Positions 1-26,087 of a stretch of 26,087 bases of DNA are shown one piece after another. Both the position numbers and the translations under genes were made by a program. The notes beneath the pieces were generated by a model. It did not search any database. It was not told where the DNA came from and saw nothing but the letters and a program-made list of their open reading frames with translations. Location: assembly GCA_026389675.1 (NCBI GenBank), contig JAPLHJ010000188.1:1-26087 (forward strand). The letters run 5' to 3'. The DNA is from Chloroflexota bacterium (GTDB lineage: Bacteria > Chloroflexota > Dehalococcoidia > GIF9 > UBA5629). Every line of letters begins with the position of its first letter. Position 1 is the stretch's first letter.

Positions 1-240
1 AAGTACCTGGAACGCGACCTCGACGTTCTGCCCGGTGATGCAGCAAAGTATCCTGCAGACCGTGGAAAGCAGCCGGCTCTTCAGCCATTCCGCGATGAAA
101 GCGGTAGGAACAGCGATGGTAAAAACACCTTTAACATAAGCTATTCCCCGCGAATCCTTCAGCCAGGTATCATAATTCGCTTTACTAACCTGGAGTTGCA
201 ACTCACCCAGAGCCGCTTCCCATATCTTATCAGCTTGCAT
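1..240 (-). CDS. dnaA: Chromosomal replication initiator DnaA, N-terminal part (runs off the left edge)
   Basis: Manual translation of the reverse strand from ATG at 240: MQADKIWEAALGELQLQVSKANYDTWLKDSRGIAYVKGVFTIAVPTAFIAEWLKSRLLSTVCRILCCITGQNVEVAFQVL. This matches DnaA domain I (W..vL..L......ydtWl...). No stop before the window edge. Confidence 0.9.
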   Translation of the reverse strand, partial: MQADKIWEAALGELQLQVSKANYDTWLKDSRGIAYVKGVFTIAVPTAFIAEWLKSRLLSTVCRILCCITGQNVEVAFQVL

Positions 241-429
241 TTGCCTCTTATCCGTATTATATTTTGTCGGCGGGTACCGTAAAAAGGGCAAAAACTTCCC
301 CCATAGGAACGAAAAATGCCGACTTTCAGTTTAGGTTGCTTAAAAAAATCGGTTGCTGGGAATGTCTGCCCGGTTTACCGTGGTACCCCTCCCGAAACAT
401 AGATAGATTACCATGGGGGTCTTCAGACC

Positions 430-449
430 TGTCAATGGTTATTTTGACA
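430..449. promoter_or_regulatory. Back-to-back -35-like hexamers (TGTCAA-N8-TTGACA) between divergent dnaA and fmt
   Basis: TGTCAA at 430-435 reads TTGACA on the minus strand (towards dnaA, followed by TGgTAATCT). TTGACA at 444-449 faces fmt. The -10 partners are imperfect. Confidence 0.45.
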
Positions 450-483
450 TAACGGCGAAAAACTTTAGTACCGATAGTATACG

Positions 484-1419
484 ATGATAACCGTATTTAT
501 GGGCTCTCCCGATTTTGCACTGCCGGCCTTGCAGTCACTTATGTCAAACCAGTATGACATAAGGGCTGTTTATACGCAGCCCGACAAACGCACGGGACGG
601 GGCCGGCAGGTTATGGCCTGCCCGGTCAAGCGGTTTGCCGTATCGCAGGGTATGCGGGTCATCCAGCCGGAGTCGTTTAAAGACCCCGCGGAGATCGAGT
701 TGCTGGCCTCGTTGAAGCCGGACATAATCATTGTGGCAGCTTACGGCCGGATATTGCCCGCTGCGGTGCTGGAGATCCCGCGATATAAATGTATCAATAT
801 CCATCCTTCATTGCTGCCGCGTTACCGCGGACCCTCGCCGCTGGCGGCCCCCATACTCAACGGTGACCCGGTCACCGGCGTTACTATTATGCTAATCGAA
901 CGCAAGGTCGACAGCGGTCCCATCCTGAGCCAGGTGGAACTGAGCATTTCAGATGAAGATACGGCTGAATCGCTATCCGAACGGCTGGCTGAAATGGGGG
1001 CCCGGGAGCTGTCCAGGATATTGCCCGCCTGGGTTGAAGGGAAAATCGAACCCAGGCCGCAGGATGACAGCCGTGCCAGCTATACGAGGATGGAGGTAAA
1101 AGAGGACGGCCTGCTTGATTGGAAGCTGCCGGCTGTTGCTCTCTGGCGGCGGGTAAGGGCTTATCAGCCCTGGCCTGGCTGCTATTTTGACTGGAAAGGC
1201 GTCAGAATAAAGGTGATGAAGGCGATTGCTCTGCACGACCCGCAAGGTGGAGAGATGGGCAGAGTAGTCGCGTTACCACGCACGGCCCCTGCCCGCGTAG
1301 CGGTGAGGACGGTGGACGGCCTGCTCGGTCTGATAAGAGTCCAGCCGGAGGGCAAGCGCGAGATGCCGGCGGCCGATTTCAGCGCCGGGCACAGGGACTT
1401 TGACGGCAGCGTGCTTTGA
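484..1419 (+). CDS. fmt: Methionyl-tRNA formyltransferase
   Basis: VFMGSPDFA, VYTQPDKRTGRG, INIHPSLLPRYRGPSP and VDSGPI motifs; 311 aa. Confidence 0.97.
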   Translation: MITVFMGSPDFALPALQSLMSNQYDIRAVYTQPDKRTGRGRQVMACPVKRFAVSQGMRVIQPESFKDPAEIELLASLKPDIIIVAAYGRILPAAVLEIPRYKCINIHPSLLPRYRGPSPLAAPILNGDPVTGVTIMLIERKVDSGPILSQVELSISDEDTAESLSERLAEMGARELSRILPAWVEGKIEPRPQDDSRASYTRMEVKEDGLLDWKLPAVALWRRVRAYQPWPGCYFDWKGVRIKVMKAIALHDPQGGEMGRVVALPRTAPARVAVRTVDGLLGLIRVQPEGKREMPAADFSAGHRDFDGSVL

Positions 1420-1481
1420 CTTGCGACCCTCTTCGAAATAAACTAATAAAGTGCTGATAAGTACTTTGCGGAGCGCTTGAA

Positions 1482-2177
1482 ATGATACTTTACCTTATAT
1501 TAATGGCCCCGGCCCTGATTTTCATGATCTATGCCCAGGTCAAGGTAAAATCTACATACAGCAAGTACGCCAAGGTCTATAATCAGCGGGGCATCACCGG
1601 TGCGCAGGCCGCCTCACAGGTTTTGAAAGCCAACGGTTTGAGCGACGTCCCGGTGGAGATAGTAGAGGGAAAATTAACCGACCATTATGATCCCGGTAAG
1701 CGGGTGCTAAGATTATCCCCCGAGGTTGCCGGCACGCCATCCGTGGCAGCGGTCGGCATAGCCCTGCACGAGGTTGGCCACGCGATGCAGCATAAAACCA
1801 GGTACGGCATGATGGGCCTTCGCTCCTCACTGGTGCCGGCGGCCAATATCGGCAGCACATTCGGCTGGATACTGATAATGGGAGGAGTGCTGCTCATGGG
1901 GTTCGCCCAGGCTTTTGGTGAGATGGTAGCAATCGCGGGCATTTTCCTGTTCTCAGCAGCCGTTTTATTCACGCTGGTGACATTGCCGGTGGAGTTCAAC
2001 GCCAGCAGCCGTGCCAGGCAGATGATCAAGGATACCGGCCTGCTGGTGGGCCAGGAATATGATGGCGCCAGCGCAGTATTGTCCGCCGCCGCCCTGACCT
2101 ATGTGGCAGCCATGCTGCAGGCCGTGGCGCAACTCCTGTACTTCGTTTTCTTAGTATTTGGCGCAAGACGGGATTAG
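1482..2177 (+). CDS. Membrane-bound neutral zinc metallopeptidase (YugP-like / Zn_peptidase_2)
   Basis: LTDHYDP, HEVGH (HExxH) and TLPVEFNASSRA motifs; several hydrophobic segments. Confidence 0.85.
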   Translation: MILYLILMAPALIFMIYAQVKVKSTYSKYAKVYNQRGITGAQAASQVLKANGLSDVPVEIVEGKLTDHYDPGKRVLRLSPEVAGTPSVAAVGIALHEVGHAMQHKTRYGMMGLRSSLVPAANIGSTFGWILIMGGVLLMGFAQAFGEMVAIAGIFLFSAAVLFTLVTLPVEFNASSRARQMIKDTGLLVGQEYDGASAVLSAAALTYVAAMLQAVAQLLYFVFLVFGARRD

Positions 2178-2199
2178 GCCTGCGCAGGTCGAATTTCAG

Positions 2200-2232
2200 G
2201 CCAGCCGCAGACATGCCGGCTGGCTTTCTTTC
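2200..2232 (+). terminator. Rho-independent terminator after the Zn peptidase gene
   Basis: GCCAGCCG (2200-2207) pairs with CGGCTGGC (2217-2224), followed by TTTCTTTC. Confidence 0.65.
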
Positions 2233-2274
2233 ATTTATAATGGTGGCAAATCCTAACTTTGATAACTACAGGGA

Positions 2275-3081
2275 TTGACAGAGATGAACAAAAAGACACC
2301 TGAATTCAGCGACGAAGAACTGGGCGAGTTCGAGACATTCCGCAAGATAATAAAGCGCCTGCGCGGTCCTGGCGGCTGTCCCTGGGACCGCCAGCAGACC
2401 CACGATTCGCTCAAGCCGTACTTGGTCGAGGAATGCTACGAGGTGCTGGAAACTATAGAAGATAACGACATGTCCGCTCTAAGCGAAGAGCTGGGAGACC
2501 TCTGGCTGCAGATAATGCTGCATGCCCGCATAGCCGAAGAATCCGGCGAATTCAAACTCGGGGATATACTGCGTAATATCAGCAGCAAAATGATAAAACG
2601 CCATCCCCACGTGTTCGGGGATACTAAAGTAAAGAACGCGGAGGAAGTCTCGCTTAATTGGGAGGAGATCAAGGGACAGGAAAAGAACGGCTGCGGTTCA
2701 TTATTAGACGGCATACCCAAAGGGCTGCCGTCGCTGGCCTGCAGCCAGGATATCGGGAGGCGCGTTGCCTCGGCGGGGTTCGACTGGGAGAAAGCGGATG
2801 ATATCATGGACAAGCTGGTCGAGGAGGTGGGGGAATTGAAGAGGGCCTCCACGCATGAAGAGAAGGTGCATGAATTCGGCGATATACTGTTGGTGCTGGC
2901 CAACGCCGCCCGCCACATGGATATCGAGCTTGAATCGGCTTTACGCCAGGCCAACGCGCGCTTCATCCGCCGCTTCCGTTACATTGAGGATGCCAGCCGG
3001 CAGAAAGGCATGGAAATCAAGTTGATGACGCTGGCCGAGATGGACCAACTCTGGGACGAGGCCAAAAAGGAATTAGGTTAG
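2275..3081 (+). CDS. mazG: Nucleoside triphosphate pyrophosphohydrolase MazG (tandem MazG domains); start may be ATG 2284
   Basis: LRGPGGCPWDRQQTH, EECYE, EELGDL, KMIKRHPHVFG, and second-domain EEVGE...EFGDIL motifs. Confidence 0.92.
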   Translation: MTEMNKKTPEFSDEELGEFETFRKIIKRLRGPGGCPWDRQQTHDSLKPYLVEECYEVLETIEDNDMSALSEELGDLWLQIMLHARIAEESGEFKLGDILRNISSKMIKRHPHVFGDTKVKNAEEVSLNWEEIKGQEKNGCGSLLDGIPKGLPSLACSQDIGRRVASAGFDWEKADDIMDKLVEEVGELKRASTHEEKVHEFGDILLVLANAARHMDIELESALRQANARFIRRFRYIEDASRQKGMEIKLMTLAEMDQLWDEAKKELG

Positions 3082-3090
3082 GAAACGGAT

Positions 3091-3167
3091 TGGTCGGGGA
3101 GAGAGGACTCGAACCTCCGGCCTCAGCGTCCCGAACGCTGCGCGCTAACCAACTGCGCTACTCCCCG
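3091..3167 (-). tRNA. tRNA-Pro (anticodon CGG), CCA encoded
   Basis: Reverse complement CGGGGAGTAGCGCAGTTGGTTAGCGCGCAGCGTTCGGGACGCTGAGGCCGGAGGTTCGAGTCCTCTCTCCCCGACCA: 77 nt cloverleaf, anticodon stem CAGCG/CGCTG with loop TT-CGG-GA, T-loop GTTCGAG. Confidence 0.97.
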
Positions 3168-3179
3168 CACGGGATAGTT

Positions 3180-3208
3180 ATTATAGTCGGCTTTAACTTT
3201 TAGGGCAA
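3180..3208 (-). promoter_or_regulatory. Sigma70-type promoter for tRNA-Pro
   Basis: Minus strand TTGCCC (3208-3203), 17-nt spacer, TATAAT (3185-3180), 12 nt upstream of the tRNA 5' end. Confidence 0.7.
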
Positions 3209-3228
3209 CAATTGTAAACTTACTGGCT

Positions 3229-4416
3229 ATGAAATTTTGCGTGGTGATAGCGGACGGCGCCTCCGGCTGGCCGCTTCCCGACCGGGATAACAGGACCTGC
3301 CTGGAACTGGCCGCCACACCTAATCTGGACAGGATGGCAGGGCAGGGCTACGAGGGTATGGCTGTTACCGTTCCTCCCGGTATGGAGCCCGGCAGCGCCC
3401 CGGCCTGCATGTCGGTGCTCGGCTATGACCCGGTTGTATATTATAAAGGTAGGAGCGCTATTGAAGCGCGGAGCGTGGGAGTCCCCATAAATAAAGGTGA
3501 AGTGACCTTCCGCTGCAACCTGGTGACTGTGCTGGAGGGCAAAATGGTCAGCCACAGCGCCGGCCATATATCGACCCTGGAGGCGGACGCCATCATCGGG
3601 ACCTTGAATGAAGAACTCGGCTCGCAGGAGGTCAGGTTTTTCACCGGCATCAGCTACCGCCATATCTGCAAAATGGCGGGACATGAGGAAACACTAAAGG
3701 CCATTTGCACGCCGCCACATGATATTACCGACCAGCCTGTAGCGGGATACCTGCCGCACGGCGAAGGCAGCGGTTTTCTCAGGGAGCTGATGAAAAAGTC
3801 TGTGCCGTTGCTGGCCAACCACCCTGTCAATATAGAAAGGAAAAAGGCCGGCAGGTTACCTGTCACAACCATCTGGTTATTCTGGGCCAGCGGCCAGGTG
3901 CCGGAGACGCCCGCTTTTCAGCAGGCCTTCGGATTGAAAGCGGCGCTTACCTCGGGGGTAGATTTATTGCGTGGCCTGGGCATGATGGCAGGTATGGAGA
4001 TACTCCACATAGAGGGTGTGACCGACAACCTGGATAACGATTTCGCTGCGCAGGTGAGCGGGGCGCTGGACTCGCTGGATCGAAATGACGTCGCGGTTAT
4101 ACATATCGAGGCACCCGACGAGATGGGGCACCGCGGCGCCGCTGACGATAAGATTAAGGCCATCGAGATGGTCGATAAAGAGGTCATGGGCAGGCTGATG
4201 GCCTGGAAAGGCGGGGATCTCAGGGTGCTGGTGATGCCTGACCATCCCACACCGGTCAAGCTCAAGACGCACTGTGCCGAACCCGTCCCCTTTCTCATCT
4301 GGGGCAGAGGGATAAAGGCCAATGGGGCAGTCCGCTTTACCGAGCCGGAGGCGGGCAGGACCGGGGTCATGGTCGAGCCCGGGTACAGGCTCATGAAAAT
4401 TTTTCTTGAAGGTTAA
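3229..4416 (+). CDS. apgM: Cofactor-independent phosphoglycerate mutase-like protein (ApgM/alkaline-phosphatase superfamily; proposed homoserine-kinase subfamily)
   Basis: VIADG, TPNLDRMA, PGS..A..SVLGYDP, FRCNLVT, TPPHDI, HIEAPDEMGH and PDHPTP metal-binding motifs. Immediately upstream of aspartate kinase. Confidence 0.85.
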   Translation: MKFCVVIADGASGWPLPDRDNRTCLELAATPNLDRMAGQGYEGMAVTVPPGMEPGSAPACMSVLGYDPVVYYKGRSAIEARSVGVPINKGEVTFRCNLVTVLEGKMVSHSAGHISTLEADAIIGTLNEELGSQEVRFFTGISYRHICKMAGHEETLKAICTPPHDITDQPVAGYLPHGEGSGFLRELMKKSVPLLANHPVNIERKKAGRLPVTTIWLFWASGQVPETPAFQQAFGLKAALTSGVDLLRGLGMMAGMEILHIEGVTDNLDNDFAAQVSGALDSLDRNDVAVIHIEAPDEMGHRGAADDKIKAIEMVDKEVMGRLMAWKGGDLRVLVMPDHPTPVKLKTHCAEPVPFLIWGRGIKANGAVRFTEPEAGRTGVMVEPGYRLMKIFLEG

Positions 4417-4441
4417 ATATAATGAACAGGCGGCGACAGAT

Positions 4442-5659
4442 ATGGCGATAGTAGTACAGAAATACGGCGGCAGTTCAGTAGCCAACGCCGATAAGATCCG
4501 TAATGTGGCAACCAGGGTTTCAGAAAGCTTTAAAAAGGGCAATAAAGTTGTTGTGGTCGTTTCGGCTATGGGTGATACCACCGACGACCTGATAGAGTTA
4601 GCGGGAAAGATAAACCCCAACCCCGAGCCGCGCGAGATGGACCTCCTGCTATCGACGGGGGAGATAGTGTCCAGCACCCTCCTGTCCATGGCGCTGCATG
4701 CTATGGGCTTCCGGGCTATAGCTTTAAGCGGCCCCCAGGCCGGCATTTCAACCGATTCGGCCTTCAGCCGCGCCAGGATTACCGGCATCGAGCCCAAGAG
4801 GATAGTCAACGAGCTGAAAAAGGGTAACATTGTTATCGTGGCAGGCTTCCAGGGGCTGACCTCCGATAACGATATTGCCACACTTGGCAGGGGCGGGTCC
4901 GATACCACGGCCGTGGCCCTGGCGGCCAGCCTTAAGGCTAAAATCTGCGAGATTTATACCGATGTAGATGGTGTTTACACTGCCGACCCGCGCATTGTGC
5001 CAGAGGCGCAAAAGCTCAACGAGATAGGCTACGAAGAGATGCTGGAAATGGCCACCTCCGGCGCGCGGGTTATGCACCACCGCTCGGTAGAGTTAGGGCA
5101 GGTCTTCAAAATGCCTATATTGGTTGCGTCCAGCCTGGCTGATAGGCCCGGCACTATGATTCGCGGAGGGAAGAATATGGAACAGAGAAATAAAGTCAGG
5201 GGCATCGCCCATGATATGGATGTAGCCAAGATTACCGTCACCGGCGTACCGGACCGTCCCGGTATCGCGGCTGCGATTTTCATGCCGCTGGCTAAAGCCG
5301 GTATTAGCGTTGATACCATCGTGCAGAACGCCGGCGCTAACAATATCACCGACCTCACCTTCACCGTTACCAAGAATGACCTTAACAGGGCCATGGATAT
5401 TATCAGGCCGGTAGCCACTGAGATAGGCGCCAAAGAATGCCTGAGCGATTCCAGGCTGGGCAAGGTATCCATCATCGGGACCGGGATGCAGAATACCCCG
5501 GGTTACGCGGCCAAGATGTTCCAGACCCTGTTTACGCAGAACATCAACATCCTGCTGATTACTACGTCAGAGATACGCATCACCTGCATAATCGCGGAGG
5601 ACAAGGTCAAAGAAGCGGTCAGGACCCTGCATAAGGCCTTTGACCTGGACAAAGATTAA
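4442..5659 (+). CDS. lysC: Monofunctional aspartate kinase with two ACT domains
   Basis: IVVQKYGGSSV, VVVVSAMGDTTD, VAGFQG, TLGRGGSDTTAVALA and IYTDVDGVYTADPR motifs, C-terminal ACT pair. Start placed at ATG 4442 rather than TTG 4406. Confidence 0.95.
   Translation: MAIVVQKYGGSSVANADKIRNVATRVSESFKKGNKVVVVVSAMGDTTDDLIELAGKINPNPEPREMDLLLSTGEIVSSTLLSMALHAMGFRAIALSGPQAGISTDSAFSRARITGIEPKRIVNELKKGNIVIVAGFQGLTSDNDIATLGRGGSDTTAVALAASLKAKICEIYTDVDGVYTADPRIVPEAQKLNEIGYEEMLEMATSGARVMHHRSVELGQVFKMPILVASSLADRPGTMIRGGKNMEQRNKVRGIAHDMDVAKITVTGVPDRPGIAAAIFMPLAKAGISVDTIVQNAGANNITDLTFTVTKNDLNRAMDIIRPVATEIGAKECLSDSRLGKVSIIGTGMQNTPGYAAKMFQTLFTQNINILLITTSEIRITCIIAEDKVKEAVRTLHKAFDLDKD
5177..5659 (+). CDS. Putative in-frame aspartate kinase beta subunit (ACT-only, 160 aa)
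   Basis: GGAGG at 5165-5169 lies 7 nt before an in-frame ATG at 5177 (MEQRNKVRGIAHD), at the kinase/ACT boundary. Confidence 0.55.
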   Translation: MEQRNKVRGIAHDMDVAKITVTGVPDRPGIAAAIFMPLAKAGISVDTIVQNAGANNITDLTFTVTKNDLNRAMDIIRPVATEIGAKECLSDSRLGKVSIIGTGMQNTPGYAAKMFQTLFTQNINILLITTSEIRITCIIAEDKVKEAVRTLHKAFDLDKD

Positions 5660-5669
5660 AGCCCCTTAC

Positions 5670-5888
5670 CTATACGCCGACGACTTCTTTGACGGCCGGT
5701 AGCTTTTCCTTAAGGAAGCGCTCGATACCTTTTTTCAGTGTCATGGTCGAATGTGGGCACCCGGCGCAGTGACCCGTCAGTTTTACGCTGACCACGCCGT
5801 CTTTAACGTCCACGAGCTCTACGTCGCCGCCGTCGGCCTGCAGGCTGGGGCGGATGATATTTAAGACTTCCTGAACCTGTTCTTTCAT
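5670..5888 (-). CDS. NifU-like (Nfu domain) Fe-S cluster carrier
   Basis: [15 protein letters not shown]...[14 protein letters not shown] (CxxC). ATG at 5888 preceded by AAGAAGGTG. Confidence 0.88.
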
Positions 5889-6140
5889 CAAAACACCTTC
5901 TTGTTGACTTAATTTAAGTTACGTGGTAATTTAGCACCGCTTAAAAAGCCCTGTCAAATCACCGTCACCTGTTTGGGAGTCTATCAGTTTCAGGGAGGTA
6001 AATAAACGACTAAAATCACACAGGCTATGCTGATAAGGGAAATGAGGGCGACAGATTTGTCTTTGCGGACGATTTGGTATTAAATAAAATACTTGCACAA
6101 ATGATATTAATTGTTATGATAGTAACAGAGGTTAAGCAGG

Positions 6141-6980
6141 ATGGCTGAGCGCGAAGAAGAGAAAGCGCGTATTTGGCGCGGCAAGATACTGGAAGCCATC
6201 AGGATGGCCACGGAGAACCGCTGGGAAGAGGCAGTGGCGGCCAACAAGAGTATAATAGAAGTGTTCCCCGCAGATGTGGACGCGTACAACAGGTTGGGCC
6301 GTGCCCACATGGAACTGGGAGAACATCAAAAAGCAAAAGAAGCTTATAGCAAAGCCCTTGAGTTGTCGCCCAGCAACAGCATAGCCAGGAAAAACCTGGA
6401 CCGGCTGGCCCTGCTAAAAGGCGTCAAAGTCACCAATACGAAGCGGGAAAAGGCCAAGCCCAGTGATTTCATTGCCGACGTGGGCAAATACGGCATTGTA
6501 AACCTGCTGGAGCTGGCGCCCCAGGCTACACTGGTCAAGATGTCCCCCGGTGAGAAAGTGTTCCTCGATATCCGGAACCAGGATACGTTGGTGAAGAACG
6601 ACCGCGGCGAATTCCTGGGAATAATCGAGCCTGAGCACGGCCTCCGGCTGGCCAAGCTGATCAATGGAGGCAACAGGTATATTGCAGCAATCGTAAGCCT
6701 GGACCATGAAAAAGTTAAGGTGATCATACGTGAGACCTTCCAGCACCCCAGCCAGGCTGGCAAGCTCTCGTTCCCCATCCGGGTAACAGAAACCTACCCC
6801 GCGCATGTCAAGGACAACCTGCTCAGGCACAGCGCCGGCGAAGAGGAAGGCGTGGACGACGCCGACTATGGTGAGTCGGAGGACACCGAAGCGGTGCCCG
6901 AAGGATTTTCGATTTACGAAGGATACACATCTCAGGATGACCTGCAGCGCCTTGACCGCAGCTTCGGAGATGAGGAGTAG
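6141..6980 (+). CDS. TPR-repeat protein with a central beta-rich (possibly HIRAN-like) domain and acidic C-terminal tail
   Basis: N-terminal TPR helices (WEEAVAAN...[30 protein letters not shown]). D/E-rich tail. Only 2 nt separate it from gyrA. Confidence 0.8.
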
Positions 6981-6982
6981 AT

Positions 6983-9559
6983 ATGGAATTAGGACTTTCG
7001 ATAAGGCCCGTTGGCATAGAAGAGGAGATGAAGCGTTCCTACCTCGATTATGCCATGAGCGTCATTGTTTCACGGGCCCTGCCTGACGTGCGCGACGGGC
7101 TCAAGCCTGTGCACCGGCGCATCCTTTTTGCCATGCAGGACATGGGCATGCGCTACAACTCGCCCTATAAAAAGAGCGCCCGCATAGTCGGCGAAGTGCT
7201 TGGCAAATACCACCCTCACGGCGACTCCTCCGTTTACGATGCCATGGTCAGGATGGCTCAGGATTTCTCCATGCGCTACCGGCTGGTGGATGGCCAGGGA
7301 AACTTCGGCAGCGTAGATGATGATCCGCCGGCGGCCATGCGTTATACCGAGGCGCGCTTAGCCAGGATAGCCGATGAACTGCTGCTGGACATCGATAAGG
7401 ATACAGTTGATTTCGTACCCAACTTTGACGAGAGCCTCAAGGAGCCCTCCGTATTGCCTGCCAGGCTGCCCAACCTGCTCATCAACGGCTCGTCCGGCAT
7501 CGCGGTCGGTATGGCCACCAACATACCGCCACACAACCTCACCGAGGTTTGCGATGCCCTGCATTTCCTGATTGAGAATCCCGCGGCCTCGGTTGATGAG
7601 CTGATGGGCTTTGTCAAAGGCCCCGATTTCCCCACAGCCGGCATCATCTGCGGCGTGGAAGGCATCAAGAACGCCTATGCTGCCGGCCAGGGCAAAGTAG
7701 TGCTGCGCGCCCGCGTGGTTGAAGAATCCACCAAAGGCGGCAAGATGCAGCTCGTGGTTACCGAGCTTCCCTATCAGACCAACAAAGCCGACCTGGTCAA
7801 AAAGATAGCTGAATTAGCCAGGGACAAGAAGATAGAGGGCATCAGCGATGTCCGCGACGAATCCGACCGGCAGGGCATGCGGTTAGTCATCGGGCTGCGC
7901 AAGGATGCCCACCCCGCCAAGGTGCAGAACAACCTCTTCAAATTCACCTCCATGCAGACCGCCTTCTTCATCAACATGATCGCCCTGGTGGACGGCCAGC
8001 CGCGCGTGATCAATCTCAAGGAAGCATTGCAGTGCCACATTACTTTCCGCACCGAGGTTATCACCCGCCGCACCAAGTTCGACCTTCAGAAAGCCAAGGA
8101 GAGGGCCCATATATTAGAGGGATTCAAGATAGCGCTCGACCACCTGGATGCCGTTATCAAGACTATCCGCGGATCGGAGACCGCCGAATCCGCGCGCGGC
8201 AACCTGATGACCGAATTCTCACTCAGCCAGATGCAGGCCCAGGCTATCCTCGATATGCAACTGCGCAGGCTGGCAAATCTCGAGCGCAAGAAGATTTTAG
8301 ACGAGTACCATGACATTTTGAAGACCATCAGCCATCTCGAGGACTTGCTGGCCAACCCCGGGAAGATACTCAAGCTCATCCAGCAGGACGTGGCGGACCT
8401 CAAGGCCAAACACGGCGACAACCGCCGCACCGTAATCACCCACGATGAGGCTGGCCAGTTCCAGGTGGAGGACCTTATACCCCATATGGACGTCATTGTA
8501 ACGCTCAGTGAGCAGGGCTATATCAAGCGCATCCCCGCCGATGTCTTCCGCAAGCAGTTGCGCGGGGGCCGTGGTGTAAAGGGCATGGTCACCCGCGACA
8601 GCGACGATGTGATGAGCTCCATGACCGCCGACACGCATGACAACCTGCTGTTCTTCACCAACCGCGGCCGCGTCTTCAAGATGAAATGCCATGAGATACC
8701 GCAGGATATAGCCCGCACGACCAAGGGCATAAATATCATAAACTTGATCCCCATCGAGGCCAGGGAGAAGGTCACAGCCATGTTCGTGCCGGAGAAGACC
8801 GAACCCGGCTTTTTCATGCTGCTGGCCACTTCCAAGGGCATTGTTAAAAAGACCAGCCTGGACAACTTCTTCGATGTCCGCCGCAGCGGGCTCATCGCTA
8901 TGAAGCTCAGGCCCGAGGAGGAGCTTATCGGCGTGGATGTGGTCAGTGAGGCGGATCAGCTCATGCTGGTCAGCCGCAACGGCCAGGCCGTCAAATTCGC
9001 CATCGCCCCATTGCGCAACGCCTCCCGCACCAGCGGCGGCGTGCGGGGTATCAATCTCAATAAAGGCGACATCGTCGTCAGCATGGGCACGGTGCAGCCC
9101 GCCGCAGACCTAATCACCGTAACCGAAAATGGTTACGGCAAAAAGACCAAAGTAGAAAAATTCCCGCTGCACGGCCGTGGAGGCAAGGGCGTGCTCGCCC
9201 ACAAGGTCAATAACAAGACCGGCAAAGTCATCGCCGCCAAGTTCGTCCCGCCCGGCTACGAGCTTTTCATTACCACCGCCAACGGGGTACAGCTCAGGAT
9301 AAATGTTGACGTGGCGAGGGAAACCACGGTAGCGATTGAAGGCGGGAGGAAAAAGAGGCGCGAAGGCGTGCCCGTTAAGGGCAGGATAACCCAGGGCGTG
9401 ATGCTATCCCGGCTTGATGAAGGCGACCGCGTCGTATCCATCGCGCTGGTGGAGAAGGAGAACCTCGAGGAGCAAGCCGCCCGGGAGACCCGTTCCGTAG
9501 CCGTTTCCCCGCCCAAGCCTATGGTGCCCGGGCAGCATGAATTGCCCTTCGCCTCATAA
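6983..9559 (+). CDS. gyrA: DNA gyrase subunit A
   Basis: [22 protein letters not shown], catalytic AAMRYTE, GyrA-box-like QLRGGRG, beta-pinwheel repeats; 858 aa. Confidence 0.97.
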
Positions 9560-9568
9560 GTGCCCGAT

Positions 9569-9602
9569 CGTTGTTGCGAGGCCTGAAAGGCCGCGGCAAT
9601 CT
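9569..9602 (+). repeat. REP-like short palindrome (CGTCATTGCGAG...GCAATC type)
   Basis: CGTTGTTGCGAGGCCTGAAAGGCCGCGGCAATCT with inner stem GGCCT-GAA-AGGCC. Same TTGCG...GCAATC frame as the copies at 11459-11524. Confidence 0.6.
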
Positions 9603-9625
9603 TATCACAGCAGGGAGCTTATAAT

Positions 9626-10321
9626 ATGAAACTCATTTTCATACACGGTTCAGGCGCCAACGGTAATGTCTGGCTACTGCAAAAAAAACGCTTTCCTGAT
9701 GCTGACGACCCTGACCTGCCCGGCCATCCCGCAGGCAAGATATGCACCAGCATTGAGGAATACTCCGGCTGGCTGCATGGCTATATCATGGAGAAAGGCT
9801 ACAAGGACGTTGTGCTGGCGGGGCATTCACTTGGCGGGGGCATTGCGCTCATGCATGCCGTCAAATACCCGGGTGACCTCAGGGGTATAATCCTGGTGGG
9901 TTCAGGCGCCCGGCTGAAAGTGCTGCCGCTCATTATAGAGGCCATCTCCGGCAAGCTGGACGACCCCCAGGGCTGGCTCAAAGATCTGGTTATGCCCCTT
10001 TACGGCACCGTGGATGAGGCGACGCGCCGTGAGATAATGCCCGGCCTGGCCGCGGTCGGACCCGCCGCGCAGCTCAACGACTTCCGCTGTTGCGATAAAT
10101 TCGACATTATGGAAAAAGTCCCGCAGATTGCACTCCGGGCTCATTGCATCGTGGGTGAACTGGACAATATGACCCCGCCCAAGTATTCCCAGTATTTAGT
10201 CAAAAACATGCCGGACTGCGGCATCAGCGTCATCGAGGGAGGCAGCCACCTGTGTTTCCTTGAGAAGCCCGGACCGGTCAACGACGCTATAGCAGCCTTC
10301 CTTAAACAAGTGGGGGCCTGA
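9626..10321 (+). CDS. Alpha/beta hydrolase
   Basis: FIHG oxyanion motif, nucleophile elbow GHSLG, acid GELD, His in GGSHL. Confidence 0.88.
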   Translation: MKLIFIHGSGANGNVWLLQKKRFPDADDPDLPGHPAGKICTSIEEYSGWLHGYIMEKGYKDVVLAGHSLGGGIALMHAVKYPGDLRGIILVGSGARLKVLPLIIEAISGKLDDPQGWLKDLVMPLYGTVDEATRREIMPGLAAVGPAAQLNDFRCCDKFDIMEKVPQIALRAHCIVGELDNMTPPKYSQYLVKNMPDCGISVIEGGSHLCFLEKPGPVNDAIAAFLKQVGA

Positions 10322-10324
10322 CCC

Positions 10325-11446
10325 GTGATAAAAGGTTCGCTGCGCGTCGCGCGTATCGCCGGCATCGATATCGGCATTCACTACACTTGGTTCATCATCT
10401 TTGTGCTGATAACCTGGTCATTAGCCGTGGGTTACTTCCCGGTCGAGTACCCGGGCTGGGGTGAATTGCTATACTGGCTGACCTCAGCCACCGCTGCCGT
10501 TCTGCTCTTCATCTCCGTGCTGATACATGAATTGGCGCATTCCCTGGTGGCCAAATCGCGCGGCCTGCCGGTCAAGAGCATTACCTTATTCCTGCTGGGT
10601 GGGGTGAGCAACCTTGAGAACGAGCCCGAAAAGCCGGGCGTGGAGTTTGCCATCGCCATCGTGGGTCCCCTCACCAGCGTGGCGCTGGCCGGCCTTTTCT
10701 GGGCGGTGGATATCCTCGGTTTTGCGCCTGCCGGGCCGGTCAAGGCCATTGCCCTATATATGTCCGAGATAAACGTACTGCTGGCAGCCTTCAACATACT
10801 GCCGGGTTTTCCGCTGGATGGCGGGCGCGTGCTGAGAGCGCTTATCTGGGGCATGACCAACGATCTCAAGAAGGCTACTAATATCGCCGCAGTGGTCGGG
10901 CAGGTATTCGGCTGGCTTATGATAGGGCTGGGCGTTTTCTGGGCGCTGGCCGGCAACCTCATGAACGGCATGTGGCTGGTCTTCATCGGCTGGTTCCTCA
11001 ACGGCGCCGCAGAGTCCTCCCGGCGCGAGTTGGAGTTGCGGTCCCTCTGGCTGAATGTGCGCGTTGCCAATGTCATGGACAATAGCCCGGAGACAGTCGG
11101 GCCCGCTTCCGCGGTGGAGGCGCTGGTCAACGAAGTTTATGTCAAAAAAGGCATACGTGTGGCGCCGGTGGTGGATGATGGACGGCTGCTGGGCATAGTT
11201 TCGCTGGCTGATGTGAAGAAGCTGACACCCGGCGAATGGCGCAATACGCCGGTATCCAGGGTAATGACCCCCCTGCCGCTTAAGACTGTAGGTCCCGGGG
11301 ATGACGTTAAGACCGCCGTGCAGTTGATGGCCGAGCATGGGCTGAACCAGCTGCCCGTGGTGGTGGAGGACAGGCTGGTAGGGTTGCTCAAACGCGCCGA
11401 CATCATCCGCTACGTACAGGTACACCACGAGTTAGGCCGGCGTTAA
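10325..11446 (+). CDS. Site-2 protease (peptidase M50) with C-terminal CBS pair
   Basis: HELAH (HExxH) and FNILPGFPLDGGR motifs, transmembrane helices, two CBS repeats (VMD...LLGIV; VMT...LPVV...LVGLL). GTG start. Confidence 0.9.
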   Translation: MIKGSLRVARIAGIDIGIHYTWFIIFVLITWSLAVGYFPVEYPGWGELLYWLTSATAAVLLFISVLIHELAHSLVAKSRGLPVKSITLFLLGGVSNLENEPEKPGVEFAIAIVGPLTSVALAGLFWAVDILGFAPAGPVKAIALYMSEINVLLAAFNILPGFPLDGGRVLRALIWGMTNDLKKATNIAAVVGQVFGWLMIGLGVFWALAGNLMNGMWLVFIGWFLNGAAESSRRELELRSLWLNVRVANVMDNSPETVGPASAVEALVNEVYVKKGIRVAPVVDDGRLLGIVSLADVKKLTPGEWRNTPVSRVMTPLPLKTVGPGDDVKTAVQLMAEHGLNQLPVVVEDRLVGLLKRADIIRYVQVHHELGRR

Positions 11447-11458
11447 AAGAACACGCAA

Positions 11459-11524
11459 CGCCATTGCGGGCGCAGCGAAGCAATCTGATGGATTGCCGCG
11501 TCGCCTGCGGCTCCTCGCAAAGAC
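11459..11524. repeat. Inverted pair of REP-like palindromes between convergent genes
   Basis: Plus strand CGCCATTGCGGGCGCAGCGAAGCAATCT (11459-11486). Minus strand GTCTTTGCGAGGAGCCGCAGGCGACGCGGCAATC (11524-11491). Confidence 0.7.
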
Positions 11525-11542
11525 AAACCGTAGAAGTGTCGA

Positions 11543-12004
11543 CTATTTCACACCCGGTTTGCGGATGGTGAGCACCGGGCATGATGCCTGGCGGACTATC
11601 TGCTCGGTGGTCGACCCCGAGATAAACCGCCTCCATCCCGACAGGCCGTGAGTGGCTATCACGATCATATCGCAACCCTTCTCAGAGGCGTAGCGCATTA
11701 CCTCGCCCGCGGCATTGCCGATGAGAACTTCGGTGAAAACTTTCAGCCCTTTGCTCACCTTTTGCTCCGAGAGGTTTTTAAGCGATTTCTCGGCCTGCCC
11801 CTCCAGTTCCTGCTGGTAAGAGGCCACGTTGAAGGAGGCCGATTCCACGCCGATGGGCGCTTCCACGATAGGCACCAGCGGCACCACGTTGACGATATGC
11901 AGCGTCGCGCCGAAATGCGAGGCTAATTCATCAGCAGCTTTGAGCGCCTCGTAAGAAGGCTCGCTGAAATCTGTTGGGCAGAGTATATTCTTGATCGGCA
12001 GCAT
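11543..12004 (-). CDS. Universal stress protein (UspA family)
   Basis: IKNILCPTDFS...DMIVIATHGLSGWRRFISGSTTEQIVRQASCPVLTI. Start moved to ATG 12004 (RBS GAGGGG upstream). Confidence 0.9.
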   Translation of the reverse strand: MLPIKNILCPTDFSEPSYEALKAADELASHFGATLHIVNVVPLVPIVEAPIGVESASFNVASYQQELEGQAEKSLKNLSEQKVSKGLKVFTEVLIGNAAGEVMRYASEKGCDMIVIATHGLSGWRRFISGSTTEQIVRQASCPVLTIRKPGVK

Positions 12005-12152
12005 CTCTTTAATCCCCCTCAGAAACATCCGCTTGGGCCTGACGTCCGCCCGTGCAGGAGTTTATTTATGGTGCTATATTTACATCTATCGGGGCGTGTT
12101 TGTCAAGGATAGCACGGGACTTCTGATAAAGAGCCGGGGTACAGTTCCTGCG

Positions 12153-12181
12153 TTGAAAAAAGGCGTCATATGCGGTACCAT
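12153..12181 (+). promoter_or_regulatory. Candidate sigma70 promoter of the hicAB-like operon
   Basis: TTGAAA (12153-12158), 17-nt spacer, TACCAT (12176-12181), 26 nt upstream of the toxin ATG. Confidence 0.55.
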
Positions 12182-12207
12182 TATAAGCGGTTGCCGAGAG
12201 ATAAAAC

Positions 12208-12426
12208 ATGACAAAGAAAGAAAAGCGGCTGCAGAAGTTGGGGCAGAATATTCGCAATGTTTCACTGGAGGAATTTGAGGCAATTATCAATGAATACGGG
12301 CACATTGAATTTGGCGGCCGGCATCCTAAAGCGATTATTGGTAATAGAGTGCTTGCCTACAAAAGGAAAAATCCGGTCGGCCCGTGGTATGTCGAAGAAC
12401 TGATATCGATGATTCAGAATCTTTAA
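12208..12426 (+). CDS. hicA: HicA-like toxin (dsRBD-fold mRNase)
   Basis: 72 aa basic protein, pattern MTKKEKRLQKL..N..NVSLEEF..II..YG....GGRH......P..PWYV, directly upstream of a HicB-like gene. Confidence 0.72.
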   Translation: MTKKEKRLQKLGQNIRNVSLEEFEAIINEYGHIEFGGRHPKAIIGNRVLAYKRKNPVGPWYVEELISMIQNL

Positions 12427-12453
12427 AGCTGGCAGCCGGCAAAGGAGGCTAAG

Positions 12454-12894
12454 ATGAAAGAAAAAGTGAAAATGGATTTGGATTACTATGACAATTTGCC
12501 TTATACGATCACACTTGAAAGATGGGATGAGCCTGATAATACATACTGGATTGCACGTGTAATAGAATTGCCCCACTGTTTAACGGATGGGCATTCTCCG
12601 GAAGATGCCCTGGCGGAGATCAAGGAAGTAAAACGTGAGTGGCTTGAGGCCAATCTGAAGTTGGGCAATGACATCCCCGAACCGATGTCGAAGGGATATA
12701 GCGGCCAATTAAGATTGCGAATTCAGCCTTCCCTGCACAGGGCGCTGGCACAGCGGGCCAAAATTGAGGAAGTCAGCTTGAATAAATATATGAACACTTT
12801 GCTGGCGCAGGGCGTAGGTTTCCTGGTCAGGGAGAAACTGTCCGCTGAATACCCCGTTAGGAAAAGGAAGAAAACCTCCTCTGCTACCGAATGA
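12454..12894 (+). CDS. hicB: HicB-family antitoxin with C-terminal ribbon-helix-helix domain
   Basis: YWIARVIELPHCLTDGHSPEDAL...WLE...G.DIPEP, followed by YSGQLRLRIQPSLHRALAQRAKIEEVSLNKY. Confidence 0.88.
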   Translation: MKEKVKMDLDYYDNLPYTITLERWDEPDNTYWIARVIELPHCLTDGHSPEDALAEIKEVKREWLEANLKLGNDIPEPMSKGYSGQLRLRIQPSLHRALAQRAKIEEVSLNKYMNTLLAQGVGFLVREKLSAEYPVRKRKKTSSATE

Positions 12895-13048
12895 TTGCCC
12901 GGTCAATGCCTTCAACTTCGCGGACCTGGTCAAACTGAAGCTGTTGTGCTTCATCAAGAACCCGGCTGTAGAACCCGTGCTTGCGGGCGTTCTGGTTGCC
13001 CCTGGGGGCTCCTATCGGATTTTTCCCGGTTATGATTACATCCTTTGC
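12884..13048 (-). pseudogene. Truncated remnant of a GAPxGNQNARKHGFYS-motif protein
   Basis: Reverse frame reads AKDVIITGKNPIGAPRGNQNARKHGFYSRVLDEAQQLQFDQVREVEGIDRAIIR*. There is no in-frame start (the nearby RBS+ATG at 13050 is out of frame), and the frame stops inside the hicB 3' end. Confidence 0.6.
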
Positions 13049-13107
13049 ATATACTTTTCCCCCATCGCTATTGTATAATCGAGTAAACGGAAGATTATTT
13101 CGTATTT

Positions 13108-14097
13108 ATGCAGCAGAGTTTCCTCTGTCCGCGGTGCAATAACGTAGCCTTCCTGGGGCAGCGTTACTGCGGCTTCTGTGATCTGGCCTTTCTCTATTCA
13201 TGCAATTCCTGCGGCTCTGCGCTTATACCGGAAGCGGTCTTCTGTGGCAATTGCGGCACACAAATCGACTGGGAAGAGCCTGCGCAGCAACAAATTCAAC
13301 CGGTATTGCCGCAGGTCCCTGAGCCGGCAACTGCACCAGTGCAAGTGGAGCAGCCCGTGGATATAGGTCAGCCGGGCGCTCATCATCCTGCCACACATGG
13401 AAATATAGGGCAGCCGGCTCTTCTCCAACCCGGGGGCCTATCCCAGGAAACCCCGGAAGCAAGCCCGCCGGCGGAATCTCCCCCGGCCGCGTTGGTGGCA
13501 CCGGTATATCCCGTACCAGCGGAGCATAAGGCGAAGGCGGCGGAGCATCACGAAAGGAGCCTGGCGCTGCTGAAGGATGGACACTATTCCCTGGCTATAG
13601 ACGAATTAAGCAAAGCCCTGCAATACGATCCAAGTACAGCCATTATCTACATGCTGAGAGGAGGCGCCCTGTACAAGAGCGGCGATCTCGATATGGCGCT
13701 GGCCGACCTTGATCGCGCCATTGAGCTCGACCCCAATTTAGCCATGGCCTTCTACAACCGCGGCAACGTTTACTACTACAAGCAGGATTTCGACCGCGCC
13801 ATTGCTGATTTCTCTCGAGCCATAGCTATCGAAAATACGGATTCGGCGGCCTTCCATAACTGCGGCTGCGCGCTAATGATGAAAGGGCAATTCTATGAAG
13901 CAATCGATGATATCAACCGGTCCATACAGCTCGACCCCAAGGACCCGAGGGTCTATTGCAGCCGGGGCAGCGCCTATACGCAAACGGGCCAAACCCAGAA
14001 GGCGGCTGAGGATTACCGGCAGGTAAAGGGCATGACGGCCGACCCGGCCATTATTCACAAGGCGGAGCGGGCGTTGAGGGATCTGGGGGAAGGGTAA
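13108..14097 (+). CDS. Double zinc-ribbon + Pro/Gln-rich linker + TPR-repeat protein
   Basis: Four CxxC motifs (CPRC, CGFC, CNSC, CGNC), a low-complexity linker, and about five TPRs (AI.D...AI.LDP..A.A.YNRG). Confidence 0.85.
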   Translation: MQQSFLCPRCNNVAFLGQRYCGFCDLAFLYSCNSCGSALIPEAVFCGNCGTQIDWEEPAQQQIQPVLPQVPEPATAPVQVEQPVDIGQPGAHHPATHGNIGQPALLQPGGLSQETPEASPPAESPPAALVAPVYPVPAEHKAKAAEHHERSLALLKDGHYSLAIDELSKALQYDPSTAIIYMLRGGALYKSGDLDMALADLDRAIELDPNLAMAFYNRGNVYYYKQDFDRAIADFSRAIAIENTDSAAFHNCGCALMMKGQFYEAIDDINRSIQLDPKDPRVYCSRGSAYTQTGQTQKAAEDYRQVKGMTADPAIIHKAERALRDLGEG

Positions 14098-15250
14098 GCG
14101 GCGGTTCGGCGGGTTCCAGCTCTTCAATTTTGCTCTCGTGCCGTATCTCTTCAATCAGGTGCAGCGGCTTTTCCAGCGCGTTCTTGCGCGTGGTGGTGAG
14201 GTTTCCAAACTCAGTCTGGGCGTCCTGCAGCTTCTTGCCCATCCTGTCCATACTATCGGTGAACTTCTGCCACTGCAGGTCGAATTGCTTTATCTGGGCG
14301 ATGATCTCAGCCAGGCCTTTCTCCATCTTGAAATTCTTGACGGCCTGGTTGATGAGCGCCAGCACGGCGTAAAGGGTGACCGGTGAGCAGAGCACGACCC
14401 TGGACTGGAGGGCGTAATCAAGGAGGCCGGGGTCGTTTTCGTTGATGAAGCGGTAAACCTGCTCGTTGGGTATCAGCACCAGGACGTAATCGAGGGTGCT
14501 TTCGGGGCTGATGTATTCGCGCCCGGTGACCTCTTTAACCCGCTGGCGGGAGTCTTTGAGGAAGGCTGCTTTGAAGGCTTCGCGGTCGGCCTCTGACTCG
14601 GTATCTGTGTATTTCATGTAGTTGCCGAGGGGGAATTTTACGTCCATATTGAGTACCAAACCGTTGGGGAGAGGGAAGGTATAATCGGGGCGGGACCCGC
14701 CGGCGGGGTCAACCTGCTGCTTGCGGTAATTGACTCCTTCGATGAAGCCGATGTTGCGCAGTATATCATCGGCCATGCGCTCGCCCCATTGGCCCCTCAC
14801 CTGTGTGTTGCCGAGGGCGGCCTGCAGCTTGCCGGTGGTTTCCGATAGCCTGAGGGTCTGCTCGGAGGCGGCCTTGAGCTGCGCAGCAAGATCGCCGTAA
14901 GCCTGCGCGCGGTCCTTCTCAAGCCCGGCAATGAGGTCATTCACACCCTTGAGGTTGTCCCGCACCTCTTTGATGGACTGGTCGATGAGCGCCTTCTTGC
15001 CCTCGAGGCTCTGCTCGCTGAGCTGGGACTGGCCGCCGATGACCTGGCCGGACATTTTAACCAGGTGGTCCACGGCGCTCTGGGTGGCGGCGTCGGTAAA
15101 GGCCGTCAGGTTTTTCTGTATCTCGCCGCCGATGGACAGCACGTCCTGCCTGTAAAAGGGCTTATAAACTCGCGTAATGACGATGGTCACAACTACGCCT
15201 ATGGCTATGCCACCCAGCAGGATAATGCCGTAAAGAAGCAGGTCATTCAT
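14051..15250 (-). CDS. rmuC: DNA recombination protein RmuC
   Basis: N-terminal TM anchor, coiled coil, RGQWGE and RPD......G..L..DVKFP (PD-DxK-like) motifs, TLDYVLVLIPNE, VLCSPVTL. RBS AAGGAGG. Confidence 0.9.
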   Translation of the reverse strand: MNDLLLYGIILLGGIAIGVVVTIVITRVYKPFYRQDVLSIGGEIQKNLTAFTDAATQSAVDHLVKMSGQVIGGQSQLSEQSLEGKKALIDQSIKEVRDNLKGVNDLIAGLEKDRAQAYGDLAAQLKAASEQTLRLSETTGKLQAALGNTQVRGQWGERMADDILRNIGFIEGVNYRKQQVDPAGGSRPDYTFPLPNGLVLNMDVKFPLGNYMKYTDTESEADREAFKAAFLKDSRQRVKEVTGREYISPESTLDYVLVLIPNEQVYRFINENDPGLLDYALQSRVVLCSPVTLYAVLALINQAVKNFKMEKGLAEIIAQIKQFDLQWQKFTDSMDRMGKKLQDAQTEFGNLTTTRKNALEKPLHLIEEIRHESKIEELEPAEPPLTLPPDPSTPAPPCE

Positions 15251-15288
15251 GCTGCGCCTCCTTTTATGAAAGCGGGGTGCTCAATTCA

Positions 15289-15870
15289 CTATCGGGGAAG
15301 CAATTGACGCCAGTCGAAGTTGCTGTTCGCCCCGCCGCTGGCTGCAATCATGATAAGCGAGATTATTAGTACTGCGATGCTTATCGCAAGCAAAAGCTGC
15401 AGTACCAGCATGCCGACGCCCCACTTAATCCAGGTACGCTGGGTTTTCCTGAAGTGCTCAATGCTGTCCCATCTTTTTTTCTGCCAGGCCCATTCATTGC
15501 CGTGCACTCCGAGGACGATGGCCATCACGATGCTGATTACCCAGCCTACGTAAGGGATAAGGCCCGCCAGCGCAACCAGCGCTATCCAGACGTTGTTGCC
15601 GATGCCCCAGATCCAGGTGAGCAGGAAGGCGCCCCAGTTCCAGCCCCTCAGTTCGGGCGGCAACTGGGATGTGGCGCCCAGTCCCGATACAGTGCCTGCT
15701 GCCAGGGGAGAGGCGTGGCCGGGCCAAGCGCCTGTTTTCAGGTTGGCCTCCATGCAGGCGTTACAGTAAATCTGGTTATCAATGCTGACCTTGCATTCGG
15801 GGCAGACAAACCTGCCGCAATTGCAGCAGCCGCCCACCTCCTCCCTGTCCGTATGTATCGCGCATTTCAT
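15289..15870 (-). CDS. B-box-like Cys/His finger + WNWGAFLLTWIWG membrane domain protein (paralog 2)
   Basis: MKCAIHTDREEVGGCCNCGRFVCPEC...YCNAC, then GWNWGAFLLTWIWGIGN...GNEWAWQ and hydrophobic helices. RBS GGAGG. Confidence 0.8.
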   Translation of the reverse strand: MKCAIHTDREEVGGCCNCGRFVCPECKVSIDNQIYCNACMEANLKTGAWPGHASPLAAGTVSGLGATSQLPPELRGWNWGAFLLTWIWGIGNNVWIALVALAGLIPYVGWVISIVMAIVLGVHGNEWAWQKKRWDSIEHFRKTQRTWIKWGVGMLVLQLLLAISIAVLIISLIMIAASGGANSNFDWRQLLPR

Positions 15871-15904
15871 CTCTAATCCTCCTGCCGTTGGCTTTCCATT
15901 ATGC

Positions 15905-16438
15905 TCAGTACCTTATCGTTCCGGACTGCCCGACACTCCAGACTATGAGGCCTAAGACGAGCAGTAAAATGATGGCAATAATGATGGTCAGGGCAATGGA
16001 TATCCACAGCCCCCAGAGCGTCCAGGTATGTTGCACGCGTTTGAAATGCTCGAGACTCTCCCAGCGCCTGCTCTGCCAGGCCCACTCGTTGCCCTTGAAG
16101 GCCAGCACCCAGGGCATGACCATGAAGCCGAGGTAGGGAACGAATACCAGGAATGACCACCAGACGCTGTTACCGATGCCCCAGATCCAGGTCAGCAGGA
16201 AGCCGCCCCAGTTCCATTCGCCCAGCCCGGGCGGAAGGGGCGCTTTGCTGCCCATACCCGAGGTGTTGCCGGCGGTGACTGCCGTCGCCGGCACAACACC
16301 ACCGGAAGCCATTTTCTCTATGCAGGAATTGCAGTAAACCTTTCCCCCGTATTCAACCTTGCACTCGGGACAGACGGCCTCGTTGCAGGCTACGCAGGCG
16401 CCTACCGCGTCGCGGTCAGGGTGATGATAACAGTACAT
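15905..16438 (-). CDS. B-box-like Cys/His finger + WNWGGFLLTWIWG membrane domain protein (paralog 1)
   Basis: MYCYHHPDRDAVGACVACNEAVCPEC...YCNSC, then EWNWGGFLLTWIWGIGN...GNEWAWQ. RBS AAGGAGG. Confidence 0.8.
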   Translation of the reverse strand: MYCYHHPDRDAVGACVACNEAVCPECKVEYGGKVYCNSCIEKMASGGVVPATAVTAGNTSGMGSKAPLPPGLGEWNWGGFLLTWIWGIGNSVWWSFLVFVPYLGFMVMPWVLAFKGNEWAWQSRRWESLEHFKRVQHTWTLWGLWISIALTIIIAIILLLVLGLIVWSVGQSGTIRY

Positions 16439-16579
16439 TGCGGCCTCCTTCTCAACCGGCTGCAGCGGCAGCCCCGTCAGTTGAGTTTATCTTAAGTAAA
16501 GTATATTTCATGTGAGCTTAACAAGCTACCCGTTGCCCGGATGGGCCGGGCGGGAATATACTGGATCAGGGATTTTATC

Positions 16580-17041
16580 ATGAAGATAGGCGTAATCTCG
16601 GATACCCATGCCAGGCACTACTCCCAGCTTCCCCAGAACCTGTTAAAGGCACTGGAAAAGGTTGACCTGATCGTGCATGCCGGCGATATCGTCACGATGG
16701 ATGTCATCCGGGGACTGGAGACGGTGGCTCCGGTAAAAGGCGTCTGCGGTAATATGGATTTGCCTGAAGTGGGGCTGGCCTTCCCGGAGAAACTGCTAAT
16801 TGAGATTGGGGGCAGGAAAATCGGTGTAATGCATGGCAGCGGCGGCCCGGCCGGGCTGGAAAACCTGGTGACGCAGGCATTCGATGGCGTGGACATCATC
16901 ATCTTCGGCCACAGCCATATCGCGGTGAATAAGGTCCTGGATGGAATTAACCTGTTTAACCCGGGCAATGCAGGTAACTCCTACGGGATACTGGAGCTCG
17001 GAGAGAGAGTCGGCGGAAAGATAATCCGTGATTATTTTTAG
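16580..17041 (+). CDS. Metallophosphoesterase (YfcE/MJ0936-like calcineurin fold)
   Basis: ISDTH, HAGD, GNMD, MHG, FGHSH and NPG motifs. Start set at MKIGVISDTH (ATG 16580). Confidence 0.88.
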   Translation: MKIGVISDTHARHYSQLPQNLLKALEKVDLIVHAGDIVTMDVIRGLETVAPVKGVCGNMDLPEVGLAFPEKLLIEIGGRKIGVMHGSGGPAGLENLVTQAFDGVDIIIFGHSHIAVNKVLDGINLFNPGNAGNSYGILELGERVGGKIIRDYF

Positions 17042-17050
17042 AGGTGGATT

Positions 17051-17811
17051 ATGAGCGAAAGCTGGCACGATTATAAAATACTCGACCACCCCGCGATATT
17101 GAATTTGATCTTCTATCCGCGCGCCGACGACTATGAACCGGTTGACACGGAGCGGTCCACGGGCTTTATGGTGCCCGTAGGCGGCGGCATACATATCTCC
17201 TGCCGCTTCTTCTTCGGAAAAAAAGATAATGTTAATATGCTGTTCTTCCATGGCAACGGTGAGTTGGCCGGGGAATATGAGGATATCGGGCTGGCCTTCA
17301 ATAACAGAGGCATCAATCTGTTTGTGGCTGATTACCGCGGTTACGGCGGCAGCAGCGGGCGGCCGACGGTGAGCAATATGATTAAGGATGCACACCCTGT
17401 TGCGAGCTGGTTCAACCGGTTCCTGGAAGATAAGGGCTATACGGGAAGCTGTTTTATCATGGGGCGCTCGCTGGGCAGCGCTTCGGCCATCTATCTGGCA
17501 GCCGGCCACCCGGCCTGGTACAGGGGAGTGGTAATTGAGAGCGGATTCTGCGATATATCAGACCTGCTGGGCAAGCTGGGGCCGGCGCTGAACCCGCCCG
17601 GGCAGTTAGCCACGGCCTCGCCGGGATTCAGCAGGGTTATGAAAATAACCATGCCGGCGCTGATCATTCATGGCGAATACGACTCAATTGTGCCGCTGAC
17701 CGAGGGTGAAAAAATCTACCGCAACATCGGGTCGGAGGAAAAACCATCTTTGCCGAGGGCGCAGACCTGTATTTGCGTGAGCTGGCCGGTTTCGTAAATA
17801 AATACAGGTAA
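17051..17811 (+). pseudogene. Alpha/beta hydrolase with frameshift/deletion near the C-terminus
   Basis: FFHGNGE, DYRGYG, GRSLG and IIHGEYD are intact. After ...IGSEEK (17743) the native-looking tail TIFAEGADLYLRELAGFVNKYR* continues in the -1 frame (17743-17811). No catalytic His occurs in either frame. Confidence 0.72.
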
Positions 17812-17815
17812 TAAA

Positions 17816-17847
17816 AAAGCCCCCTCGATAGCGGGTTCTGTCGACTC
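17816..17847 (+). repeat. Left 32-bp inverted repeat
   Basis: AAAGCCCCCTCGATAGCGGGTTCTGTCGACTC, 30/32 identical to the reverse complement of 19057-19088. Confidence 0.9.
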
Positions 17848-18126
17848 ATGGTTGTTGCTTCATGGGTCAAGGCTTCGACCCAAATGCTTTTATTTTGGAT
17901 TGGCAGTATTTACAGTTTGTTGGCTCAGCTACAATATAACTCATATTACATACACTCTAATTTCATCACACACACATTTTGCTACGATCAACTGTGGTAT
18001 ACTGGTATTAAGTCGTATAGAGAGGTTGGAATTATGGAAACGAATGTAATTTGTTGTGGCATCGTTAAGCGGTATATTGTCCTTAGTAATCAATATACGG
18101 AATATAGATAGTGGGGGTTAACAAAA

Positions 18127-18546
18127 ATGGAAAACGTGAAAAAAGTATTGGATATTTTAAACCAGGCATTACGGTTGGAATACTCACTAATAATCCATTA
18201 CCCGCGTATTAATATGGCTGTACATGACAATGACATCAAAAGTATGGTTAACACTCTGGGCGTAATGTCTATCAAGCATGCCGATGTAGTTTCCGATGCC
18301 ATTATATCTTTAGGTGGAACTCCAGAATGGTCTTTTGACCCTGCACCAGAAGAAATTGACCTTAAAAATATATTCCATATACAGCTCGGAAAGGAGAAGC
18401 TCGCCCTGCAATTGCACAGTGAAAGCTCAAAACTGATCTCAGATAAGGAACTTAAAACGCAGTTTGAGATATTAGCAAAGCAAGAAGAAGGGCACATCAA
18501 AATTGTTGAAAACATCCTTTCCCGTTTGAACCAGTCGGCTATATGA
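18127..18546 (+). CDS. Ferritin-like (bacterioferritin/rubrerythrin-fold) four-helix protein
   Basis: E18 (ALRLEY), S48-x-x-H51, LGGTP, E90 and E120-x-x-H123 follow ferritin-like spacing; 139 aa. Confidence 0.75.
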   Translation: MENVKKVLDILNQALRLEYSLIIHYPRINMAVHDNDIKSMVNTLGVMSIKHADVVSDAIISLGGTPEWSFDPAPEEIDLKNIFHIQLGKEKLALQLHSESSKLISDKELKTQFEILAKQEEGHIKIVENILSRLNQSAI

Positions 18547-18654
18547 CATCTAAAATGAGATACTTGTTGTCAAGGGATACTCGTTATTTTATCGATACCA
18601 AGGCAATTTTTCAGTTACTTAAATCACCTCAAATTTAATATAGGATGAGAAATA

Positions 18655-18921
18655 ATGGATAGAACTAAGAAATATCTGATGCTTGCAAGGGTATTGGATT
18701 GGATTGGGAATATCTGGTTGATTCTTGCTTGTCTATTTATTCTTATCGGCTATATCGCTATAGTGGTTACGCAAGGATGGGGTAGATTATGGGATACAAT
18801 CAGCCTGTATAATTTTTGGAATTTTGTTGCTGTTGTTGGTACTCTTTTGCCAGGAATATTGCTAAAAATTGTTGCCAAAGGGACTAAAGATAAATACTCA
18901 GTTTCGGATAAGCAAATCTAA
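18655..18921 (+). CDS. Small two-TM hypothetical membrane protein
   Basis: 88 aa with two hydrophobic stretches and basic termini. RBS-like AGGATGAG upstream. Confidence 0.55.
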   Translation: MDRTKKYLMLARVLDWIGNIWLILACLFILIGYIAIVVTQGWGRLWDTISLYNFWNFVAVVGTLLPGILLKIVAKGTKDKYSVSDKQI

Positions 18922-19056
18922 CTTTCTATCGTCACGGCATAATTACGTTAAGTAAATAAGAGCAACCCAATCGTAGAGGTATTTTGTCCCAACCCTTCTA
19001 AGCCATGCACTTAACTCAGACAAGGAAAGCCCCCTCATCTGGAGTTTGCCTAACAA

Positions 19057-19088
19057 GAGTTGACAGAACCCGCTACCGAGGGGGCTTT
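19057..19088 (-). repeat. Right 32-bp inverted repeat
   Basis: Reverse complement AAAGCCCCCTCGGTAGCGGGTTCTGTCAACTC. A further partial copy AAAGCCCCCTC lies at 19026-19036. Confidence 0.9.
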
Positions 19089-19099
19089 GGATATCAGGA

Positions 19100-19807
19100 C
19101 TACTTCTTTTCGGATCTCTCGGGCCTCTCAGGTCTCTCGGCTTTCTCAGGTTTTTCAGCGTTCTCCGCGGCTTCCCCTTCCAGCTTCTCTCCTTCCACGG
19201 CCTCCTCGCCTTCGGCAGCAACTTCAGCCGGAACCTCTTCGACCACCTTGCGGACTTCAGCGACCTTGATAAGCATCTGGTCAGGGTCGGCAAGGATGGT
19301 GATTTTATCGCTGACCTTGAGGTCTTTTACATGAAGTGATTGCTCGGGCAGCGCCAGGCTGGAGATGTCTACCTCGATGCTGTGGGGCAGGTCGTCGGGC
19401 AGGGCTTCAATCTGCAATGCAGTCATGGCATGCAGCAGTGATACGTTTTTGAGCTTCAGCGCCGGCGCGTCGCCGATGAATACCAGCGGCACCTCTGCCT
19501 TGAGCTTCTCGGCCATGTTCACCTGGTAAAAATCCACGTGTGTGGGCTCGCCTGTCATGATGTTGCGCTGCACGCCGCGTATGATCACCATGCTGGGTGA
19601 GGCTGAATCGGACGTTTTAATCGAGATAAGATCAGTGCCGCCCGCCTTTGTCAGTACCTGGGTGAGTTTGCGTACATCTACCTGTACAGGCTGCGATTCG
19701 ATGCCGTGACCATAGATGTTGCAGGGTATCAGTCCGCCCCTGCGCAGGAAACGTACTTTCTTTCCGGTTATTTCCCTCTTTAATACTTCAAGTTCAAGTC
19801 TTTTCAT
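19100..19807 (-). CDS. rplY: 50S ribosomal protein L25 / general stress protein Ctc (long form)
   Basis: GKKVRFLRRGGLIPCNIYG, HVDFYQV, VPLVFIG.APA and IEVDISSL motifs; acidic/charged tail. Confidence 0.93.
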   Translation of the reverse strand: MKRLELEVLKREITGKKVRFLRRGGLIPCNIYGHGIESQPVQVDVRKLTQVLTKAGGTDLISIKTSDSASPSMVIIRGVQRNIMTGEPTHVDFYQVNMAEKLKAEVPLVFIGDAPALKLKNVSLLHAMTALQIEALPDDLPHSIEVDISSLALPEQSLHVKDLKVSDKITILADPDQMLIKVAEVRKVVEEVPAEVAAEGEEAVEGEKLEGEAAENAEKPEKAERPERPERSEKK

Positions 19808-19864
19808 CGCCTTTCTCCAGAATTAGTAACAAAACATAAAGATTATCGGGTTTGAACCTGAAAG

Positions 19865-21706
19865 TCAAATTTCGGGTTTAAAATTTCGTTTTTGCGCCCT
19901 GGCGCGGCATGAAGCCTGGCTGCCCTGCAGGCCGCAGAGGTTGCAATCCTCCAGCCGGCAGTCGTGAGTCAGGCGGCCGGAAAGCATATTCTGCTTCTCA
20001 GCTTTAAGGAAGGCACTGCTCACGCCCGAACTGATGTGGCTCCAGGGCAATACTTCCCCTGTGTCGCGCTCACGATGCGCGTAGAAGGCGGGGTCAATGC
20101 CGCATTCAGCGAAGGCCTGCTGCCACCTGGTGAAATCGAAGAACTCGTTCCAGGTATCCAAGCGGCAGCCTTTCTTCCATGCGGTGTAGATAACCGCACC
20201 CAGGCGCCTGTCGCCGCGCGCCAGGACGGCTTCCAGAAAGCTGATTTTTGGATCGTGCCAGGATAGCTGAACACCACTGCGGCGCAACTGGTTATGCAGC
20301 AGGGCGTGCTTTTCGTTGAGCGTCTCCTCTTTATCCTGCGCCGACCATTGACAGGGTGTATGGGGCTTGGGCACGAAGGATGAGACTGATACGCGCACAC
20401 GGGGCGGCTTGCTGCGGATGGATTTGCCCAGCCGGCTGACTGAGTCTATAAGGCTGGCGATATCCCGCACATCATCCATGGTCTCAGTGGGCAGGCCTAC
20501 CATAAAATAAAGCTTGAGGTTCATCCAGTCTTTTTCAAAAGCGGCGGCGAACGTTTCCATCATGTCCTGCTGGGGCATCCATTTATTGACGGCCGCCCTC
20601 AATCGTTCACTGCCGGCCTCAGGAGCAAAGGTCAGCGTGGCCTTGCGCCCGGATGGCAGGGAGCCCATCAGCTCGATGGATGATTTATCCAGGCGCAGGC
20701 TCGGAAGTGAGAGGGAAAGGCCCCGGCGGGCGTATTTGCCGGCCAGGCTGGCGACCAGGTGGTTTATGCTGCTGTAATCTCCTGAACTGAGGGAGACGAG
20801 AGCCAGGGTATTATAGCCGCAGTTATCTACCAGGCAGCCGGCAGCTTTAATCACCTGCTCTTCGGGCAGTTCACGGACAGGACGATACAGGGTCCCGGCC
20901 TGGCAGAAGCGGCAGCCCCGGGTGCAGCCGCGCTGTATCTCGACGGCGGCGCGGTCATGGATAACCTCGATATAGGGTACGACCGGCCTGACAACAGGCT
21001 TGAGCCGCTCCGCTATGACCCGCTCGATTGTGTCCGGCGCATTGCCATCGGCAGGAGGTGGGGCTGCCAGCGTGTTGTCCGCCAGGTAAGCAGGAGAGTA
21101 GAAACGCGGAATATAAAAGCCGGGCAGGCGAGCAAGCCTGCGCAGCAACTCCCGGCGCTCCTTTTTGCAGGACTGCATGGTTTGGGCGAGCCCGGCTATC
21201 GCTTCTTCCGCTTCGCCGGCGAAGAAAACGTCTATGAAGTCGGATAGAGGTTCGGGGTTCATGGCGCAGCTTCCGCCCGCCATAACCAGGGGGTAAGAGC
21301 CGTCGCGGTCCCGGCTGAAAACGGGTATGCCCGCCAGGTCGAGCATGTTAAGTACCGTGGTGCAGCTTAATTCATAGCCAAGCGAGAAGCCGATGATATC
21401 GAAATGGCGCAGCGGGCGGCGGGTCTCGAGTGTGAATAAAGGAAGGTTGTTGCGGCGCAACTGCTCTTCCATGTCAGGCCAGGGCGTGTAGGTACGCTCG
21501 GCCAGCACGCCCGGCAGGGAATTTAGCTGCTCGTAGAGTATAGGTATGGCCATATTGGACATGCCCACCTCGTAGATATCGGGGAAGGCCAGCGCAACGC
21601 GTAGCGAGGCCGCTTCCCAGTCTTTCGGCAACGAATTCCACTCACCCCCGGTGTACCTGGCCGGCTTCACCACGTTATGAAATAAGGTATCGTCAATCTT
21701 AAGCAT
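19865..21706 (-). CDS. Radical SAM protein of the TIGR03960-like family (B12-binding-like N-terminus)
   Basis: VVKPARYTGGEWN, FPDIYEVGMSN, EIQRGCTRGCRFCQAG (CxxxCxxC), APEAGSERLR, FVPKPHTP, C-terminal C..CG. Confidence 0.88.
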   Translation of the reverse strand: MLKIDDTLFHNVVKPARYTGGEWNSLPKDWEAASLRVALAFPDIYEVGMSNMAIPILYEQLNSLPGVLAERTYTPWPDMEEQLRRNNLPLFTLETRRPLRHFDIIGFSLGYELSCTTVLNMLDLAGIPVFSRDRDGSYPLVMAGGSCAMNPEPLSDFIDVFFAGEAEEAIAGLAQTMQSCKKERRELLRRLARLPGFYIPRFYSPAYLADNTLAAPPPADGNAPDTIERVIAERLKPVVRPVVPYIEVIHDRAAVEIQRGCTRGCRFCQAGTLYRPVRELPEEQVIKAAGCLVDNCGYNTLALVSLSSGDYSSINHLVASLAGKYARRGLSLSLPSLRLDKSSIELMGSLPSGRKATLTFAPEAGSERLRAAVNKWMPQQDMMETFAAAFEKDWMNLKLYFMVGLPTETMDDVRDIASLIDSVSRLGKSIRSKPPRVRVSVSSFVPKPHTPCQWSAQDKEETLNEKHALLHNQLRRSGVQLSWHDPKISFLEAVLARGDRRLGAVIYTAWKKGCRLDTWNEFFDFTRWQQAFAECGIDPAFYAHRERDTGEVLPWSHISSGVSSAFLKAEKQNMLSGRLTHDCRLEDCNLCGLQGSQASCRARAQKRNFKPEI

Positions 21707-21753
21707 ACCGGTTTAACCTTGACTTTAATTATCGCATGATTTGCCGGAAAGCG

Positions 21754-21783
21754 TTGACACTCCATAGCTGAAAAGAGTATAAA
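21754..21783 (+). promoter_or_regulatory. Candidate sigma70 promoter for the PAS/GAF gene
   Basis: TTGACA (21754-21759), 18-nt spacer, TATAAA (21778-21783). Confidence 0.55.
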
Positions 21784-21958
21784 TAGCTGTTCATGCATAG
21801 CGGGTGAACCGTGCAGGGTAAGCTGAATTACGTAAACATGGTGAGGAAAAAAAACGAGAAATAACGGGCAGCAGGCCAGCCTTGCAGGTATCGGTGCAAA
21901 GCCTGTATTAAGGAAAAGCAGGGCAAAGCAGGGATATGGAGCCGGGGGGAAACCGCAG

Positions 21959-24205
21959 ATGGAAGCGCAACATGCCAGTGAACTGCTCGGCAGTTTAAGT
22001 TCAGGCGTCTGCATATTCGACCGGTACGGCGTTATTACCTACTGTAACACGCGTTTCGCCGAACTGGCGGGGCGAACTGTAAGAAAGCTGGTGGGCAGGA
22101 AGCTGCGGAAAAACACATTATGGGGATCGTGGGGGCAGAAGGATGAATTCAGGGAGCTGTTCGCCCGAGCTAAAGAATCGCGGCAGGCGGTGACCATGCG
22201 GGCGATGCCGGTAGACAAAGGGGGGACACGCTACTGGAACCTGGAGCTCAGGCCATATATTTCACGCAGGAAAAAATATGGGGGAATGAGCCTGATGGTC
22301 GAGGATGTAACGCAGTTATTCGAGAAGGAAAATGCAGTTGAATTGCTGCGCCGCTATTATGCGGCCGCGCTTCTGCAGACTTCTCCGCAGGAGCTTCTGG
22401 ATGAATCGGTCGGGTTGATCCGCGAATTCAGCGGTTGCCCATCGGTCCAAATCCTCGTACTTGACCGCTATAAGGGCAGCGTGATGAAAGCTGTCAGCGG
22501 ACATAGCCCGGGGCTTTGGGACAGCGGGCATACTGTGACACAGGCTTTCATAGAGAGCCTTTTCGTCCTTCCGGAAAAGGGACCGGACGTGTATAGCAAA
22601 GACAATGGCTCCGTATACCTGGCAGACGTCAGCGCTCTGGAAAGCGGACTTAGCGGCAATTTGAAGGAACTGGTTGCCGGCGCCTGTAACTCTTACGGGT
22701 TTAATTCAATTGCTCTTATACCGGTCCGGATGGAAGGGCGGGAAGCCGGATACATCCAGCTTGCCAGTAACCGCGTAAACGGAGTTACGAGAGAAACCGT
22801 AGAGGCCGTAGAAAGAATCGCCGGGCACTTGCAGGTGATATTGGAGCATGCCGGGCTTAAGGATGAATTGAGCAGGCAACGGCAGAATCTGCTCAAGCAG
22901 GTCTACGAAAGGTCAGCCCACCTCGAATCGCTGGGTGAGAGACTCAAGCAGGAAGTGGCCGAACGTAAAAAGGCACAGGAAGAAATGCGGGTGCAGAGGG
23001 ACCTGGCCATTTCGCTCAACGGCATCGAGTCTATGGATGAAGCCTTGAACCTGTGCCTCGAAACGGCCATCACGGTATCGGGCATGGACAGCGGCGGCAT
23101 CTATATAGCGGACCCGGTTGCGGGAGGATTTAAACTGGTCTGCGCAAGGGGGTTAAGCGAAGATTTCGTAAAGTTGGTTTCCTATCACAGCGCTGCTGAA
23201 ACCAGCGGTAAATCGGTGATGGAGGGCAAAAGCATTTTCGGCAGGTACGGCGAACTGGATAAGACATTAGACGAAGTGCGCGGGAAAGAAGGCCTTAAAG
23301 GCATTGGCATCGTACCGATAATTCACGGCGGTAAGACCGTGGCTTGCCTCAACATCGCCTCCCATGTTTTTGAGGAGATACCGGTTACCGCGCGTGATGC
23401 CATTGAGGTTATCTGTGCGGTGCTGGGCACTTTTATAGCACATGTCGGCGGCAGGGAGGAATTGATTGAGAGCGAGGAACGCTACCGTACGCTGTTTGCC
23501 AGGACCTCCAATCCAATTATGGTCATCGACAGCGAAGGCAATTATATAGACGGCAATGATGCCGCCCTGGCCTTCCTTGAGTGCACGAGGGAAGAGTTAC
23601 TGGCAATGAACGTGCGGGACACGCTGCCTCCTTACTTAGATGACGGGTGGTTTGAGCGCCTTCGCAAAATATGGGAGTCGGGAGGCACGGTCGAGCGGGA
23701 TTATTACGTCTGGGGCAAGATAAAGGTGCTGGAACTGACCGTTATCCCTTTGCAGGTAGCAGGCCGCAAGATAATCTCCGGCATCGGCAGGGATATCACT
23801 GAACGGAAAATAGCGGAGGCCGCCCTCCGGGAATCGGAGGAGAAATACCGGTCACTCATTGAAAGTGCGGGAGAAGCAATCTTCATCATACAGGACGCGA
23901 AGATAAAGTTTGCCAATAAACGGAGCTTTAAACTGCTCCAATATACGCCCGATGAGCTTGCCGAAAGGCCTTTCAGCGAATTCGTCTACCCGCCGGACCT
24001 GGACAAGGTAATGGAGTGTTACGAGTCAAGGCTCGGCGGTCAAAGCGTAGAACCCGCATATTCTTTCAGGTTTGTAGAAGGGGACGGATCGGTAAAACGG
24101 GTAGAGATACGGGCAATACCTGTTCTGTGGGACAACAGGCCGGCTACACTTGCATTGCTGACGGATATCGGCGGTGGGGAAAGTCATGTTGTTGACAGAG
24201 ATTGA
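21959..24205 (+). CDS. Cytoplasmic multi-sensor protein PAS-GAF-coil-GAF-PAS-PAS, no recognisable output domain
   Basis: PAS signatures (GVCIFDRYGVITYCN; ESEERYRTLF...IMVIDSEGNYIDGN; DITERKIAEAALRESEEKYRSLIE) and GAF signatures (SIALIPVRMEG...G.IQL; GIGIVPIIHGG..VACLNI). The protein ends 11 residues after the last PAS DI. Confidence 0.85.
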   Translation: MEAQHASELLGSLSSGVCIFDRYGVITYCNTRFAELAGRTVRKLVGRKLRKNTLWGSWGQKDEFRELFARAKESRQAVTMRAMPVDKGGTRYWNLELRPYISRRKKYGGMSLMVEDVTQLFEKENAVELLRRYYAAALLQTSPQELLDESVGLIREFSGCPSVQILVLDRYKGSVMKAVSGHSPGLWDSGHTVTQAFIESLFVLPEKGPDVYSKDNGSVYLADVSALESGLSGNLKELVAGACNSYGFNSIALIPVRMEGREAGYIQLASNRVNGVTRETVEAVERIAGHLQVILEHAGLKDELSRQRQNLLKQVYERSAHLESLGERLKQEVAERKKAQEEMRVQRDLAISLNGIESMDEALNLCLETAITVSGMDSGGIYIADPVAGGFKLVCARGLSEDFVKLVSYHSAAETSGKSVMEGKSIFGRYGELDKTLDEVRGKEGLKGIGIVPIIHGGKTVACLNIASHVFEEIPVTARDAIEVICAVLGTFIAHVGGREELIESEERYRTLFARTSNPIMVIDSEGNYIDGNDAALAFLECTREELLAMNVRDTLPPYLDDGWFERLRKIWESGGTVERDYYVWGKIKVLELTVIPLQVAGRKIISGIGRDITERKIAEAALRESEEKYRSLIESAGEAIFIIQDAKIKFANKRSFKLLQYTPDELAERPFSEFVYPPDLDKVMECYESRLGGQSVEPAYSFRFVEGDGSVKRVEIRAIPVLWDNRPATLALLTDIGGGESHVVDRD

Positions 24206-24230
24206 ATAGATGTGATAATATTTCCATTTG

Positions 24231-24259
24231 TTGCAAACTTGCGCTAATATTAGTACGTT
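24231..24259 (+). promoter_or_regulatory. Candidate sigma70 promoter of the str operon
   Basis: TTGCAA (24231-24236), 17-nt spacer, TACGTT (24254-24259). Confidence 0.5.
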
Positions 24260-24292
24260 TAGCGCAGGCTATGCATTACCTGGATAGTTAAT

Positions 24293-24361
24293 AAGCCGGC
24301 TGGTTGACCCGGGATGTGTGCCAGATCGGGAAGTAGTCCGGGGACAACTTAGCGGCTTTTT
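24293..24361 (+). promoter_or_regulatory. Structured 5' leader hairpin upstream of rpsL
   Basis: Nested pairings AAGCCG/CGGCTT, CTG/TAG, GTTG/CAAC and CCCGG/CCGGG, followed by a T-run. Confidence 0.45.
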
Positions 24362-24406
24362 AATTTGCCGAAAATTTGATAATAAAAATATGAGGAAGAG
24401 ATTAGT

Positions 24407-24844
24407 ATGCCGACAGTAAACCAGCTGGTCAGAAAAGGCCGCCGCAAGGTGGGCCGGAAGACCAAGTCTCCGGCGTTGCAGGTAATATACAATACGCTGA
24501 AAAACAAGTCGCGCAAAGGTGTATGTTCACCCCAGAAGCGCGGGGTCTGTGTGCAGGTTAAAACCATGACCCCCAAAAAGCCGAACTCGGCGCTGCGTAA
24601 AATAGCCCGCGTAAGGCTGACCAACCACATCGAGGTCACGGCATATATCCCGGGCGAAGGGCATAATCTCCAGGAACACTCGGTCGTACTCATCCGCGGC
24701 GGCAGGGTAAAAGACCTGCCGGGCGTTCGCTACCATATTATCCGCGGCACGCTTGATGCTGCGGGTGTCGACAAGCGCAGGCAGGGACGCAGCAAATACG
24801 GCGCCAAGGCGCCCAAGAAAACTGCTGTGGCCAGCACAGTTTAA
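24407..24844 (+). CDS. rpsL: 30S ribosomal protein S12 (long form with N-terminal insert)
   Basis: [23 protein letters not shown] and [13 protein letters not shown] motifs. Confidence 0.99.
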
Positions 24845-24856
24845 CGGGGAGATAAT

Positions 24857-25327
24857 ATGTCAAGGCGAGCCAAATTTGTTAACAAGGAAGTCAGCCCGGA
24901 CCCGAAATACGGGAGCGCGGTGGTTGCCAGGTTTATCAATAAGATAATGTATAAGGGCAAGAAATCGACGGCCCAGGGCATTGTTTACGATGCCTTTGAG
25001 CGCATAACCAAACAGATGAAGACGGAACCCCTCCAAATTTTTGAGCAGGCTATGAAAAATGCCACCCCCATGCTGCAGGTCAAATCGAGGCGCGTGGGCG
25101 GTGCTACTTACCAGGTGCCCATTGAGGTCAGCCCTGAACGCGGCGAGTTCCTGGCGACCAAGTGGATCATTACTTATGCAAGGGACCGCAGCGGCAGGTC
25201 GATGGCTGAAAGGCTGGCCGCAGAATTGATGGATGCTGCCCAGGGGCAGGGCAATACCATTAAAAAGAGACAGGATACCCATAAGATGGCTGAGGCCAAC
25301 AAGGCGTTTGCACACTACAGATGGTAA
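24857..25327 (+). CDS. rpsG: 30S ribosomal protein S7
   Basis: [28 protein letters not shown] and [15 protein letters not shown] motifs. Confidence 0.99.
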
Positions 25328-25377
25328 CAACTGGAATAAAGGAATCCCGGCCAAAATCAGGCCAGGCTGTTAATAAA

Positions 25378-26087
25378 GTGGCAAGATCATTTCAGCTGGA
25401 TCATGTCCGGAATATCGGCATCATCGCTCATATCGATGCCGGTAAAACCACGACCACTGAGCGGATACTTTTCTATACGGGCAGGACATATAAAGTCGGA
25501 GAGGTGCATGACGGCACTGCTGTCATGGACTGGATGGTGCAGGAAAGGGAACGCGGCATCACCATAACCTCCGCGGCTACCACCTGTCACTGGAACGAAA
25601 GACGGATTAATATTATTGATACCCCGGGCCATGTAGATTTCACAGCTGAAGTGGAACGCAGCCTGCGTGTGCTGGACGGCGGAGTGGTGGTGCTGGATGC
25701 GGTAGCCGGCGTCGAAGCGCAGTCTGAAACCGTTTGGCGGCAGGCCGATAAGTACGGCGTGCCGCGGATATGCTTCATCAACAAGATGGACAGGGTGGGC
25801 GCAGATTATGAGCGTACCATCGGCATGATAGAAGAGCGCCTTAAGGCCAAAACCGTAATGATACAGTTGCCGATCGGCAAGGAGAGCCTTTTCAGTGGTG
25901 TGGTTGACCTTGTGAGAAAAAAGGCCTGGTCTTTTCCCGATGAGGTAACCGAAGACCCGGCGGAAATCGAAATACCGCTGGATTTGAGAGAAATGGTAGA
26001 ACAGGCCAGGCACGATATGATCGAGAAGCTGGCGGAACAAGACGACCAGCTTATGCTCAAATATGTCGATAACGGCGAAATAAGTGA
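25378..26087 (+). CDS. fusA: Elongation factor G, 5' part (runs off the right edge); alternative in-frame ATG at 25321
   Basis: Manual translation from GTG 25378: [34 protein letters not shown]...[13 protein letters not shown]...[25 protein letters not shown]...NKMD. Located in the canonical rpsL-rpsG-fusA order. Confidence 0.98.

What the first reader, a model, noticed from the sequence alone, without database searches (positions are those of the whole stretch)
17816..19088. Transposase-less AT-rich cassette bounded by 32-bp inverted repeats, apparently inserted in a terminator
Seen: 17816-17847 and 19057-19088 are 30/32 inverted repeats enclosing ~1.2 kb at about 35-38% GC (sampled lines), between convergent genes. 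The outer halves (AAAGCCCCCTCG.TAGCG / CGCTA.CGAGGGGGCTTT, with an A/T-run at 17813-17818) would form a bidirectional terminator if joined. The inner 14 bp (GGTTCTGTCRACTC) resemble the GG(T/C)(T/A)CTGT starts of IS6-family ends as I recall them. The 8-mers flanking the inner ends (CGATAGCG / CGCTACCG) match 6/8 as a direct repeat, so could be a decayed target duplication. A third partial copy at 19026-19036 can restore a hairpin downstream of rplY. Inference: either a non-autonomous cargo cassette targeting terminator hairpins and mobilised in trans, or an invertible segment with 32-bp recombination sites.
Basis: partly seen in the sequence, partly recalled or inferred. Interest (0 to 1): 0.78.

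Follow-up and report, generated by a model that had tools for sequence, protein, structure and literature searches.

The report
Dead IS6 cargo transposon in terminator
The AT-rich cassette is the decayed remnant of a gene-carrying jumping element of the IS6 family that landed exactly in the tip of the terminator hairpin shared by two convergent genes of a Dehalococcoidia bacterium. Its relatives repeatedly hit terminator hairpins in the same way, a habit not described for this family.

Summary
Window 17834-19070 (1237 bp, 38% GC against about 55%) is bounded by IS6-type inverted repeats and an 8-bp target duplication (CGATAGCG / CGCTACCG).

- **Empty site.** A sister species (G011) carries the uninterrupted hairpin AAAAAAGCCCCCT-CGCTACCG-AGGGGGCTTTT between the same hydrolase and rplY genes.
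- **Same site, other cargo.** G014 has the same ends at the same site around 5.5 kb that includes a methylase-nuclease fusion.
- **Transposase.** Related elements with the same ends carry a 359-aa zinc-ribbon IS6-family transposase. The window keeps only about 17 of its first codons (17896-17944, minus strand).
- **Cargo here.** An intact ferritin-like gene captured from a chromosomal locus, and an 88-aa membrane ORF.
- **Target habit.** Across five fully reconstructed insertion sites at three loci, the duplication sits at the hairpin apex (plus L165, read directly).
- **Third half-hairpin (19026-19036).** It is the ribosome-binding region of a small element gene and refolds a terminator-like hairpin behind rplY.

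No transposase, other copy, excision or inversion was found, so this copy looks immobile. An invertible segment is not supported. This scan has noted similar cargo-carrying IS6 elements in Chloroflexota hairpins before (e1-977810). I class it as a new variant of a known kind.

The parts
17813..17825 (.). Left half of the host bidirectional terminator: an A-run plus stem GCCCCCT, directly after the hydrolase stop codon
   Evidence: Sequence. It is continuous with the right half in the empty site of G011.
17826..17833 (.). Left copy of the 8-bp target duplication, CGATAGCG, with two changes from CGCTACCG
   Evidence: G014 has CGCTACCG here. A co-occurring strain in run X2 also reads C at 17828 and at 17831.
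17834..17857 (+). Transposase-side terminal inverted repeat, GGTTCTGTCGACTCATGGTTGTTG
   Evidence: The same 24-nt end lies next to the 3' end of an IS6-family transposase gene in G029, G010 and G012.
17858..17944 (-). Remnant of the transposase gene. A few 3'-terminal codons are fused at about 17893-17896 to roughly the first 17 codons (MSYIVAEPTNCKYCQS...), with a stop soon after.
   Evidence: 17880-17947 is 79% identical to the 5' end of the G029 transposase gene. The alignment shows the junction, which G014 shares.
17863..17891 (+). Terminator-like stem-loop plus T-run inside the element. It could stop hydrolase read-through.
   Evidence: Pattern scan. Function is inferred.
17945..18033 (+). 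Conserved divergent promoter and leader of the element, with an extended -10 (TGGTATACT) and an RBS (GAGAGG)
   Evidence: Conserved with G014 and several metagenome elements. The promoter was read by eye; the consensus scan did not call it.
18034..18111 (+). Remnant of the start of the element's DNA methylase gene: METNV, then unrelated codons and a stop
   Evidence: G014 and G010 have MDTNV / METNT opening an N6_N4 methylase at the same place.
18127..18546 (+). Cargo gene 1: an intact 139-aa ferritin-like four-helix-bundle protein
   Evidence: Weak Pfam Ferritin hit. There are 86 homologues of about 140 aa, many named bacterioferritin or rubrerythrin. Window 18058-18533 is 85.7% identical in DNA to a chromosomal HD-ferritin-DegV locus.
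18655..18921 (+). Cargo ORF 2: an 88-aa hydrophobic (apparently membrane) protein with no family match
18943..19038 (-). Truncated remnant of the small membrane-protein gene that reads inward from the non-transposase end in related elements (MSKLSAW...)
   Evidence: The homologous 5' ends are in G014, G012, G003, L146 and L165.
19026..19036 (.). Internal half-hairpin AAAGCCCCCTC. On the minus strand it reads GAGGGGGCTTT, the ribosome-binding region of the small ORF. It is complementary to the rplY-side flank.
   Evidence: The rplY 3' RNA folds into a 12-bp stem with the repeat in its loop, -35.2 kcal/mol, z = -4.2.
19047..19070 (-). Non-transposase-side terminal inverted repeat, GGTTCTGTCAACTCTTGTTAGGCA. 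Positions 17-24 have decayed relative to the family consensus TGGTTGGTG.
19071..19078 (.). Right copy of the 8-bp target duplication, CGCTACCG
19079..19088 (.). Right half of the host terminator, AGGGGGCTTT, 11 nt before the rplY stop codon

Best explanation
Window 17834-19070 is a decayed, no longer autonomous cargo transposon of the long, zinc-ribbon branch of the IS6 family. It sits in a Dehalococcoidia MAG.

**How it got here.**
- An ancestral element had this order: transposase-side repeat, transposase gene, divergent promoter, methylase and other cargo, a small membrane-protein gene, far-side repeat.
- It inserted by DDE transposition into the apex of the bidirectional intrinsic terminator shared by the alpha/beta-hydrolase gene and rplY.
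- The insertion duplicated the 8 bp that form the loop and the top two stem pairs (CGCTACCG).

**How it decayed.**
- An internal deletion removed nearly the whole transposase gene.
- The methylase-containing cargo was replaced by about 0.9 kb holding a ferritin-like gene, taken from a chromosomal locus, and a small membrane ORF.
- The far-side repeat and one duplication copy picked up mutations.

**What it does now.**
- It behaves as a fixed island. Its intact ferritin-like gene is probably transcribed from the element's old methylase promoter.
- Both host genes keep substitute stops. One is a small stem-loop with a T-run just inside the left end. The other is a long hairpin made from the rplY-side half-terminator and the element's own G-rich ribosome-binding region, with the repeat in its loop.

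**Shown:** the ends, the duplication, the empty site, homology to transposase-bearing elements, and the cargo identity.
**Inferred:** the order of events, expression, and terminator function.
For: **This locus**
- Inverted repeats and the GC drop.
- An empty-site allele with a perfect hairpin and one copy of CGCTACCG in G011. Its flanks are 92-96% identical to the window.
- G008 and G010 are also empty by sequence. Ten more genus members are empty judging by the spacing of their flank matches.
- G014 has the same site and ends, with 5.5 kb of different cargo. Its left 232 bp and right 141 bp are 85-86% identical to the window.
- The window and G014 keep the two ends of the transposase gene joined at one shared junction.
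- An identical cassette and right junction appear in a run of an independent study.

**The family**
- G029 carries a 5.4-kb element with the same end, a perfect 8-bp duplication, and a 359-aa transposase. That protein scores 136.4 bits on NCBIfam transpos_IS6 (cut-off 125) and matches Pfam DDE_Tnp_IS240 and an N-terminal zinc ribbon.
- The published IS6/IS26 terminal repeat consensus is GGTTCTGTTGCAAA, with an 8-bp duplication (PMC6807381).
- The transposase's best plasmid matches are ISCpe7-type transposases, at about 30% identity.
- Six complete elements at three loci have 8-bp duplications. Five were reconstructed (window and G014, G029 and G193, G012) and fold with the duplication at the apex of a hairpin of -17 to -28 kcal/mol; L165 was read directly from sequence. 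A further metagenome contig, L177, adds a seventh.
- The repeat pattern gives 15 hits against 1 control in 202 genomes of the order, plus about 35 true ends in metagenomes.

**Cargo**
- The ferritin-like family and the 85.7% DNA match to a chromosomal locus.
Against: - No transposase-bearing copy with exactly this lineage's ends was found at this site, so autonomy at the time of insertion is inferred.
- IS6-family elements studied so far move only through cointegrates and carry no internal cargo. These single-transposase cargo elements may move in a way I cannot specify.
- The assembly is an 82%-complete MAG in 308 contigs, so other copies or a transposase could be unassembled.
- Expression and termination are untested.
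- G011, which has the empty site, is at least as close to the window as G014. The island's distribution therefore needs either loss or spread by homologous recombination.
Confidence: 0.88

Rival explanations
1. It is a mobile insertion cassette in the strict sense. The element was already transposase-less when it entered this terminator, and a related transposase elsewhere in the cell moved it in trans.
For: - It has transposon ends, a target duplication and no transposase.
- Transposase-deleted derivatives arose at least three times in the family, each with a different junction: window and G014, G012:C186 with L133/L154, and L165.
- Related transposases occur in 10 of 16 genomes of the genus.
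Against: - The window-type deletion junction was found only at this one site, in the window and G014. It was not found elsewhere in 202 genomes or in the metagenome hits.
- No cognate transposase is in this assembly.
- The far-side repeat is decayed.
Confidence: 0.1
2. It is an invertible segment (a DNA switch) whose 32-35-bp inverted repeats are recombination sites.
For: The long inverted repeats include the flanking half-stems. The left duplication copy CGATAGCG is one step from the reverse complement of the right copy, which past inversion or gene conversion between the arms could produce.
Against: - There is no invertase or recombinase gene in or beside the cassette.
- The orientation is the same in G014 and in contigs from four runs of three studies, and no inversion joint was seen.
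- Transposition explains the repeats fully.
Confidence: 0.02
3. The family's element-borne half-stem is not a passive ribosome-binding site. It takes part in choosing or rebuilding the target, either by pairing with the hairpin as a guide or by being templated from the flank. This would explain why it matches the local terminator.
For: - At the non-transposase end, 33 nt inboard of the tip, 10-14 nt are complementary to the adjacent host flank at both C5-stem sites. GAGGGGGCTTT faces AAAGCCCCCTC at the rplY site, and AGGGGGAT faces ATCCCCCT at the G029/G193 site.
- Scores against the element's own flank exceed nearly all cross-site scores. No such signal appears at transposase ends.
- The matched stem is unique in the genome.
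- The same terminator was hit independently and in both orientations (L156 against L165 and the window).
Against: - The G-rich motif is intrinsic to the element lineage. It is also present at non-matching sites (G012:C21, L146).
- Ends at GGCGGG-type sites mostly lack any match.
- A pre-existing GGAGGGGG ribosome-binding site, plus survival of harmless insertions and a few substitutions, would be enough.
- No DDE transposase is known to use such a guide.
Confidence: 0.12

Closest known systems
Long zinc-finger IS6-family elements: ISCpe7 / ISCbo1 / ISTps1 (clade VII of Harmer and Hall 2019, PMC6807381) and ISDsp3 of Dehalococcoides sp. BAV1
   Same: - The DDE transposase is about 340-360 aa with an N-terminal zinc ribbon.
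- The ends start GGTTCTG.
- The target duplication is 8 bp.
- ISDsp3 comes from the same bacterial class. The 2021 review names it as the only IS6 member with a passenger gene (PMC7986276).
   Different: - Those elements are 1.2-1.5 kb. The elements here carry 2-5 kb of variable cargo between the transposase and the far end.
- Transposase identity to ISCpe7 is only about 30%.
- The reviews I read describe no hairpin-apex target preference for the IS6 family.
- The window copy has lost its transposase.
Mobile insertion cassettes (MICs, e.g. MIC231 of Bacillus cereus). The comparison rests on my own knowledge and on scan note e1-4368903.
   Same: Insertion-sequence-type inverted repeats and a target duplication bracket non-transposase genes.
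   Different: MIC231 is moved in trans by an IS231 transposase of the IS4 family. Here trans-mobilisation is not shown, and the copy retains fragments of its own transposase gene, so it is better described as a decayed autonomous element.
IS1272 / TnSha1 of staphylococci (IS1182 family; PMC4923244, PMC5678879)
   Same: A single insertion sequence with adjacent cargo forms a unit that targets terminator hairpins with little primary-sequence preference. The same hairpin is hit repeatedly and in both orientations.
   Different: TnSha1 inserts into the stem, deletes part of the hairpin and makes no target duplication. Here the insertion is at the apex, with a clean 8-bp duplication and both half-stems preserved. 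The transposase family also differs.
IS26-type pseudo-compound transposons and translocatable units (PMC7986276)
   Same: The same transposase superfamily and duplication length, with cargo carried next to an IS6-type transposase.
   Different: IS26 structures have two full IS copies in direct orientation and move through cointegrates. These elements have one transposase and simple inverted ends, like a unit transposon.

Membership tests
IS6 / IS26 family of insertion sequences | Encodes an IS6-type DDE transposase | tested here: inconclusive
   The window holds only a remnant, about 17 N-terminal codons and a few C-terminal codons, that is 79% identical in DNA to the G029 gene. The intact 359-aa protein of related elements with the same ends scores 136.4 bits on NF033587 (cut-off 125) and matches PF13610.
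IS6 / IS26 family of insertion sequences | Terminal inverted repeats starting GG and close to GGTTCTGTTGCAAA | tested here: met
   The ends read GGTTCTGTCGACTC and GGTTCTGTCAACTC. The first 8 nt are identical to the published consensus and positions 9-14 differ.
IS6 / IS26 family of insertion sequences | 8-bp direct target duplication | tested here: met
   The window has 6/8 and G014 7/8. G029, G012, L177 and L165 each have 8/8. The empty site holds a single copy.
IS6 / IS26 family of insertion sequences | Simple structure of about 0.8 kb (1.2-1.7 kb in the long clades) with the transposase as the only gene | tested here: not met
   Complete relatives are 3.3-5.5 kb with several cargo genes. 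The window copy is 1.24 kb with cargo and no transposase.
IS6 / IS26 family of insertion sequences | Movement by cointegrate formation | not testable with these tools
   This needs a transposition assay. The single-copy inverted-end structure does not tell.
Mobile insertion cassette (MIC) | IS-type repeats and a target duplication around non-transposase genes, with no transposase | tested here: met
Mobile insertion cassette (MIC) | Moved in trans by a cognate transposase, shown by copies at several sites | tested here: not met
   There is no second copy in the genome. The assembly has no cognate transposase. The window-type deletion junction is seen at one site only. Power is limited by the incomplete MAG.
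Invertible DNA segment (Hin/Gin or tyrosine-invertase switches) | An adjacent or enclosed site-specific recombinase, and both orientations present in the population | tested here: not met
   There is no recombinase ORF or domain. Only one orientation appears in G014 and in contigs of four runs. Contigs can miss rare forms.
Bidirectional intrinsic terminator (the target site) | A GC-rich hairpin flanked by an A-run and a T-run between convergent genes | tested here: met
   The G011 empty site reads AAAAAAGCCCCCTCGCTACCGAGGGGGCTTTT and folds at -25.5 kcal/mol, against -8.2 +/- 2.8 for shuffles. Termination itself was not measured.

The most novel reading that the evidence does not exclude
These Dehalococcoidia elements may be a distinct class of IS6-derived unit transposons, defined by two habits.

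- Their DDE transposase recognises the apex of GC-rich terminator hairpins by structure rather than by sequence.
- Their far end carries a half-stem that pairs with the host half-terminator. The insertion therefore rebuilds a terminator around the transposon end and insulates both host and element.

In the strongest form, this half-stem helps select the target or is templated from it.
Probability: 0.2. Interest if true: 0.8.

Novelty: new variant of a known kind. Interest (0 to 1): 0.5.

Why it matters
- **For this genome.** The finding is a fossil: an immobile island that brought a ferritin-like gene beside rplY.
- **For mobile-element biology.** The family behind it is more interesting. IS6 elements are textbook cointegrate-formers without internal cargo, and only ISDsp3 is listed with a passenger gene. 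Here a whole set of single-transposase elements carries 2-5 kb of swappable cargo. Examples are a methylase-nuclease fusion, a dCTP-deaminase-like protein, a DUF433/DUF5615 pair and a ClpP-like protease.
- **Target habit.** These elements insert with an exact 8-bp duplication at the tip of terminator hairpins and re-use the same few hairpins across genera. That places new genes between convergent genes at little cost to the host. It may also explain how small-genome Dehalococcoidia acquire accessory and defence genes.
- **Testable question.** It offers a tractable case of structure-directed targeting by a DDE transposase.

Tried and rejected
- **Other copies in this genome.** I searched for the ends or the whole cassette and found none beyond the two arms.
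- **A trans-acting transposase in this genome.** Only a 24%-identical integrase-core ORF on contig C67 turned up (E = 8e-5), not a family member.
- **The genome-contig scan.** It returned only the MAGs already reached with the genome search, plus distant archaeal proteins.
- **Reads.** Only assembled contigs were available. They showed no empty-site, excision or inversion joint. The joints at 17996/18948 and 18986/19058 come from the co-occurring G014-like allele, not from excision. This is weak evidence of absence.
- **Defence function of the window's cargo.** PADLOC gave no hit for either ORF. NCBIfam gave none either.
- **Promoter scan.** It found no plus-strand sigma-70 consensus in the cassette. 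The extended -10 was read by eye.
- **G029:C153.** I first thought it shared the window's transposase deletion, but the alignment shows an intact-type 3' end.
- **L165.** I first counted its hydrolase-side end as a cargo end carrying a foreign half-stem. It is the transposase-side end with the gene fully deleted.
- **Origin of the internal half-stem.** I tried to derive it from cointegrate, inversion, flank-capture or template-switch schemes. None reproduced the structure without extra assumptions, so I leave them out.
- **A recombinase-type integrative island, or chance similarity of two terminator halves.** I rejected both because of the 8-bp duplication, the empty site and the transposase-bearing relatives.
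Full report
**Observation.** The repeats are real. The arms are 17816-17850 and 19054-19088, 35 nt and 91% complementary, 1203 nt apart. GC falls from 0.53-0.60 in the flanks to 0.34-0.40 inside. The flanking genes converge. On the left is an alpha/beta hydrolase (Hydrolase_4, 4e-21). On the right is rplY (Ribosomal_L25p plus TL5_C). The assembly is a Dehalococcoidia MAG of 1.8 Mb in 308 contigs, 82% complete. The best DNA holder is a freshwater metagenome.

**Anatomy.** Reading the sequence against relatives splits each arm into three parts:
- a host half-stem, AAAAAAGCCCCCT on the left and AGGGGGCTTT on the right;
- an 8-mer, CGATAGCG at 17826-17833 and CGCTACCG at 19071-19078;
- the element end proper, GGTTCTGTCGACTCATGGTTGTTG at 17834-17857 and the reverse complement of GGTTCTGTCAACTCTTGTTAGGCA at 19047-19070.

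**Empty site.** G011, a species of the same genus, has flanks 92-96% identical to the window. There the hydrolase stop is followed directly by AAAAAAGCCCCCTCGCTACCGAGGGGGCTTTT and then the rplY stop. This is one perfect hairpin with one copy of CGCTACCG, and it folds at -25.5 kcal/mol against -8.2 +/- 2.8 for shuffles.
- G008 and G010 also have uninterrupted hairpins, with other loops.
- Ten further genus members have hydrolase and rplY matches spaced as expected for an empty site. I inferred this from spacing and did not read the sequences.
- The cassette is therefore an insertion at the hairpin apex with an 8-bp target duplication. The copies now match 6/8 in the window.

**Same site, other cargo.** G014 carries the same ends at the same place, with duplication CGCTACCG / CGCTACCA, around 5476 bp of 39% GC. 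Only the left 232 bp and right 141 bp are alike, at 85-86%. Its cargo is:
- a 561-aa N6_N4 methylase fused to an Mrr-type nuclease domain (PADLOC MTase_II, 9e-68);
- a HATPase_c_4 protein;
- two unknown proteins.

G003 also has an island at this site but lacks the far-side repeat. There the element's internal AGCCCCCTC is fused to GCTACCGAGGGGGC, giving a perfect, chimeric terminator.

**What kind of element.** In G029, a different genus of the same family, a 5405-bp element of 39% GC sits in another hairpin, AAAATCCCCCTTT-CGATTCGA-AAGGGGGATTTT. Its duplication is a perfect 8 bp. One end is GGTTCTGTCAACTCTTGGTTGTTG. Reading toward that end is a 359-aa ORF with three family matches:
- NCBIfam transpos_IS6, 136.4 bits (cut-off 125);
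- Pfam DDE_Tnp_IS240, 2.6e-17;
- an IS1/IS1595-type N-terminal zinc ribbon.

Its best plasmid matches are ISCpe7-family transposases at about 30% identity. The published IS6/IS26 end consensus is GGTTCTGTTGCAAA with an 8-bp duplication. The long zinc-finger clade (ISCpe7, ISCbo1, ISTps1) and ISDsp3 of Dehalococcoides have not been studied experimentally (PMC6807381). ISDsp3 is the only IS6 member listed with a passenger gene (PMC7986276). Relatives of this transposase occur in 54 of 202 genomes of the order.

**The window copy is a decayed derivative.**
- Window 17880-17947 is 79% identical to the first codons of the G029 transposase gene on the minus strand (MSYIVAEPTNCKYCQS...). The 40 nt next to the repeat align with the gene's 3' end.
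- The two pieces meet at about 17893-17896, and G014 has the same junction.
- Downstream lies a conserved divergent leader, then ATGGAAACGAATGT (18034). This is the start of the methylase gene in G014 and G010 (MDTNV / METNT) but runs into a stop after 25 codons here.
- At the other end, 18943-19038 (minus strand) is a truncated copy of a small membrane-protein gene. That gene reads inward from the far end in G014, G012, G003, L146 and L165.
- The far-side repeat has lost the family's TGGTTGGTG motif.
- The genome holds no related transposase and no other copy.
- Other family members lost the transposase independently, at different junctions: G012:C186 with L133/L154, and L165.

**Cargo.** The unique 0.9 kb (18048-18947) holds two ORFs.
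- The first is an intact 139-aa ferritin-like protein. It has weak Pfam Ferritin hits and 86 homologues of about 140 aa, many named bacterioferritin or rubrerythrin.
- Window 18058-18533 is 85.7% identical in DNA to a metagenome contig where the gene lies between HD-domain and DegV genes. It was therefore captured from an ordinary chromosomal locus.
- The second is an 88-aa hydrophobic (apparently membrane) ORF with no family match.

**Target habit of the family.** The pattern GGTTCTGYCRACNNNTGGTTG, with up to one mismatch, gives 15 hits against 1 control in 202 genomes. A stricter pattern gives 61 metagenome loci, of which about 35 show the outside-to-inside GC drop.
- Seven complete elements all have 8-bp duplications. 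They are the window and G014; L165; G029 and G193; and G012 and L177.
- When one duplication copy and the element are removed, the flanks fold into hairpins of -17 to -28 kcal/mol with the duplication at the apex.
- Single ends almost always abut an A-run, a GC-rich half-stem and 7-11 nt.
- A few hairpins are used again and again with different cargo. Examples are the rplY terminator, AAAAGGCGGGTTACAAATTTG, and GGGCGGGTTTAAAAA.
- The rplY/hydrolase terminator is also occupied in more distant lineages. In L165 the hydrolase is 68% identical in protein and the duplication is TTGTCCGG, 8/8. L159 and G096 are occupied too, and L156 is occupied in the opposite orientation. These are independent hits.

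Terminator-hairpin targeting has a precedent in IS1272/TnSha1, but that element makes stem deletions and no duplication (PMC4923244).

**The third half-hairpin.** AAAGCCCCCTC at 19026-19036 reads GAGGGGGCTTT on the minus strand. This is the ribosome-binding region of the small ORF, 33-34 nt inboard of the repeat tip.
- The rplY 3' RNA folds into a 12-bp stem with the repeat nested in the loop, at -35.2 kcal/mol and z = -4.2. G014 gives -43.3 and z = -4.8.
- AAGCCCCCTC occurs nowhere else in the assembly.
- At the two C5-stem sites, complementarity to the element's own flank (scores 10-14) exceeds almost all cross-site pairings. Transposase-side ends show nothing.
- However, the motif GGAGGGGGYTT is intrinsic to the element lineage. 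It also occurs at non-matching sites (G012:C21, L146), and ends at GGCGGG-type sites mostly lack a match.

My preferred reading has three parts: a pre-existing G-rich ribosome-binding site, survival of insertions that rebuild a terminator, and a few later substitutions. A guiding or templated role is not excluded; I put it at about 0.12.

**Population data.** A contig from an independent study covers 17910-19154 with no difference. The G014-like allele and a third cargo allele co-occur in the same runs. No empty, excised or inverted form was seen, but only contigs were available.

**Verdict.** The cassette is a fossil cargo transposon of the long IS6 branch, sitting in a terminator apex. The invertible-segment reading does not hold. 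This scan noted similar elements before on other Chloroflexota DNA (e1-977810, e1-751314). I did not rely on those notes, but my results agree with them.

Noticed in passing
window 17743-17746 (hydrolase gene 17051-17811): The window lacks 34 bp that contigs of three other runs and the relatives G011 and G014 carry here (AGGCTGGTTATTGTGCCGGATGCCGACCACAATACT). The loss shifts the frame and removes the ..VIVPDADHNT.. stretch, which probably holds the catalytic histidine. In this MAG the hydrolase is either a pseudogene or mis-assembled.
   Followed up: partly
L019/L095 (G003:C14, about 29584-29623): G003 has an island at the same site, but the far-side repeat (about 35 nt) is precisely absent. 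The element's ribosome-binding region is fused to the loop and the host half-stem, which recreates a perfect terminator. This looks like an immobilised, 'healed' island end. Its left end runs off the contig.
   Followed up: partly
L165 1-3020; L156; L159; L096 (G096:C160): The hydrolase/rplY terminator is occupied by family elements in more distant lineages too. L165 has a perfect duplication, TTGTCCGG. L156 is in the opposite orientation. These are independent insertions into the same hairpin.
   Followed up: partly
L014 3195-8246; L046 752-4403; L093 5681-7794; L094 4455-8425; L177 1253-4883: Cargo of related elements includes:
- a type II methylase fused to an Mrr nuclease domain;
- a HATPase_c_4 protein;
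- a MerR-DUF433 protein next to a DUF5615 protein;
- an SDH-type ClpP-like protease;
- a 700-aa protein with a dCTP-deaminase-like C-terminus;
- an XRE regulator, a Bro-N protein and a DUF4145 protein.

Many of these look like defence or addiction genes.
   Followed up: partly
G191:C1 2025182-2029053 (L054): A closed genome of a sister genus has two identical copies of a 57%-identical transposase in inverted orientation 1.8 kb apart, plus a third copy at 893867. This may be a compound structure.
   Followed up: no
window 17910-17952 and run X2/X5 loose ends: Contigs in two runs follow the window to 17952 and then diverge (TTCTATTATTATACAGTACATTTTTTACGA...). The divergent sequence resembles the leader of metagenome element L148. 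It is either a third cargo allele at this site or another element sharing this leader.
   Followed up: no
window 17842-17856; all family ends: The terminal repeat contains its own small palindrome, CCAAC-N5-GTTGG (TCGAC...GTTG in the window). The conserved part of the far end extends to about 33 nt (GGTTCTGCCAACTSATGGTTGGTGGACTCYMAC).
   Followed up: no
window 19110 (rplY 3' end): Co-occurring strains in runs X2 and X7 lack 9 nt in the repetitive acidic/basic tail of L25 (..PERPERSEKK). This is a length polymorphism of the tail.
   Followed up: no
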